The notes under the pieces were generated by a model. It was not told the DNA's origin and searched no databases. It saw only the letters and a list, made by a program, of their open reading frames with translations. Positions 1 to 64,000 of a stretch of DNA of 64,000 bases are shown in pieces. The position numbers were made by a program, and so were the translations under genes. Numbering within the stretch: position 1 is the first letter of the stretch; each line of letters starts with the position of its first letter. Source of the DNA: an uncultured Pseudomonadota bacterium (GTDB lineage Bacteria; Pseudomonadota; Alphaproteobacteria; RF32; CAG-239); the NCBI GenBank assembly GCA_902763535.1, contig CACWSG010000001.1, positions 128,261-192,260 of the forward strand, given 5' to 3'.

Positions 1-299
1 CCTTACTTAATTATGGAATTAGCTGTTCTGTCATGTTACCCACATGAAACAACTATGGCAATTGACTTTTGGCAGAAAGTAATGCCCTAAACTAATATAT
101 GAAATATATTCTATAAAAACCATATAAATATTAAACAATCTTATCAATCCAAACAAAGTTTAGCATTTTTTATTTGGGATATTTGTACACTAACTTCTAG
201 GGAAATAATGCCTCTTGATTAATATGTTTCCTCCGTATGTTAAATACCATAAAAACTGCTAATATATATCCCCAAGCAAACCCGGGGATATATAGTTTA

Positions 300-1523
300 T
301 CAACGCCGAGATTTAAAGAAAGCTTTGATAAGCGTTTTACTCACTTGCACAATCCAATTAATAAAACGTTTTTTCTCAGTTTTATTCAGCGAACACCAAA
401 ATTCAACCACACAGTTGCGTTTTTCTTCTTGTTTTACCACTTGACCTTTGCTGTTAACCACGACTTCAGGCTTTTCTATTTTCATTTCCGGAATTTTGCA
501 ACGATACGGCTTTAGCATCTCATCAATATCCTCATCAGGGATATAAGCTCCATGCACCCGTTTCAACGCTCCGTCTCCGGCCAAGAATAAGGCATCACCG
601 CGTCCGATTAAATTTTCTGCTCCCACCGTATCCAAAATAGTACGAGAATCAGCTCCTGAGGCAGTTTTATAAGCAATACGCGATGGAAAATTGGCTTTCA
701 GCACACCGGTTACCACATCAACCGAAGGTCTTTGGGTTGCCATAATAAGGTGAATACCGGCCGCCCTCGCCTTTTGTGCCAAACGCTGAACATATCCGCC
801 AACCTCCTTATCCGAACTCATCAAATCGGCAAACTCATCAATCACGCAGACAATATAAGGCATAACTTCATCAGCTTTTTGATTATATTCGCCGATGTTT
901 TTTACCATATAGTCCTGCAACATTTCATAGCGCTTTTCCATCTCATCGACCAAATTTTTCAAGGCACAAACCGCCATAGCATTTTCGGTAATCACCGGAT
1001 ATAACATATATTTTTGATTGTTATAGGTTGAAAATTCTATGCGTTTGGGGTCAATCATCACCAATTTTAATTCGGTATGCTTTTTGCGAGCAATCAATGA
1101 CAAAACAAAGGTATTTAAGCCGACTGATTTTCCCGAACCGGTAGTACCGGCTACCAACAAATGCGGCATTTTGGCCAAATCGGCAAAAAGCGGTTTACCG
1201 GTAATATCAGCACCCAAACAAATCGGCAAAGCCCCTTTGGCATTTTGAAAATCATCACTTTCCAAAATTGCCTTAAAATCAACCGTATCAAATTTCTCAT
1301 TAGGCACTTCAAAACCCAAATCGGCACTGTCTTCAATCGGCTCAACCCGCAAAGATTTCAATTTCATTTCGCGGGCAATATCATCAATATGTGCCGCAAT
1401 ATTTTTTATCTTGGTACCGGCATCAGGAGTAAAAACTATTTGAGTTACCAAAGGTCCTTTATTAATACCTTTTTCTTTACCTGATATGCCATAGTGGCTC
1501 AAAACTTCTTCCAATTCGGTCAT
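300..1523 (-). CDS. FtsK/SpoIIIE-family DNA translocase ATPase, motor (alpha/beta) domain only
   Basis: Walker A 'GTTGSGKS', Walker B 'VIDEFADLM' and 'ATQRPSVDVVTG' motifs are in FtsK order. There are no N-terminal TM segments and no recognisable C-terminal gamma/winged-helix domain. An 86-nt divergent intergenic region upstream makes the start plausible. Confidence 0.8.
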   Translation of the reverse strand: MTELEEVLSHYGISGKEKGINKGPLVTQIVFTPDAGTKIKNIAAHIDDIAREMKLKSLRVEPIEDSADLGFEVPNEKFDTVDFKAILESDDFQNAKGALPICLGADITGKPLFADLAKMPHLLVAGTTGSGKSVGLNTFVLSLIARKKHTELKLVMIDPKRIEFSTYNNQKYMLYPVITENAMAVCALKNLVDEMEKRYEMLQDYMVKNIGEYNQKADEVMPYIVCVIDEFADLMSSDKEVGGYVQRLAQKARAAGIHLIMATQRPSVDVVTGVLKANFPSRIAYKTASGADSRTILDTVGAENLIGRGDALFLAGDGALKRVHGAYIPDEDIDEMLKPYRCKIPEMKIEKPEVVVNSKGQVVKQEEKRNCVVEFWCSLNKTEKKRFINWIVQVSKTLIKAFFKSRR

Positions 1524-1609
1524 TGTAAAATCCTTGCTGTTAAATTAGAAAATATTTGACTTTACTTTTAGCAATTTGCCAGCTAAAAAACAAGTGAAAA
1601 ATAAATTTA

Positions 1610-2998
1610 ATGAGATCATTAATGATAAAAGACTTAACCAAAGGACAACCGCTTAAACTTATCACATTATTTGCCCTGCCTATTTTGCTCGGCAATATGT
1701 TTCAACAATTATTTCATGTTTCCGATATCTTTATCGTCGGCAGGATGTTGGGGGTTAAGTCTTTGGCCGCTGTCGGTTCATCAGCTCCGTTGATTTTTAT
1801 GTTTTTAATGATTTCTTTCGGATTTACCGCCGGACTTACCATCATCACAGCCCAACGTTTTGGCGCTCATGACTTCAAAGGTGTCAAATCTTCGGTATTT
1901 CACTCCACTTTGGCCGCAATCATTTTAAGCAGTTTAATCAGTCTTTTTTTGGTAACCTTTCTCAAACCGATGTTGCATCTTATGAACATTCCTTTGGAAA
2001 TTATGGATCAGGCTTATACCTTTGCTTTTATTTTGGGTGTATCTTTGGTTCCGGTCGTTTTATACAATCTGTTATCAGGCTTTATTCGCGCTTTGGGCGA
2101 TTCCAAAACCCCGCTTTATTTTTTGATTTTCTGCTCATTAATCAACATTGTGCTTAATTTTGTGTTTATTTACTACCTCAAACTTGGCGTAGCCGGCTCG
2201 GCTTTAGGCTCCTGTTGCTCAATGTTACTGACCGTATTCGCTTGCATTTGGATTATAAAAAAGAAATTTCCGTTATTACAAATCACCAAAGCTGATTGTC
2301 ATTATAACCACAAATTTATGATGGAGCACCTAAGAGTTGCCACTCCGATGGCCGTTCAATTTTCCATCCTTGCCTTAAGCATGATGATAATCCAAAGTGT
2401 ATGCAATTCTTTTGGCACCGAAGTTATTGCCGGTTTTACAGCTGCCATGCGGATTGAACAAATTTCCACTCAACCGGTTTTTGCCATTGGTGTAGCTTTT
2501 GCCACCTACGCCGCTCAAAACTATGGCGCCGCCCTCATCAAACGCATTCGTCAAGGCGTCATCCAAAGCCTTATAACTTGCCTCATTTTGAGCATAATTA
2601 TAACCTTGAGTGTCAGATTCTATGGCACTCAAATGGTTGGTGCTTTTATTGAAGACAGCAAGCGCCAAGAACAAATTACCTCCATCGGACAACAATATCT
2701 GTTAATCAGTTCTTATTTTTATTTTTTCCTTGCTTGTATATTTATCACCCGCAACGCCTTGCAAGGTATGGGGCGTGCCGGAATTCCGCTGGCTTCGGGA
2801 ATTTTTGAATTGGTAATCAGAGCTTGTGCGGCCGTCTTTTTAGCCGGAGCAATCGGCTATAAAGGAATTTTCTTCGCCGGACCAATCGCTTGGGTTGGCG
2901 GAGCTTTGGTTACTGCCGGAGGCTATTGGTGGATTATCAACCACCTCAAACCTCACGAAATGCGTAAAATATTCACCCGTAAAAAATTGCTTAAATAA
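1610..2998 (+). CDS. MATE-family multidrug/efflux transporter
   Basis: 462 aa and polytopic. The N-terminal 'LPILLGNMFQQLF' and overall hydrophobic repeat pattern are typical of NorM/MATE. The start could be the second ATG at 1622. Confidence 0.88.
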   Translation: MRSLMIKDLTKGQPLKLITLFALPILLGNMFQQLFHVSDIFIVGRMLGVKSLAAVGSSAPLIFMFLMISFGFTAGLTIITAQRFGAHDFKGVKSSVFHSTLAAIILSSLISLFLVTFLKPMLHLMNIPLEIMDQAYTFAFILGVSLVPVVLYNLLSGFIRALGDSKTPLYFLIFCSLINIVLNFVFIYYLKLGVAGSALGSCCSMLLTVFACIWIIKKKFPLLQITKADCHYNHKFMMEHLRVATPMAVQFSILALSMMIIQSVCNSFGTEVIAGFTAAMRIEQISTQPVFAIGVAFATYAAQNYGAALIKRIRQGVIQSLITCLILSIIITLSVRFYGTQMVGAFIEDSKRQEQITSIGQQYLLISSYFYFFLACIFITRNALQGMGRAGIPLASGIFELVIRACAAVFLAGAIGYKGIFFAGPIAWVGGALVTAGGYWWIINHLKPHEMRKIFTRKKLLK

Positions 2999-3003
2999 CA
3001 CAA

Positions 3004-3042
3004 AAACCCGCCAAATTCAAAGATAAGCGGGGTTTGTTTTTT
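3004..3042 (+). terminator. Rho-independent terminator after MATE gene
   Basis: Hairpin 'aaacccgc...gcggggttt' followed by a T-run. Confidence 0.6.
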
Positions 3043-3098
3043 ACCATTTACACTGTCTCATAAAACAGCTTTTAGAATCATGTACTTTAACACAAAAA

Positions 3099-4913
3099 CT
3101 ATTTTTTATTTTCAGCTTCGCCTGTTTGAATCTTTTTCAAGATTGCTTCAACTTTTTCTTGATCAAAATCCAATTTAGGATCTTCAATAATACCTTCTTT
3201 GATTTTTTCTTTGGTTTGTTTAATATTAATCTCGCCGCTTTCATCTTTTAAGGTCAAAACATGACGCCACTGAAAACGCGCTTCATTTTTGCGCTTTGCA
3301 AACCAATAGGCATCTCCCAAATGTGAAGTTATGACCGCCGATGAAGGATAAAGCTCAACCGCTTTTTCCAAATAAGGCAAGGCTTTATCATAATACCCCA
3401 AGTTATACAAAGCAAAACCCAAACTATCATTAACACTCGGATCATTCGGAGCCTGATTATAGGCCTCAACAATAAATTCCAAAGCCTGCTCAACATTTTG
3501 TTTGTGCAACAACCATGTATAACCCAAATAATTCAAAACCAAATAATGCTTCTTAAGCTTGTATGCTTTCATCAAAACTTCTTCGGCTTTTTTCCACTTG
3601 CCGGAGCGCTCCAAAGCTATCCCTTTAGCATAATACAAAACCCACAGACTTGTCTTGTTCTTAGTCAAAGCAATCGCTTTATCATAATATTCCACAGCCT
3701 CGGCATAGCGATCATGCGATCTGAGCAAATCGCCCAATTCTATATAAATTTGGACATCTTTATATTCATCACTCAAAGATTTGAGTAATATTTCGGCCGC
3801 CTCCAAATCACCCTTTTTAATCAAGTTACGCGCTTTTTTAACTTGTGCCGGATAATATCCGACATCTTTTTCATCAATGCTGTCATACATTTTGTTGGCA
3901 TTGTCATACATATCACGCGATTCAAAAATATCTGCCATCAAAATTTTGGCTGTACTATATTGCGGATTAAGATAAATAGTCAGCGCCGTGTACATATGTG
4001 CAATATCAATCGTCTCGGCATATCTGAAACTTGCCACCACCGAAAACAATGCTTCTGCAGCGCCGATTTTGGCTGAAGACAATATCGGCAAGGTATTTTT
4101 TTCATCAGAATTAGCAATTTTTTCTCTCAAAACAAACAACAATGAATCAAGAGCCTGACTGTTAACCGTGGCATCCATCATTGCCATTGCTTTTGCTTTT
4201 TGTCCGCTGCGAATATAAAAATTGGTAATTATTTCTAACATCCGCAAAGATAATTCAATATTCGGACTGTTCAAAACAATTTCATAAGCCTGCTGAGCTT
4301 CTCTGTTTTCGCCCAAATAGTCCAGCAACATTGCATTTTGTTGAATATATATTGAGTTTAATCCGTCTTCTTTTTTTAATTTTGCCAACTCATCTAATGC
4401 TTTCTTTTTATCATTGGCTCCGGCATAGCTCCACGCATTAAACATCGGTGTTACAAAAGACTTGTACAAAGGATCCTTAATTTTTTCCATGCTCTTTATT
4501 GCTTGCTCATATTCTCCGTCATGCATTTTTTTGGTAGCAATCACCATATATGCAAAAACATTTTCGGTTCCTTTATCGATGGCCTGTTGAGCATATTCCG
4601 CAGCTTCATCGATTCTCCCTTGTGAAGACAACAACAAATACAGCTGATTCAATATTGATGGATTATCAACATTATTATCCATAATCAATTTATAATAATC
4701 GGCAGCCTTATCAAAATCTTTGCGAATATGGGCAACTCTTCCGGACAAATAAGCTCCCGAATTTGTCATTTTAATCGTTGAAATATCGTTAGTTGCGGTA
4801 TTGACTGTCATATTATTTCCCGTCAAAGGAGAACATGAAACAAACACGGCCGCAGCCGCTCCCAAAGCAGCTCCCCACAAAGTTTTATTTTTTCTGATAT
4901 TCTTTCTTTTCAT
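3099..4913 (-). CDS. TPR-repeat lipoprotein/periplasmic protein
   Basis: Signal peptide with 'FVSCS' lipobox-like site. Multiple 34-aa TPR-like repeats (A..Y...A, 'AEEYYDKAI'-type helices) run through 604 aa. Confidence 0.75.
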   Translation of the reverse strand: MKRKNIRKNKTLWGAALGAAAAVFVSCSPLTGNNMTVNTATNDISTIKMTNSGAYLSGRVAHIRKDFDKAADYYKLIMDNNVDNPSILNQLYLLLSSQGRIDEAAEYAQQAIDKGTENVFAYMVIATKKMHDGEYEQAIKSMEKIKDPLYKSFVTPMFNAWSYAGANDKKKALDELAKLKKEDGLNSIYIQQNAMLLDYLGENREAQQAYEIVLNSPNIELSLRMLEIITNFYIRSGQKAKAMAMMDATVNSQALDSLLFVLREKIANSDEKNTLPILSSAKIGAAEALFSVVASFRYAETIDIAHMYTALTIYLNPQYSTAKILMADIFESRDMYDNANKMYDSIDEKDVGYYPAQVKKARNLIKKGDLEAAEILLKSLSDEYKDVQIYIELGDLLRSHDRYAEAVEYYDKAIALTKNKTSLWVLYYAKGIALERSGKWKKAEEVLMKAYKLKKHYLVLNYLGYTWLLHKQNVEQALEFIVEAYNQAPNDPSVNDSLGFALYNLGYYDKALPYLEKAVELYPSSAVITSHLGDAYWFAKRKNEARFQWRHVLTLKDESGEINIKQTKEKIKEGIIEDPKLDFDQEKVEAILKKIQTGEAENKK

Positions 4914-5023
4914 ACCGCTAACCTTAAAAAATCTGTGTAATATTCTAAATATACTACCGATTTTATAAATATAAAATTAAATTTGTGCACAGAAATGATT
5001 ATTATTGCGAAAATTTATAATTA

Positions 5024-5815
5024 ATGTACAATTCAAGCATTATGAATAGCCAAGATATTGAAGAAATTTTGCGATTTTATACCTTATCCGGAGTTGATGA
5101 AACTTGCGGAAATACTCCTTTTGCGCTGAGTGCGGTTCAACCATCCTCTTTTTCACCTCAGCACAAGACACCGGCCACACTTTCTTTTTCAACCTCTGAA
5201 GCAACCCAAAACGCCAATGATTTATGCCAATCTGCCAAAACTATTGATGAACTGAAAAATATCATCGAAAATTTTGACGGTTGCAATCTTAAAAATACCG
5301 CAGCCCATACAGTTATAGGCGACGGTAATCCGCAAGCAAAAATTATGTTTATCGGTGAAGCTCCCGGAGCCGAAGAAGACCTTATCGGCAGGGCTTTTGT
5401 CGGACGCAGCGGACAACTGTTGGATAAGATTATGAACGCTATCGGATTATCTCGTCAAACGGTTTATATCTGCAATATTTTGCCTTGGCGGCCGCCCGGA
5501 AATCGTTCCCCGTCAGATGCGGAAATTGCGGTATGCTTGCCTTTTCTCAAACGGCAAATAGAAATTATTCAACCGGAATATATATTAACGCTTGGCGCCA
5601 TTGCCACCAATTCCCTGCTTGGATTGGGAGAGACTATGTCGCATTTGCGTGGACATTGGATGGAATACAAAATTTCGGATGAAAAAAATGCTCAAGTTTT
5701 AGCCACCTATCATCCGGCCTATTTGTTGCGAACTCCGGCACAAAAAAGTAAGGCATGGCTTGATTTTTTGCGCTTTAGCAAAGCAATTCGGCAAAATAAT
5801 CAACAAGCCGTATAA
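5024..5815 (+). CDS. Uracil-DNA glycosylase, family 4, with N-terminal extension
   Basis: Motif A 'GEAPGAEEDLIGRAFVGRSGQLL' and motif B 'HPAYLLR'. Confidence 0.85.
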   Translation: MYNSSIMNSQDIEEILRFYTLSGVDETCGNTPFALSAVQPSSFSPQHKTPATLSFSTSEATQNANDLCQSAKTIDELKNIIENFDGCNLKNTAAHTVIGDGNPQAKIMFIGEAPGAEEDLIGRAFVGRSGQLLDKIMNAIGLSRQTVYICNILPWRPPGNRSPSDAEIAVCLPFLKRQIEIIQPEYILTLGAIATNSLLGLGETMSHLRGHWMEYKISDEKNAQVLATYHPAYLLRTPAQKSKAWLDFLRFSKAIRQNNQQAV

Positions 5816-5897
5816 TTATTTTGATATTTAATGTTATTTTAGTAAAATCGTTATTATAATAAAGATTATGTTGTTTCACATATAAAAGGGATTAACC

Positions 5898-6587
5898 ATG
5901 AAAAAATTGAATATTTTATTAAGTTCACTGACTTTGGGTGCATTTCTGTTAAGCGGAACCGCCTACTCTGCCGATCCGAAAGACTCTTCAGACAAAGGCA
6001 GAGTTTTATTCAAAATTCACGATATAGCTCCGGAAAAAGATGTTAACGGCAATATTACCGGTTGCAATATGGCGGTGACTCTTTTCAACAACTATGACAA
6101 ATCTATCTCTAACACTCAACTTGTTTTGAGTTGGGATGATGAAGTAATTGCGGATATTATCAATCAGGAAGAATACGAACAAAAAGAAGCAATAAATCGC
6201 AACCCTAATGCCGATCGTTCTCGCTATCCCACTTCCAAAACAACAGCCCCGACCATATCTGCCACCATCAAGATTCCTTTAATCAACGCTCATCAACAGC
6301 TTTCGGTAAAAAACAAAGTTAACACTGATCGTTGCTTTTTGCTGATTAATGATATGAATGTAAAGGCCAATAGTTGCTCTTTTGGCGGTGACACTTCCGG
6401 TGATAACTCATGCAAGGCTTCTTTTGTATATATTTCTCCTAAAGATCCTCAGTATTTTAGCGAATTTAAGGAAATCAGTTACAATGATGAGATTGTTGCC
6501 GGCGAAAAAGAAATATCGCGCACCCAGACCGAAAATGATGAGGTTTATAACAGTATTGTATCAACCTTAAACAAAATAGGATTGTAA
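5898..6587 (+). CDS. Secreted hypothetical protein (4-Cys domain, paralog of next gene)
   Basis: Signal peptide 'MKKLNILLSSLTLGAFLLSGTAYS'. A weak SD 'aaggg' lies upstream. Shares 'GC..V.L.NN.D...S...L.LSW' and a C-terminal Cys pattern with 6612..7457. Confidence 0.6.
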   Translation: MKKLNILLSSLTLGAFLLSGTAYSADPKDSSDKGRVLFKIHDIAPEKDVNGNITGCNMAVTLFNNYDKSISNTQLVLSWDDEVIADIINQEEYEQKEAINRNPNADRSRYPTSKTTAPTISATIKIPLINAHQQLSVKNKVNTDRCFLLINDMNVKANSCSFGGDTSGDNSCKASFVYISPKDPQYFSEFKEISYNDEIVAGEKEISRTQTENDEVYNSIVSTLNKIGL

Positions 6588-6611
6588 ATCAGTTATTGAA
6601 AGTTTTGCATC

Positions 6612-7457
6612 ATGAAGTGTTGGCAGAATGTTTTAACGGTTGTTTTGATTTTAGCAAGTTATTCGGCTCAGGCTCAGACTTTTGCCCCAACGACAGCAAA
6701 TGATAGTCAGCCGGCCTTAAACTTTGGCAACAAACAACCTGTTTCATCTTCAATTACTCCAACTTCCTCCGATACGACATCGGATTTGTTCGGAGCAAGT
6801 GCTAAAGATGAACAAGCCCCTGCTTCGGTACAAAACATTCAAGATGCCTTTTTTGCTACCAAAAAATCATCTAAAGAAAAACAATCGGTTGATCCTTTTG
6901 CCATTATGTCACGCGAAGAAGCAGGAACCACTGCGGAAAAAAAGCCGAATGAACCGACCAAAAAGGCTAAAAGAGCAAACAAAGACGGGCTTCCTCCCGC
7001 TGAAGAAGATGACGACTTTTTTGTTCCCAAAGATCAAATTGATCAACGCATATACACCCCGACTGTTGATGGTTCGGAACGCGGAGGACAGGCTTTTGTC
7101 TTGATGGGATCTGACGGAAAAATGAAAAAAGTTACCAATATTTTTCTGTTTTATGATGATTTCAAAATCAATACCGGTATGGCCGGCTACACGACTTGCA
7201 GTGTTCGTTTCAACATAATTTCCAATCTTGATCGCAAACTGTCACAGTTGGATATAAAATTGGTTTGGCCTAAGATTTCAACCACATTGTCATTTTCAGA
7301 CATTCCTCCCAACACCCAAACCTATTATAACTATGCTCTTTTAGGCGAAGGTTGCTACACCATGGACAAAGCACCCAATATTGTAGTAAATCGCTGCCGT
7401 GCCAAGGGCATGACCTCTGCCGAATGTGCAGCCAAACTTAAATGGGTTGCAAAATAA
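6612..7457 (+). CDS. Secreted hypothetical protein (4-Cys domain, paralog of previous gene)
   Basis: Signal peptide ending 'SAQAQ'. A low-complexity linker is followed by C-terminal 'TCSVRFNIISNLDRKLSQLDIKLVW ... GCYTMD...NRCRAKGMTSAEC'. Confidence 0.6.
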   Translation: MKCWQNVLTVVLILASYSAQAQTFAPTTANDSQPALNFGNKQPVSSSITPTSSDTTSDLFGASAKDEQAPASVQNIQDAFFATKKSSKEKQSVDPFAIMSREEAGTTAEKKPNEPTKKAKRANKDGLPPAEEDDDFFVPKDQIDQRIYTPTVDGSERGGQAFVLMGSDGKMKKVTNIFLFYDDFKINTGMAGYTTCSVRFNIISNLDRKLSQLDIKLVWPKISTTLSFSDIPPNTQTYYNYALLGEGCYTMDKAPNIVVNRCRAKGMTSAECAAKLKWVAK

Positions 7458-7462
7458 TCAAT

Positions 7463-9226
7463 ATGCCGCGGATTGTCAAAACACTCCTGTTACTCTTTAC
7501 ATTTCTGTGCGGAATTGCATGGTCTGTTTATGCTGCCGATTCATCATTTAATTCTGATACAACTTCCCAAATCATACGCCATATGTCTGTTGACAAGAGT
7601 GATCTCAAAACCTACAAAAAAATATTTAAAGCTCTCGCCAAAAAAGACCTCTCTAATATTGATAAATTAATAGACAAGCTTGAGGACACCACCCTGCTTG
7701 GCACCGTATTGGCAATTAAATACCTTGAAACTGCATATTCCTCATCTGTCGATGAATTGAATGACTGGCTCAACAAATACAATGACAACCCTTTTCAACC
7801 ACGCATTAAAAGGCTTTATGAGCGCAAATCAGGTCAACCTTCATCTTTGAACGATGATGACACTTGGCTGCAATCATCTGCCAAAATATCGAGCAAATAT
7901 TTAGCGCGATTGTCGCGTCAGGATAAAATATTTCTTACCAAAAATGCCAAAGAATTTCGCCTTTCCATTCGCAAAGGCAAAACCTTAAACGCCCGCAAAA
8001 TTCTTGAAAACAAACGCTTTCAAAATTTAGCACCCAAACCTTATTGGGACAATCTTGGGGCTACACTGGCTATCAAATATTTGGTTGACAACTACGATAA
8101 TCAAGCTCTTGAATGGGGAAAAAAGGCCTCGCAGCGCCATAATTCCGGTATGGCGACTTGGGTTGCCGGCATTGCTTCATGGCGCTTGAAAAAATTCAAA
8201 ACCGCAGCCAGCTATTTTGCCAAGCTCGGCAGCTCGCAAAATTCCGACAAATGGTTGATTTCAGCCGGTGCCTATTGGTCAGCACGCGCTTATGAAAAAA
8301 TCGGCAACACCCTTAAAGCCCAAGAAATGTACAAATTGGCCGCTCAACACAAATATACTTTTTATGGCATATTGGGTGCTTATCAATTAGGCTATGATTT
8401 GCGCCAACTTTTCAGTTTTGATAAAAACCTTTATTTGACTGATTTCAGCTCGCCTGACAACATTAATGATATTATTCAATCTCAGCCGTTGCGTCGTGCC
8501 ATAATCCTCATGGAAATCAAACAAAACGACTTAGCCGCCCAAGAAATCATCAATGCATATAAAGGTATGACCGACCCCCAAAAAGAAGCTTCAATTCTCA
8601 TGGCTCACCAAAAAGGTTTGCATTCCTTGGTAATTGCCATCAGCCGACAAGCTGATTTTGATGATGTTATCGGTCGTTATGAAAAGGAAATTTATCCCCT
8701 GCCGCAATGGTCTCAACAAAATGAATGGCAAATTGACAAAGCTTTGTTGTTGGCTGTTATTCGCCAAGAATCCGCTTTTAAAGATAATGCCGCATCGCGC
8801 ACCGGCGCAAGAGGATTGATGCAGCTTATGCCCAATACTGCCAGCTATATCAGCGGCGACAAAACCATCAAACGCCACAAAGATAAACTTTATAATCCTG
8901 ATTTTAACCTGCAATTGGGGCAAAAATATGTCAATTATCTGCTGACTAAGCCTTTTATCGAGGGCAATTTGTTTTTTATGCTCTCAGCCTATAATGCCGG
9001 TCCCGGCAACTTGGTAAAATGGCAAAAAAATTCGCGTTTTCAAGGCGATCCTTTGCTCTATATTGAAGTTATTCCTTCGTCCGAAACCCGCATTTATCTT
9101 GAACGCGTATTAGCCAACTACTGGATTTATAACATTCGTTTAGGCAATCCCAACCCCACGTTGGAACAGGTTGCTGCCGGAGAATGGCCGGTTTTGGAAC
9201 AATACAAACAAATTTTGTTCGACTAG
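7463..9226 (+). CDS. slt: Soluble lytic murein transglycosylase (Slt70-like)
   Basis: SLT catalytic region 'ESAFKDNAASRTGARGLMQLMPNTA' and 'AYNAGPGN'. A long superhelical N-terminal region and a signal peptide are present. The ORF opens at 7442, but the ATG at 7463 avoids overlap with the upstream stop. Confidence 0.85.
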   Translation: MPRIVKTLLLLFTFLCGIAWSVYAADSSFNSDTTSQIIRHMSVDKSDLKTYKKIFKALAKKDLSNIDKLIDKLEDTTLLGTVLAIKYLETAYSSSVDELNDWLNKYNDNPFQPRIKRLYERKSGQPSSLNDDDTWLQSSAKISSKYLARLSRQDKIFLTKNAKEFRLSIRKGKTLNARKILENKRFQNLAPKPYWDNLGATLAIKYLVDNYDNQALEWGKKASQRHNSGMATWVAGIASWRLKKFKTAASYFAKLGSSQNSDKWLISAGAYWSARAYEKIGNTLKAQEMYKLAAQHKYTFYGILGAYQLGYDLRQLFSFDKNLYLTDFSSPDNINDIIQSQPLRRAIILMEIKQNDLAAQEIINAYKGMTDPQKEASILMAHQKGLHSLVIAISRQADFDDVIGRYEKEIYPLPQWSQQNEWQIDKALLLAVIRQESAFKDNAASRTGARGLMQLMPNTASYISGDKTIKRHKDKLYNPDFNLQLGQKYVNYLLTKPFIEGNLFFMLSAYNAGPGNLVKWQKNSRFQGDPLLYIEVIPSSETRIYLERVLANYWIYNIRLGNPNPTLEQVAAGEWPVLEQYKQILFD

Positions 9227-9398
9227 TCGCTTTGCTGTTTTTTGTTGCCAACATCCTAATTTTGTGGTATATTATAAGTACTAAGTCTTATTAATATATA
9301 TTGTAAATCAACCTCAATCATCTCAGGGAACCTAGGGGGATTGTTGTATTGTCGGTATCTCGGCTTAGTATATCGATATTATAGGAACTAATTTAATT

Positions 9399-9743
9399 AT
9401 GACAACACTGGTTATCTTAGCCGCCATATCCTCCTTGATTTCCATTTTTAAAAAAAATTATATAGAAGGGGGAATTACGGCAGGAATTGTGGTCCTAGGC
9501 CTCTTGGCCACATTGCCGACGGGTTGGGGTTGGACTATCTTGTTTGTTTTCCTGTTCGCATCCTCTGCAACAGGAGCCCTGGAGGTGACATCCCCATGTG
9601 GATTAATATCCTTGGCTGTGGCAGTCATCTTGTTTCCAATCCGTTGGGAATGGGACGGATTTGTCACCCTAATAAGCCTGGGATTTGGCATTTGGGCAAT
9701 TTTGGTGTCCTTTTTAAAGGATAAAACACCAAAAAAAGAATAA
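9399..9743 (+). CDS. Small integral membrane protein, unknown function
   Basis: 114 aa with 3-4 hydrophobic spans. It is followed by the hairpin terminator 'ggtgggaagactatacagtctcccgcc' plus a T-run. Confidence 0.6.
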   Translation: MTTLVILAAISSLISIFKKNYIEGGITAGIVVLGLLATLPTGWGWTILFVFLFASSATGALEVTSPCGLISLAVAVILFPIRWEWDGFVTLISLGFGIWAILVSFLKDKTPKKE

Positions 9744-9827
9744 GGTGGGAAGACTATACAGTCTCCCGCCTTTTTTATTGTTTTTCTTCTAATCGTGATT
9801 ATATCCTCACCTCAAGGAGAAAAAATC

Positions 9828-10154
9828 ATGGAATTATATATCATAACCGCCCTATTGATTGTTTATTTTATTACCGTATTGAGCGTATCTGAGCACCACC
9901 GCCGCAAAATATGGACTCTTGCCTTCATCACTGCTTTCACTCTTACCGCGATCGCCATTTTTTTCATCCGTGGCAACACTCAAGATGTTATGCTCTCAAC
10001 CAATGAATTTAACTGGTACTATTTTGTGTATCTTTTCGGCATGGTCGCTATCGCTTTAGGATTGCTCAACCTGTGGATTTATCGCGTTCCGTTATGGAAT
10101 CTGCTTTTTTCCAAGCACAACGATGATAACGATGATGACATTGATGATGATTAA
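9828..10154 (+). CDS. Small integral membrane protein with poly-Asp C-terminal tail
   Basis: SD 'aaggag' lies before the ATG at 9828. There are 3 hydrophobic spans and the protein ends 'HNDDNDDDIDDD'. A terminator hairpin sits at about 10157-10190. Confidence 0.6.
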   Translation: MELYIITALLIVYFITVLSVSEHHRRKIWTLAFITAFTLTAIAIFFIRGNTQDVMLSTNEFNWYYFVYLFGMVAIALGLLNLWIYRVPLWNLLFSKHNDDNDDDIDDD

Positions 10155-10200
10155 AAAAACCGGCAATTAAGCCGGTTTTTTTATATCTAAAACGCTCCAA

Positions 10201-10674
10201 CTAGAACGGAATATCATCATCAATCGGAGCAGATGACGATGCCGGAGCCGAATCCCAACCGGATGATGAAGCAGCAAACACATCATTACCGCCGGCCGGC
10301 ACATTATCACCGCCTTTGCCGTCTAACATAACCAAATTGCCGCTGAAATTCTGCAACACAACTTCGGTTGTATAACGCTCTTGACCGTTGTTATCAGTCC
10401 AACTGCGTGTCTGCAACTGACCTTCCAAATAAACTTTGGAACCTTTGCGCAAATATTTTTCTGCCACATCAGCCAATGCCGGATTAAACACTACAACTCT
10501 GTGCCATTCGGTTTTCTCTTTGCGCTCACCGGTAGCTTTATCTTTCCACGAATCCGATGTTGCAATGTTCAAATTAACAATCTTCGATCCTGATGCCGTA
10601 TTGCTGACTTTGGGATCTGCCCCCAAATTACCAACCAAAATAACTTTATTGATACTTCCTGCCATTTTATTCAA
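10201..10674 (-). CDS. ssb: Single-stranded DNA-binding protein
   Basis: OB-fold N-terminus '[14 protein letters not shown]', a Gly/Ser-rich linker and the acidic tail 'DDDIPF'. Confidence 0.95.
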
Positions 10675-10743
10675 ACCTTTTTCATAAATTAAACAATTGT
10701 TCTCACGATTATAAACTGCTCTATTCTTTTTGCAATTTTAATT

Positions 10744-11835
10744 TTAGTTAACCTGTGTATATTCGCCGCCTTCAAACAAATACATATTCCATCCGCTGTT
10801 AGTCAAAGTTCTGCCATGCTGCAATTTAACTTTACCCCAAGGCAGGCTCCAACTTTGTTGTCCGGCGATATTATCAATCGCCGCTGCATCAAAACTCTGC
10901 GCCTTTTTTACCATATCGCGCCACATCATCACTGCGGCATATCCCATAACGCCAATCCCATGCGGCTCACGCCCTTTTATGCGCAATTCAACCAACTCTT
11001 TGGTAAAATTAGCATTAGATTTTTGATTATTAATCCTTAAGAGATAGACCCCATCGGCAAAATTTCCCATCTCTTTGAAAAAATGCGCTGTTGCCATATA
11101 TTCATCAATCGCAATTATAATATTTTCATCTTTTTCTTGAAGTTTTTGCGCTATCTCTGCGATTTGGCTTTTTCTTCCCAAAATATAGGCAACCTTATTA
11201 TCTCTTACTATTTCTTTTGCCATTTTTTTAATTTTGTTATTATAGGCAGTTATATCGTACAAATTAACTCTGTTCGCCAAATTATTAGCCATAAAAATAC
11301 TTTGTAATTCTGTCGCCGTTTCGTATGAGGCATCATTATCCTGACTATACACCACTGCCAAATTTTTATCTATCCACTTGTCTTTGTAAACTTCAAAAAA
11401 AGTCTTAGCTTGCTCGGAAATACGACCGCCGATTTTATAAAGTCCGGTATGATTGTAGTTGTACCATAAGTTATTCAACGGCTGGGGCATTATTCTCACT
11501 GCGGAACTTCCCTTCATCAGGCTGGGCAACAACACATCCGTACAATACGGACCGACCACCAAGTTTATTCCGCTGTCTTTGCTGATATTAAGAGCCTGTA
11601 CATCACCATGCAAAGCCGATTCACTGCAAATATCGTCCATATATATCAGTTCCAACTTTTCGCCTAACAGACCGCCTGCCTCGTTTATTGTATCAACCGC
11701 AATTTTAACTCCGTCATTAAGCTGTTGACCGAATTTGGCATTATCGCCGTCTTTGGGAGCCACCACCGCCACTCCGGCAGCCTGCACTTTTACGGCAAAC
11801 AACAAAAACAATGAAATAATGTATAAAAATCGCAT
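10744..11835 (-). CDS. ABC transporter substrate-binding protein, LivJ/LivK (branched-chain amino acid) family
   Basis: Signal peptide, then 'AVVAPKDGDNAKFGQQLNDGVKIAVDTINEAGGLLGEKLELIYMDD', which matches the type-I periplasmic binding fold of Leu/Ile/Val-binding proteins. Confidence 0.82.
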   Translation of the reverse strand: MRFLYIISLFLLFAVKVQAAGVAVVAPKDGDNAKFGQQLNDGVKIAVDTINEAGGLLGEKLELIYMDDICSESALHGDVQALNISKDSGINLVVGPYCTDVLLPSLMKGSSAVRIMPQPLNNLWYNYNHTGLYKIGGRISEQAKTFFEVYKDKWIDKNLAVVYSQDNDASYETATELQSIFMANNLANRVNLYDITAYNNKIKKMAKEIVRDNKVAYILGRKSQIAEIAQKLQEKDENIIIAIDEYMATAHFFKEMGNFADGVYLLRINNQKSNANFTKELVELRIKGREPHGIGVMGYAAVMMWRDMVKKAQSFDAAAIDNIAGQQSWSLPWGKVKLQHGRTLTNSGWNMYLFEGGEYTQVN

Positions 11836-11962
11836 TAAATTTTCTCTTTTATATCAAACTTTGCTGAAATTAACATTGCTTACTTAATTTTGCAATATTT
11901 TTTTGCTTGCATTAGCACAAAATATCGCCATAATCTTTTCTCTAAAGGAGAATATAATATCA

Positions 11963-12811
11963 ATGATGTTAAACAAATATACCTTTGATTCTAAAATTGA
12001 CGGTCCTAAAGTGCTTTTTTTAGGTGCCATCCACGGCAACGAACCTGCCGGTGCTCAAGCTATATTTAAGATTGTTGAAAAATTTGCTTCACATGCTATA
12101 TCGCCGCTCAAAGGCATAGTTGAGTTTATCCCCGTATGCAATCCTTTAGCTTTTGAAAAAAATGTCAGACAAATTGATGAAAACCTTAACCGTGTCATCA
12201 AAGACTGGGATGCCCCGACCAATTATGAACAACAATTGGGCAAAAAAATCGCCTCATATATCAAAAACAGTGATATTATCATTGATTTGCACTCTTCGCA
12301 TTGCCCGCAAGACAAACCTTTTATTTTTAGTGACTATCCTGATAAAACGGCTGACAAATTATGCCTTGCTCAAACCATTCAATACATTGTCAAAGGCTGG
12401 CCTGAAATATATTCTTCCTCGCCTATTGCCGACTTTTCTACCGGAAACTGCGCACATTATTACAACAAAACCTGCCTAACCATAGAATGTGGATGGCATC
12501 AATCACCGCAATCCGAACAAGTCGCTTATTATGCCATAATGAACACTTTACTATCTCTTCAAATGCTGGAAGGATTCCCGGCTCAATCAATTGAACAAAC
12601 TCTTATTATGATGGATTGTTTTATCATCAAACAATTCTCCGGCAAACTTGCCCAAAGCTACCGACATTTGGACAAAGTAAGCAAGGGAGAAATTTTAGCT
12701 TCTTATGACAACGGCAAATCGATTATTTGCCCGCAAGACGGTTTTATCATGCTGCCTAATGCCGATGCTGCCATCAACACTGAATGGTTTTACCTTGGAC
12801 ATTCGCTTTAA
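11963..12811 (+). CDS. Succinylglutamate desuccinylase/aspartoacylase-family (M14-like) zinc hydrolase
   Basis: 'VLFLGAIHGNEPAG' zinc-binding motif and 'DLHS' motif. SD 'aaggag' lies 12 nt before the ATG at 11963 (the ORF track opens at 11903 on a non-ATG codon). Confidence 0.78.
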   Translation: MMLNKYTFDSKIDGPKVLFLGAIHGNEPAGAQAIFKIVEKFASHAISPLKGIVEFIPVCNPLAFEKNVRQIDENLNRVIKDWDAPTNYEQQLGKKIASYIKNSDIIIDLHSSHCPQDKPFIFSDYPDKTADKLCLAQTIQYIVKGWPEIYSSSPIADFSTGNCAHYYNKTCLTIECGWHQSPQSEQVAYYAIMNTLLSLQMLEGFPAQSIEQTLIMMDCFIIKQFSGKLAQSYRHLDKVSKGEILASYDNGKSIICPQDGFIMLPNADAAINTEWFYLGHSL

Positions 12812-13535
12812 TTTGCCATAACTGTCTGGCTTGCGGTTCTTCTTTTGCCCAAATAAGACTGTGAGTTTCCTTATCAATCCCCACACCATGATACCCTTGT
12901 GCAATTCTATATTGCATTTTATTAAATAACGCCGGTATTTCGCGGTGAATATTCTTACCCACAAACATGGTAAATCTGTTACCATTAAACGATTTTGCAA
13001 CACCATTGTTCTTTTGCAAATTTTTCTTTAAGTACAAGACTTTTGCATGATCATAAGGATCATAATCTACCTTGCAAATAGCCATGCCATTTTGCAAGGC
13101 ACTTATCCAGCTGGCCGGATTATCAATAGCAATTTGAATAAGTGAAGTCTTTTTTCCGTAACCTGAGGACTTTTTTTCAATATAATCAAGCATACTCTTC
13201 ATCAACCCTGAACCGCGATGATCCTTATCAACTAATATTGCTTTATAAATTACCAAATCATCATTGGGTAAATCCGAGGCAAACTCAGGCATATCGCGCT
13301 CTTGTCCGTTTTGCGGATAAGAAAAAATGCTTTGAGCAATCAATTTATCTCCGTCAAAAACCCCCAGCATATAAGTATGTTCATGTTCCAAAGCTTTGAT
13401 AAAATCCTGCGCGCTGCGGGTTAACACAAAATGTTTCTCATCTTCATGCAAATCGCTGATAACTTTTTTCTGCAATTCCATTACTGCGCTTAAGTGTTCT
13501 ATATTCAATTCTTTAATTTCTAATTTCTTCGCCAT
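12774..13535 (-). CDS. GNAT-family N-acetyltransferase
   Basis: 'ILVDKDHRGSGLMKSMLDYIE' resembles the GNAT acetyl-CoA-binding motif (R/Q-x-x-G-x-G/A). The 3' end overlaps the convergent neighbour by 38 nt. Confidence 0.7.
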   Translation of the reverse strand: MAKKLEIKELNIEHLSAVMELQKKVISDLHEDEKHFVLTRSAQDFIKALEHEHTYMLGVFDGDKLIAQSIFSYPQNGQERDMPEFASDLPNDDLVIYKAILVDKDHRGSGLMKSMLDYIEKKSSGYGKKTSLIQIAIDNPASWISALQNGMAICKVDYDPYDHAKVLYLKKNLQKNNGVAKSFNGNRFTMFVGKNIHREIPALFNKMQYRIAQGYHGVGIDKETHSLIWAKEEPQARQLWQIKANVQGKTIQC

Positions 13536-13832
13536 TTATTTTTTCCATATCACATTATTTTTGAGCCAAAAAAAAGATTTGAAATTTTCCAACTTCAAAT
13601 CTCGCAACGATTATTGTCTTAAGTCAACAAAACATCATCGTCGCGATCTCAATCGGCGGCTGCGAACACTAAAAAATCTGCGATTCTTAATATTCATTTT
13701 TTTTACAAAACCTTTCATAAACTTGTTTCATAATGTCAGAAAAAATTTTTTTGTCAATATTTTTATCAAAGTTTTTTTTATTGCTATTTATCTTTTATAC
13801 TATATATTACAGCTCACAAGGAGATTATCAAA

Positions 13833-16643
13833 ATGAGCAGTGATTTTATCGATATTAAAGGCGCGCGTTCTCACAACCTGAAAAACATCAGTTTGCAAAT
13901 CCCTAAAAACAAACTGACGGTTATCACCGGTTTGTCCGGCTCGGGCAAATCATCTTTGGCTTTTGATACCATCTATGCCGAAGGTCAACGCCGCTATGTT
14001 GAAAGCTTATCGGCTTATGCTCGCCAATTTCTGGACTTGATGCAAAAGCCCGATGTCGATTCTATCGAAGGTTTGTCTCCGGCTATCTCTATTGAACAGA
14101 AATCCACCTCGCACAATCCGCGCTCCATTGTCGGCACCATCACCGAAATTTATGATTATATGCGTCTTTTGTGGGCGCGTGTCGGCACACCTTATTCTCC
14201 GGCAACCGGCCTTCCGATTGAAAGCCAAACCGTCAGCCAAATGGTTGACCGCACCTTGGAACTTCCTCAAGGAAGCAAACTTTTGCTGCTTGCTCCGGTT
14301 ATCCGCGGTCGTAAAGGCGAATACAAAAAAGAATTGGAAGAATATCGTGCTCAAGGTTTCCAACGCATCAAAATCGACGGCGAGCTTTATGATTTGGATG
14401 AAACCCCTGCCCTTAACAAAAATCAAAAACACGATATTGAAATTGTGGTTGACCGTGTAATCGTCAAAGACGGTATTGCCGAACGTTTGGCTCAATCTTT
14501 TGAAACCGCACTCAAACTAAGTGACGGCTTGGCTTATATTGAAAATATGGAAGGCGGCAAACGCATAACTTTCTCTTCTAAATTTGCCTGTCCGGTCTCC
14601 GGTTTCACCATTGAAGAAATTGAACCCAGAATGTTCTCATTCAACAACCCTTACGGTGCTTGCCCGCATTGCGACGGTATCGGTGCCAAGCTTTATATGG
14701 ACCCCGATCTGATTATTCCCAACCCCAATCTGTCCATATCCCAAGGTGCGGTTGCTCCGTGGCATGGATTTCATTCCTCTTTTTATGAAATGGCTTTAGT
14801 CTCACTGGCTGATTGGCTTGGCATATCAACCAAAACTCCGTGGAAAGATTTGCCTGAAAAAGCTCGTAATGTTATTCTCTACGGCTCCGGCGATGAGATT
14901 GTGCCGCTTTATTTTAAGAAATTTGTTACCGAAAAGCCGTTTGAGGGTGTTATTCCTAACATGGAACGCCGCTTTTTGGATACAGATTCTCCCGCCACCA
15001 GAGAGGAATTATCCCATTATCAATCAGCAGCGCCTTGCGAATTTTGTCACGGCAAACGTCTCAAACCCGAAGCCTTGGCGGTTAAAATCGGCGGATTGGA
15101 TATTTGGGATGTTTGTGAAAAATCAATTAAAGACGCGCTTGTATGGTTTGGCGGTATCAAAGCCACCCTTTCTCCGCAAAAGCAAGAAATTTCGGCCAAA
15201 ATCATCAAAGAAATTTGCGAGCGCCTGCAATTTTTGAACAATGTCGGCTTGGATTATCTAACCCTATCGCGCCAATCCGGCTCCCTTTCCGGCGGTGAAG
15301 CCCAACGCATTCGCTTAGCCAGCCAAATCGGCACCGGATTGACCGGAGTGATGTATGTTTTAGATGAGCCGTCTATCGGCTTGCACCAACGCGACAACTA
15401 CCGACTGATTGAAACCTTAAATCGTCTGCGCGACATTGGCAACACCGTGATTGTGGTCGAACATGACGAAGATGCCATGAAAGCTGCCGACTACATTGTT
15501 GATATTGGACCACGTGCCGGCACTCACGGCGGTGAGGTTGTTGCCTCCGGCAGCCTAAAAGATATCTTAAAGAATCCTAACAGCCTGACAGCTGCTTATC
15601 TTAACGGGGTTAAAAAAATTGAAGTTCCGACCAAACGCCGCAAAGGCAACGGCAAATTTTTGACCCTCAAAGGTGCCAAAACCAACAACCTTAAAAATAT
15701 CAATGTAAAATTCCCGTTAGGATTATTTACCTGCGTTACCGGTGTTTCCGGCTCCGGCAAATCATCGCTTGTTTTGGAGACTCTTTGCGCCGCCTTGGAA
15801 AAAGAAATCAACGGTGCTCGCAACCTGCAAGGCAAATATGACAAATTGGAGGGCATCGAAAACATTGATAAAATCATCAATATTGACCAATCGCCCATCG
15901 GACGCACTCCGCGCTCTAATCCGGCGACCTACACCGGCATATTTTCTTATATCCGCGATTGGTATGCCTCACTCCCCGAAGCCAAAGCTCGAGGTTATAC
16001 CGCCGGACGCTTTTCTTTTAATGTCTCGGGAGGACGCTGTGAGGCTTGCCAAGGCGATGGTGTAACCAAAATCGAGATGCACTTTTTGCCCGATGTTTAT
16101 GTTGAATGTGATGTCTGCCACGGCACGCGCTTTAATCGCGAAACTTTGGAAGTTAAATACAAAGGTAAATCCATCGCTGATGTTTTGGATATGACGGTTG
16201 ATGATGCTTATACTTTTTTTGAAAACATCCCCTCTATTCGCAATCGTTTGGAATTGTTGCGCCGTGTCGGTTTGGGCTATATCAAACTCGGACAATCGGC
16301 CACCACTCTTTCCGGCGGCGAAGCCCAACGCATTAAACTATCCAAAGAATTATCCAAAAAAGCTACCGGCAAAACTCTTTATATTTTGGACGAGCCCACC
16401 ACCGGACTGCATTTTGAGGACATCAATAAGCTGTTGTCGATTCTGCAATCTTTGGTTGATGCCGGCAATTCGCTGATAGTAATTGAGCATAACCTGGATG
16501 TTATTAAGGTTGCTGACCACATTATCGATATAGGACCCGAAGGCGGTGAAAAAGGTGGCACCATCGTTGCCCAAGGCACCCCCGAACAAATCGCCAAAGT
16601 TGAAGCCAGTTATACCGGTAAGTTTTTGAAAGATAAACTATAA
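13833..16643 (+). CDS. uvrA: Excinuclease ABC subunit A
   Basis: Two ABC modules ('GLSGSGKSS', 'GVSGSGKSS', two 'LSGGEAQR' signatures) and Cys4 zinc modules ('CPHCDG', 'CEACQGDG...CDVCHG'). 936 aa. Confidence 0.98.
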
Positions 16644-18233
16644 GCTCAATTCTAATTGATTTGGATTTTTCATAATTGGGTTGTTGCTTGCCTTTTTTTG
16701 TGTTGAAAGAGTAGTTTTTTGACGCGGCCTGCTTTCTCGATATCTTTTTCCGATAGTTACAGCAACATACTTTGAACGTTCATGCGGGGTAGCATTTATA
16801 TGTTGTAAAAGTATGTATACATCTTCAGACGTATAATCATAATTATCTATAATGGTGTTAAACAAATTTACCATTTCTTGATCTAATATGCTATTTTTTT
16901 TCAAGCTACTATTTACTAACTGGTTATAAGCATCAGCAATATCCCAACTCTTTTCTTTGGGATTATCGGCAGTTTTCACATCATAATACATACTATTAAT
17001 TGTTTCCGTGATTGTTGTGTCTACCATACTTTCAGCTTTAACATAATCATTTACATCAATATAATCCGAAGCATTCGGATATATAACTTTTTCAATATTC
17101 CACAACTTGTCTTTTATTGTTTCATCTGGCTCATCAAATATTGCCATATAATCTTCTATATCTATATCTTTATTTTGTTTATTTGTTTTTTTATTTTTTT
17201 TCGGCATTAAAATTTCAGGTCCTATTTGATGCAAAAAAGACAAAGCCTCAGTATTAGTCTCCCAACGTTTTTTTAATGGGCAATTATTCAACCATAACTG
17301 CTGTAATTCCTTTTGTTCTGCCTCAGAATAACCTTGTGTTTTATTTTTAATAAGTTCGCCTATTGATTTACACAAATAGGCATTAAGATTATTTTTGTCT
17401 GTGTTTTTTGAATAATACTCCGCAAATATTTTTATAAAGCCTTCAATAGCGTCTTTGCTATTACCTTCTTTAGCCATAAGCTTATTTAAAACTACCAAGT
17501 TAATTTGTACCTTTTCATTTTTTTTCTTATTTTTAACCGTCTTAGCCATGGCTTTGAAATATATTTTACTGAATTCAAAAAAATCCTGAGTGCTGATTGT
17601 ATGCAGATTATTAGCAAAAGATTGCGATACATCATAAATGTGCGGAGCGTACTTACTATGATGATCCAAATAATTGTTCACTCTGGTAAAAATATCTTCA
17701 ATATTTTCGCGCTCGGTTGGAATGAACTGAAACTCTGCCAGTTTTCTTAAACCTTTTAAATCAATCGGATGTAAATTATTTCTTTTTTTATCTTTATTTT
17801 CATCTTTTTGGGGATTTATTAATTCTAATAAATACTGCAAATAATGAATCTTATCTTCGTCTTTTAAGGCAGAATTAATTGTAATATAATCAGTAAAAGA
17901 TTTGGCAGCTTTCCATCCCCAACCATAAAAACTTTTTTTACATAAAAACAAAAAATGACCTGCTGCTTTTTGTTTTTCTTCAATATTATCCAAACCATCA
18001 ATATAATCTTGATATGCATTCAGTAATGCTTCAGTCGGCTCTTCAATATTAGTATAATTATATTTTTCTACTGCAGCAAATTTATTATTATTTGCGCACC
18101 CTTGTCTTAATTCACGCGTAGCATTTGTATGAAATTCTACTAATTTTTCATACTTCTGTTCAATTAAAGCCCGTGTGGTTGTATTTCCGTTTACATCCAA
18201 TTTGCGCCTCTTTGTTTTGTCTATTTTTGACAT
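16638..18233 (-). CDS. Hypothetical protein, Lys/Asn-rich ORFan (no signal peptide, no recognised motif)
   Basis: Uninterrupted 531-aa ORF in a visibly AT-rich stretch. Its stop overlaps the uvrA stop by 6 nt (convergent). Confidence 0.6.
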
Positions 18234-18353
18234 TATAGCATATTTTACAATTAAAGCAATTAAAAAAGTCTTGCATTTTAAATTTTGTCATGCTAAAAAG
18301 TACGCAATTTATAGTTTAACCATACAGTTTATTGATGAAATGAGGTGATTTAA

Positions 18354-18560
18354 GTGGTTCAGGTTACTGTTATCGGCAATGATGTTGGTCAGTCTTTGAA
18401 AGTTTTGAAGAAAAAGATGCAACGCGAAGGTATCTTCCGTGAAATGAAATTGCGCCGTTGCCATGAGAAAAACTCTGAAAAGAAGGCTCGCCGTCAGGCT
18501 GAGGCTGTTCGCCGCGCTCGCAAGCAATTGCGCAAACGCTTAGATACCGAAGGATTCTAG
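18354..18560 (+). CDS. rpsU: 30S ribosomal protein S21
   Basis: '[54 protein letters not shown]' is a typical S21. GTG start with SD 'gaggtga'. Terminator hairpin at about 18583-18612. Confidence 0.93.
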
Positions 18561-18678
18561 TCCTTTATTTCAAATAAATTTAAGCACCGGCAAATTTGTC
18601 GGTGCTTTTTTATGTCATCAAAAAAAAGAGAGAAGTTTGCAAATTAAAACTTCTCTCTTTTATAAATATCAACTTAAA

Positions 18679-20028
18679 CTAAGCCGACTTTTTAGCCTTT
18701 TTAGCGGTTTTTTCTTCTTCCATTTTATATAATTCTTCAACCGAAACTTTTTTCTCGTTCAATTTGGTCAAAGACAAAATGTGATCAATGATTTTTTCTT
18801 CAAAAATCGGAGCTTTCAAAGCTTCAACCGCATTTTTGTTCTTAAGGTAATAGTCCAAAACCAACTGCTCTTGACCGGGATAACGACGAGCTTCATTCAT
18901 AATAGCCGCATTGATATCCTCTGGCTTAATGGTAACTTTAGCATCTTGACCAACCTCAGAAAGCAACAAACCGAGCTTAACTCTGCGGATGGCAATATTT
19001 TTATAGTCTTTAAGCAAATCAGCTTCTTTCTTGGATTTTTCTTCTTCATCCAAACGTCCCATTTTTTTGGCTTGTTCATATTGCTGAACAATGGCGTTAT
19101 ATTCAGCATCAACCAAAGAATTGGGAACTTCAAAATTATATTCCTTATCCAAAACATCCAACAACTGGCGTTTCAGTTTCATTCTTGAGGCATTGTCATA
19201 ATCAGCTTTGATGCGTGAAGACAAATTCTCTTTCAACTTATCCAAGCTCTCAGCTCCCAATGATTTGGCCAACTCATCATTAATCTCGATTTCTTTGGGC
19301 TCACGAACTTCTCTGACGGTAACGGCAAAAACTGCATCTTTGCCGGCCAAATCTTTGGCATGATAATTTTCAGGAAACTTAACCTTTACATCAACTTTAT
19401 CACCTGCTGATGAACCGACCAACTGATCTTCAAATCCAGGAATAAACGAATTTGAACCCAATTCAAGAGGATAATCACTTCCCTTTCCGCCATTAAATTC
19501 AACTCCGTCAACCGAGCCTGTAAAATCAATCATTACAGTATCACCTTTGGCAGCTTTTTTGCCGTCAACCTTAACTGTCTGTTTGCGGCTCTGTGCCAAA
19601 TAATTAACAGCCTTATCAACTTCTTCAGCCGGAACATCGGCAGTCAATTTTTCCAAAGATATTTTTGAAAAATCACCGATTTTGATTTCAGGCAAAACTT
19701 CAACATTTACTTCAAATTCAAGGTCTTTACCTTCATCAAAGCTCAATATTTTAACCGAGGGTTGATTGACCGGACGCAATTTATTGCTTGATACAGCCTC
19801 GTTGGTACCCTTGCGAATCATCTCATCCATAACCTCGCCCATAACCTCGTTATGATATTTCTTTTCAATCATTGACAAGGGAGCCTTACCGGCACGAAAT
19901 CCTTGAATTTTTGCTTTTTTTGCCACATTTGCCAAGCGATTAGTGTATTCTTTAGACACATCACTGTTATCGGCAACAACTTTGTAAGATTTATTTAAGC
20001 CTTCGGCTTTTAACTCGGTAACTTTCAT
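18679..20028 (-). CDS. tig: Trigger factor
   Basis: N-terminal ribosome-binding region 'GFRAGKAP', FKBP-type PPIase core 'FIPGFEDQLVG', 449 aa, adjacent to tRNA-Leu. Confidence 0.95.
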   Translation of the reverse strand: MKVTELKAEGLNKSYKVVADNSDVSKEYTNRLANVAKKAKIQGFRAGKAPLSMIEKKYHNEVMGEVMDEMIRKGTNEAVSSNKLRPVNQPSVKILSFDEGKDLEFEVNVEVLPEIKIGDFSKISLEKLTADVPAEEVDKAVNYLAQSRKQTVKVDGKKAAKGDTVMIDFTGSVDGVEFNGGKGSDYPLELGSNSFIPGFEDQLVGSSAGDKVDVKVKFPENYHAKDLAGKDAVFAVTVREVREPKEIEINDELAKSLGAESLDKLKENLSSRIKADYDNASRMKLKRQLLDVLDKEYNFEVPNSLVDAEYNAIVQQYEQAKKMGRLDEEEKSKKEADLLKDYKNIAIRRVKLGLLLSEVGQDAKVTIKPEDINAAIMNEARRYPGQEQLVLDYYLKNKNAVEALKAPIFEEKIIDHILSLTKLNEKKVSVEELYKMEEEKTAKKAKKSA

Positions 20029-20090
20029 CTACACTCTCTTTTGTTATTAAAAATTGAACCAATGCCATACCAATCACTTGCAATTTAATT

Positions 20091-20175
20091 TGGTGCGGGT
20101 GAAGGGACTTGAACCCCCACGCCTTACGGCACCAGATCCTAAGTCTGGCGCGTCTACCAATTCCGCCACACCCGC
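20091..20175 (-). tRNA. tRNA-Leu (anticodon UAG), CCA encoded
   Basis: The reverse complement folds as a cloverleaf. Acceptor is GCGGGTG/CACCCGC, the anticodon stem-loop CCAGA-CTTAGGA-TCTGG carries anticodon TAG, the long variable arm is typical of Leu, the T-loop is TTCAAGT, and the 3' end is ACCA. Confidence 0.95.
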
Positions 20176-20340
20176 TTTTTTATCCAAGCTTTTGATATAA
20201 ACCTAATAATTGCCTGCATAGTACCTGTTTTTTTTTAATAATCAAGCATAAATTCACAATGCAAACAAAATTATTGTAATATGTTTTTAACTTTTGTAGT
20301 ATATCTTAAAATAAAAAATATTGTTTCGAGGTGTTTTGAT

Positions 20341-21726
20341 ATGATGTTTTCTCGTCATTTTACTAGAGTTTTGCTTTCGGCAACCGCATTGAGCATGCTT
20401 TCGGCTTGTGCAATTTTTGATAAAAAAGACACGGCTGAACCGTCTAACTGGTTTATGAATATGCTTGAAAAAGACGGTCAATCCGATGCCCAAAAAGCCA
20501 GCTTGGCCTATTTGGAAGGCAATTTTGACAAAGCTTTAACTCTTACTTCAGATTCGCTGAAAGCCAATCCGCGCAACCAACAAGCTCTGTTGGTCGGTGC
20601 CTTATCAGCCGAAAAACTGGGACGCTACAACAAAGCTCGCCAATATTACGAAGACTTGATTGTTATTGATGGTCAGGAAACCTCCATTCTCGGAACACCG
20701 AATAATCAGCCGCAAAAAATTTCGACAACAGCTAAAACTCGTTTGCGTTCTTTGACTATTTCACAAACTAATCTGACCATTGAAAACAAAGACGGTTCCA
20801 AATCATTTTCGATTTCCAAGCAGGCCGGAGCTCAGCAAAGCAAACAAGCTATCAACAAAGCCTTGACCAAAAAATCACCGGCAGCTGCAAAAAAAACTAA
20901 TATCGATAATTTATTCCCCGGCAATCAGCAAAATATCGTTTCGCGTTTCCTGATATTGAAAGAATTGGCCGAAAAGGACTTTATTACCAAAGAAGAATTT
21001 TTATCTCGTCGTCAGGCTAATCTCGGCGGTCTGTTACCCTTGACCAACAAAGCCCCCGGTGTCGGAATCGATCAACCTGTTCCCTCACCCGAGCTGATTA
21101 TTGAACGTTTGGAAATTCTTAAAGACGGTGTTGAAAATCGTGCCATTACTCCCCGCGAATTTTCGGCAGAGCGCGATGTTATTATCGAGGCTCTGATGTC
21201 GCCTAATCCGCGCAATCGCATGAAAAACCAAGCTCCTTCCAAAAACATTCTTGACGCAGCCAAGGATTTGCGTCGATTGGAAGCCTTATACAATATGGGC
21301 TTGATTACAGACAGCGAGCGCGAAAAAGAAAAGAAAGCTATCGAAAAATATTTAGGCATAAAACATGATGAGCCGACAGCAACCACTTCTGCTCCTGTTT
21401 TAGCTCCCATTAATGAAACAGCTGGCGTTCCGGCAGCACCTTCGGCTGCGGTTGAAGCACCTGCGCCATTGACTGTACAAGTAGCCGTGCCCGAACAAGT
21501 ATCTGTTCCGGTTGCCGTATCTGTTCCGGAACAAATTCAAATTCCGGCCACAGTAACTGCTCCGGCTCCGCTTCAGGTTCCCGCTTCGGTTCAAGTTACA
21601 CCGCCGGCGGCTTTTGCAGCTCCGGCACCGACAATTCCGGCAACCGCACCTCAACCGGCACCTGCTTTAGAAGCTAAAGAAACCAAGCTTGACACTACAA
21701 CTCCGGATGTCAGCAGTCCTTTTTAA
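20341..21726 (+). CDS. Lipoprotein with TPR-like N-domain, three SHOCT-like repeats and Pro/Ala/Val-rich tail
   Basis: Lipobox 'LSMLSAC'. SHOCT-like units are 'FITKEEFLSRRQANL', 'ITPREFSAERDVIIEAL' and 'LITDSEREKEKKAIEKYL'. The C-terminal 100 aa is P/A/V-rich. The ATG at 20341 is preferred over the ORF opening at 20281. Confidence 0.7.
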   Translation: MMFSRHFTRVLLSATALSMLSACAIFDKKDTAEPSNWFMNMLEKDGQSDAQKASLAYLEGNFDKALTLTSDSLKANPRNQQALLVGALSAEKLGRYNKARQYYEDLIVIDGQETSILGTPNNQPQKISTTAKTRLRSLTISQTNLTIENKDGSKSFSISKQAGAQQSKQAINKALTKKSPAAAKKTNIDNLFPGNQQNIVSRFLILKELAEKDFITKEEFLSRRQANLGGLLPLTNKAPGVGIDQPVPSPELIIERLEILKDGVENRAITPREFSAERDVIIEALMSPNPRNRMKNQAPSKNILDAAKDLRRLEALYNMGLITDSEREKEKKAIEKYLGIKHDEPTATTSAPVLAPINETAGVPAAPSAAVEAPAPLTVQVAVPEQVSVPVAVSVPEQIQIPATVTAPAPLQVPASVQVTPPAAFAAPAPTIPATAPQPAPALEAKETKLDTTTPDVSSPF

Positions 21727-21739
21727 CTGATTAGCTGAT

Positions 21740-23542
21740 CTAGAAATAGTATCTTAAACCCAAAGAATATTCTTGTGTATTCTTGCCGTTGGCATCGATG
21801 AATTCTCCGTCTAGGGCAATCGACCAGTCTTTTGTAATGATGTAATTAATCTCACCATTATATTTGATTTGCTGGAAGTTCTTTTGCGTTGCAATTTGCG
21901 GCTCAATCTCAAACAATGCTCGCCAATTATTCCAACTAAACAAAAAACCTAAATCCAAGCTCAATGCACCGTACGAATTATGAGCAATTCCGCCGCCATA
22001 TCCCAATCTGTTATTAACCAAGGCAAACAAACGCAGATTTTCGCTAAAATCAAAGGCTCCACCGCCACCGACCATAAAACTGCCGACATAATGCTCGCTT
22101 TCATCAGACGGATTCTGCCAATGGTTCACATTTAAATCCAGCTGAAATGAAGTCGGCTTAAACATCACATCAATCGGCGAAATCGAGCGAATATTTAATA
22201 TATCAAACTCATGCAATACCAACTTATCATGCTCGTTATAATAGCGCCACTCCTGATTCAAAAAGTTGATTTGCGCCCCTTTAATCAAACCATAATCATT
22301 GTCGGTCAATGACTGATATGCCGGACGCAACTCCAGTTTTTCAAACATCTCGCCATTGCGCTCACCCGTTCCCATCACCAATCTTTTGGATTCATGAGCT
22401 CGGATGGGATTTTTGCCCTCACTCAACTCGGCAATACTCCCCTTGTCCTTAAAACCGCTTCGAGCGCGCAAAACATCAAAACTTTGTTTGCGATAATCTT
22501 TTAATTCCAGTTTTTTCGCCACCCATTGATATTGCACAAACTGATAGGCCGTTTCCCAAACATCGGCCTTTTGGGCCATTGGCAAGTCGTCGCTCAAATG
22601 ATAATCCTTAGCTTGGATAGCTTTTCTATAAACCTTGCGTTGTGCATCTGTCATCATCTTATAGCGATGTTTGATTTTGTTTTGGCGTGATGGACGATAA
22701 TTTATTTCTTTAACCAAACCTTCTTTGCGCGCCACCGTCTTAAAACTGTCCAGCGGAATAACCCATGCCTTAAACTGTTGCGCCAATTTTAATTGCGGTT
22801 TCACTGCATCAATCATCTCTAAAAGCATATAAGAGCAATTACGGCTGAAAAAATAATAACGCGATTGGGTTTGCCCGATTTCCCAGAGGTGCGCCACCAT
22901 AAAATCCAGCTCTGCTTGGCTGAAATTGAGCGTCAGTTCCCAAATATCGCGGTTTTCAATATTGTTATAGGTATTGATAATATCATAATAAGGCTTGACC
23001 GTAAACCCGCCGAAATAAAGACCGAACAAACCTTTTAAGGCATAAGCCGCCCCAGCTTCCTCACCGGTGAATGCTCCGTAATTAGCCCCATGCGCCAGCA
23101 TCTGCGTGCCTTTGCGCTTGGTATCAATTCGCAAAAGCGTATGCCCGAACATCGATGACGGATTGTTCATATAAGCATCAGTAAACAGCAAAGTCACATC
23201 TTTGGGCTGTAAATCGGCCTTAAATTGATCATATTCCTCACATTTTGGAAAAGCCTTTTGCACCAGTCCTTTTTTTTGCAAATATAAATAGCGCGCCGGA
23301 AACAAACACTGTTTTGCCGTATCATTCTCTTGAAAAAGCTCTATGGTTGCTTGCAATTCGGCTAAAGGATTAGTCTTGCCATCCTCACTCAAAAAAAAGT
23401 TCGGCGAATCTATTGAGCTTTGGCCATTTTGATAATGTCCTAAAGCCAGCCATGCCTCATCAACTTCTTGCGCTGAAGCTAAAAAAGGAAAAAATAAAGT
23501 TATAAAAAAAAGAAGATAGTGCATATTCGTTTTTATCATCAA
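21740..23542 (-). CDS. DUF4105 (Lnb N-terminal periplasmic domain)-like protein with C-terminal beta-barrel
   Basis: Signal peptide 'FPFLASAQ'. The 'MFGHTLLRI' motif is recalled as characteristic of DUF4105. The C-terminus 'YSLGLRYYF' has an OMP-type terminal Phe. The family assignment is from memory and was not searched. Confidence 0.55.
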   Translation of the reverse strand: MMIKTNMHYLLFFITLFFPFLASAQEVDEAWLALGHYQNGQSSIDSPNFFLSEDGKTNPLAELQATIELFQENDTAKQCLFPARYLYLQKKGLVQKAFPKCEEYDQFKADLQPKDVTLLFTDAYMNNPSSMFGHTLLRIDTKRKGTQMLAHGANYGAFTGEEAGAAYALKGLFGLYFGGFTVKPYYDIINTYNNIENRDIWELTLNFSQAELDFMVAHLWEIGQTQSRYYFFSRNCSYMLLEMIDAVKPQLKLAQQFKAWVIPLDSFKTVARKEGLVKEINYRPSRQNKIKHRYKMMTDAQRKVYRKAIQAKDYHLSDDLPMAQKADVWETAYQFVQYQWVAKKLELKDYRKQSFDVLRARSGFKDKGSIAELSEGKNPIRAHESKRLVMGTGERNGEMFEKLELRPAYQSLTDNDYGLIKGAQINFLNQEWRYYNEHDKLVLHEFDILNIRSISPIDVMFKPTSFQLDLNVNHWQNPSDESEHYVGSFMVGGGGAFDFSENLRLFALVNNRLGYGGGIAHNSYGALSLDLGFLFSWNNWRALFEIEPQIATQKNFQQIKYNGEINYIITKDWSIALDGEFIDANGKNTQEYSLGLRYYF

Positions 23543-23571
23543 AATAATTCGGAGAATATCACATATTAAAA

Positions 23572-23697
23572 AAAAGCTCGGATGGTGGGATTTATAGAGT
23601 AATTTTAAGGGGCGATAAAAATTTTAGTGTAGATAGACCTACATGAATTTTTATCGTCCCCGTCAAAATTGCTCTAGAAAACCTCCAGATGAGCTTT
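23572..23697. repeat. About 125-nt imperfect palindromic element (diverged member of the CGGATRG family), acting as 3' hairpin/terminator of 23698..24165
   Basis: 'AAAAGCTCGGATGGTGGG...GGGGCGATAAAAATT' pairs with 'AATTTTTATCGTCCCC...CCAGATGAGCTTTT'. The A-run on the plus strand is a T8 after the hairpin on the minus strand. It starts 1 nt after the stop codon. Confidence 0.6.
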
Positions 23698-24165
23698 TTA
23701 TGCTAATTGCATAATTGATAAGGTAAGATCTACGGCATCTACATCATTGCTGGCAAACAAAACACCGAAGTTGTCTTGAATCTTAACAGCTAAAGTGTTT
23801 TCATCAACATTCAAAATACCGGCAACGGTTTTAATTGTCTCGCCATTACCTTGAGCAGCATCATAAGCAAATTGTTCCATGTTGTTCTCTAAGAAAGCGA
23901 GTAACATTCTGCCTGTTCCGCCGGTAACGCGACCATTAGGATCACAACCTGAAGTACCTGTGGTAATACCAAAAGTTTGAGTTCCGAAAGTTCCGTTAGT
24001 AGTAGCAGCCAAAACTTGCGGAATAATACCGGACTGTCCGCGCCATGCCATTGACCCCAAACCGCAACCGGTTGAATCATAAGCATTGGCATTTGAGCTC
24101 AAAGCCAATACACCAGCAGCAACTGCTGACAAAAGATAAATTTTTTTCATAAGTTCAATCTCCAA
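23698..24165 (-). CDS. Secreted small protein, DUF3015-like
   Basis: Signal peptide, then the 'GCGLGSM' motif and a Gly/Thr-rich core, recalled as DUF3015 features (unverified). Confidence 0.5.
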   Translation of the reverse strand: MEIELMKKIYLLSAVAAGVLALSSNANAYDSTGCGLGSMAWRGQSGIIPQVLAATTNGTFGTQTFGITTGTSGCDPNGRVTGGTGRMLLAFLENNMEQFAYDAAQGNGETIKTVAGILNVDENTLAVKIQDNFGVLFASNDVDAVDLTLSIMQLA

Positions 24166-24272
24166 AAAAATTCACAGTACCACATCAAAGTATCATATTT
24201 TTCTGATATTCCCAGCCCAAAGCGTGACTTTTCCCCCGCAAATTTAACAATACCAAATTGCCTGATATTTTA

Positions 24273-24914
24273 TTAGAGTTCTTGCAAAACATCAATCAAC
24301 AGTTTCTGTTTCGTAATCAATACCGCTCGACTGCCATAGGATTGTACTTTTTCTAAAATTTTCGGATTATCATCAATCCATAAAAAATCGTCAGCTTTAA
24401 TGTTATAATGTTTTGCCAGTTTAGCAACAAAAGTTGCTGATTCTTTGGTATAAAACTCTCCGTTTTGTTTGGCATACATAATATCAAAAACTTCTATCGG
24501 TAACTGCGCTGCCTCAACACCCAACCTCATCTTTAGAACTTTATTTAAATGAAACTTATGATTGTTACTGCAAATACAAAGCTTATATTTGTGGCTTAGC
24601 TCAGTTAATTTTTGCAAAATTCCGCTTTCATCCAAGCTCAAATGCGAATAATCAACATGGTCAACCATCTTGCGAATAAAATCTTCGGTATCAATACCCA
24701 GCTTTTGTGCCAAAAACTCAATATATTTGCAAAAACCTTTTACCGGTTTGTCATAGGTGCAGTCTTCCATACTGGTAAACTTTTCGTCTTGCAGTCCAAA
24801 ATCATCACACACATCATTAAAAGCATAACACATGGCATTAATATCCAATTCCGCAGGGTCATACAAAACCCCATCACAGTCAATAATAACCAATTTAGTT
24901 TTATCTTTTTTCAT
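24273..24914 (-). CDS. HAD-superfamily hydrolase
   Basis: Motif I 'VIIDCDGVLYD', motif II 'CSNN', and motif IV-like 'WIDDNPK'. Confidence 0.8.
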   Translation of the reverse strand: MKKDKTKLVIIDCDGVLYDPAELDINAMCYAFNDVCDDFGLQDEKFTSMEDCTYDKPVKGFCKYIEFLAQKLGIDTEDFIRKMVDHVDYSHLSLDESGILQKLTELSHKYKLCICSNNHKFHLNKVLKMRLGVEAAQLPIEVFDIMYAKQNGEFYTKESATFVAKLAKHYNIKADDFLWIDDNPKILEKVQSYGSRAVLITKQKLLIDVLQEL

Positions 24915-24935
24915 TATAATGCTCTTTATACAAAA

Positions 24936-25598
24936 CTAATTAAACGGATTAAAGTCGGTGCCATTATCATAAAAATCTTCTTTTTCTATTCTTTTAACCA
25001 AGTTAATAACCAAACACGTCAATGGTGTTAATATTGTCTCCACTGCTGTTTTGGTGAGCCAACCGACAATAATTCCCTGAAACAATTGGTTAAGCGGAAT
25101 AATCCCTGCTAAACCGATAATATAAAAAATCGAAGTATCTACCAACTCCCCCACAACTGTTGAAAGAATTGTGCGCAACGGCAAAAACTTTCCCTTGGTC
25201 CATATTTTAATCTTTGCCAAAACATAGTTGTTAGACATATCCCCAAAATAAGCTGCCACCCTTGCCCCGATTACAATTTGCGGAACAACCGCAAAAACGG
25301 TATGGTATGCCGCCTCGTTTTCAAAAAAATGCGCCGGTGGAACTGCCAACATCAATTGGGTAAAACAAGCCACCAAAATACTTGCAAACAAGGTATATTG
25401 CGAAACTCGTTTAGCTTTGGTATAACCATAAATTTCGGTTACCACATCCGATATAATATAAACCACCGGAAAATAGATAATTGTAACCGGCACACCATAA
25501 CCGAAAAAATCAATTATCTTGCCGGCCGTCATATCAGACAAAATCTGAAAAGAAACATTCAGCACCAAAAATAATGCTAATAATTTATATTCTTTCAT
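24936..25598 (-). CDS. yhhQ: Queuosine-precursor transporter (YhhQ/DUF165 family)
   Basis: Polytopic, 220 aa. 'FPVVYIISDVVTEIYGYTKAKRV' matches the conserved YhhQ-family segment. Confidence 0.78.
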   Translation of the reverse strand: MKEYKLLALFLVLNVSFQILSDMTAGKIIDFFGYGVPVTIIYFPVVYIISDVVTEIYGYTKAKRVSQYTLFASILVACFTQLMLAVPPAHFFENEAAYHTVFAVVPQIVIGARVAAYFGDMSNNYVLAKIKIWTKGKFLPLRTILSTVVGELVDTSIFYIIGLAGIIPLNQLFQGIIVGWLTKTAVETILTPLTCLVINLVKRIEKEDFYDNGTDFNPFN

Positions 25599-25621
25599 TA
25601 AAAACCTTCACGCAAAAACTA

Positions 25622-26098
25622 TTATTTCTTATTATATTCCAAAACTTCATCATTAACAAACACCAACTCAACTCCGGCTTGGGCAAACATTTCTTCCGAT
25701 TCTTGTCCGGCATGATATTTTCTTTCGGCAATAACCTTTTTAATCCCGCAGGAAATTAACAACATTGCACAAGTTCGGCATGGTGTCATTCCGACATAAA
25801 TAGTTGCTCCGTCAATCGCCACCCCTCTTTTAGCCGCCTGACATATAGCATTTTGCTCGGCGTGCACTGTTCTGATACAGTGGTCATGCAATTGTCCGTC
25901 CGCTTCATAAGATGCTCTGATTAAGTGTCCGACATCATCACAATGCGGTAATCCGGCCGGTGCCCCGACATAACCGGTACACAAAATTTGGTTATCTTTC
26001 ACAATCACACAAGCACATTTGCCTCTGTCGCAAGTAGCTCTTTTTTGCAAAGCATGCATAACTTCCAAAAAATATTCATCCCAAGTCGGTCTTGCCAT
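25622..26098 (-). CDS. dCMP deaminase (ComEB/CMP-dCMP deaminase zinc-binding family)
   Basis: 'HAEQNAI' (H-A-E) and 'PCRTCAMLL' (P-C-x-x-C) zinc motifs. Confidence 0.9.
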   Translation of the reverse strand: MARPTWDEYFLEVMHALQKRATCDRGKCACVIVKDNQILCTGYVGAPAGLPHCDDVGHLIRASYEADGQLHDHCIRTVHAEQNAICQAAKRGVAIDGATIYVGMTPCRTCAMLLISCGIKKVIAERKYHAGQESEEMFAQAGVELVFVNDEVLEYNKK

Positions 26099-26180
26099 CT
26101 TACAGTCCTCCGCAGATTATCTGACATCTCCTCAAAAGTTTAATGCGATATTATTTTATTGTAAAGCAATATTTTACGAG

Positions 26181-27008
26181 CTATTTATAATCAAATCCAT
26201 CAATAGTTACTTTGGTAGTATAAAGCACAAAACATTTGCCGGGATTATCCCCGTTAACAATCATATCTTTATGCACCTGATTTTTACGTGTTCCGGTACT
26301 CAACCCCAATTCCGGCACATCAACCAACAACCCTTCCAATGAGACAACATCACCTTTTACCAACATACTTAATGCTCTGTTGATGTTTTCGGTTGCCGGA
26401 ATAGGATGATAATTGTTCAGTTCATCATCTTTGATGTAAGGATTACATTTTTCATAATTTTCCTTACTCTGTTGAAAATCTTTTTCATCTTGAAAAAACG
26501 ACATAAATGATGTCTTATATTTTACACCTTTGCACAAAACACTTCCCATCCTTTCTTCATGCTTAAAATCAAACATTTCAAACACTTGCGGCTCTGCCAT
26601 TTTTCCAATTACAATAAAAATATCGCGCGGCACTAAATTGATATAATTTCCTTGTGCTTGCCAACGATAAATTTTGTTCAGCAGACCATCATAATTATCA
26701 ACTATTCCCACCCTTCCTGTAACTTTATAAGCAACTTTTGGCTCAAGTCTATATCGTTTGCCATTGCGAGTTATTTCAATATCCGACACATTGACATTTT
26801 CAAAAAAATCTTGTGTTGATATTTTCTGATTCGATTGTGCTTTTTCCCCGATTACCTGAGGATAAACCAATCTTTTCCAGTACTGCGGATAAAAAAATAT
26901 CCACACAATCAAAAGGGCGCATAAAATCTTTAACAACTTCAACCTACTCTGCCGTTTACCCTCTTCCAATCTGTTTTGTTTAATTCTTTTGCGCCACAAT
27001 TTATGCAT
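26181..27008 (-). CDS. Hypothetical membrane-anchored protein
   Basis: 275-aa ORF with a basic N-terminus and one TM ('ILCALLIVWIFFY'). No recognised motif. Confidence 0.55.
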   Translation of the reverse strand: MHKLWRKRIKQNRLEEGKRQSRLKLLKILCALLIVWIFFYPQYWKRLVYPQVIGEKAQSNQKISTQDFFENVNVSDIEITRNGKRYRLEPKVAYKVTGRVGIVDNYDGLLNKIYRWQAQGNYINLVPRDIFIVIGKMAEPQVFEMFDFKHEERMGSVLCKGVKYKTSFMSFFQDEKDFQQSKENYEKCNPYIKDDELNNYHPIPATENINRALSMLVKGDVVSLEGLLVDVPELGLSTGTRKNQVHKDMIVNGDNPGKCFVLYTTKVTIDGFDYK

Positions 27009-27123
27009 TATTTCAACCTTTGTTTATATAAAACGCTCTAAAGATTCTATTATAATACCAACAAAAAACGCTGCTCACAACAAAACTTGTTTGCAGCGTT
27101 ATCATTAAATTATATTATAACAG

Positions 27124-27708
27124 CTAAGCACGACGAGCAACGCGCTCTTTCTTAATCCGTTCACCTACAACCGCATCATTTTTTTTGGGAAATTTTACGG
27201 TCATTTTAACATTGCCATCTTCGTGCATAGTTTTTTTAATACCTTCAGCTTTGGCGATAATTTCATCAGCACTGGCTTGTTTTGCTTTCAAAGGTTTGAT
27301 TTTTTCCTCTTCAGCAGTTTTTTTATAAAACTTTATAAAATCAACATCCATAGAACACTGAAAAGAATCTTTGCCCCTCTTCACATCACCATAGTTATAA
27401 CCGTATTTATCATTTCTCATATAACGATACAAGTGCGTCATTGATCTATTGTTTTTGTCATAATATGTTACAGCTTCATCTGAAACCGTAACTTTCTTGG
27501 TCTTTGGAAAAAACAAAAAAGCATTTGCATTTTTACCGCCAATAACAACCGGCAACAAAAATTTATTTCCATTCGCCGCTTCTCCCTTATAGAGTACACA
27601 TTTTACCTTGGCTTGTGCACCGGCCGAATACAAACTCTTAGATTTTATTTTTTTCAAATCTTTAAGGGCATATTCTCCTTTGGGAATGTCATAATTCAAA
27701 ATTTCCAT
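27124..27708 (-). CDS. Hypothetical protein (Lys-rich, 194 aa)
   Basis: Good promoter (TTGACA-16-TATCAT) and SD 'aggagga' upstream. Terminator hairpin 'aacgctgc...gcagcgtt' downstream. Confidence 0.6.
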   Translation of the reverse strand: MEILNYDIPKGEYALKDLKKIKSKSLYSAGAQAKVKCVLYKGEAANGNKFLLPVVIGGKNANAFLFFPKTKKVTVSDEAVTYYDKNNRSMTHLYRYMRNDKYGYNYGDVKRGKDSFQCSMDVDFIKFYKKTAEEEKIKPLKAKQASADEIIAKAEGIKKTMHEDGNVKMTVKFPKKNDAVVGERIKKERVARRA

Positions 27709-27795
27709 AATTATCTCCTCCTAAATCAAAACTAACTTATGATAGCACAAACCGATAAAATGTCAATTGTTAAACTTTTCTATGCTGTTTGTAAC

Positions 27796-27842
27796 AAAAA
27801 AAAGCCGCCCGCTCTCTCTTTTTTTGAGTCGAAGCGGACGGC
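27796..27842 (-). terminator. Orphan Rho-independent terminator (minus strand) with no upstream CDS on that strand
   Basis: Stem GCCGTCCGCT/AGCGGGCGGC (minus-strand sense) followed by T8. The nearest upstream minus-strand CDS is about 1.9 kb away (29758). Confidence 0.6.
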
Positions 27843-27859
27843 GATTAAAAAATTGATTT

Positions 27860-28430
27860 TTTTGCCACCTAACAGATTCGAACGATCTGGTTTGTGGCTT
27901 TTGCCCACGCGCGGTCAATGGATGCCGGGCGATTTGCGAGCGATTTGCTCATTGTGTCCTGTGGCTTTTACTTACTTCCCCAAACCACATGTGGTTAGGA
28001 AGTGCCGGGCTTAGGACGAGCATTTTTTCTTGCGCTCCGCTATCCGAGTATCGCATTTTATGTAGCGACCTGATATGCGGATGGAGCGCGGCGGCGGATG
28101 TTTATTTTTTGAACTGCGATGCTGCCGAAGCACCGGAGCTCTTATTTTTGGGCGTCATGGCGGCTTTTTTTGTTTTTTATATTTATTTACACTACCTCCG
28201 CTTTTATTCAAAACCCGTAATTCCATTTGGGCTTCATGACGGCGGAACGCCAGTTTTATGTTACCTTGACTAGATGGGTGTTCTCTGCTTCATGTTTTTT
28301 TATTTTTTTTCGATTTTGTTATCCCGAGGCCGTAGCACGTGCCGCTCTTTATAGCGAAATGCCGGTGGCGCGGGTGATGAATTTGTTTAGACGACTAGGA
28401 CTTATCATTCCGTGGTCTGATCTCTGATTT
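27860..28430 (-). other. GC-elevated, highly structured non-coding block: candidate large ncRNA and/or nest of palindromic-repeat modules
   Basis: There is no credible ORF: three short overlapping ORFs in three different frames have implausible peptides. Strong helices occur at 27974-28003, at 28032-28089, and between 28151-28159 and 28235-28243. Modules 'CGGATGG..GCGGAT..AACTGCGATGCTG..ACCGGAGC..CGCCAGTTTT' (28078-28257) are co-linear with the 63366-63523 repeat. An orphan terminator lies immediately downstream on the minus strand. Confidence 0.45.
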
Positions 28431-28832
28431 TCATGTTTCGTGTGTTTCGGCGTCAATATATTAGATTACTTTACCTTGAAATACACTAACTAATTAGGCG
28501 ATCTTTCTTTCATGACCCTTACATGATTAAACGGTTAAACAAAAGATTTATTTCCCTTAAAGCAACTATCACTCAATATCGGAGCTCAAGGTGCATTATT
28601 TTAATTATATCTTTGTAATTGGTTTGTAAGAAAGTTTATACGCTTTTTCGGAACACAAGTCAAGACAAAAAATACAAAATTTCCGCAAAATATTATAATA
28701 TATTGATTTACAACAAATAAATTTTAAAACATAAACCTAATAAACCTTATTAAAGACGATTTATTGCAAAAATGATTGACAAAAAAAATATTTTTTGCTA
28801 CTCTGCCTACATAAAACTAAAAATTTTACATT

Positions 28833-29558
28833 ATGAAAAAATTATTCTTATTCGCGCTGTTAGTATTGAGCGCACAGGTCATTAACGCTCAGGATTCTTT
28901 GAGCATCAAAAAAAACAAGTTCAGAATAACACAGTCGGTGTCTCTTGCTATTCTGTATGGTAACGACAGCGACAAAGAAACAGAAACTGACTATAATAAT
29001 ACTTCTGCTGATGGAGCTAATTTGGGCGATGTTGCCGACAACATCGATGCCAAAATTGGTGCAAATTTGGGAATCAACATCGAATATTCCCTGAAATTTA
29101 TTCCGGGGAAATTATCCGATGGCATCTTCAAAGACAATCCTTTCGGATTTGCCATTGACCTTGGTTTGATTTTGGCAGCTGATAAACAGAGTGAGTATGG
29201 CTTTACTTTTGACGGCCTGCTCAAAGTCGGTATTGAAACCGGATATGACCATTCGATGGGTTTGGGATTTGATTTCCTGTTCGGAACCGGCAAATCCCCC
29301 GGATTCATCTATTTCTTTGATGAGGAAACAACCAACAATGAGCCCATTCCCTACACCGAGTGGTGTTTCAAGAATGGTTTCCAATTTTGGGTGCGTTCCG
29401 GACTGATAAAGCAGTTGTTACCTAATTCGACAACCAGTATATTTGTCCGATATGTTTATAGTCAAGAACCCAAGGACGCCATATCTGATGAGAATGTGTT
29501 CTTATTTTGGCAAGAAGAAGCCTTGCAAATAGGCCTACTCATCAGTTTCAAATTCTAA
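28833..29558 (+). CDS. Outer-membrane beta-barrel protein (small porin/OmpA-like barrel family)
   Basis: Signal peptide 'LLVLSAQVINAQ', alternating amphipathic strands, and C-terminal 'GLLISFKF' with terminal Phe. Confidence 0.7.
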   Translation: MKKLFLFALLVLSAQVINAQDSLSIKKNKFRITQSVSLAILYGNDSDKETETDYNNTSADGANLGDVADNIDAKIGANLGINIEYSLKFIPGKLSDGIFKDNPFGFAIDLGLILAADKQSEYGFTFDGLLKVGIETGYDHSMGLGFDFLFGTGKSPGFIYFFDEETTNNEPIPYTEWCFKNGFQFWVRSGLIKQLLPNSTTSIFVRYVYSQEPKDAISDENVFLFWQEEALQIGLLISFKF

Positions 29559-29562
29559 CTTA

Positions 29563-29587
29563 CCCCCGACTCTGTCGGGGTTTTTTT
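29563..29587 (+). terminator. Rho-independent terminator of 28833..29558
   Basis: 'cccccgactctgtcgggg' hairpin followed by T7. Confidence 0.7.
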
Positions 29588-29591
29588 ATAC

Positions 29592-29626
29592 AAAAAACCG
29601 CCTTGAGTTTTTTACGCTCAAGACGG
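29592..29626 (-). terminator. Terminator module of ACP-like cassette array (copy 1)
   Basis: In minus-strand sense: GCCGTCTTGAG-loop-CTCAAGGCGG followed by T6. It is preceded by the conserved 'TTAACTCCTGTTCGGGCC' box. Confidence 0.6.
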
Positions 29627-29649
29627 CCCGAACAGGAGTTAACGCCCCT

Positions 29650-29722
29650 TTAATCTACATATCCGTTCAATACGGAATAATACAGCTCAATCATGTCTTT
29701 TACGGTGTCGACACAATGATTT
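29650..29722 (-). pseudogene. Possible 3' remnant of a fourth ACP-like cassette gene
   Basis: A short frame '..NHCVDTVKDMIELYYSVLNGYVD*' ends just before the same conserved box (GGGGCGTTAACTCCTGTTCGGGCCGTC) that follows the stop of 30149..30400. It is interrupted upstream by an in-frame stop. Similarity to ACP helix 4 is weak. Confidence 0.3.
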
Positions 29723-29757
29723 TTATTATTCAGATTTTTTAATCAGATGCTGATTTT

Positions 29758-30012
29758 TCAAACATGCAACGCCGCACATGCGTTGTCAACATATTCGCCG
29801 ATGGTTTTCGATTTTGCCATCTTATCCATCGCTTCTTCATGAAACCTTACATCTAATTTTTTCTCTGTGTTGGCAGCGAGTTCTGCAAAATCGAAACTAT
29901 CAACGATACTGCAATCTTCCAATCGCATCTCATCTTTTAAGTCTCGACAAGGGATGCCACTGCCTTTACTGATTGCTGTATAAACAGCCTGTTTTATTTT
30001 TTCTCTTTCCAT
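29758..30012 (-). CDS. Acyl-carrier-protein-like small protein (cassette 1)
   Basis: 84 aa. The ACP layout includes 'VDSFDFAELAANTEKKLDV' (DS-x-D phosphopantetheine-site motif and helix 2) and 'KTIGEYVDNA' (helix 4). It has its own TTGACA-17-TAAGAT promoter. Confidence 0.7.
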   Translation of the reverse strand: MEREKIKQAVYTAISKGSGIPCRDLKDEMRLEDCSIVDSFDFAELAANTEKKLDVRFHEEAMDKMAKSKTIGEYVDNACAALHV

Positions 30013-30058
30013 AATGATAAATTTTTAATTGGTTTGACATAAAAATTGATTTTGCTCT

Positions 30059-30087
30059 ATCTTAATCTTTTTTGACAATTTTGTCAA
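30059..30087 (-). promoter_or_regulatory. Sigma-70-type promoter of ACP-like cassette 1, -35 embedded in palindrome TTGACAAAATTGTCAA
   Basis: In minus-strand sense: TTGACA, 17 nt, TAAGAT. A perfect 6-4-6 inverted repeat overlaps the -35. Confidence 0.55.
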
Positions 30088-30088
30088 G

Positions 30089-30126
30089 AAAAAACCGCCC
30101 CAAGCTTTTAAGCTTTGAGACGGCCC
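30089..30126 (-). terminator. Terminator module of ACP-like cassette array (copy 2)
   Basis: In minus-strand sense: CCGTCTCAAAGCTT-AA-AAGCTTGGGGCGG followed by T6. The conserved box 'TTAACTCCTGTTCGGGCC' lies immediately 5'. Confidence 0.6.
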
Positions 30127-30148
30127 GAACAGGAGTTAAACCCCCTTT

Positions 30149-30400
30149 TTACACATGGAAGCATTCGCATACTTTAGAAACCAACTCTCCGATGGTCTCT
30201 GATTGCATCAAATCCTCCTCTTGGTCTGGTAATTTTACTCCAAGCTCATTTTCTACATCACTTGCAACGCACATAAAATCCAGGCTATCCCATACGGGAA
30301 AATCTGAAAATTTTGTTTCATCACTCAAGTCTTTCAATGAAACATGAGCTGTGCGGCTGATTGCCATGTAGATTGCGTTTCTTAATTGTTCTCTTTCCAT
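30149..30400 (-). CDS. Acyl-carrier-protein-like small protein (cassette 2)
   Basis: 83 aa. 'WDSLDFMCVASDVENELGVKLPDQE' closely follows the ACP 'DSLD..EL....E.E......P..E' pattern, and 'ETIGELVSKV' corresponds to helix 4. It ends 'CECFHV', like cassette 1's 'CAALHV'. Confidence 0.75.
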   Translation of the reverse strand: MEREQLRNAIYMAISRTAHVSLKDLSDETKFSDFPVWDSLDFMCVASDVENELGVKLPDQEEDLMQSETIGELVSKVCECFHV

Positions 30401-30419
30401 AATGATAATGTTTTAATTA

Positions 30420-31124
30420 TTACTCTTCTTTTTTCGCCATTGCCTCCGATTTTTTGTAAGAAATCAGACGCGGCAAATTCCTAGCAAAATCGCCGACTGT
30501 TTTCGAAACCCATTTTTCGTTACCGAAGGTTTCTTCAACATCATCAGCAACAACGGGAGAAAGTTTTAACCCTTCGTTGCACCAGTTGATATCTGCCAGT
30601 TGCAGAACCGGAACAACATCAGCCGAGGTAATGTAGTCCTCAAGCAAATCCCACATGAAAACTTTCTCTGCGGGAATTTTTTTGTACTTGGCGATAGCAT
30701 TCTTAATCGCTTGCCGACACATGGCCTCACCGATAAATTTCTTTTCGAAATTATTTTTTTGATTATAATCGACAGGCAGAGCGAGCGGCGCAAATTCGGG
30801 TTCCTTATTTTCGGCATTTTGGGGAACCTCGTCTGTAGCCACATAGGTTATCAGATCGAAAATCATTCGCTCAAATGAGCAAAGCGTCCATAAACGATAA
30901 TCCCCGATCAAGAAATCACCAACCTCGGATCTGTCGACTTCTCGGGGCAGATCAAACTGTTTTGCGACATCAAGGGCAATGTCCATGATTTTCATGTCGT
31001 CTATACCTAATTCTGTCAGCGGTGTCCAAACCGCATCAGGATCACGCTTTAACAAGCAAAGACGAGCAAGAGAAATGTGCAAGGCTTTGCGCAAATTCTC
31101 ATACGTTGGTTTCAATTTTTCCAT
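30420..31124 (-). CDS. Hypothetical protein with two degenerate ACP-like modules lacking the Ser attachment site
   Basis: 234 aa. The N-terminal module 'LTELGIDDMKIMDIALDVAKQFDLPRE' has D-D-M in place of D-S-L. The C-terminal module ends 'KTVGDFARNL'. Its stop is 19 nt upstream of the cassette-2 start, so co-transcription is likely. Confidence 0.5.
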   Translation of the reverse strand: MEKLKPTYENLRKALHISLARLCLLKRDPDAVWTPLTELGIDDMKIMDIALDVAKQFDLPREVDRSEVGDFLIGDYRLWTLCSFERMIFDLITYVATDEVPQNAENKEPEFAPLALPVDYNQKNNFEKKFIGEAMCRQAIKNAIAKYKKIPAEKVFMWDLLEDYITSADVVPVLQLADINWCNEGLKLSPVVADDVEETFGNEKWVSKTVGDFARNLPRLISYKKSEAMAKKEE

Positions 31125-31167
31125 AATGATAATATTAATTGGTTAACATAAAAATTGATTTTGTTTC

Positions 31168-31196
31168 ATCTAAACTGCTTTTTGCAATTCTGTCAA
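31168..31196 (-). promoter_or_regulatory. Sigma-70-type promoter of 30420..31124
   Basis: In minus-strand sense: TTGACA, 17 nt, TTAGAT. The surrounding roughly 75 nt is near-identical to the cassette-1 upstream region. Confidence 0.5.
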
Positions 31197-31197
31197 G

Positions 31198-31231
31198 AAA
31201 AAACCGCTTCAAGACTATATGCTTAAAGCGG
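31198..31231 (-). terminator. Rho-independent terminator of 31265..31636
   Basis: In minus-strand sense: CCGCTTTAAG-loop-CTTGAAGCGG followed by T6. Confidence 0.6.
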
Positions 31232-31264
31232 ATTAAAAACACAACTAATTAAATATTTGCTTAG

Positions 31265-31636
31265 TTATTTTACTTTAAATGATTTTACATCAATTTTGGT
31301 CTGTTCCATAAATTCTTTATCAACCTCACCGGTTATTTCAAGAGTGTCTTCAGGTGTTACGGTAACTCCATGCCAATCGTCATCATCTATTTCAATCATA
31401 ACCTGACCTGTTGCATCAGCAAACATATATTTTTCATCACCAAGACTGTTAATAATCTTTCCGTTCAATACGATAACTGTATCATCACGCACATCCAGAG
31501 CCTGTTTTACAGTCATCGGAGCAATTGACGGAGCCTTAGGACCAACAAAACCGCCGTTTGATTGGGCATTAGCCGAAAAAACAACACTAACTAATGCAAT
31601 CAAGCTAAAAAATAAATTTTTCATACGCATCTCCAT
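31265..31636 (-). CDS. Periplasmic bacterial OB-fold (BOF) stress-tolerance protein, YgiW/YdeI family
   Basis: Signal peptide 'FSANAQ'. 'TVKQALDVRDDTVIVLNGKIINSLGDEKYMFADATGQVMIEIDDD' is typical of YgiW-family proteins. Confidence 0.8.
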   Translation of the reverse strand: MEMRMKNLFFSLIALVSVVFSANAQSNGGFVGPKAPSIAPMTVKQALDVRDDTVIVLNGKIINSLGDEKYMFADATGQVMIEIDDDDWHGVTVTPEDTLEITGEVDKEFMEQTKIDVKSFKVK

Positions 31637-31725
31637 AATTAAATTGAAAACACAAAAAATTTAAATGATATAATTTTTATTGTCTAATCAAAATGATAGC
31701 ACTGTGTATAAATTTATATAATTAT

Positions 31726-32523
31726 CTAAACTTCTTCCATAAATTTTTGCAGCAACAAAGTCAGTTTGAAGTTGGTTTTTGCCACATTATCAAGCACCTC
31801 TTGATGATTTATATATTCTTCGGTTAATCCGGCACCCAAATTGGCGATAACCGAAAAACCCAAAACTTCCAAACCGAAATTGATTGCGGTAATCACCTCC
31901 GGCACGGTTGACATTCCGACCGCATCAGCTCCCAAAGTACGAAACATTTTAACCTCGGCCGGAGTTTCAAAATTCGGCCCCAAGGCCATGGCATATACGC
32001 CTTCAAAAAGTTCAATATTCTCTCTTTTGGCAATCTCGCGCACCTTTTGGCACAACTCGTGATTATAAACCGCACTCATATCCGGAAAACTCGGCGTTTT
32101 GCTAAATCCCACCAACGGATTTCTGCCGCTGAAATTGATATGATCGGTAATCATCATCAAACTTCCCGCCGGCATATCCACACGCAAAGACCCCGCTGCA
32201 TTGGTGGCAATAAAGCGCTTTACCCCCAGTTCTTTTAAATCTCTAGTTGACATGGCGATATATCTGGGATCCAATCCCTCATAAAGATGGGTGCGTCCGG
32301 CCAAACATATAACATTATGCTTGCCGATAACTCCGGCATAAAGCCCGCCCTTGTGCCCGGGAACATGAGTTGTCGGACAGCCCGGAATATCCTCATAAGG
32401 AATAACAATCTGATCTTGCAAAGCATTGGTAAAATTCCCCAAACCGGAGCCCAAAACAACTGCCGTATCCGGCACAAAGCCATTTAATCTTTCTCTTAAA
32501 AATTCAAAATTCCCCTCATCCAT
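31726..32523 (-). CDS. Purine nucleoside phosphorylase (trimeric PNP/MTAP family)
   Basis: 'VLGSGLGNF', 'GHKGGLYAG...LAGRTHLYEG', 'ATNAAGSL' and 'GMSTVPEV' motifs. Confidence 0.9.
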   Translation of the reverse strand: MDEGNFEFLRERLNGFVPDTAVVLGSGLGNFTNALQDQIVIPYEDIPGCPTTHVPGHKGGLYAGVIGKHNVICLAGRTHLYEGLDPRYIAMSTRDLKELGVKRFIATNAAGSLRVDMPAGSLMMITDHINFSGRNPLVGFSKTPSFPDMSAVYNHELCQKVREIAKRENIELFEGVYAMALGPNFETPAEVKMFRTLGADAVGMSTVPEVITAINFGLEVLGFSVIANLGAGLTEEYINHQEVLDNVAKTNFKLTLLLQKFMEEV

Positions 32524-32740
32524 TTTGTTTCTTTCCTATATTATGGTTAATATTAAATTCAAATCCAGTTAATCTTGTCTGCCGTACTTTGTCAAGTTAT
32601 AAAACTTAAATATAAAATTCCTCTTGATTTATTTAAATTTTGGTGTTACATGATAACCAATAACGAAATCAAACCGTTCTGTGCCGGAGTTATCCGCGCA
32701 GTTATTTTTTTACACTTTTTAATATTTGAGGTGAACAAAA

Positions 32741-33214
32741 ATGGAAAAGATACCTTTGACCAAAGTCGGTTATATTGCCTTGGAAGCTGAACTGAAAAAC
32801 TTAAAAGGCGTTGAACGTCCCAATATTATTGCCGCTATTTCAGAGGCTCGTGCCCAAGGCGACTTGTCTGAAAATGCCGAATATTCTGCCGCCAAAGAAA
32901 AACAAAGCTTTATCGAAGGCCGTATTCAGGATTTGGAAGCAGTATTGAGCCGCGCCCAAGTTATTGATACCTCTTTGGTTAACAGTAAAGTCATTCGTTT
33001 CGGCGCTACGGTTTTGGTTGCCGATGAAGATGACGATTCCGAACGCACTTATCAAATCGTCGGTGATTATGAAGCTGATATTGAAAAAAATAAAATATCC
33101 CTGTCCTCACCCTTGGCCAAAGCCTTAATCGGCAAAGAAGAAGGCGATGTTGCTGAGTTCAAAGCTCCTTCCGGACTAAAATCTTTTGATATTTTGGAAG
33201 TAAAATATATTTAA
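32741..33214 (+). CDS. greA: Transcription elongation factor GreA
   Basis: 157 aa. The coiled-coil N-terminus contains 'AREQGDLSENAEY'-type 'ARAQGDLSENAEYSAAKE', and the C-terminal FKBP-like domain contains 'SPLAKALIGK'. Confidence 0.95.
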   Translation: MEKIPLTKVGYIALEAELKNLKGVERPNIIAAISEARAQGDLSENAEYSAAKEKQSFIEGRIQDLEAVLSRAQVIDTSLVNSKVIRFGATVLVADEDDDSERTYQIVGDYEADIEKNKISLSSPLAKALIGKEEGDVAEFKAPSGLKSFDILEVKYI

Positions 33215-33295
33215 TTTTGCGTTTTCTCGCTTATATAAAAAAGTGCCGCTCAAATAAAGACGGCGCTTTTTTCATTGTATGGAGGAGAAAATCAA

Positions 33296-33502
33296 ATGAA
33301 AGCAACTCACAATCAAATTCCTGATGCCAATTTTTGTGACTGTGACGAAGACAACAACTGCGGTTGTTCTTTTCCCAACAACACCGGTAAATCTTCCTGT
33401 CAATATGCCAATCGTTATGCTGATTCGTGCCGCAAAGACGAGCCGCACTATGACCTATGCTCTTGTGATGATGCCGGCGACTGCGATTGCACCAATAATT
33501 AG
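33296..33502 (+). CDS. Small acidic Cys-rich protein (10 Cys in 68 aa; two CxC-x5-CxC motifs)
   Basis: SD 'ggagga' lies 9 nt before the ATG at 33296. The motifs are 'CDCDEDNNCGC' and 'CSCDDAGDCDC'. The stop is 11 nt before the trxB ATG. Confidence 0.55.
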   Translation: MKATHNQIPDANFCDCDEDNNCGCSFPNNTGKSSCQYANRYADSCRKDEPHYDLCSCDDAGDCDCTNN

Positions 33503-33513
33503 GCTGTAATTTC

Positions 33514-34449
33514 ATGGCTGAATATCGCAACAAAGTTCTTATTATCGGCTCCGGTCCGGCCGGATACACTGCCGGCATCTATGCCGCTCGCGCCGGACTG
33601 AAGCCGATGTTAATCTCCGGTGCTGAGGTCGGCGGACAACTGACCTTGAGTGCCGAAATCGAGAATTATTCCGGCTTTTTTCCTTCCACTTCCAGTGCCG
33701 AACTGATGGAAACCATGTCTAAACAGGCCGCAAAATTCGGTGTTGAAATGCTAAATGACACAATTGTTGAAGTTGATTTTCATCATCATCCTTTTGAATG
33801 TGTGTCAGTCAATCATAATGTTTTTTACGCCGATGCAGTCATAATTGCCACCGGATCATCAGCCAAATGGCTCAACACTCCGGATGAGAAAAAGTTTCGC
33901 GGTCATGGCTTATCGGTTTGTGCTACTTGCGACGGATTTTTTTATCGCAACAAAGATATTGCTGTTATCGGCGGCGGCAACTCGGCAGTCGAGGAAGCCA
34001 TATACCTGACCAATTTTGCCCGCTCGGTCACCATTATTCATCGCCGCGACAAATTGCGTGCCGATAAAGTGTTAGCTGACAAATTACTGGGTAATTCAAA
34101 AATAAATTTCAAATACAACTGTGTGGTAGAAGAAATTTTAGGCGAAGAAAATCCTCTCTCCTTAACCGGATTAAAACTCAAAAACATTCGTACCGACAAA
34201 AACGAAATTTTAGGTGTTGACGGAGCTTTTGTCGCCATCGGTCACACGCCTAATACCGATATATTCCGCCACCAACTTGAATTGGATAATAAAGGCTATA
34301 TCAAAACATCTCCTGACAGTTGTGCCACTTCCGTCAAAGGGGTTTTTGCTGCCGGTGATGTCAAAGATCCGTTATTTCGCCAAGCCATAATCGCCGCCGG
34401 CTCAGGTGCGCAAGCCGCCATCGAAGCCGGAAGATTCTTGAATAAATAA
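33514..34449 (+). CDS. trxB: Thioredoxin-disulfide reductase
   Basis: 'IIGSGPAGYTAGIYAAR' FAD motif, redox-active 'CATCDG', 'VIGGGNSAVEEA' NADPH motif, and 'GVFAAGDV'. Confidence 0.95.
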   Translation: MAEYRNKVLIIGSGPAGYTAGIYAARAGLKPMLISGAEVGGQLTLSAEIENYSGFFPSTSSAELMETMSKQAAKFGVEMLNDTIVEVDFHHHPFECVSVNHNVFYADAVIIATGSSAKWLNTPDEKKFRGHGLSVCATCDGFFYRNKDIAVIGGGNSAVEEAIYLTNFARSVTIIHRRDKLRADKVLADKLLGNSKINFKYNCVVEEILGEENPLSLTGLKLKNIRTDKNEILGVDGAFVAIGHTPNTDIFRHQLELDNKGYIKTSPDSCATSVKGVFAAGDVKDPLFRQAIIAAGSGAQAAIEAGRFLNK

Positions 34450-34489
34450 AAAAAGCTCCGCAAACCGGAGCTTTTTTTCCTTTTTTCTT

Positions 34490-35500
34490 TTAGCAAGCTT
34501 TCACAAAACTATGTGCACATAAATCGGCGAACTGCGGTCTGTCTAACCCCATTTCCTTAATTAATTCGGCAGGAGTTTTATTAACATTGAGGCACGATGT
34601 AGTAATCACACCGTTTTTAATGCACTTCAATGTTGCACTCGGCAATGCCGAACGTCCGATGCAAGATGACAAATAAACAAAACATTCATCATTATCTTTT
34701 AAGTTTTCTTTGGCCAATTTGCGAGCATACATATTCAAAGTAACATCAGCTTTAGATCCGTCTTTGGTCCAAGGTGAACCACCGCCGATCGGGCAAGCCG
34801 TCGAATAAAAATCAACTGCCAACTTTCTGCCGGTGATACCGCAATCGGCAATTGATGAGTGGTAGGTATATCTGCCCGTACCGTTAACAATGATATTTTT
34901 GGGTTTTTGCCCTAAAGTTTTGATTATAAAATCGGTCAAATCAACATCTTCCAACATTGGAACTGCCGCAATGGCTGTTTCAATATCGTCATTATCATCA
35001 AGTGTTATCTGAGTTTTTATATCCAAACCGAAACGTTTGTCAGACTTTGCCAAATTATAAAGAGCATCATTAAGTTTGCGAGCCAAGAACAATTCATGAT
35101 TGATAGCTCCCTCACCTTTACAGGCATAGCCGACAAACACACCTTGATCACCCCAGCCGTTTTGTTCAACTCCTTGGTTTATATCAGCCGATTGTTGCCC
35201 AATCAGATTAGTAACTTTTACCTTATCGGGCTCAATTGCATAACTTCCCCAAACTTTGGCATATTCTTGGCTGTATCCCACCTCGGCCAAAGCTTTCAGC
35301 ACATAGTCACGCAAATGTGACAAATCAACATTACCCTTGATTTCTCCACCCAAGATAACATCATTATCTTTGAGCATAACCTCAACGGCATACTTAACCC
35401 TTGGATCTTGTTCAATCATTCGATCCAAAATATAGCTTGAAATATAATCGGCAGTTTTATCAGGGTGTCCGAGCGACACAAATTCAGCAGTTTTCTGCAT
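34490..35500 (-). CDS. metK: S-adenosylmethionine synthetase-like protein, short divergent form (336 aa)
   Basis: 'SLGHPDKTADYIS..ILD..IEQDP', 'GDQGVFVGYA', 'DCGITGRKLAVDFY' and 'GGGSPWTKDGSKADV' are in MetK order. It is about 50 aa shorter than canonical bacterial MetK (about 384 aa in E. coli). Confidence 0.78.
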   Translation of the reverse strand: MQKTAEFVSLGHPDKTADYISSYILDRMIEQDPRVKYAVEVMLKDNDVILGGEIKGNVDLSHLRDYVLKALAEVGYSQEYAKVWGSYAIEPDKVKVTNLIGQQSADINQGVEQNGWGDQGVFVGYACKGEGAINHELFLARKLNDALYNLAKSDKRFGLDIKTQITLDDNDDIETAIAAVPMLEDVDLTDFIIKTLGQKPKNIIVNGTGRYTYHSSIADCGITGRKLAVDFYSTACPIGGGSPWTKDGSKADVTLNMYARKLAKENLKDNDECFVYLSSCIGRSALPSATLKCIKNGVITTSCLNVNKTPAELIKEMGLDRPQFADLCAHSFVKAC

Positions 35501-35620
35501 AGCAACATATCTCCTTATTTAGTCCTCTGTTGCGGGACAAGTCAGGTTAAATCCACATCGCACACCGCCTCATTGCTGTGTGCAAAAACACATATAGATT
35601 CAAATCGGGCAACAAGTCAA
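35501..35620 (-). promoter_or_regulatory. metK-like promoter (TTGACT-17-CTATAT) and about 85-nt leader with pseudoknot potential over the start region
   Basis: In minus-strand sense, the hairpin GUCC-CGCAACAGA-GGAC has a loop 'GCAACA' complementary to 'UGUUGC', which lies between the SD 'AAGGAG' and the AUG. An upstream hairpin is GCACAC..GUGUGC. Confidence 0.35.
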
Positions 35621-35708
35621 GCTTTTTTTTCAAAAAAAACTTGTCTTAACCGATTTTTTTTCATAACCTCGCGTTTATACATAAAAAAATAATACAGGGA
35701 AAATTGTC

Positions 35709-36794
35709 ATGCTGGAAATATACGGCATCTTATTACTTGGCTTGGTTGTTTATCTGAACACTCCGAAATTCGGACATCTTCCGGATAAAATAAGTCGATT
35801 CAAAATCAATCGATCCTCTCACCAAAAACATGGGCATTTTGCCAATTTGCACAACACTCCCAAAATGACCGGCAAAGGCGGCTTTTGGCGCGTCATGTTT
35901 GATTTTTATTTCGGTTCACATCCCCACACCAAGCCATCACAAAATATTCCGGCTCATAAAATAAATTGGTCGGAATGGAATCGTCGTGACAATATTGCCG
36001 TTTGGTTCGGACATTCTTCTTATCTTATTCGCCTGCATCAAAAAAATTATTTGATTGATCCGGTATTCTCAGCAAATGCCTCCCCTTTGCCGCACAATGT
36101 GGTTCCTTTCCTTGGCACCAATCTGTATCATACTGAAGACCTGCCCGATATTGATTATCTCATCATAACCCACGACCACTGGGATCATCTTGATTATCCG
36201 ACTGTCAAAAAACTGCAACCGAAAGTAAAAAAGGTTATTACCGGACTTGGAGTAGGCTCGCATTTTCGCCACTGGGGTTATAATCACGATAAAATAATTG
36301 AAATGGATTGGAATGAAAGCATAAATATTAACAATATTCAAATCAACTGCCTGCCGGCTCGCCACTTTTCCGGACGCAGTATTTTTGCCAATCGCACCTT
36401 ATGGGCATCATTTTTGATTATCAGTAAAGACTATAAATTTTATATCGGCGGCGATTCCGGCTATGATAATCACTACAAAATAATCAATCAAAAATTTGGT
36501 CCGTTGGATATTGCTTTTCTTGAAGCCGGACAATATGACCGCAACTGGCGTTATATCCATTCAATGCCTGAAGAGACCATTCAAGCCGCCGTCGATTTAC
36601 AAACACACAACCTTTTTCCCGTACACAATTCCAAATTTTCTATTTGTAATCACCCATGGTATGAGCCTTTGCAAAAAATCTATGAACTCAGCCCTCAATC
36701 TGCTTTCAAATTGCTGACACCTCAAATTGGCGAAATTGTTGAATTACAAAACGACCGCCAAACTTTTTCGGCTTGGTGGAAAGGCATCAAATAA
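35709..36794 (+). CDS. MBL-fold metallo-hydrolase with N-terminal membrane anchor
   Basis: 'LIITHDHWDHLD' (H-x-H-x-D-H) motif and an N-terminal TM. Confidence 0.8.
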   Translation: MLEIYGILLLGLVVYLNTPKFGHLPDKISRFKINRSSHQKHGHFANLHNTPKMTGKGGFWRVMFDFYFGSHPHTKPSQNIPAHKINWSEWNRRDNIAVWFGHSSYLIRLHQKNYLIDPVFSANASPLPHNVVPFLGTNLYHTEDLPDIDYLIITHDHWDHLDYPTVKKLQPKVKKVITGLGVGSHFRHWGYNHDKIIEMDWNESININNIQINCLPARHFSGRSIFANRTLWASFLIISKDYKFYIGGDSGYDNHYKIINQKFGPLDIAFLEAGQYDRNWRYIHSMPEETIQAAVDLQTHNLFPVHNSKFSICNHPWYEPLQKIYELSPQSAFKLLTPQIGEIVELQNDRQTFSAWWKGIK

Positions 36795-36863
36795 ATTTAG
36801 TGCTTGCTTTTTAAGTAATGATGTGCCAACAATAAACAACAATTTAATTGATGGAGATTTGCT

Positions 36864-37385
36864 ATGTATGATGAAATAAAACAACACATCCGTGCAGTTA
36901 AAGACTTTCCCAAACCGGGAATTATCTTTCGTGATATAACTCCGGCTTTGGCTGATGCAACTTGCTTACAACACATTGTTGATATTTTTTATAATCGTTT
37001 TAAGGGTGAAAAAATTGATAAAGTTGCAGTTATTGAATCACGCGGGTTTTTATTGGGCGCCCCCTTGGCTTGTAAATTAGGATGCGGCATTGTGTTGCTT
37101 CGCAAACCGGGCAAACTCCCCTCCGAAAAAATCAAAGAATATTATGATTTGGAATATGGTTCTGCCGCCTTGGAAATCCATTCCGACAGTCTGAAAATCG
37201 GTGAACGCGTTCTGATTGTTGATGATTTGTTGGCAACCGGCGGAACTGCCGAAGCTGCGTGCAAATTAATCAAGCGCCTGAAAGGTGAAATTGTTGCCAC
37301 CAGTTTTCTGATTGAACTATCCGGATTGGGCGGAACAGCCAAATTATCTCCTTATGGTAATGTGGTATCTTTTTTAAAGTATTAA
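36864..37385 (+). CDS. apt: Adenine phosphoribosyltransferase
   Basis: 'DFPKPGIIFRDITP' and PRPP loop 'VLIVDDLLATGGTAEA'. Confidence 0.93.
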   Translation: MYDEIKQHIRAVKDFPKPGIIFRDITPALADATCLQHIVDIFYNRFKGEKIDKVAVIESRGFLLGAPLACKLGCGIVLLRKPGKLPSEKIKEYYDLEYGSAALEIHSDSLKIGERVLIVDDLLATGGTAEAACKLIKRLKGEIVATSFLIELSGLGGTAKLSPYGNVVSFLKY

Positions 37386-37392
37386 TTTAAGG

Positions 37393-38082
37393 GTGAGAAA
37401 TAACTCTATGATTGGACTTATTGTTGCAATGCGAAGCGAATTTGATATGGTGTTCAAAGCGCTCCGAAATCCTGAAGAACAACAAATTAAACATCTTACT
37501 TTTGCCACCGGTCAAATCAACAATCAACCGGTTGTATTGATGCAAAGCGGCATGGGTAAAGTTAACGCCGCTTTGGCTACTTGTGAAATGATTGAAAATT
37601 TTCACCCCGAATATATAATCAACACCGGACTGGCCGGAGGATTATCACCGGAATTGAGTGTGATGGATATTGTTTTGGGTGAAGATGTGGTCTATCATGA
37701 TGTCTGGTGCGGTGAAGAAAATGAATATGGTCAAGTTCAGGGATTGCCGCCCTTATTTCACGGCGATAAAAATTTAATCAATAAAGCAGCGGCAATTTCT
37801 TCCGATATTAAAATCATCAAAGGTTTGATTGCCAGCGGTGACCTATTTGTCAGCGATATCACCGAACTTAAAAAAATCAAAAATCACTTTCCGACCGGCT
37901 TGGCTGTGGATATGGAATCCGCTGCTATTGCCCAAACCTGTTATTTGTACAACACTCCGTTTTTATCAATTCGCATCATCAGCGACACTCCGGGCATTGA
38001 CAACCACTATCAGCAATATCTTGATTTTTGGAACAAAGCTCCGGAAAAATCTTGCGAAATCATCTGTCAACTTATTGCCTGA
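37393..38082 (+). CDS. mtnN: 5'-methylthioadenosine/S-adenosylhomocysteine nucleosidase
   Basis: 'IGLIVAMRSEF', 'SGMGKVNAA', 'GLAGG' and 'AVDMESAAIAQ' motifs. The start may be at 37408. Confidence 0.9.
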   Translation: MRNNSMIGLIVAMRSEFDMVFKALRNPEEQQIKHLTFATGQINNQPVVLMQSGMGKVNAALATCEMIENFHPEYIINTGLAGGLSPELSVMDIVLGEDVVYHDVWCGEENEYGQVQGLPPLFHGDKNLINKAAAISSDIKIIKGLIASGDLFVSDITELKKIKNHFPTGLAVDMESAAIAQTCYLYNTPFLSIRIISDTPGIDNHYQQYLDFWNKAPEKSCEIICQLIA

Positions 38083-38173
38083 AAATAACCGAATAATAAT
38101 AAAAAAAATTCTTTCAGTACCACTACGAAACTGAAAGAATTTTTTTATATGTCAGTTGTCAATCTGACAAGAT

Positions 38174-38974
38174 TTACAATTTATTGCCTTTGGCATCATA
38201 TTTTACAACTTCGGCATTATCCTGTAATTTTTTGATGATATCGCCGACCGACTTCTTTGCCAACATTGCTTTCAGTTGCGGCTCAATATTCTTCAAAGGC
38301 TCCGGTTTGGCTTCACGAATATCTTCAACCAAAATAACATGATAGCCGAATTGTGTTTTTACCGGAGTTTTGCTGAATTGACCTTTTTTCATTGAAAAAG
38401 CGGCTTCGGCAAATTCCGGAACCATCATCTCTTTGGTAAAATATCCCAATTCTGCCGGCTCTTTGGAATATTCTTTAGCCAATTTATCAAATTGTCCGGC
38501 ATCATTTAACTTGGCAATAACTTCTTTGGCGGCAGCTTCATTGTCAACCAAAATATGTTTGGCTTTGATTTCCTTTTCACCATGGAATGTGTCTTTGTAA
38601 TCTTCATAAAGTTTTTTAACTGCTTTATCATCAACTGCGGCACGAACTTTTTTATCCAAATAAATCTTGCGAGCCAACTCTTGTTTTAAGCCTTTTAACT
38701 GAGCGGCATATTCCGGCGATTCGGTAATTTTTTCTTTTTCGGCAGCCTGATAAACAATCTCGCCATCAACAAAAATATCCAAAGTATTGTTATAAAACTC
38801 ATCAAATGAGGTCTTTTCTTTCACGGCAGGATTGGCATTATAAGCTGTTTTGATATCTTCAACTTTAATCTGTTTGCCGTTCACAACTGCGGCAATTCCG
38901 TCCTTGCCGGCGGCCTGAGCGTTAAAAGCACTCAACACTCCCATCATGGCCAACGCCATAAATTTGTTATTCAT
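38174..38974 (-). CDS. Periplasmic parvulin-type peptidyl-prolyl isomerase (SurA/PpiC-like)
   Basis: Signal peptide '[12 protein letters not shown]'. The parvulin core contains 'IKAKHILV' and '[12 protein letters not shown]'. The start is chosen for 6-nt spacing from SD 'aaggag' (the ORF opens at 39007). Confidence 0.85.
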
Positions 38975-39147
38975 GTTCATCTCCTTATAAAAACTTTCAT
39001 CACCCAAATTTATACAACAAACCTATCATAAAATCCAAGCTCTTTTTTTTGCTGGTTTATAACTTGGCGCAACACTTGACAGGCGGGCATAAAAACACTA
39101 GATATATATCAACTGAAACTTTTGATTATATATTTAAGGATAATACC

Positions 39148-41871
39148 ATGATAGGCAGCATTGCACGCAAGATATTCGGCTCCGCCAATGATCGTTATGT
39201 TAAAAGACAATATAAAATTGTAGAAAAAATCAATTCATTAGAGCCGGAAATTTCTCAACTTTCTGATGAACAACTACGTGCCAAAACCGATGAATTTAAA
39301 AAACGCATTACTCAAGGCGAAACCTTAGACGAACTTTTGCCCGAGGCTTTTGCCGTAGTGCGTGAGGCTGCCAAACGCACTCTTGGTCAACGCCATTATG
39401 ATGTTCAACTTATCGGCGGTATCGTTCTGCACCATGGTCAAATTGCCGAAATGAAAACCGGTGAAGGTAAAACTTTGGTGGCCACTCTTGCCGCCTATCT
39501 TAATGCTCTTGACGGCAAAGGTGTTCATATCGTAACTGTCAACGATTATTTGGCCAAGCGCGATGCCGAATGGATGGGACAGGTTTATCGTTTCTTAGGG
39601 CTAACGGTTGATTATATCATTCACGAAAAAGATGATGATCAACGCCGCACTGCCTACAATGCCGATATTCTTTATGCCACCAACAACGAGCTCGGTTTTG
39701 ATTATTTGCGTGACAATATGAAATTCCGACTTTCCGACATGGTACAACGCCCGTTCAACTATGCCATTGTCGATGAAGTTGACTCTATTTTGATTGATGA
39801 GGCCAGAACACCTCTGATTATATCCGGTGCCGCCGAGGACAGCTCGGAAAAATATATTTTAGTTAATCGCATCATTCCGCAATTATCCGATGATGATTAT
39901 GAAAAGGACGAAAAAGCTCGTCAGGTAACCTTGACCGAAAAAGGTATGGTTCATGTTGAAGAGTTGCTCAAAAATGTCGGACTTATCAAAGAAGGCGGTC
40001 TTTATGATTTGGCCAATGTAAGTCTTGTCCACCATGTTAATCAGGCTTTGCGTGCCCACAAAATGCACATCAAAGATGTTGATTATATCGTCAAAGACGG
40101 CAAAGTTATGATTATTGATGAATTTACCGGTCGTATGATGGAAGGACGCCGCTATTCCGATGGTCTGCACCAAGCTATTGAGGCCAAAGAAGGGGTTCAA
40201 ATTCAATCAGAAAATCAAACTCTTGCTTCAATTACTTTCCAAAACTATTTCCGAATTTATCCCAAGCTTGCCGGTATGACCGGTACCGCCATGACCGAAG
40301 AAGCCGAGTTTAATGATATTTACAACCTCACCTGTGTTGAAATCCCCACCAATCGTCCGGTTATCCGCCAAGATATGCATGATGAAATTTATCGCACAGC
40401 TGCAGAAAAATATGATGCCATAATCAAAACTATCATTGAATGTCATGAAAAGGGACAACCGGTTTTGGTCGGTACTGCCTCTATTGAAAAATCCGAATTG
40501 GTTGCCGATTTGTTATCCAAACGCACCAATTTGAAATTTGAAGTGTTAAATGCTCGTCATCATGAACGTGAAGCTTATATCATTGCTCAGGCCGGACGCT
40601 CAGGTGCCATCACCGTTGCCACCAACATGGCCGGACGCGGAACCGATATTCAGCTTGGCGGTAATGTTGATATGCGTCTTAAAGAAACCTTAAAAGGCGA
40701 CGAAACTCCCGAACAAATTGAGGCTTTGCGCGAAAAAATCAAACAAGAAGTTGCAGCCGATAAAGAAAAAGTTAAATCAGCCGGCGGTCTTTATATTTTG
40801 GGCACCGAACGCCACGAAAGCCGCCGTATTGACAACCAACTGCGCGGTCGTTCCGGTCGTCAAGGTGATCCGGGAACTTCCAAGTTCTTCCTTTCTCTGG
40901 AAGATGATTTGATGCGCATCTTCGGCTCCGAACGCATGGGAGTTATGTTGCAACATTTGGGCTTGCCCGAAGGCGAACCGCTTGTTCACCCGTGGATTAG
41001 CAAGGCTCTGGAAAAAGCTCAGCAAAAAGTTGAAGAACGCAACTTTGATATTCGTAAAAACTTGCTCAAATATGACGATGTTATGAATGAGCAACGCAAA
41101 GTAATTTATGCTCAACGCCGTGAATTGATGGAATCTGACGATGTATCAGAAGTTCTTGTTGATATGTATCACGACCAAATTCGCAATGTTATATATAAAG
41201 ATATTACATACGGCTCATCCCCCAAAGATTGGAATTTGGAACTCATCAACCAAGATTTGTCGCGTCTGACCGGCTATATTTTCCCATTGCAAGAGTGGGT
41301 CAGTGATGCTGAGATGGATTCCGAAAAACTGGTTGATTTGGTTTGTGAAGCAGTTGATAAATCACAAGCTCAGAAAAATGCATCTGTTCCTTCCGATATT
41401 TTGCGTGTTGTTGAAAAATCCATCCTTTTACAAGAGTTAGACACTTTGTGGAAAGACCATATTGCAACCTTGGATTATATGCGCCACACTATTGTTTTGC
41501 GCGCATACGGACAAAAAGATCCCCTCAATGAATATAAAAAAGAAGCTTTCAATATGTTTTCCGAAATGCTTTCACAATTGGGTGAAAAAGTATCTTTTAT
41601 CCTGTTGCGTACGGTTATCAAGCAAAACTCTGCTGAAAAAATGGAACAACAACCTTCGGCCATGAAAGAAGTTCATGAATCACCCGTAAATTTGCTATCC
41701 GGCAAATCTGAAAGTGAGACTATGCAAGCTCCTGAAAAGCCAACGACTTTCAGTTATGGCAACCAGCAGGTTGATCCCAACAATCCCAGCACTTGGGGCA
41801 AAATATCACGCAATGATCCCTGCCCCTGCGGATCAGGCAAAAAATACAAGCATTGTCACGGCAAAATCTAG
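39148..41871 (+). CDS. secA: Preprotein translocase ATPase SecA
   Basis: '[12 protein letters not shown]' N-terminus, 'GEGKTLVA' Walker A, '[19 protein letters not shown]', and C-terminal zinc motif '[14 protein letters not shown]'. The ORF track opens earlier (39049) on a non-ATG codon. Confidence 0.97.
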
Positions 41872-41934
41872 GTTAGCGTTTATATAAAATTAACCTGTAT
41901 TTGCTATACTTCACCTTGTTATATGGAGGTGCTC

Positions 41935-43032
41935 ATGTTCAGACTATATGCCCTAATCGCTTTGTCCGTTCTTTTGTCAGGCAATGCCTATGCTCAGGAT
42001 AGTTTGTCTTTGTTTGATGAAGAACCGGCTCCGCAAGCATCCGAATCTCAAAAGCAAAATGTTTCTGAAAATGTTCCTGCATCTTCAAATGAAAGCCCGG
42101 CTAAAGAGGATAGTGCTTTATTTAGTTTTATGGGATTGAAAATACCCAATTTTATATCGTCATCTTCCGAAAATGAAAATTCTTTGGAAACTCTCACTCA
42201 AAAAGCTGAAGATGGTGATGTTTCTGCGCAACTGAAACTGGGATATACCTATCTTTATGGTATGGAAGGGCTTAATGCCGACTATGCAAAAGCATTTCAC
42301 TATTATGAACTTGCGGCCAATCAAAACGACAAAATCGGTATCAACAACTTGGGAACTCTTTACTATAACGGTATCGGCACTCAACGTAATCCGCGCAAGG
42401 CAGCCCTATTGTTTGCCAAAGCTGCTGAAGCCGGCAATTTTGATGCCGCAACTAATTTGGGATTTATATATGTCAGCGGCAGTGGTATTGAGCAAAATGT
42501 CGAAGCCGGTATAGCCAATTTTGAAAAAGCTGTAACTGGTGGTAATGTTTTGGCTCAGTTTATGACCGGATGTGCTTATTACTACGGCAAACATCGGCAG
42601 CTTAATTTTATCAAAGCGGCTCCTTTAATCAAAGCTGCGGCCGATCAAGGTTTTGATGAAGCACAATTTTTGATTGCAACGATGTATATGAACGGTCAAG
42701 GATACCCGCAAAACTATGGCAATGCTATTAAATATTTGAAAAAAGCAGTAGAACAAGGACATCTTCAAGCTATGATGAAACTTGCCGATATCTATTCCGG
42801 CAGCACAAAATTTCCTGCCGATATTCAACAGGCTCATACCCTATACAATATCGCAGCTGTTCGCGGTGTCCGAGGCGCCGGCGAACTGCGCGAAAAAGTT
42901 GAAGGAAAAATGAAAATAGCTCAAATCATGAACAGCCAAACCGAGGCTGAAAATTTCAAAGACAAGCCTTCCGATTTGACAATCTATGTTCGTAAAACCT
43001 TCGGTACAAACATTTGCCGTTATGTTCAATAA
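41935..43032 (+). CDS. Sel1-repeat (SLR) periplasmic protein
   Basis: Signal peptide 'LLSGNAYAQ'. Repeated 'A..W/F..AA.QG...AQ..LG..Y..G.G' units include 'GDVSAQLKLGYTYLYG' and 'GHLQAMMKLADIY'. SD 'ggagg' lies before the ATG at 41935. Confidence 0.85.
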   Translation: MFRLYALIALSVLLSGNAYAQDSLSLFDEEPAPQASESQKQNVSENVPASSNESPAKEDSALFSFMGLKIPNFISSSSENENSLETLTQKAEDGDVSAQLKLGYTYLYGMEGLNADYAKAFHYYELAANQNDKIGINNLGTLYYNGIGTQRNPRKAALLFAKAAEAGNFDAATNLGFIYVSGSGIEQNVEAGIANFEKAVTGGNVLAQFMTGCAYYYGKHRQLNFIKAAPLIKAAADQGFDEAQFLIATMYMNGQGYPQNYGNAIKYLKKAVEQGHLQAMMKLADIYSGSTKFPADIQQAHTLYNIAAVRGVRGAGELREKVEGKMKIAQIMNSQTEAENFKDKPSDLTIYVRKTFGTNICRYVQ

Positions 43033-43036
43033 CAAT

Positions 43037-44377
43037 CTATCTGAAATTGCGAATATTATTCTCTAGCCAATGAATATCATAAAGCCCGTCAATATATTCC
43101 GGCTGAGCGATAATTTTTTGATGTAACGGAATAGTTGTTTTTACACCATCAATCACAAATTCTTCCAGTGCACGATGCAATCTCATCAAAACACCGTTAC
43201 GGGTACGACCATGCACAATCAGCTTGGCAATCATGCTGTCATAAAACGGAGGAATTTTATAACCGGAATAAATTTCGGAATCAACTCTAACCCCCAGTCC
43301 GCCCGGTGCGTGCCATTCGGTAACTTTTCCGGCATTGGGCACAAAAGTTTCGGGATCTTCAGCATTAATACGACATTCTATGGCACAGCCGTTTAACTTA
43401 ATATCATCTTGAGCATAACCTAACTTTGCGCCATCAGCCACTCGCAACTGCTCTCTTACAATATCAATACCTGAAACGGCCTCAGTAATCGGATGCTCAA
43501 CTTGCAAACGAGTGTTCATCTCCAGAAAATAGAACTTACCATCCTCAAATAAGAATTCCAAAGTTCCGGCACTGACATAACCTATTTTTTCCATAGCTGA
43601 TTTTGCCAACCCGCATAGTTCTTTCCGTTGCTGTTCATTTAATGCCGGAGACGGCGTTTCTTCAATAATTTTTTGATTTTGACGCTGAATTGAACAGTCT
43701 CTTTCGCCTAAACAAACGACATGACCATAACTGTCTGCTAAAATTTGAACTTCAATATGACGCGGATTTTGCAAATATTTTTCCATATACACTTCATCAC
43801 TGGAAAACGAAGCCTTGGCCTCAGCCCTAGCCATCATATAGGCCGTGGCAATCTCTTGCTCATTATTGGCAATTTTCATTCCCTTACCGCCGCCCCCGGC
43901 CTTGGCTTTAATAATAACCGGATACCCGATGGCTGCCGCCTTTTCTTTAGCATCATCAATACTTTGCAAAGCCCCGCTTCCTTCTACCACCGGCAGTCCG
44001 CACTCTTTGGCAAATTCTCTGGCTTTTAACTTATCACCCATCATGCGTATTTGCTCAGGTTTAGGACCAATAAAAACAATACCGTGTTCTTCGACCATTT
44101 CGGCAAAATCGGCATCTTCCGATAAAAAACCATACCCAGGATGAATAGCATCAACTCCGGTAATTGTCGCCGCCGAAATAATTGCTGACTTATTTAAATA
44201 AGAATCTGCTGCTCGAGCCGGACCTATACAAACAGCCTCATCTGCCAATCTTACATGCATGGCATTAGCATCAGCCTCAGAGTGAACCGCAACAGTCTTT
44301 ATACCCATCTCGCGACAAGCCCGATGAATTCGTAACGCAACCTCGCCACGATTGGCAATCAAAACTTTTTCAAACAT
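43037..44377 (-). CDS. accC: Acetyl-CoA carboxylase, biotin carboxylase subunit
   Basis: 'MFEKVLIANRGEVALRIHRACREMGI', 'GGGGKGM' and 'EMNTRLQVEHPITE'. Confidence 0.97.
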   Translation of the reverse strand: MFEKVLIANRGEVALRIHRACREMGIKTVAVHSEADANAMHVRLADEAVCIGPARAADSYLNKSAIISAATITGVDAIHPGYGFLSEDADFAEMVEEHGIVFIGPKPEQIRMMGDKLKAREFAKECGLPVVEGSGALQSIDDAKEKAAAIGYPVIIKAKAGGGGKGMKIANNEQEIATAYMMARAEAKASFSSDEVYMEKYLQNPRHIEVQILADSYGHVVCLGERDCSIQRQNQKIIEETPSPALNEQQRKELCGLAKSAMEKIGYVSAGTLEFLFEDGKFYFLEMNTRLQVEHPITEAVSGIDIVREQLRVADGAKLGYAQDDIKLNGCAIECRINAEDPETFVPNAGKVTEWHAPGGLGVRVDSEIYSGYKIPPFYDSMIAKLIVHGRTRNGVLMRLHRALEEFVIDGVKTTIPLHQKIIAQPEYIDGLYDIHWLENNIRNFR

Positions 44378-44386
44378 TTTGACCTC

Positions 44387-44872
44387 TTACTCAATTATCA
44401 GCAAAGATTCACCATATTCAACCGGATCACCCGACTCAACCAAAATTTTGGTAACAATACCGGAACGATGAGCCTTAACCGGATTAAATGTTTTCATCGC
44501 CTCAATCAAACAAACAATATCACCTTCTTTAACCTTGTCACCAACATTAACATAATCAGGTTTTGTCGGATCCGGAGACAAATAAACCACACCGACAATC
44601 GGGGCCTTAACACTACCGGCATTATTTGAATAATCATCAATTGAAAAATCGTTATTATCTGTCGCTGTATTAGTTTTTGCAACATTAACCGGCTGTACTG
44701 TTTGAATCGGATTAACCGCCGAAGCAGAAACTAAACCACTGTTGCTTTTTATGCTTATGCGGCATTTCTCGTCTTCATATTCCAATTCGCTCAAATTATT
44801 TTTATTCAAAACTTCAGCCAGTTTATTTATAACTTTTGTATCAATTTGATTATTCATAACATTATCTTTCAA
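44387..44872 (-). CDS. accB: Acetyl-CoA carboxylase, biotin carboxyl carrier protein
   Basis: C-terminal biotinyl domain with 'CLIEAMKTFNPV' (E-A-M-K). It lies immediately upstream of accC. Confidence 0.92.
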   Translation of the reverse strand: MKDNVMNNQIDTKVINKLAEVLNKNNLSELEYEDEKCRISIKSNSGLVSASAVNPIQTVQPVNVAKTNTATDNNDFSIDDYSNNAGSVKAPIVGVVYLSPDPTKPDYVNVGDKVKEGDIVCLIEAMKTFNPVKAHRSGIVTKILVESGDPVEYGESLLIIE

Positions 44873-45022
44873 AAAAAAATCACTCTTTTGTTAAAATATC
44901 ATTTTTTGCAAAAAATACAACAAAAAATATATATTTTTTAGCATTTTTTATGCTTTTTTGCTCAAAAATGCAATTTTCAAATTTTATTACTTTTATGTCT
45001 TATTACTACTGTTTTAAAAATT

Positions 45023-45038
45023 TGGCACGCATATTGCA
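45023..45038 (+). promoter_or_regulatory. Sigma-54 (-24/-12) promoter upstream of fliK-flgD-flgE
   Basis: 'TGGCACGCATATTGCA' is an exact TGGCAC-N5-TTGC match. It lies about 40 nt upstream of the fliK ATG. Confidence 0.7.
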
Positions 45039-45077
45039 TATAGTCCTGCAAGCTTAATTTTTTATAAGGCGAAAAAA

Positions 45078-46733
45078 ATGGAAATACAAGATAGAAACAG
45101 CATTATGCAACTTGCACTTAATTTCAACTTCGACAGTAAAAACTTGTCATCTGCCGGTGAAATTGGTTTTATTGACATGATTAAAAATGTTCCGGTTGAT
45201 AATAATGTTAAAACACCTGCTTTTGATACTTCTAAAAGTACAGATGCTTTAGTTTCTGAAAAAAGCAAGGCTCCTCGTCCTTCCAATAAAAATAATAGTG
45301 ATTCTTCTGCAACCAAATCATCCAAGAAAACTACCGCAAAAGCATCTGACAAGGCAGAAAAAAAGGTCGTAACTCAAAACAACAAACAAGAATCTGCTCC
45401 GGCGGCTGTAAATTCACCGGCACCGCAAGATGATGTTCAGGCACAATCTTCAACTGAAGCAACCTATGTTCAAGTTGAAGATAATATTGAAAACACCTCA
45501 GCTGAGGTCGCCGCAGAAATTCCTGCCATAACCGAAAACACTGAAACAATGGTTGCGGAAAATTTGTGGGACTTAGGCAAAATATTCAATATAACCGAGC
45601 CCGCTGTTTCTGCAATAGAGCAAAGTGAAGTTATTGCTGATGAAGCTGACATTATGACGGTTACTCCGGAAAATACAACTTTAGAAAACAATGTTGTTAC
45701 TAGTGTTGCTGAAGATACCGTTTCTGTTGAAACTGCTCCGGTTGTTGAAAAAACTATGCTGCAAACCTCAGCCGTTAATTTAGATACATCATCTGAAGAT
45801 ACAAACACTCATAAAGCCGCAACTTATCATCAAAATGATAATCCTTTGAATATGCCGCTTGACGAAAAGAGTGATTTGTTGATTCAGCAGGCTCAACATT
45901 TAGACACCAAAATCGGCACATCACATCATCTCAAAATTGATGTTAATGTCAATGAGGCAAAAATTGCCGCCCCCATTGAAAACAATATTTTGCAAAATTC
46001 TTTTGCCATTACCTCAATGCTGCAAGGCGACAATATGATTGACACCCCGATAAATGTTGAAAACTTTATTGAAGGTGAACAAATCCTAACCAATAACAAT
46101 GCGGCACAAAATAACACCGAAGCCGCGCCGCAACCTGTTAATAGTGCATTTGTTGCCAATATCTCAGCAAGTCAACCGACTTCTTTATCTGCCTCCGAAG
46201 ATGTTGCCATGATAAATTCTATACATCCTGTTGAGTTATCAATTTCACATCTGACTGCTAAAAACGAATTATCCCCTCACCTGCAAGAGATAAATGATGA
46301 TGCTTCCTTAAAAGGTTTGGGCAAAGAGGTAATTGAACAAATCAAAGTCAACATCACTAAGTCAGCTATCAAAGGTGTCGATACTATTGATATTGAATTA
46401 AAACCTGAAGAATTAGGCAAAGTGCAGGTTCGTATGTACATCAGCAAAGATGGCAAATTGCACGCTGATATTATTGCCTCAAGACAAGAAACCTCTGATT
46501 TGCTCCAACGCGAAGTTGAAAGCCTGAGCAAATCATTCCAAGATGCCGGTTATGATACCAACAAACAAAACTTTAATTTCAGCTCTCAGGAAGAACGCCA
46601 AGCCAATCACAACCGTGAAGAAAATAAACTTCAACAGTTCATTGGCGAGGCTTTGGCTCAAGAATCTGAACCGACCGGAGTAAATGATAATCTGGCGTAT
46701 GACCCCAAAGTCGGTCTTAACATCAGAGTATAG
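45078..46733 (+). CDS. fliK: Flagellar hook-length control protein FliK
   Basis: A long low-complexity Ser/Thr/Ala/Asn-rich N-region is followed by the C-terminal Flg_hook-type domain 'IELKPEELGKVQVRMYISKDGKLHADIIASRQETSDLLQREVESL'. Its position is directly upstream of flgD. Confidence 0.75.
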   Translation: MEIQDRNSIMQLALNFNFDSKNLSSAGEIGFIDMIKNVPVDNNVKTPAFDTSKSTDALVSEKSKAPRPSNKNNSDSSATKSSKKTTAKASDKAEKKVVTQNNKQESAPAAVNSPAPQDDVQAQSSTEATYVQVEDNIENTSAEVAAEIPAITENTETMVAENLWDLGKIFNITEPAVSAIEQSEVIADEADIMTVTPENTTLENNVVTSVAEDTVSVETAPVVEKTMLQTSAVNLDTSSEDTNTHKAATYHQNDNPLNMPLDEKSDLLIQQAQHLDTKIGTSHHLKIDVNVNEAKIAAPIENNILQNSFAITSMLQGDNMIDTPINVENFIEGEQILTNNNAAQNNTEAAPQPVNSAFVANISASQPTSLSASEDVAMINSIHPVELSISHLTAKNELSPHLQEINDDASLKGLGKEVIEQIKVNITKSAIKGVDTIDIELKPEELGKVQVRMYISKDGKLHADIIASRQETSDLLQREVESLSKSFQDAGYDTNKQNFNFSSQEERQANHNREENKLQQFIGEALAQESEPTGVNDNLAYDPKVGLNIRV

Positions 46734-46751
46734 TTATAAGGAGATTAAGCC

Positions 46752-47489
46752 ATGACAGATTTAACTTCCATCATCAATTCCGTCAACACTTCAGCTACCA
46801 AAACCGGTGCCGCCAGCCAAACCTTATCAGCTGACATGAACACCTTTTTGACCATGCTGACCACTCAGTTGCAATATCAAGACCCGCTTGATCCGATGGA
46901 TGCAACCGAATACACTAATCAACTGGTACAATATTCTAATGTTGAACAAGCCATTCAAACCAATACCAAATTGGATCAGCTTTTAAGCTTGTCTATCCAC
47001 AATCTCGGTGTTCAGGCTACCGGTTATGTCGGTCAAACCGTTCAGGTCTTGGGTGATGTTATGCCTTTGACAAATGGTGCGGCAAAAGCCACCTACACTT
47101 TAGGTCAGAATGTCGAGAGCACTAACATTTTGGTAAAAGACCTTGACGGTAACACTGTTTACACTACCACCGGTGACACCACCAGCGGAGCTCACGATTT
47201 TGTATGGAACGGCAAAGATAATTTCGGCAACCAACTTCCTGACGGAGCTTATCAAATCGCTATCATGCCTCAAGCTCTGCCATCTCAAGCCGCTCCAACC
47301 GTAACCACTACGGTTTATGGCAAAGTTACCGGTGTTGCCAGTGATGAAAACGGAATTTATATTGGTCTTGGTGATGCCACCACCACAACTTTAGATAACA
47401 TTTTAACATCTCGCGGCTCAGGCTATTGGGATGAAATAATCGCAAGCGCTCAAGGAAATGGCAGCGCATTAAATGACGAGAACGCTTAA
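46752..47489 (+). CDS. flgD: Flagellar hook capping/assembly protein FlgD
   Basis: 'FLTMLTTQLQYQDPLDPMD' signature and a C-terminal FlgD Ig-like region containing 'HDFVWNGKDNFGNQLPDGAY'. Confidence 0.9.
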   Translation: MTDLTSIINSVNTSATKTGAASQTLSADMNTFLTMLTTQLQYQDPLDPMDATEYTNQLVQYSNVEQAIQTNTKLDQLLSLSIHNLGVQATGYVGQTVQVLGDVMPLTNGAAKATYTLGQNVESTNILVKDLDGNTVYTTTGDTTSGAHDFVWNGKDNFGNQLPDGAYQIAIMPQALPSQAAPTVTTTVYGKVTGVASDENGIYIGLGDATTTTLDNILTSRGSGYWDEIIASAQGNGSALNDENA

Positions 47490-47513
47490 CATTTTAGTTT
47501 TAGGAGAAAGAAC

Positions 47514-49640
47514 ATGAGTATTTTAGGTGCATTACAAGCTGGTGTTTCGGGATTATCTTCCCAATCCAGCGCCATGGGAGCGGTAGCTGACAACATCGCT
47601 AACATGAACACTGTCGGTTACAAAGACAACAATGTGTCATTTTCGACACTTGTAACCAAACAAATTTCGTCAAACAAATATTCCTCCGGCGGCGTTCAAC
47701 CGCATGCCAGCCAAAACATCAGCTCTCAAGGCTTGTTGTCTTCAGTTGCATCCAACACTTCGTTGGCGATTTCCGGAGCAGGTTTCTTTGTAGTTAACTC
47801 TTCAAATCTTGGTGATGAAACTTGGGCCTACACCCGCGCCGGCGATTTCAAAGCTGACGAAACCGGTTATTTGGTAAACTCCGGTGGCTACTATGCCCAA
47901 GCTTGGTCATTGTTGCCTTGGGACGGTACAACTACCGCATCAACTGTTGATATTAATGGCATCATGTATATGAAAGCCTACAAAAACGATGCCGGTCAAA
48001 CCGTTTACATCAATGACAACATTGTTGACCAAACCAACTTACGCGGTATTGACTTATCCAAAATCGGCGGTACAGCAACCCCGACAACTCAAATTGCTTT
48101 CGGTGCCAACCTGCCGTCATCAACCCGCATTGGCGACACTCACTCGGTATCGACTCTTGTTTATGACAGTTTGGGTAATCCGGCCAATGTAAGCTTAAAC
48201 TATCAAAAATCTTCTGCCAACTCATGGAGTTTGGGCACTTCCGTTCCATCAGGAGCAGCTGCCGTAAATCTGTACAATGAAGATCAGCAAGTTTATGCTT
48301 CTGCGGCTCACATGGAGTTTTCCGATGTTCCTTCCGAAGGTTCAACCATCAAAATCGGAACTACCACATTTACTTTCACCGCTTCGCCCTCTGGCACTGA
48401 CACCAAAGAGGTTGACATTTCATCAAATGAACTTTCAACCATATTGAAAAACTTCCTTGCTGCCATTCAGGCTAATATTCGTGATGGTGGAAGATTTTCT
48501 ATCAACAAAGGCGCTATTGAGGTAAATCAAAGCTTAACCGGTGAAGAATTGCAATTTGATTGCAGCGGGTGTCTGGCTTGTATTCAATCCTCTGCCAATA
48601 TAAATCAGGCTTCAGGTTTGCCATCCGGCAAATTCACTTTGCAAGCTATTAATAATGACATCAAAAATGCCGCGTGGATTGATTTTACTTCTAATCCGGT
48701 ACTCAATAATGAAATCACTATTGATAATGTAAAATTCATCTTTGCTGATAGACCTACGGGATATGTTGGCGACGATGTTTATGTCGGAGATCCGACCGAT
48801 AAAGATGTTGTAACCAACGTTAAAAATTTGGTTTCAGCAATTCAAAGCTCAGCGGTTGCCGAACCCAAACGTTTTGTTGCCAGTGGTTATACCATGGAGA
48901 TTTTGCCATCTTCTACTGGTGAAAACATCACTATCAGCGGTATAAATTTGGCCGGACAATCATCATCTTATATCCAAGGTGGTTCGACTAAAAATATTAC
49001 AGATCCTATTACCAGCAAATTTACCTCAATCAACGATGGTATTGAACATTTAGGAAGTTTGGTTCCTGCGGTTATGTTCAATTCTGACGGTACACCTAAG
49101 ACCATCAATGTTAATGACATGGAAATCTATTGGGCTAATGGTGCTCAAGATATGACCGGTGATGTTGCTGATGGCGATGGTGTCAAAATTACTCTTAACA
49201 TGGGTAATGAAAATACATCTTCCGGCTTAACCAGCTTATCCGGCAACTTCAATACCTCATACATCAATCAAGATGGTGCCACATTCGGTAGCTATACCGG
49301 AGTTACTGTCAGTGATGATGGTATTGTAACTGCCGTATTCTCCAATGGTGAAACTCAGCCGATTGCTATTATACCTTTGGCAATGTTCACCAACGCTGAT
49401 GGTATGGAAGCTTTGAACAATAATGTTTGGATTGCTACCACCGCATCCGGAACTCCTCTGTTAACTCAAGCCACCACCGGCGGTTCAGGCGAAATCGCCG
49501 CCAGCTCTTTAGAGAGTTCAACCGTCGACTTGGCCAACGAGTTCTCCAACATGATTATTGTTCAAAGAGCTTATTCGGCAGCCGGTAAGATTATTACCAC
49601 TGCTGACGAGATGTTGCAGGAGCTGACATCGCTCATCTAA
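47514..49640 (+). CDS. flgE: Flagellar hook protein FlgE (long form, 708 aa)
   Basis: N-terminus 'GVSGLSSQSSAMGAVADNIANMNTVGYK' and C-terminus 'LESSTVDLANEFSNMIIVQRAYSAAGKIITTADEMLQEL'. A large central insertion is present. Confidence 0.92.
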   Translation: MSILGALQAGVSGLSSQSSAMGAVADNIANMNTVGYKDNNVSFSTLVTKQISSNKYSSGGVQPHASQNISSQGLLSSVASNTSLAISGAGFFVVNSSNLGDETWAYTRAGDFKADETGYLVNSGGYYAQAWSLLPWDGTTTASTVDINGIMYMKAYKNDAGQTVYINDNIVDQTNLRGIDLSKIGGTATPTTQIAFGANLPSSTRIGDTHSVSTLVYDSLGNPANVSLNYQKSSANSWSLGTSVPSGAAAVNLYNEDQQVYASAAHMEFSDVPSEGSTIKIGTTTFTFTASPSGTDTKEVDISSNELSTILKNFLAAIQANIRDGGRFSINKGAIEVNQSLTGEELQFDCSGCLACIQSSANINQASGLPSGKFTLQAINNDIKNAAWIDFTSNPVLNNEITIDNVKFIFADRPTGYVGDDVYVGDPTDKDVVTNVKNLVSAIQSSAVAEPKRFVASGYTMEILPSSTGENITISGINLAGQSSSYIQGGSTKNITDPITSKFTSINDGIEHLGSLVPAVMFNSDGTPKTINVNDMEIYWANGAQDMTGDVADGDGVKITLNMGNENTSSGLTSLSGNFNTSYINQDGATFGSYTGVTVSDDGIVTAVFSNGETQPIAIIPLAMFTNADGMEALNNNVWIATTASGTPLLTQATTGGSGEIAASSLESSTVDLANEFSNMIIVQRAYSAAGKIITTADEMLQELTSLI

Positions 49641-49716
49641 TTATTATCAAATCTTTTCCCTAAAACTGAAAAACCCCGTATGTTTGAAGAAATCAAACAA
49701 CGGGGTTTTACTAATT

Positions 49717-50415
49717 CTACATCTCTTGCAATCCTTGATCCACCACTTCTTCCAGTGTCGGATAACGAGGTGTTTTTTTGTCGGATTTTGCAGTGTCCTG
49801 CGGCGATTTTTCACCATCCAACTGACGGCGAAGATTGGCGACATACTCCTTGCCATAGGCATCTTGAATATCGCTAATCTTAAAATCGAGCAGCTCAACC
49901 CCGCAAGATAAAAAGTCAGATTGCTTTTCAAGTATAGCATCTTTAGCTATAACCTCCGAAACACCGGATTTGAGCAGTTCTTTCAGTTTCATCTCACGAC
50001 AGGCATTATATGCCACCGCTTTAACACACAACTCAATTGTTGCCATGGCGTGACGTTTGAACAACTTTTCCACATCATTAAGGCGCAAAAATGCTTCCAC
50101 CTTAACTTTTATCTTAACCGCGGAAGAAGCAAACACGATTAAGACAAAACAGTTGTCAATTGTCACCTTAAACCTGTTGTCATCGCCCTGCAGAACGATA
50201 ATTTGATCATCCGAATAACGTTGATACTTGTTATTCTTTTCATGCGCCCCGTACCACGAGATAACACCATCATGACGCACCAAATGTGTCTCGCCATCCG
50301 GCACCGTAACCTCATAGCCGACCGGCTTTTTTCTGTTTTTGTCGGCACTATAAATTGCCAACACCACAAACATCACAATAGCCACGAAAGCTAAAGTCAA
50401 AATTGTTGATCCCAT
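49717..50415 (-). CDS. Membrane-anchored SPFH/Band-7-like protein
   Basis: An N-terminal TM, 'VPDGETHLVRHDGVI' and 'GVELLDFKISDIQ' resemble SPFH core segments. The assignment is by eye only. Promoter TTGACA-16-TATCAT, no SD. Confidence 0.5.
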   Translation of the reverse strand: MGSTILTLAFVAIVMFVVLAIYSADKNRKKPVGYEVTVPDGETHLVRHDGVISWYGAHEKNNKYQRYSDDQIIVLQGDDNRFKVTIDNCFVLIVFASSAVKIKVKVEAFLRLNDVEKLFKRHAMATIELCVKAVAYNACREMKLKELLKSGVSEVIAKDAILEKQSDFLSCGVELLDFKISDIQDAYGKEYVANLRRQLDGEKSPQDTAKSDKKTPRYPTLEEVVDQGLQEM

Positions 50416-50572
50416 AATAAATAAGTTTTTTTGATTAATAAATAAATTAATTAATGATAAAATTTGCTGTTATGATAACAATCAGTGCTTTTTTGTCAAG
50501 TTTAAATACCAAAAAACCGCTCTCTCTGAAAAGAGAGAACGGTTTTTTCAAGCTTTCGACTCGCTATCTTTT

Positions 50573-50893
50573 TTAGAAAGCGTTCTTCAAATTATTTAAA
50601 CTGTTTTTCAAATTCTCAGCAGCTTTTTCATTCTCTTTCTTTTGAGCTGCAGCCTCGTCTTCTTGAGCTTTCTTTTGAGCTGCCAAATTGGCTTTAGCTT
50701 CATCAACTTTAGCCTGAGCCGCATCAACTTTGGCTTGAGTTTCGGCTTTTGCCTCGTTTACTTGAGCAGTAGCAGCATCAACCTTGGCAGCGGCATTATT
50801 TAATGCACCGGCAACATCAACTTGAGCATTGGCAGCAAAAGCAACTGATGTCAACAAAGCTGTCAAAACAAATAACTTTTTCATTTTTTCCAT
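50573..50893 (-). CDS. Secreted Ala/Lys/Glu-rich coiled-coil protein
   Basis: Signal peptide 'AFAANAQ', then repetitive 'AKVDAA.AQV.EAKA' heptad-like sequence. Confidence 0.55.
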   Translation of the reverse strand: MEKMKKLFVLTALLTSVAFAANAQVDVAGALNNAAAKVDAATAQVNEAKAETQAKVDAAQAKVDEAKANLAAQKKAQEDEAAAQKKENEKAAENLKNSLNNLKNAF

Positions 50894-51002
50894 CTCCTCA
50901 TAGATTGATTAAACATGACGCAGTGTAATCACAATTTATTCTTATGACAATCATAATAAAATTTTTCTTAACAAAAAAACAAAAGGTCGGATTACTCCGA
51001 CC

Positions 51003-51416
51003 TCAATTTACATCAATTTCAACTTCACCAAGGCGGTAGCTTATATCATCGCCGAGCATAGCTTGAAGTTGTTCTTCAAAATCATGCCAATGTTCTAAGG
51101 GATATCTCCACCCCTTTTCGATGATTATATCATCTATTGCCAGGTGAATAGCTCTTAGTTGATTTGGTTCAGAGTAATAGGGTATAACTACCTGTCGTAC
51201 TGAGTCACAATCAAAGTAAACAAAGTCTTTGATTGTGCTATCTGTCTCAAGCGAGTAATACCCCACTTTACCATAAGCCCCAAACTCCCAATCCTCCAGC
51301 GCCGGAGCCTCAATAGTCTGGTTGTCAACCATATAGACACTATTCGGTGAAGTTGAATTTTTTGGATTGCATGCGGCCAGTAAAAACAGTAGTGCCGCTA
51401 AAAATTCTCTTTTCAT
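51003..51416 (-). CDS. Lipoprotein, unknown function
   Basis: Lipobox 'LLAAC'. 137 aa. Terminator hairpin downstream. Confidence 0.55.
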   Translation of the reverse strand: MKREFLAALLFLLAACNPKNSTSPNSVYMVDNQTIEAPALEDWEFGAYGKVGYYSLETDSTIKDFVYFDCDSVRQVVIPYYSEPNQLRAIHLAIDDIIIEKGWRYPLEHWHDFEEQLQAMLGDDISYRLGEVEIDVN

Positions 51417-51592
51417 ATCTCAATAATTTTTTGTATCTCAAATATACTACTTTTGCCTCAATCCGTCAACCATTTTTTAGACAAAAAACATCTTTTTTAC
51501 GGCTGTCAATATTTGTTCTTTTTTGCTGGATTTTGTTTAACTTTGCTTATATATTGCGGGCAGACTAATTTTTTAACAAAAGGAAAATGTAG

Positions 51593-54500
51593 ATGTCTGA
51601 TGTGAAAATGAAAATGATGGACGGCAACGAAGCTGCCGCCTCCGTTGCTCACCGCATGAACGAGGTTTGCGTAATCTACCCGATTACTCCTTCTTCACCG
51701 ATGGGCGAATGGGCTGATGCTTGGTCAGCCGCCAACCAAAAAAATATTTGGGGTGTTGTTCCCAATGTTCAAGAGATGCAATCTGAGGCCGGTGCCGCCG
51801 GTGCCTGCCATGGCTCAATTCAGGCCGGTGCTTTGACCACCACCTTTACCGCCTCGCAAGGTTTGCTTCTGATGATTCCCAATATGTACAAGATTGCCGG
51901 CGAATTAAGCCCGTTTGTTATGCATGTTGCCGCACGCTCCTTGTCCTATCATGCCTTGTCTATTTTCGGCGATCACTCGGATGTTATGGCCTGCCGTCAA
52001 ACCGGTTTTGCCATGCTCTGCTCCAACTCGGTGCAAGAAGCTCATGATATGGCCGCCATTGCGCAGACTTCCACCTTGCGCTCACGCGTTCCGTTTATGC
52101 ATTTCTTTGATGGTTTCCGCACATCTCACGAGATTAAAAAGATTAAATTGCTCTCTGATGATGATTTGCGCGCCATGTTAGAAGGTGTTGATTTTTCATT
52201 CAATGCTAAAAATGCTTTGCGTCCGGAAGCACCTGTTTTGCGCGGTACCGCTCAAAACCCCGATGTTTTCTTCCAAGGTCGTGAAGCCGGCAACAAGTTC
52301 TATGCTCAGGTTGAACGCATTGTTCAAGAAGAGATGGATAAATTTGCCAAGATTTCGGGACGCAAATACAATGTTGTTGACTATTGCGGACCTGATGATG
52401 CCGAACAAGTTATCGTAATCATGGGCTCCGGTGCCGAAACCGTTGAAGAAACCATTGAATATTTGAACAATAACGGCTATAAGGTCGGCTTGATGAAAGT
52501 TCATCTCTATCGTCCTTTCCCCGAGAAATCTTTCTTGAAGGCCTTGCCCAAGTCGGTTAAAGTTGTCAATGTTCTTGACAGAACTAAAGAATCCGGCTCA
52601 ATCGGTGAACCTTTGTATTTGGATGTTGTTGCCACCTTAAGTCAAGCCTTTGCTAAAGGCGAGATTGCTTTCTGCCCGCGCATTTATGGCGGTCGTTATG
52701 GTTTGTCATCCAAAGAATTTACCCCGGGTATGGTTCGCGCCGTTTATGACAATGGTGCCAGCATGAACCCGATTAACAGCTTCTCGGTTGGTATCAATGA
52801 TGATGTCAACAACACTTCTCTGCCCTATTCTGACGATATTGACACCGAGGGCAAAGATGTTGTTCGTGCCGTATTCTACGGCTTGGGTGCCGATGGTACG
52901 GTTGGTGCCAACAAAAACTCGATTAAGATTATTGCTGAAGACGCCGGCAAATATGGTCAAGGCTATTTTGTTTACGATTCTCGCAAATCCGGCTCTATGA
53001 CCACTTCACACTTGCGTTTTTCTGATAATCCTATTCGTGCAGCTTATCAAATCAACAAAGCTGACTTTGTGGCTTGTCACCAATTTCCGTTCATGGCTAA
53101 GGTTGATGTTTTGAAAATCGCCAAAAAGGGCGGCGTTTTCTTGCTTAATGCACCTTATGCCGCGAATGAAGTTTGGGATCATTTAACCGCTGAAGTTCAA
53201 CAAGAAATCATTGATAAAAAGTTGGAATTCTACACCATTAATGCGGTTGAAGTTGCTCGTGAAACCGGCATGGGACAGCGCATTAACACCATTATGCAGG
53301 CTTGTTTCTTTGCCATTTCCAACATTTTGCCCAAAGATGAGGCAATTGCCCAGATTAAGAATGCAATCAAAAAAACCTATTCTAAGAAGGGTGACGAGAT
53401 TGTACAAAAGAACTATGCTGCGGTTGATGCTTCTTTGGCTCACATGCACAAAGTTGAATATCCCAACGAGGTTACTTCCAAACTGCATCGTCTGCCTCCG
53501 GTTCCGGCTAATGCTCCGGAGTTTGTTCAAAAAGTTACTGCCGAAATTATTGCCGATCGTGGTAATGAATTGCCGGTATCTGCTTTCAACGATGTGGTTG
53601 ACGGAACTTGGCCGACCGGTACGACCAAATTTGAAAAACGTTGTATCGCTACCGAAATTCCGGTTTGGGACAATGAAACTTGTATCCAATGCGGCAAATG
53701 CTCGATTGTCTGCCCGCATGGCGTTATCAGAATGAAAGTTGCATCTGATGATGATTTGAAAAATGCTCCGGCTACTTTGAAATCTGCTGCCTACAAAGGC
53801 AAAGAATTCGAGGGCAAAAAGTTCATCTTGCAAATCTCTCCCGAAGATTGCACCGGATGCGGCATCTGCGTTTCGGCCTGCCCTGCCAAAAACAAGGCTA
53901 ACCCCGAATTGCACGCCATTAATATGGATCACATTGAAAATCATCTGGAAGCCGAAAAAGCTAACTGGAACTTCTTTGAGACTTTGCCTTATGTAAAGCG
54001 CACCGAAGTTTCTAAGAACTTGCCCAAGACCACCCAAATGATTCAACCATTGTTTGAGTTCTCGGGTGCTTGCGCCGGCTGCGGTGAGACTCCTTATATC
54101 AAATTGCTCACTCAGTTGTTTGGTGATCGCATGATGGTTGCCAATGCTACCGGTTGTACCTCCATTTACTCCGGCAACTTGCCGACCACTCCTTATACCA
54201 AAGACGAAAAAGGTCATGGTCCGGCTTGGTCAAACTCTCTGTTTGAAGACAATGCCGAGTTTGGTTTGGGTATGCGTTTCTCGGTTGATCAACAAACTTC
54301 TTTTGCCAAAGCCTTGCTTGATGGCTTAAAAGACAAAGTTGGTGCTGATTTGGCTGACAAATTGTTGAACAACCCGCAAAAGACCGATGCTGAGATTGAT
54401 GAACAACGCGATTTGGTTAAAGAATTGCGTGCCAAACTTTCCGGTATCAAATCTGATGAGGCCAAACACCTCGACAAATTGGCTGATTACTTGATTAAGA

Positions 54501-55153
54501 AATCAGTTTGGATTATCGGTGGTGACGGTTGGGCTTATGATATTGGTTTCGGCGGCTTGGATCATGCTATTGCTTCCGGCAAAAACATCAACATTTTGGT
54601 TCTTGATACCGGCGTTTACTCCAACACCGGCGGTCAACAATCCAAGGCTACCCCGATGGGTGCTTCGGCTAAATTTGCCACAGCCGGTAAATCTTTGCCG
54701 AAAAAAGATTTGGGCATGATTGCTATGTCTTATGGCAATGTTTATGTTGCTCAAGTTTCGATGGGCGCTAACGACAGCCAAGTAATCAAAGCTATGAACG
54801 AGGCCGAGGCTTATGATGGACCTTCTATCATTATTGCCTATGCTCACTGCATTGCTCAAGGCTTCAACTTGGCTGATGGTTTGACTCACCAAAAAGCCGC
54901 CGTTGAAACCGGATCTTGGCCGTTGTATCGTTATAATCCGGAGAATATTAAAGAGGGTAAAGCTCCTTTGACTTTGGATTCAAAGGCTCCCTCCCGTCCG
55001 TTGTCGGATTATATGTCGAACGAAACTCGTTTCCAAGTTGTCAACAAGCAGAATCCTGCTCGTTATGAGAGCTTGCTCAACAAGGCTCAAGAGAATGTTA
55101 AAGAAAAACGTTCTCTCTTAGAGCATATGTCCGAGTTCAAATTGGCTGAATAA
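51593..55153 (+). CDS. nifJ: Pyruvate:ferredoxin (flavodoxin) oxidoreductase, single-polypeptide NifJ/PFOR type
   Basis: 1186 aa. Two 4Fe-4S motifs ('CIQCGKCSIVCPHG', 'CTGCGICVSACP'), TPP-binding 'GGDGWAYDIGFGGLDH', and N-terminus 'MDGNEAAASVAHRMNEVCVIYPITPSSPM'. Confidence 0.96.
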   Translation: MSDVKMKMMDGNEAAASVAHRMNEVCVIYPITPSSPMGEWADAWSAANQKNIWGVVPNVQEMQSEAGAAGACHGSIQAGALTTTFTASQGLLLMIPNMYKIAGELSPFVMHVAARSLSYHALSIFGDHSDVMACRQTGFAMLCSNSVQEAHDMAAIAQTSTLRSRVPFMHFFDGFRTSHEIKKIKLLSDDDLRAMLEGVDFSFNAKNALRPEAPVLRGTAQNPDVFFQGREAGNKFYAQVERIVQEEMDKFAKISGRKYNVVDYCGPDDAEQVIVIMGSGAETVEETIEYLNNNGYKVGLMKVHLYRPFPEKSFLKALPKSVKVVNVLDRTKESGSIGEPLYLDVVATLSQAFAKGEIAFCPRIYGGRYGLSSKEFTPGMVRAVYDNGASMNPINSFSVGINDDVNNTSLPYSDDIDTEGKDVVRAVFYGLGADGTVGANKNSIKIIAEDAGKYGQGYFVYDSRKSGSMTTSHLRFSDNPIRAAYQINKADFVACHQFPFMAKVDVLKIAKKGGVFLLNAPYAANEVWDHLTAEVQQEIIDKKLEFYTINAVEVARETGMGQRINTIMQACFFAISNILPKDEAIAQIKNAIKKTYSKKGDEIVQKNYAAVDASLAHMHKVEYPNEVTSKLHRLPPVPANAPEFVQKVTAEIIADRGNELPVSAFNDVVDGTWPTGTTKFEKRCIATEIPVWDNETCIQCGKCSIVCPHGVIRMKVASDDDLKNAPATLKSAAYKGKEFEGKKFILQISPEDCTGCGICVSACPAKNKANPELHAINMDHIENHLEAEKANWNFFETLPYVKRTEVSKNLPKTTQMIQPLFEFSGACAGCGETPYIKLLTQLFGDRMMVANATGCTSIYSGNLPTTPYTKDEKGHGPAWSNSLFEDNAEFGLGMRFSVDQQTSFAKALLDGLKDKVGADLADKLLNNPQKTDAEIDEQRDLVKELRAKLSGIKSDEAKHLDKLADYLIKKSVWIIGGDGWAYDIGFGGLDHAIASGKNINILVLDTGVYSNTGGQQSKATPMGASAKFATAGKSLPKKDLGMIAMSYGNVYVAQVSMGANDSQVIKAMNEAEAYDGPSIIIAYAHCIAQGFNLADGLTHQKAAVETGSWPLYRYNPENIKEGKAPLTLDSKAPSRPLSDYMSNETRFQVVNKQNPARYESLLNKAQENVKEKRSLLEHMSEFKLAE

Positions 55154-55175
55154 CCTTATCAGCTAACCAAAACAA

Positions 55176-55207
55176 AAAACCTCAAGTCTTCGGGCTTGAG
55201 GTTTTTT
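55176..55207 (+). terminator. Rho-independent terminator of nifJ
   Basis: 'aacctcaagtcttcgggcttgaggtt' hairpin followed by a T-run. Confidence 0.7.
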
Positions 55208-55208
55208 A

Positions 55209-55236
55209 TTGACAAAATATTGTTTTCGTCTAAGAT
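55209..55236 (+). promoter_or_regulatory. Sigma-70-type promoter of 55270..55950
   Basis: TTGACA, 16 nt, TAAGAT. It has the same 'TTGACAAAAT...TAAGAT' flavour as the ACP-cassette promoters. Confidence 0.5.
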
Positions 55237-55269
55237 ACAAACAGAAAAAAATTAAAAAATATTATAATT

Positions 55270-55950
55270 ATGGAACAAATGAAAAAAGCCGAAAATTGTT
55301 GGTGTCCGTCATATAACGATGCCGCAAGAGTTTTGGGATTGAGCCTGCCGATTAAACTCGGTCGTTTTACCACTGATGGTTTTGATGACTATTTTTGGTA
55401 CATCGAAGGAAAGTACTCTCCCAAATTCATGCCGCTGTTTCGTAGTACCGACATGGACGAGTTTCGCTACTGGGCAACTTCTGGCAACAACTACCAGCTG
55501 ACCGCTTTGCAACCGGGAAGTTATTTCCCTGATAATCATGGCAAAATCTACTACTATGATGCTGATGATTTGTCCATTTATTATATGGTCAACTTCTTAA
55601 GCATCAGCTCTGTTGCCATTTTTGCCAAATCTTATGGCCTTTCTGCCGTCAATGTAGCATTGGCTAAGTTGGTAGATGATGATTGCGTTGATGAAAAGTG
55701 TGTTTGGTTGTTGCAACAAGTTGATACTGATGAAGATTTTGCTCCCGTGGTCATGCTTCCCGTTTTTGAAGAAGACCGTAATGCAATACTTAAAAAAGAG
55801 TGGCGACAAGAAAACATTCATGTCTTGTGCAAAGGCGATACTATTGTACATGATGATAACCTTTACAAAGTTGGACTTAACCCGCAAGAAGGTTTTATGC
55901 TCGAAGCACAAAGAATCGATTTTGATTTCAATTCCCTGTTTAAAACATAA
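55270..55950 (+). CDS. Hypothetical protein (paralog of 56039..56689)
   Basis: 226-aa ORF with its own promoter and terminator. It shares 'W(L/V)..(V)...........PVF(E/A)ED' and the C-terminal 'Y.V.L.P..G(F/Y).L' with the next gene. Confidence 0.55.
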   Translation: MEQMKKAENCWCPSYNDAARVLGLSLPIKLGRFTTDGFDDYFWYIEGKYSPKFMPLFRSTDMDEFRYWATSGNNYQLTALQPGSYFPDNHGKIYYYDADDLSIYYMVNFLSISSVAIFAKSYGLSAVNVALAKLVDDDCVDEKCVWLLQQVDTDEDFAPVVMLPVFEEDRNAILKKEWRQENIHVLCKGDTIVHDDNLYKVGLNPQEGFMLEAQRIDFDFNSLFKT

Positions 55951-56038
55951 AACAGGGAATTTTTTATTTGACTTTTTGTATTTTTTGTCTAGTATTAAAT
56001 GCATAAAAAAATTACTTACAAATTAAAAACCAAAAAAG

Positions 56039-56689
56039 ATGAAGAAAGAATTTTTTAAAGAGGCCAGTGATATTTGTATCGCCGCCACCGCCAAAAAAGC
56101 TGCAGAGCTCATGAGTTGCCCGGTCGATGAGATTGCTTTTGCCAGAGCAATCAACAATCAAAAGATTGGGTTTTGTTGGGTTCAACTCGGGACTGACAAA
56201 AAGCCCTTGAGCTATCAACCCTCTTTCGAAAATAACATCTTCGAAGAGGATTGTGACATCAGCAAAATAAGGCTGAAGGTTGTCAACAAAGACACTTACT
56301 TTGTCAAGGATGGCAACTTCTGCTATTATAATCAGCAGGAAAAAGTCATCTACAAAGTAGATGTCATTCCTTCGGGACGAGTGGCCGCCGAAAGAGCCCT
56401 TTTAGCCGGAATTGCGGCGCAGACTGTGTCCCTAGCCAACATCAAAAAGAAAGGTGTTGTCGGCAAACCTTCCCCACTTTATGTGTGGGTAGTAAAAGAC
56501 ACTTTGGGAAGAAGTTCACTTTTTCCGGTATTTGCCGAAGATGCCCACCGTCTGGTGGACGACAAGGGTAATCCTTTACCCAAGAACATCTTCGAGGCTC
56601 ATTATCTTGATCACGGGCAAAATGTCCGAAAACACGGGGAACTCTATCCAGTTATGTTAGATCCTGTCAAAGGTTATTACCTTAACTAA
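56039..56689 (+). CDS. Hypothetical protein (paralog of 55270..55950)
   Basis: 216-aa ORF. Promoter TTGACT-16-TAGTAT at 55968-55995. A strong bidirectional terminator lies at about 56697-56728. Confidence 0.55.
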   Translation: MKKEFFKEASDICIAATAKKAAELMSCPVDEIAFARAINNQKIGFCWVQLGTDKKPLSYQPSFENNIFEEDCDISKIRLKVVNKDTYFVKDGNFCYYNQQEKVIYKVDVIPSGRVAAERALLAGIAAQTVSLANIKKKGVVGKPSPLYVWVVKDTLGRSSLFPVFAEDAHRLVDDKGNPLPKNIFEAHYLDHGQNVRKHGELYPVMLDPVKGYYLN

Positions 56690-56748
56690 CACAAAAAACT
56701 CCTCAAGCAACTGCTTGAGGAGTTTTTTATGTTACGACTAGAAAAATT

Positions 56749-57438
56749 CTAGAAGTTAATCAGATCTACTCCTATTCTGGGTTTTTTCATAAGCAGGTCA
56801 CCCAATCTCCACCAATCCTTATTTTGGGAAGAGATTTTTTGAGATGAGAGATAAGCAGCAACCGCCATTCTAATACCCAAATGTCCTTTGGGGTAGAACG
56901 AATTGTCCGCGTAGTAGCAGTCCACTTGCGGACATTTGTCAACCATCACTTGTGCTGCCAACAACGGAAAGTCGGCGAACACCAGTACCTTCGGTTTCTT
57001 AGCGTCTTTGCTGGGTTGCCTCAAAAAATCCCCTTGCGGGAATCTTTCGTTGAGATCAGCAGCTGCCTTTTCCACAAGATCGATGGTACGGCGGAACGCC
57101 TCCGGACGGGAACTAATCTCGTCCTCATCAAAGTTAACCTCTATCTGCTCCACCTCCTTCGGCATAGCCATTTTGTTTCTCTTTGACAGCCACCTATTGT
57201 GACTGATAAAAACGACCATATCGGGAATTTCTTCGCCCAAATCAATTGCTGACTTTGTAAAAAAAGCAGATTCAGCAATTACATTGGGGTAGAATTCGTT
57301 ATTGCTAACGTAATCTATCTGATATTTCCCACGCCCCATCCAGCGGGCGATATGATGAGCCGTCCCGTAGAATCTTCTCATCTGTTCGTTGGTGTAGCGC
57401 ATGCCGTTGTTTTTCTTGGTGTTGTTTTTCTTTGCCAT
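56749..57438 (-). CDS. Hypothetical protein (229 aa, basic N-terminus)
   Basis: Clean ORF convergent with 56039..56689. No recognised motif. Confidence 0.55.
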   Translation of the reverse strand: MAKKNNTKKNNGMRYTNEQMRRFYGTAHHIARWMGRGKYQIDYVSNNEFYPNVIAESAFFTKSAIDLGEEIPDMVVFISHNRWLSKRNKMAMPKEVEQIEVNFDEDEISSRPEAFRRTIDLVEKAAADLNERFPQGDFLRQPSKDAKKPKVLVFADFPLLAAQVMVDKCPQVDCYYADNSFYPKGHLGIRMAVAAYLSSQKISSQNKDWWRLGDLLMKKPRIGVDLINF

Positions 57439-57553
57439 GATTTTTTGTTTTTAAATTATAATTATAGTGAGTTATCTATATCTTCTATGCTCAAAAATAT
57501 ATCATATTTTTAGACAAAAAGCAACAACAATTTTCAAAAAAAGTACCAACCCC

Positions 57554-57677
57554 AAAACTGCGGATAGCGTGCGCAAATAATAAGAAACAGCTTAAAAAGT
57601 ACCGGAGCGTACTTTTGTCGTACGTGAGGACACTTTTTAAGCTGTTTCTGTATTAGTTGCCAGCTAGACGCAGTTTT
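57554..57677. repeat. About 124-nt imperfect palindromic element (CGGATAG family), 3' of pepS-like gene
   Basis: Termini AAAACTGCG/CGCAGTTTT. Stems are 57586-57600/57632-57646 and 57608-12/57620-24. It is roughly 75-80% identical by eye to 63399-63523. Confidence 0.78.
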
Positions 57678-57684
57678 TACAGTT

Positions 57685-58812
57685 TTACTTTAATTTGTCA
57701 GGATTAAGCGCCTGCAACTCTTTTTCAACAAAAATTCCGTCTTTGCGAATAAGTTTATCATCAAACCATATCTCGCCGCCGCCATGAGCTTTGTCTTGAA
57801 TCAAAACCAAATCCCAATGAATCGACGAGCGATTGCCGTTGAATGTCTCATCATTATAAGAGTTGCCGATTGCCATGTGCATTGAGCAGGCAATTTTTTC
57901 ATCAAACAAAATATCGAGCATTTCTTTTCGGATATAAGGATTTACCCCAATCGCAAATTCGCCCATATATTTAGCTCCCTCATCAACGCTGAGTTGATGT
58001 TGCATTTTGTCGTTATTGGCGCGCGAAGTGGCTTTGATAATTTTGCCGTCCTTAAATTCCAAACAAATGTTGGAATAAAATACCCCGTCATACAAAGTAT
58101 CGGTATTAAATTGAATCTTGCCATTGATGGAATTTTTGACCGGTGCGGTATAAACCTCACCATCGGGAATATTCATCTTGCCGTCACACACAACTGCCTT
58201 CAAACCTTTGATAGAAAAAGTCAAATCGGTATTTGGACCTTTGATATGTACTTTATCGGTCTTGTCCATCAACTTTTTCAACGGCAGCATGGCTTTGCCC
58301 ATTTTTTTGTAATCAACCAAACAGCAGTTGAAATAAAAATCTTCCAAAGCCTCGCGCGGCATTTTGGCGGTTGCCGCCATGGTATTATTCGGCCAGCGCA
58401 TTACACACCAACGAGTTTTGGCAATACGCCGATCAAAATGCACCTTGTTATAAAAAATATCGCGATAGACATTCATCTTGGCTGTGGGAATATCCGCCAA
58501 AGCAAACAAATCATCATGTCCGCGCAGTCCGATATAACAATCCATATCGTCCATCAACGAAGCGTGCCATTTGGCATATTGCTCCATTTGCTCCGGCTTG
58601 GAATTGACTATAAGTTGCTTTACAAACTCGTTATCATTATAAAAATAAAACGGCGTTGCTCCCATTTTGGTAGCGATTCGCACCAGCTCTTTCAACATAT
58701 CCTTTGTTGATTCGCTAAAAGCCTCAATATAAATCTTTTCACCTTTTTTCAACTCAACCGAATTTTTTAGAATATTCTCGGCTAATTTGGTAATTCTCTC
58801 ATCAATTTTCAT
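57685..58812 (-). CDS. Aminopeptidase, M29 (AmpS/PepS/aminopeptidase T) family
   Basis: 'LAENILKNSVELKKGEKIYIEAF' N-terminus and 'MHMAIGNSY' near the C-terminus are typical of M29 peptidases. Confidence 0.82.
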   Translation of the reverse strand: MKIDERITKLAENILKNSVELKKGEKIYIEAFSESTKDMLKELVRIATKMGATPFYFYNDNEFVKQLIVNSKPEQMEQYAKWHASLMDDMDCYIGLRGHDDLFALADIPTAKMNVYRDIFYNKVHFDRRIAKTRWCVMRWPNNTMAATAKMPREALEDFYFNCCLVDYKKMGKAMLPLKKLMDKTDKVHIKGPNTDLTFSIKGLKAVVCDGKMNIPDGEVYTAPVKNSINGKIQFNTDTLYDGVFYSNICLEFKDGKIIKATSRANNDKMQHQLSVDEGAKYMGEFAIGVNPYIRKEMLDILFDEKIACSMHMAIGNSYNDETFNGNRSSIHWDLVLIQDKAHGGGEIWFDDKLIRKDGIFVEKELQALNPDKLK

Positions 58813-58814
58813 AT

Positions 58815-60230
58815 CTACATCTTCCTTATATATTCGTTTAACAATTTAACTCCGAAACCTGCTGCCAAGCCTTTACTGTCCATCCGCATATTACTCATAT
58901 CAATATGCGCCCATTTGGTGCCTTTTTCAACAAACTCTGCCAAAAATGCCGCCGAAGTTATGGAAGCTTTGGCTTCCGGTGCCACATTTTTAATATCTGC
59001 AACTGTTGAATCCAAGGCTTTGCGATATTGTTTATCAAGCGGCATCCGCCATAATTTTTCGCCGCTTTCCTCGCCTGCTTTTAACAATTCATCAGCCAAC
59101 TTGTCATCATTGGCAAACATTCCGCCGTAAACTTTGCCCAAAACTCCGTTGAGCGAGCCTAAAGTCGTAACATCAATTATTCTCTTAACCTTATAGTTCT
59201 TTTGCATATAGCTTAGAGCATCTGCCACAATCAACCGTCCCTCGGCATCGGTATTATTAACCTCAACCGTTTTTCCGGCATAAGAAGTATAAACATCACC
59301 GACTTTCATCGCATTACCGTCCGGCATATTTTCAACCAAAGCTACAATAGCCAGCAAGTTCTTTTTAGTCCTTTGCAAAGCGGTTGTCTTCATCGCCGCC
59401 ACTACTGCTGCCGCCCCGCTCATATCCTGCTTCATCTCAAGCATTCCCTGCGTGGTTTTCAAACTCAGCCCGCCAGCATCAAAACACACACCTTTGCCCA
59501 CCAAACCTAAATCATATTCTTTTACCTTGCGATTGCCGCGCCAAGAAACGATTACCAATTTCGGCTCATTAGCCGCCCCCTTGCCGACTGCCTCAATCAG
59601 ACCTAACCCTTTTAAGTGCAAATTATCTTTATCTAAAATCTCAACATCTAAACCTAAATATTCCAATCGCTTAATATCACGCGCAAAAATATCAGGTGTC
59701 AGACAATTAGCCGGTTCATTGCACAAATCTCTGGCATAACGCACACCGGTATAAAGTGCCACATAATTTTTATAAGCTTCGGTCGCTTTTTTTTCATTTT
59801 TTACTTTAACAATAAGTTGTTCCAATGCCGGAAAATCTTCGGCTTTTTTGTTGGTTTTATATTTATCAAAACTGTAAGAAGCTTGCAAAACTCCAAACAC
59901 CAATTCCAATGCCGCCGCATCACCTGTCGCCGCAATCAATGCCTTTTCTTCTTTTTCAATTTTACCATAAAGATTGCGCCCGATCTCTTGCCAATCAAGC
60001 AGTTTGGCTTCATCGCCAACTCCGCAAACAACTATATGTTCATCACCAACCCAAAAATCTACTGTTTGTTTTTTTTCGGCTTTGAAATCCAAGTTTTTTA
60101 TCTGTGTTTTATAAGCAATTGGCAATTTATCTTTCTTGCTCAACACAAAAACCTTGGTTTTAACATCCTCATTTGGTTTAGCGGTCAAAATAACTTCCAA
60201 CATCTTTAGCGATTCCTTTTTTGATTGCAA
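58815..60230 (-). CDS. pepA: Leucyl aminopeptidase (M17)
   Basis: 'NTDAEGRLIVADAL' M17 signature and 'GKGVCFDAGGLSLK'. Confidence 0.92.
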   Translation of the reverse strand: MQSKKESLKMLEVILTAKPNEDVKTKVFVLSKKDKLPIAYKTQIKNLDFKAEKKQTVDFWVGDEHIVVCGVGDEAKLLDWQEIGRNLYGKIEKEEKALIAATGDAAALELVFGVLQASYSFDKYKTNKKAEDFPALEQLIVKVKNEKKATEAYKNYVALYTGVRYARDLCNEPANCLTPDIFARDIKRLEYLGLDVEILDKDNLHLKGLGLIEAVGKGAANEPKLVIVSWRGNRKVKEYDLGLVGKGVCFDAGGLSLKTTQGMLEMKQDMSGAAAVVAAMKTTALQRTKKNLLAIVALVENMPDGNAMKVGDVYTSYAGKTVEVNNTDAEGRLIVADALSYMQKNYKVKRIIDVTTLGSLNGVLGKVYGGMFANDDKLADELLKAGEESGEKLWRMPLDKQYRKALDSTVADIKNVAPEAKASITSAAFLAEFVEKGTKWAHIDMSNMRMDSKGLAAGFGVKLLNEYIRKM

Positions 60231-60314
60231 CTGGCATAATTATAAAGTCAAATCGTTAAAATAAAACAAACATTATTTGACAAATCAAACTTTTGGGTTA
60301 TAGATATTACCACT

Positions 60315-61265
60315 ATGAGCAATATTTTAGAATTTAACGAGCAAAATTTAGCCATTGCCGCCGATACTATCAAAAACGGCGGACTTGTGGCTTTTCCCAC
60401 CGAGACGGTCTATGGTCTCGGAGCAGATTCGTATAATGCCCAAGCGGTAGCGCAAATTTTTGCCGCCAAGGGTCGTCCGACATTTAATCCGCTGATTTCT
60501 CACATCGCCGAAATAGATATGCTCAAAGAATTAGCCGTTCCCGACAGCCGAGCTCTTGCTTTGGCAACTAAATTTTGGCCCGGCCCTTTGACTTTTATTT
60601 TGCCGCGTAAAGAGGCTAATTCCGCGCTTGACTTGGTCTGTGCCGGACTGCCAAATATCTCGGTGAGAATGCCTAATCATCAAATTGCACTCGCCTTAAT
60701 CCGTGCCAGCGGCACTCCGATTGCCGCTCCCTCGGCCAATCGTTCACAAACCATATCCCCAACCACGGCACAACATGTTGCCGATTCTCTGGGGGTTAAT
60801 GTTGATATTATCCTAGACGGTGGTGCTTGCAAAGTTGGTGTTGAATCCACAATTGTGGATTTGACCACTAAAGATGTGGTAATTTTGCGCGCCGGCGGAA
60901 TACCAAAAGAAAATTTAGAGAGTTTTTTAGGTGAAAAAGTTTTGCTCTCTCATGGTAATCCTGAGCTTCCTACCTCACCGGGACAAATGCTCAAACACTA
61001 TGCACCTAAACTTTCCACCCGTATCAATGTTGTCCCTTCCGAGCGTCAAGCTGACGAGTTTTTTATCGGTTTCGGCGATATGGATTGTGATTTAAATTTA
61101 AGTCTTAAAGGCGATACTACTGAAGCTGCGGCTAACTTATTTGCCTATATGCATTTAGCCGAAGCACAAACCAGCTACCCCAAAATTGCCATTGCCCCAA
61201 TTCCCGATAGCGGACTGGGGCTGGCTATCAATGACAGAATACGCCGAGCTGCTTATAAAGACTAA
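60315..61265 (+). CDS. tsaC: L-threonylcarbamoyladenylate synthase (Sua5/TsaC long form)
   Basis: YrdC domain 'VAFPTETVYGLGAD', 'APSANRS', plus a Sua5-type C-terminal domain. Confidence 0.9.
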   Translation: MSNILEFNEQNLAIAADTIKNGGLVAFPTETVYGLGADSYNAQAVAQIFAAKGRPTFNPLISHIAEIDMLKELAVPDSRALALATKFWPGPLTFILPRKEANSALDLVCAGLPNISVRMPNHQIALALIRASGTPIAAPSANRSQTISPTTAQHVADSLGVNVDIILDGGACKVGVESTIVDLTTKDVVILRAGGIPKENLESFLGEKVLLSHGNPELPTSPGQMLKHYAPKLSTRINVVPSERQADEFFIGFGDMDCDLNLSLKGDTTEAAANLFAYMHLAEAQTSYPKIAIAPIPDSGLGLAINDRIRRAAYKD

Positions 61266-62482
61266 CCGACTTCCGGTTCAGGCAGAGTTTCCGGCATTAT
61301 CTCCGGTTTTTTGAAGAAATGGTGTTGGATTTGAAATACCAAAGCGCCCCACAAGGCTGACAATCCTGAACCACACAAAATACCTAATCTGATTTCGGAT
61401 TGCATATCATCCGGCAAAGACAATTTGCCGACAAACAACGCCATGGTAAACCCAATACCGGCAACCGAAGCCACACCATATAAATCAAGCTTGCTGACCG
61501 TATCAGGAAACTTGGCAATTTTGGCCTTTATCAACAACCAAGTAGTGGTATAAATACCGATTTGTTTGCCCAAAAACAATCCGAATATAATTCCCAAAGT
61601 GAGGGTGTGAGTAAAGGTTTCTGCCGTAACATTGCCCAAATATAATCCGGCTGAGGCAAATGCAAACACCGGCAAAATAATCAAGTCAACCCAAGGTTTC
61701 AACTTGCGGCTCAACCGCTCCAAAGGTGAATATTTTTTAATATTAACCCGCATCGGATAAGCCATGGCTACCACCACACCGGCCATGGTAGTGTGAATAC
61801 CGCCGTTTAAGAAACAATACCACAAAGCCGCGCCAAAAAACAGATATAGTGAAAAATTGGTAAATTGCATACGATTAAGCAGATAAAGCCCTATACAAGA
61901 CAATCCGGCATAGCCCAACAAATCAATCGACACACCTTTGTTATAGAACAAAGCAATAATCAAAATAGCACCCAAGTCATCAAAAATAGCTATTGCCAGC
62001 AAAAATATTTTGGCCGCCTTAGGAATAGCTCCGCCCACAATCATCAGTACACACACCGCAAAAGCAATATCCGTGGCGGTCGGTATCGCCCAACCATTGA
62101 TATATTGTTCTGAATGATAATTAAATATCAGATAAATAATTGCCGGACAAATAATACCCCCGGCGGCGGCAATTGCCGGCACCGCAATTTGTTTTACATC
62201 TGATAAAAATCCCTCGCGCATCTCGCGTTTAAGCTCTAAACCGATTTGTAAAAAGAAAAACACCATCAAAACATCATTAACCCACCATTCCAACGGGCGC
62301 GAAAATTTTATATCATGCAAACCTACAAACAGTTGCGTATGCCAAAAATCATAAATCACCTGACGCAAATCGGTATTAGCACAACAAATGGAAGCAATCA
62401 TTGCTCCAATCATCAAAACTCCGCTGGTCATCTCGTTGTAGATAATCTTTTCCAGCCAATCTCTAAATTCCATTTTTCTCAC
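61262..62482 (-). CDS. nhaA: Na+/H+ antiporter NhaA
   Basis: Polytopic. 'LLAIAIFDDLGAILIIALFY' (DD pair) and 'HTTMAGVVVAMAYP' are typical of NhaA. Its 3' end overlaps the convergent tsaC by 4 nt. Confidence 0.93.
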   Translation of the reverse strand: MRKMEFRDWLEKIIYNEMTSGVLMIGAMIASICCANTDLRQVIYDFWHTQLFVGLHDIKFSRPLEWWVNDVLMVFFFLQIGLELKREMREGFLSDVKQIAVPAIAAAGGIICPAIIYLIFNYHSEQYINGWAIPTATDIAFAVCVLMIVGGAIPKAAKIFLLAIAIFDDLGAILIIALFYNKGVSIDLLGYAGLSCIGLYLLNRMQFTNFSLYLFFGAALWYCFLNGGIHTTMAGVVVAMAYPMRVNIKKYSPLERLSRKLKPWVDLIILPVFAFASAGLYLGNVTAETFTHTLTLGIIFGLFLGKQIGIYTTTWLLIKAKIAKFPDTVSKLDLYGVASVAGIGFTMALFVGKLSLPDDMQSEIRLGILCGSGLSALWGALVFQIQHHFFKKPEIMPETLPEPEVG

Positions 62483-62839
62483 CTGTTATCAAAAGCTAAA
62501 ATCTCTGATTATTATATAATGCCGAAATATTTAATATTTTATAAAAAACAACAAATAAAATACGCCTCGAACAACTCAGAAAAATATACGGTATTATTAT
62601 ACCGTAAAATCTGATATTTAAAATTAAATAAACCGTTTATCTTATTGATTTTTAGTGATAAAAAAACACTTGCGGGGAGAGGTGAACTGTAGTATAATAA
62701 TCTCATACAAAGATTATTAACTCGCTATAACTATAAATGCTTTTCAATGATTTTTTTCATTTGATTTGTTTTTATGTTTTGGCGGATTAATAGTCTTTTT
62801 TTTAACAGAGTATTAACTAACCAATTAAAACATAAAAAA

Positions 62840-63307
62840 ATGAAAAAATCAATTAAATCTATTACAAAATCAGTTCTGCTATCAATAATTGGAGTAGCTG
62901 TAGCCCTATTAGGAATACTTTGCTGTTTTACAGATGCCTCACCCAACAGTGGTTTGCCCGGTGAATTTGGCACCACAGGAATATTATTAGGGGCCATAAT
63001 AATTGTGGTGGCGGAAATGTTCCGCACACCAACAATTTCAAAAACAGCATGCAGAGGTGGAATGATGTTCCACCTTGGAGCTTTCGCGACTACAGCGATT
63101 GTTCTTTTTAAAATGGGTGTAATCTGTGTTTACACAGATTATTATGTCATAAATAACTTCGGTTATTATGACGAATACAGCACCGAAGTAAACGGTGTTC
63201 AACCGTTTATAGGGCTGTGTATTTTATTTGCTGTAAGACTATTATGGCAATTGATAGTCATTGAAACTCCGCTTTTTAGCAGAGTTTCAAAATGGCTTGC
63301 AAAATAA
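62840..63307 (+). CDS. Small integral membrane protein, unknown function
   Basis: The ATG at 62840 ('MKKSIKSITKS...') is followed by 4 hydrophobic spans. The ORF track opens at 62774 on a non-ATG codon. Terminator 'gggccatccgtgaggatcgccc' lies downstream. Confidence 0.5.
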   Translation: MKKSIKSITKSVLLSIIGVAVALLGILCCFTDASPNSGLPGEFGTTGILLGAIIIVVAEMFRTPTISKTACRGGMMFHLGAFATTAIVLFKMGVICVYTDYYVINNFGYYDEYSTEVNGVQPFIGLCILFAVRLLWQLIVIETPLFSRVSKWLAK

Positions 63308-63365
63308 AACAATAAGGGCCATCCGTGAGGATCGCCCTTTTCTTTTTTTAAATCAAACATCTTAC

Positions 63366-63523
63366 CTAAAAAGTTCGGATAGTGAGGCGGATAATAAGAA
63401 AACTGCGGATAGCGTGTGTAGATAATAAGAAACTTCCTAAAAAGTGAAGGGAGTGTACTTTAAACGTACATAACCGAACTTTTTAGGAAGCTTCTGTATT
63501 AAATACCAGCTAAACGCAGTTTT
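63366..63523. repeat. Composite palindromic element (CGGATAG family) with duplicated left arm, 3' of 63527..63871
   Basis: The core 63399-63523 is co-linear with 57554-57677. The extra left module 63366-63398, 'AAAAGTTCGGATAGTGAGGCGGATAATAAGAA', repeats the left arm. Stems are 63433-45/63478-90 and 63454-58/63466-70. Confidence 0.78.
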
Positions 63524-63526
63524 CAA

Positions 63527-63871
63527 TTAATCGACATAGATAATATCATCATCCGTATCACTCACACATTGGCGAGTAACTGTGCCTTTTTTGCGTGATA
63601 CCACGGTGTAGCACTTGTTCTCAGGCTCAGCAATATAAACTTTGGGTTGCTGCACCTGTACAACTCTGGGACGAGTAGATGCCACAATTGCATCGGCCAA
63701 AGCAACACCGGCTAAAGTCCCTAAAACGACATTACCGAAATGACGTCCGCCATGATGATGAGTGTGATAATGAAAACCACCCCCATGCCAGCCGCCGTGC
63801 CAACCGCCTCTGGCCTGAGCCGGAGCAGCCATTGCCATGCAAACCATCAAAGCAATTATCAACTTTTTCAT
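63527..63871 (-). CDS. Secreted Gly/His-rich protein with a central hydrophobic segment
   Basis: Signal peptide 'AMAAPAQA', then 'RGGWHGGWHGGGFHYHTHHHGGRHFG' and the hydrophobic 'VVLGTLAGVALADAIVA'. Confidence 0.55.
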   Translation of the reverse strand: MKKLIIALMVCMAMAAPAQARGGWHGGWHGGGFHYHTHHHGGRHFGNVVLGTLAGVALADAIVASTRPRVVQVQQPKVYIAEPENKCYTVVSRKKGTVTRQCVSDTDDDIIYVD

Positions 63872-64000
63872 TTATTTATCTCCTTTTGCTTCATCTTTTA
63901 ATTTTTTATCAAAATTGTGGTGATGATGTGGTTTTTTGTGATGAAATTCTTTACGAAATTCTTTTTTCATTTCTTCAAATTTTTGTTTTTGTTCATCGGT
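63868..64000 (-). CDS. Partial CDS (C-terminal part): CpxP/Spy-like LTxxQ periplasmic protein with His-rich tail
   Basis: Open frame from the window edge: '..TDEQKQKFEEMKKEFRKEFHHKKPHHHHNFDKKLKDEAKGDK*'. The TGA overlaps the ATG of the downstream gene (ATGA). The family call rests on the 'T-x-x-Q...F' pattern only. Confidence 0.45.

Follow-up and report, generated by a model that had tools for sequence, protein, structure and literature searches.

A predicted modular structured RNA gene with conserved seven-codon mini-ORFs in a clade of uncultured Alphaproteobacteria

In the DNA of an uncultured alphaproteobacterium, we found what is very probably a real, selected and structured RNA gene. The window (the whole stretch of 64,000 nucleotides that was analysed) had been given a preliminary description in which a block at positions 27796-28460 was taken as a dedicated large structured RNA of the minus strand that ends in an orphan terminator. 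Homologous loci speak for such an RNA through their conservation and covariation, through a promoter that all of them keep and through G.U pairs. The RNA is probably not purely non-coding, because its 5' region holds conserved seven-codon mini-ORFs. Taken whole, the model that we lean towards sees in the block the structured, G+C-rich two-thirds of an RNA gene that stands on its own on the minus strand and has a dual, ribosome-linked function. Judged by the searches described below, the RNA family is previously undescribed and so far belongs to one genus-level clade.

Genomic setting, promoter and terminator

The block lies in a gap (27709-28832) flanked by two divergent genes, a 194-aa ORF (27124-27708, minus strand) and a 241-aa ORF (28833-29558, plus strand). 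Inside the gap we found merely short overlapping plus-strand ORFs, in agreement with the earlier view of 27796-28460 as non-coding. The G+C contrast that had drawn attention to the block is also present, with 0.459 in 27796-28460 vs 0.341 and 0.255 in the flanks and 0.401 in the whole window. When folding was compared with that of shuffled sequence, the minus strand of the window copy gave z = -4.0 and the plus strand z = -2.1, and the copy in a relative (L001) gave z = -3.3. The nearest minus-strand ORF upstream (29758-30012) is about 1.3 kb away, not the 1.9 kb or so that had been claimed to be free of minus-strand coding sequence. Among the neighbours within 5 kb, only deaminase, transporter and HAD-family hydrolase genes belong to recognised families.

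Homologous loci were found in seven further assemblies and, together with the window, represent 8 distinct sequences from a genus-level clade of uncultured rumen and gut Alphaproteobacteria, in which GreA is 95-99% identical and PNP 85-98% identical. The carriers are L001/L005 (MAG RUG14511), L004, L006, L010, L011, L016-L019 (including GCA_017516405.1), L017 and L022. The position of the RNA is syntenic in all genomes carrying it, and the loci examined in these relatives are conserved, with compensating base-pair changes. An exact-pattern scan of a public genome collection returned RUG14511 as the sole match, and such scans of public metagenome and viral collections returned no matches; because the patterns required 19-26 exact bases, and the first genome pattern left out the L006, L010 and L022 types, these scans reach only close relatives. 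A covariance model of the RNA now exists as the seed for a wider search, and a single window together with metagenomic contigs is evidently enough to recover RNAs that are specific to lineages of uncultured gut and rumen Alphaproteobacteria.

Upstream of the block, a promoter was identified at 28635-28663 on the minus strand, with a -35 element TTGACT (28663-28658), a 17-nt spacer and a -10 element TATAAA (28640-28635). A simple scan misses it because the final base of the -10 hexamer is A. TTGAC and TATAA(A/G) are invariant in 8/8 homologous sequences, while the sequence of the 17-nt spacer varies freely, and we assign this predicted promoter, of the sigma-70 type, to the RNA gene itself. From this conserved promoter, by promoter consensus only, we infer a transcription start near 28627, about 170 nt upstream of the block. 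The predicted transcript (about 28627 to 27796) is thus about 830 nt in the window, and it is 590-690 nt in relatives. The promoter proposed before, at 28456-28427, is only a 9/12 match in a module that is limited to the window and, in part, to L010, and it overlaps a degenerate mini-ORF unit (see below). The boundaries and the promoter first assigned to the RNA thus have to be revised, the conserved promoter being the one at 28663-28635.

The intrinsic terminator at 27796-27842 was confirmed on the minus strand as an 11-bp G+C-rich stem with an inner 3-bp stem, followed by U8, and is kept in all members. Its inner stem CUC/GAG is replaced by UUCC/GGAA in L022, the pairing being kept through two-sided changes. 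Two U-G pairs in the terminator are invariant, and the conservation of such G.U pairs assigns the RNA to the minus strand. All 8 sequences thus carry the RNA with its own promoter and its own terminator, as an independent RNA gene. Between the predicted start and the first mini-ORF lies an AU-rich 5' leader with a variable hairpin (28514-28627, minus strand; folded separately for each lineage), which shares 40-60% identity with other members. Downstream of the terminator, the 194-aa gene has a separate promoter that is not part of the RNA (27739-27766, minus strand; TTGACA-16-TATCAT, an 11/12 match), and this promoter is conserved in L001, L011, L004 and L022.

Hairpins maintained by compensatory substitutions

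The RNA is predicted to form a row of six or seven hairpins with A-rich linkers between them, all on the minus strand. HP-0 (28323-28374) is an optional G+C-rich hairpin module, seen in the predicted fold and common to the window and L010 only. The most conserved core block, UGGCGUUCCGCCGUCA (28237-28252), is nearly invariant across the 8 sequences; a GGCG-GAA-CGCC hairpin noted earlier is present at 28241-28251. Several downstream GCGG/CGCC segments could pair with the core block, and the predicted partners shift between runs. Likewise, the long-range pairings of the core (UGGCG/CGCCA and UCCGC/GCGGA) are unstable in the predictions, and those between the repeated UCCGC and GCGGA segments show no covariation. 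A long-range pair that had been quoted, GGCGTCATG (28151-59) with CATGACGGC (28235-43), is complementary at 8/9 positions. Because long-range pairs in the whole-domain consensus folds changed between runs, we claim only the local hairpins.

HP-a (28209-28236) has an 8-bp stem, UGAAGCCC/GGGUUUUG, and a conserved 12-nt loop, AAAUGGAAUUAC. In its alignment 97.5% of cells are paired, and 4/8 pairs have changed on both sides, a count reached in 1/500 shuffles. HP-b (28111-28141) is a variable hairpin that occurs in three sequence types, and a hairpin is predicted there in every lineage despite the replacement of the sequence. HP-c (28032-28089) is a long interrupted hairpin and contains the helix GCGCTCC/ATCCG...CGGAT/GGAGCGC, found where the preliminary description had placed a helix of about 20 bp. 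Its pairing is kept through substitutions (93.7% paired; covariation score 0.092 vs 0.053, 2/500), including U-A to C-G and C-G to A-U changes and a paired insertion in L006 and L010. HP-d (27947-28021), defined by comparison of the members, is an optional long hairpin module with ACUUCC..CCACAUGUGG..GGAAGU, and the helix ACTTCC..CCACATGTGG..GGAAGT was likewise found at 27974-28003 as claimed. The window, L006 and L010 carry the module, as does L022, in which the inner stem differs; it is missing from L001, L011, L016 and L017. HP-e (27903-27941) is closed by a GCYC/GGGC helix that is kept in all members while its interior is replaced. HP-f (27864-27898) consists of an outer stem GCCAC/GUGGC, an internal loop AAAC/UUAG, an inner stem CAGAU/AUCUG and the loop CGUUCGA. 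Its outer stem is 100% paired, with one pair seen as AU, UA or GC, and one pair of the inner stem is seen as AU, GC, UA or GU.

For the 3' domain, 97.1% of cells are paired, 5 pairs have changed on both sides (as high in 2/500 shuffles) and the covariation score is 0.202 vs 0.081 (0/500); sliding the partners by 1-3 columns left 40-46% paired. The compensatory substitutions thus go beyond both the shuffled and the slid controls, as expected of a structured RNA gene; they come from few independent events, since only 8 sequences of one genus-level clade were available, much of the signal comes from the single divergent member L022, and two of the three alignments used for the counts had been padded by hand to match the structure. 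Within this sample, HP-a, HP-c, HP-f and the inner terminator stem are, on the covariation evidence, maintained by compensatory substitutions. Hairpins are also predicted at homologous places in the fold of each lineage, even where the sequence has been replaced. In addition, we considered a helix between CUUUCUU, just after the -10 box, and codons 2-4 of mini-ORF 1. In L006 and L010 one of its pairs has changed from C-G to G-C in a compensatory way, but the helix is broken in L022 and its bases are possibly upstream of the transcription start, and it was left out of the model.

Seven-codon mini-ORFs and a possible link to the ribosome

The AU-rich 5' third of the RNA contains, upstream of the hairpins, a seven-codon ORF of the pattern M-K-(E/Q)-R-x-P-x-UAG in one to three copies per member. 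In the window, mini-ORF 1 (28490-28513, minus strand) reads ATG AAA GAA AGA TCG CCT AAT TAG (MKERSPN*), and mini-ORF 2 (28270-28293, minus strand) reads ATG AAG CAG AGA ACA CCC ATC TAG (MKQRTPI*); both match the pattern, have homologous copies and show a coding signature. A degenerate third unit (MKIRDQTTE*; 28405-28434, minus strand) occurs in the window and is absent from other members. The pattern is confined to the RNA locus, with a chance expectation of 0 matches. The start codon is AUG or GUG, and the peptide finishes with N, S, I or T. The stop is UAG in every copy, while UAG ends just 17/49 long ORFs of the window.

Among the 11 distinct mini-ORF sequences, two-fold degenerate sites vary by transitions only (AAA/AAG, GAA/GAG, AGA/AGG, ANY), and all four bases are seen at the four-fold degenerate site of the Pro codon. 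In the mini-ORF frame we counted 89 synonymous vs 106 non-synonymous codon differences, compared with 12/210 and 14/188 in the other frames, all counts being pairwise and not phylogenetically independent. Because the substitutions follow the degeneracy of the genetic code, it appears somewhat likely that the mini-ORFs are translated. No consistent Shine-Dalgarno sequence was found before the mini-ORFs; in the window, such a sequence is near the first ATG of just about one-third of the long ORFs. If translated, the mini-ORF would be among the smallest conserved genes known, and it is the peptide sequence, not only the length, that is conserved.

Other reading frames were also considered. A candidate ORF of 16-19 codons, MTPKNKSSGASAASQFKK*, runs over HP-b (28157-28101, minus strand), is open in 6/8 sequences and has in-frame indels and several synonymous changes. 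It is cut by a CAG>UAG change in L016 and L017 that keeps G-U pairing, and the HP-b sequence types use different reading frames for homologous bases. No long ORF on the RNA strand is conserved: changes in the frame MAFRRHEAQMELRV... keep the pairing of HP-a and not the amino acids, and the indels in the locus are not multiples of three and leave no long ORF in common.

Since a seven-residue peptide with a conserved core and an invariant stop specific for release factor 1 (RF1) is unlikely to work as a free product, action in cis seems most likely. We propose that the heptapeptide, with its K-x-R-x-P core and RF1-specific UAG, may act on its own ribosome, either as a regulatory nascent peptide or through a termination pause. 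In that case, ribosomes on the 5' region would determine how the downstream structured domain folds, how stable it is or how well it is shielded from Rho and RNases, and this domain could act in trans by binding a protein or pairing with another RNA. This specific ribosome-sensing, dual-function mechanism is doubtful as it stands; if it is true that the mini-ORFs sense the state of the ribosome or of RF1, they would provide a new link from translation surveillance to a trans-acting RNA. Pairing of the RNA with the 5' region of the divergent 241-aa gene was evaluated with RNAduplex and rejected: the predicted duplexes are long and non-specific, and the site differs in each lineage.

Mosaic evolution, alternatives and known systems

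The conserved blocks of the window RNA share 0.78-0.98 identity with their counterparts in L001 and L006, and the block coreA1 shares 0.70 with that of L010; in the adjacent 241-aa gene, identity at third codon positions is just 0.43-0.51. Between L001 and L022, the identity of the RNA is 0.60 and that of PNP third positions is 0.90. In some pairs the whole RNA diverges faster than the synonymous sites of neighbouring housekeeping genes; therefore, simple purifying selection does not apply to much of its sequence. Indeed, the locus is hypervariable and mosaic, with a 194-aa protein 48-56% identical and an RNA 0.60 identical where PNP is 98% identical. From these comparisons we describe the locus as a hypervariable, recombining island with HP-0, HP-b and HP-d as putative exchangeable or optional modules, an architecture in which whole hairpins appear to be swapped between genomes with nearly identical housekeeping genes. 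Tentatively, this may represent a new class of dual-function RNA in which tandem heptapeptide minigenes (MK[E/Q]RxPx-UAG), as sensors of the state of the ribosome or RF1, would gate a large modular RNA. In this view, the swapped modules and the deep divergence of alleles in a single genus would be signs of diversifying selection, such as might come from strain-specific regulation or from conflict with phages or competitors.

The mini-ORFs in front of a terminator also suggest other explanations. A cis leader, with the terminator as attenuator and the mini-ORFs as sensor of a leader-peptide system for the downstream same-strand genes (194-aa, 275-aa, dCMP deaminase, Vut_1), would have the classic attenuator layout of small conserved ORFs before a terminator. 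The next downstream gene is on the same strand in 7/8 sequences and, by sequence inspection, three UCCGC-like and three GCGGA-like segments could pair alternatively, including with the 5' arm of the terminator. However, the downstream neighbour varies among members: the 194-aa gene or the 275-aa gene may follow, and in L006 the RNA ends facing convergent mipZ/parA, without a same-strand gene downstream. Moreover, the conserved, near-consensus promoter of the 194-aa gene stands between it and the terminator. The mini-ORFs are separated from the downstream terminator by 440-650 nt and six autonomous hairpins, and a search for a covarying antiterminator found none. We consider such a leader unlikely. 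It is likewise improbable that the transcript is simply a messenger for very small peptides, namely the heptapeptides and maybe the product of the 16-19-codon ORF, with hairpins as stabilisers and a product such as a microcin C-like precursor. The coding signature of the mini-ORFs and the in-frame indels of the longer ORF fit this explanation, and the only well-known functional 7-codon genes, those of the mccA type, likewise precede a terminator hairpin (PMC4231749, PMC6495379). On the other hand, the variable last residue of the mini-ORFs is not the fixed Asn of that type and no MccB-type gene is in the neighbourhood; the loops of HP-a and HP-f and the linkers are conserved far beyond what stabilisers need; and the truncation of the longer ORF in L016 and L017 preserves pairing, with frames that differ between types.

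The variability of the locus would also suit the RNA of a conflict system, type III toxin-antitoxin-like or for other defence, paired with the fast-evolving 194-aa protein, as would the order of a promoter, an RNA with repeated units, an intrinsic terminator and a small protein without a family. This is very unlikely, since L006 and L010 carry the RNA without the 194-aa gene, the repeats are two diverged units about 74 nt apart rather than near-identical tandem copies, the 194-aa gene is preceded by a promoter of its own, and the 194-aa proteins of the window and L011 are 96% identical although the RNA module types differ. The protein has no Pfam, NCBIfam or PADLOC family, its PHROG match is non-significant (E 0.021), and comparison of its AlphaFold model (pLDDT 62) with the PDB gave no significant match (best E 0.046) and none that was ToxN-like; a faint similarity over a part of the protein to the N-terminal domain of ribosomal protein L11 (E 0.26) was unsupported by the model and Foldseek. 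The preliminary description had also seen co-linearity with a palindromic repeat at 63366-63523, and HP-0 and HP-d do come and go among close relatives like mobile palindromic elements. But this co-linearity is undetectable: blastn (word size 7, E<=1) of the RNA against the palindromic repeats (57554-57680, 63399-63520) gave no hit, and the best local alignment scored 21 vs 17.7 +/- 2.5 for shuffles, 38/300 of which were as high, while two genuine repeat copies score 116 together. No second copy of the RNA was found in the window or the fetched loci by blastn or the covariance model, and the syntenic position, the conserved promoter and terminator, the compensatory substitutions and the frame-breaking indels all argue against a nested or expanded repeat, another mobile repeat or a functionless decaying pseudogene, which is largely refuted. 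Finally, the host is alphaproteobacterial and tmRNA genes are permuted in Alphaproteobacteria; mRNA-like and structured parts are combined here, and HP-f with its loop CGUUCGA is superficially T-arm-like. A very divergent universal RNA (two-piece tmRNA, RNase P RNA or 6S RNA) that the models missed is nevertheless hardly credible. ARAGORN finds no tmRNA, there is no CCA-ending acceptor stem, the covariation of HP-f fits a plain 5-6-bp hairpin and not the T-arm register, and the mini-ORFs start with AUG or GUG and end without a hydrophobic degradation tag. Rfam 15 covariance models, which took in tmRNA (standard and permuted), RNase P, SRP, 6S, ROOL, GOLLD, raiA, OLE, HEARO and riboswitches, found nothing that reached the gathering score, either in the region itself or in any of 6 homologous loci. 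At E<=10 with permissive filters, the window, L022 and L001 copies gave noise only (best E-values 0.057, 0.28 and 0.68), the best sub-threshold hits in the window and L001 falling on the terminator hairpin, so the earlier failure to match tmRNA, RNase P, SRP, 6S or a riboswitch is upheld. Hypervariability would also be unexpected of a universal RNA where housekeeping proteins are 98% identical.

Under the preferred reading, a stand-alone structured RNA with mini-ORFs, several known systems invite comparison. To our knowledge, bacteria have few large structured RNAs whose function is not known, and every one of them has led to new biochemistry. The orphan large structured RNAs OLE, GOLLD, ROOL and raiA came to light in A+T-rich genomes as long intergenic regions of high G+C content (PMC6429828, PMC11109978, PMC8723152). 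The RNA described here resembles them: it is a long intergenic G+C outlier of similar size (0.6-0.85 kb), carries a promoter and a terminator of its own, and has many covariation-supported hairpins, conserved loops and linkers and optional peripheral modules. Unlike them, it has hypervariable mosaic alleles in a single genus-level clade and conserved, apparently translated mini-ORFs, and it has no sequence or structure match to them. With dual-function small RNAs (RNAIII/hld, SgrS/SgrT, SR1/SR1P) it shares a small ORF and a structured multi-hairpin RNA on one transcript; the ORFs of those RNAs encode 26-43-residue peptides that work as free products, whereas here tandem copies of an ORF of only 7 codons are seen, each with UAG as its stop.

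Type III toxin-antitoxin loci (ToxIN, CptIN, TenpIN) consist of a promoter, a repetitive RNA, an intrinsic terminator and a small protein gene; the order of elements and the fast evolution are similar here, but the repeats are few and diverged, and the protein has its own promoter, belongs to no ToxN-like family or fold and is absent in two lineages. MccA-type heptapeptides have an obligatory C-terminal Asn and are otherwise not conserved, their genes are adjacent to mccB (adenylyltransferase), and ribosome occupancy controls the fate of the transcript in the mccA system (PMC4231749, PMC6495379). As in mccA, a 7-codon gene is followed by structured RNA and an intrinsic terminator; unlike mccA, the mini-ORF sequence is conserved, with N, S, I or T as the last residue, and no MccB-like (ThiF/E1-like) gene is nearby. 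Arrest and leader peptides include TnaC, which ends in R-P-stop, SecM and the RAPP-type ApdA/ApdP (PMC7897499, PMC10951233). Like these, the mini-ORF is very short and conserved, with an Arg two residues before a Pro near the would-be pause site, a conserved stop-codon identity and a terminator later on the same transcript. It differs in having R-x-P-x-stop instead of R-A-P-P or R-P-stop, a far shorter peptide and no consistently present regulated ORF downstream. The likeness, which may serve as a lead only, comes from the motif K-x-R-x-P-x-UAG together with the coding-type conservation.

Locus, strand and transcription signals

The 1.1-kb gap at 27709-28832 is flanked by two divergent ORFs, one encoding a 194-aa protein (27124-27708, minus strand) and the other a 241-aa, outer-membrane-like protein with a signal peptide (28833-29558, plus strand). 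The preliminary description had proposed a large structured RNA or a repeat nest at 27796-28460, and its main observations were reproduced. The G+C content of the block is 0.459, compared with 0.341 and 0.255 in the flanks and 0.401 in the whole window; all the listed helices were found; and the heavy base pairing was evident on the minus strand (z = -4.0 against shuffled controls) and less clear on the plus strand (z = -2.1). The minus-strand terminator at 27796-27842 indeed has an 11-bp G+C-rich stem, an inner 3-bp stem and then U8. The promoter suggested at 28456-28427 was not retained: it is weak (9/12 match), and the segment is absent from most relatives. Nor did the suggested kinship with the palindromic repeats hold, as blastn gave no matches and the local alignment score was 21 (shuffles 17.7 +/- 2.5) versus 116 for the true repeat pair (shuffles about 17). 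The palindromic element, about 130 nt with the form AAAACTGCGGATAGCGTG...CTTAAAAAGT...ACTTTTTAAG...ACGCAGTTTT, has two intergenic copies (57554-57680 and 63399-63520) and is unrelated to the RNA. A repeat nest or pseudogene was excluded.

Homologous loci were gathered from contigs encoding relatives of the 194-aa, 241-aa and 234-aa neighbours. Among 5.8 billion proteins the 194-aa protein has only two relatives, and the other two have slightly more. An intergenic element lies at the syntenic position on these contigs, giving eight distinct sequences: the window, L001 (rumen MAG RUG14511, the sole match of a genome-collection scan), L006, L010, L011, L016 (identical to L018 and to L019 from NCBI GCA_017516405.1, 'Alphaproteobacteria bacterium'), L017 and L022. 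RUG14511 was placed among rumen MAGs labelled Rhodospirillales (PMC6785717 supplement), and the mipZ gene adjoining the L006 copy fits with Alphaproteobacteria. GreA is 95-99% and PNP 85-98% identical among the RNA-bearing genomes, which places all known members in a single genus-level clade. The element is missing beside the more distant 241-aa gene homologs (L007-L009, L012), exact-pattern scans of JGI metagenomes and viral contigs gave zero matches, and a 3'-domain covariance model matched only the nine expected loci (99-127 bits), the window once only. The distribution of the RNA is narrow.

All eight sequences share UUGUCUUGAC, 17 variable bases and UAUAA(A/G). Because the hexamers are conserved and the spacer is free, we assign this element (28663-28635, minus strand) as the promoter of the RNA, with transcription inferred to start near 28627. 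The terminator at the RNA end is also the same in 8/8 sequences. It is followed by a 194/195-aa gene in six and a 275-aa gene in L010, and faces a convergent mipZ/parA gene in L006. Between terminator and gene, the 194-aa gene has its own near-consensus promoter (TTGACA-16-TATCAT, 27766-27739, minus strand), conserved wherever that gene follows the RNA. The terminator contains invariant U-G pairs and HP-a, one of the hairpins, several G-U pairs, all of which would be A.C mismatches on the opposite strand; thus, the RNA strand is the minus strand.

The A+T-rich segment between the divergent promoters (28664-28832; L001 9121-9290) is 88-96% identical in the window, L011 and L001, exceeding the identity of neighbouring coding DNA, and may hold shared regulatory sites; L006 and L010 have an insertion of about 200 nt between these promoters.

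Conserved structure in a hypervariable island

A search of the whole window against Rfam 15 matched only a tRNA-Leu outside the RNA region, and ARAGORN found no tmRNA. With permissive filters at E<=10, the region and two divergent homologs gave only noise, of which the best matches in the window and L001 copies fall on the terminator hairpin. The RNA belongs to no known family; it represents a previously undescribed, real structured RNA family and is very unlikely to be a divergent universal RNA.

Each lineage was folded segment by segment, and hairpins were predicted at homologous places even across replaced sequence; they were named HP-0 and HP-a to HP-f. In the 3' domain (HP-f and the terminator; seven sequences, one hand-placed gap in L022), 97.1% of cells were paired, compared with 40-46% in slid controls. 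Changes on both sides occurred at 5 pairs (2/500 shuffles as high), and the covariation score was 0.202 vs 0.081 (0/500 shuffles as high). One outer-stem pair appears as A-U, U-A or G-C, and one inner-stem pair as A-U, G-C, U-A or G-U. In hand-padded alignments, HP-a had 97.5% of cells paired with both-side changes at 4/8 pairs (1/500) and an almost constant 12-nt loop; HP-c had 93.7% paired and two both-side changes, and its L006 and L010 copies have an insertion that is itself paired. Throughout, the structural signal is drawn from few sequences, with a large share of the covariation from L022. HP-e keeps its GCYC/GGGC closing helix around interiors that are entirely different between members. 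For the most conserved block, the core UGGCGUUCCGCCGUCA (28252-28237), predicted pairings with several GCGG/CGCC segments differed between runs.

Other modules come and go. HP-d (27947-28021), which includes the ACTTCC...GGAAGT helix of the preliminary description, occurs in the window, L006, L010 and L022 and is missing from L001, L011, L016 and L017; HP-0 (28323-28374) occurs in the window and L010 only; and HP-b has three sequence types. This distribution is discordant with genome relatedness. Between the window and L011, PNP third codon positions are 0.89 identical and central RNA segments only 0.44-0.75; between L001 and L022, the values are 0.90 for PNP third positions and 0.60 for the RNA, with 194-aa proteins 48% identical. 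Thus, the island that holds the RNA and the 241-aa and 194-aa genes is hypervariable and recombining. Inside this island, core-block conservation (0.78-0.98 against L001 and L006; 0.70 for coreA1 against L010) is far above that of local third codon positions (0.43-0.51).

Across this mosaic island (26181-29558; also L001, L006, L010, L011, L016 and L022), the 241-aa gene has 64-75% amino acid identity and the 194-aa gene 48-56%, in host genomes whose GreA/PNP proteins are 85-99% identical; gene content differs too, as the 275-aa, Vut_1 and 194-aa genes are each carried by some genomes and missing from others. Next to it, 29582-31224 contains repeated modules, with acyl-carrier-protein-like small genes at 29758-30012 and 30149-30400 and duplicated terminator and promoter segments (families D2-D4, 77-79% identical), which suggests local tandem duplication.

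Seven-codon mini-ORFs

The AU-rich 5' third holds a 24-nt unit, RTG AAR SAR AGR NNN CCN ANY TAG. In the window one copy lies at 28513-28490, another at 28293-28270, and a third, degenerate one at 28434-28405 (all minus strand). The pattern occurs once or twice in each RNA and was found nowhere else in the window (0 expected) or the fetched loci. The peptides are MKERSPN, MKQRTPI, MKERSPS, MKERVPT, MKERTPS and MKQRTPT. Among 11 distinct mini-ORF sequences, two-fold degenerate third positions show transitions only, any of the four bases can occupy the third position of the Pro codon, codon 5 varies freely, and the start and UAG stop are fixed. Pairwise codon differences in frame were 89 synonymous and 106 non-synonymous, compared with 12/210 and 14/188 in the other two frames. 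Since UAG ends only 17 of the window's 49 long ORFs (TAA 29, TGA only 3), its invariance reflects constraint. The mini-ORFs have no consistent Shine-Dalgarno sequence, which only about one third of the long ORFs have. On this codon pattern, we lean toward the mini-ORF being a translated minigene. Over HP-b, a possible second ORF of 16-19 codons stays open in 6/8 sequences, with indels in frame; in the other two, L016 and L017, a substitution that retains G-U pairing cuts it short.

CUUUCUU just after the -10 box (28628-28634) is complementary to AAGAAAG in codons 2-4 of the first mini-ORF (28503-28509). In L006 and L010 the pairing is restored by a C-G to G-C change, which also switches Glu to Gln; the pairing is broken in L022, and the bases are possibly upstream of the transcription start. 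In L022, the most divergent member, a 12-codon ORF (MPRIRDKPFEAF*, 5890-5950) replaces the second unit and overlaps a small hairpin and U-run (AAGCC-CUUUGA-GGCUU-UUUU) directly 5' of the core, which could be an internal attenuator.

Alternative explanations and possible mode of action

Taken together, the conserved elements show what would be a stand-alone RNA, strongly promoted and terminated, with tiny conserved ORFs before a domain that is structured and partly modular. Three observations weaken the explanation as a leader or attenuator of the downstream operon: the convergent gene in L006, the separate promoter of the downstream gene, and the distance of the mini-ORFs from the terminator. 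The conserved loops and linkers are left unexplained by a pure micro-peptide mRNA. The gene layout and the hypervariability fit a type III toxin-antitoxin-like pair of the RNA and the 194-aa protein; however, two RNA-bearing lineages lack the protein, its gene has its own promoter, and it has no ToxN-like family or fold.

Residues 29-75 of the 194-aa protein weakly resemble the N-terminal domain of ribosomal protein L11 (LLPVVIGGKNANAFLFFPKTKK; profile E 0.26), an assignment that neither the AlphaFold model nor a Foldseek search supports. The resemblance is of interest since L11 affects termination by RF1 at UAG.

With only 7 residues, a conserved K-x-R-x-P core and an RF1-specific stop, the peptide would be unlikely to serve as a free product. 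Genes of the mccA type, the only ones known with 7 codons, require Asn at the C-terminus and an mccB gene alongside (PMC4231749, PMC6495379). Both features are lacking here, as no mccB lies nearby and the last residue varies (N, I, S or T). More plausibly, the peptide would act on its own ribosome. The mini-ORF Arg, two residues ahead of Pro and near the presumed pause site, resembles RAPP/SecM-type arrest motifs (PMC7897499, PMC10951233), and there is a likeness to the R-P-stop of TnaC; these serve as a lead only. Ribosomes that occupy the 5' region, or pause on it, might then determine the folding, stability or Rho/RNase sensitivity of the downstream domain, which would act in trans; that the fate of a trans-acting domain is set in this way is a speculative and rather improbable proposal. 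The closest likenesses of the RNA, itself outside any known family, are with dual-function sRNAs and with the orphan large RNAs from G+C-rich intergenic regions of A+T-rich genomes (PMC6429828, PMC11109978).
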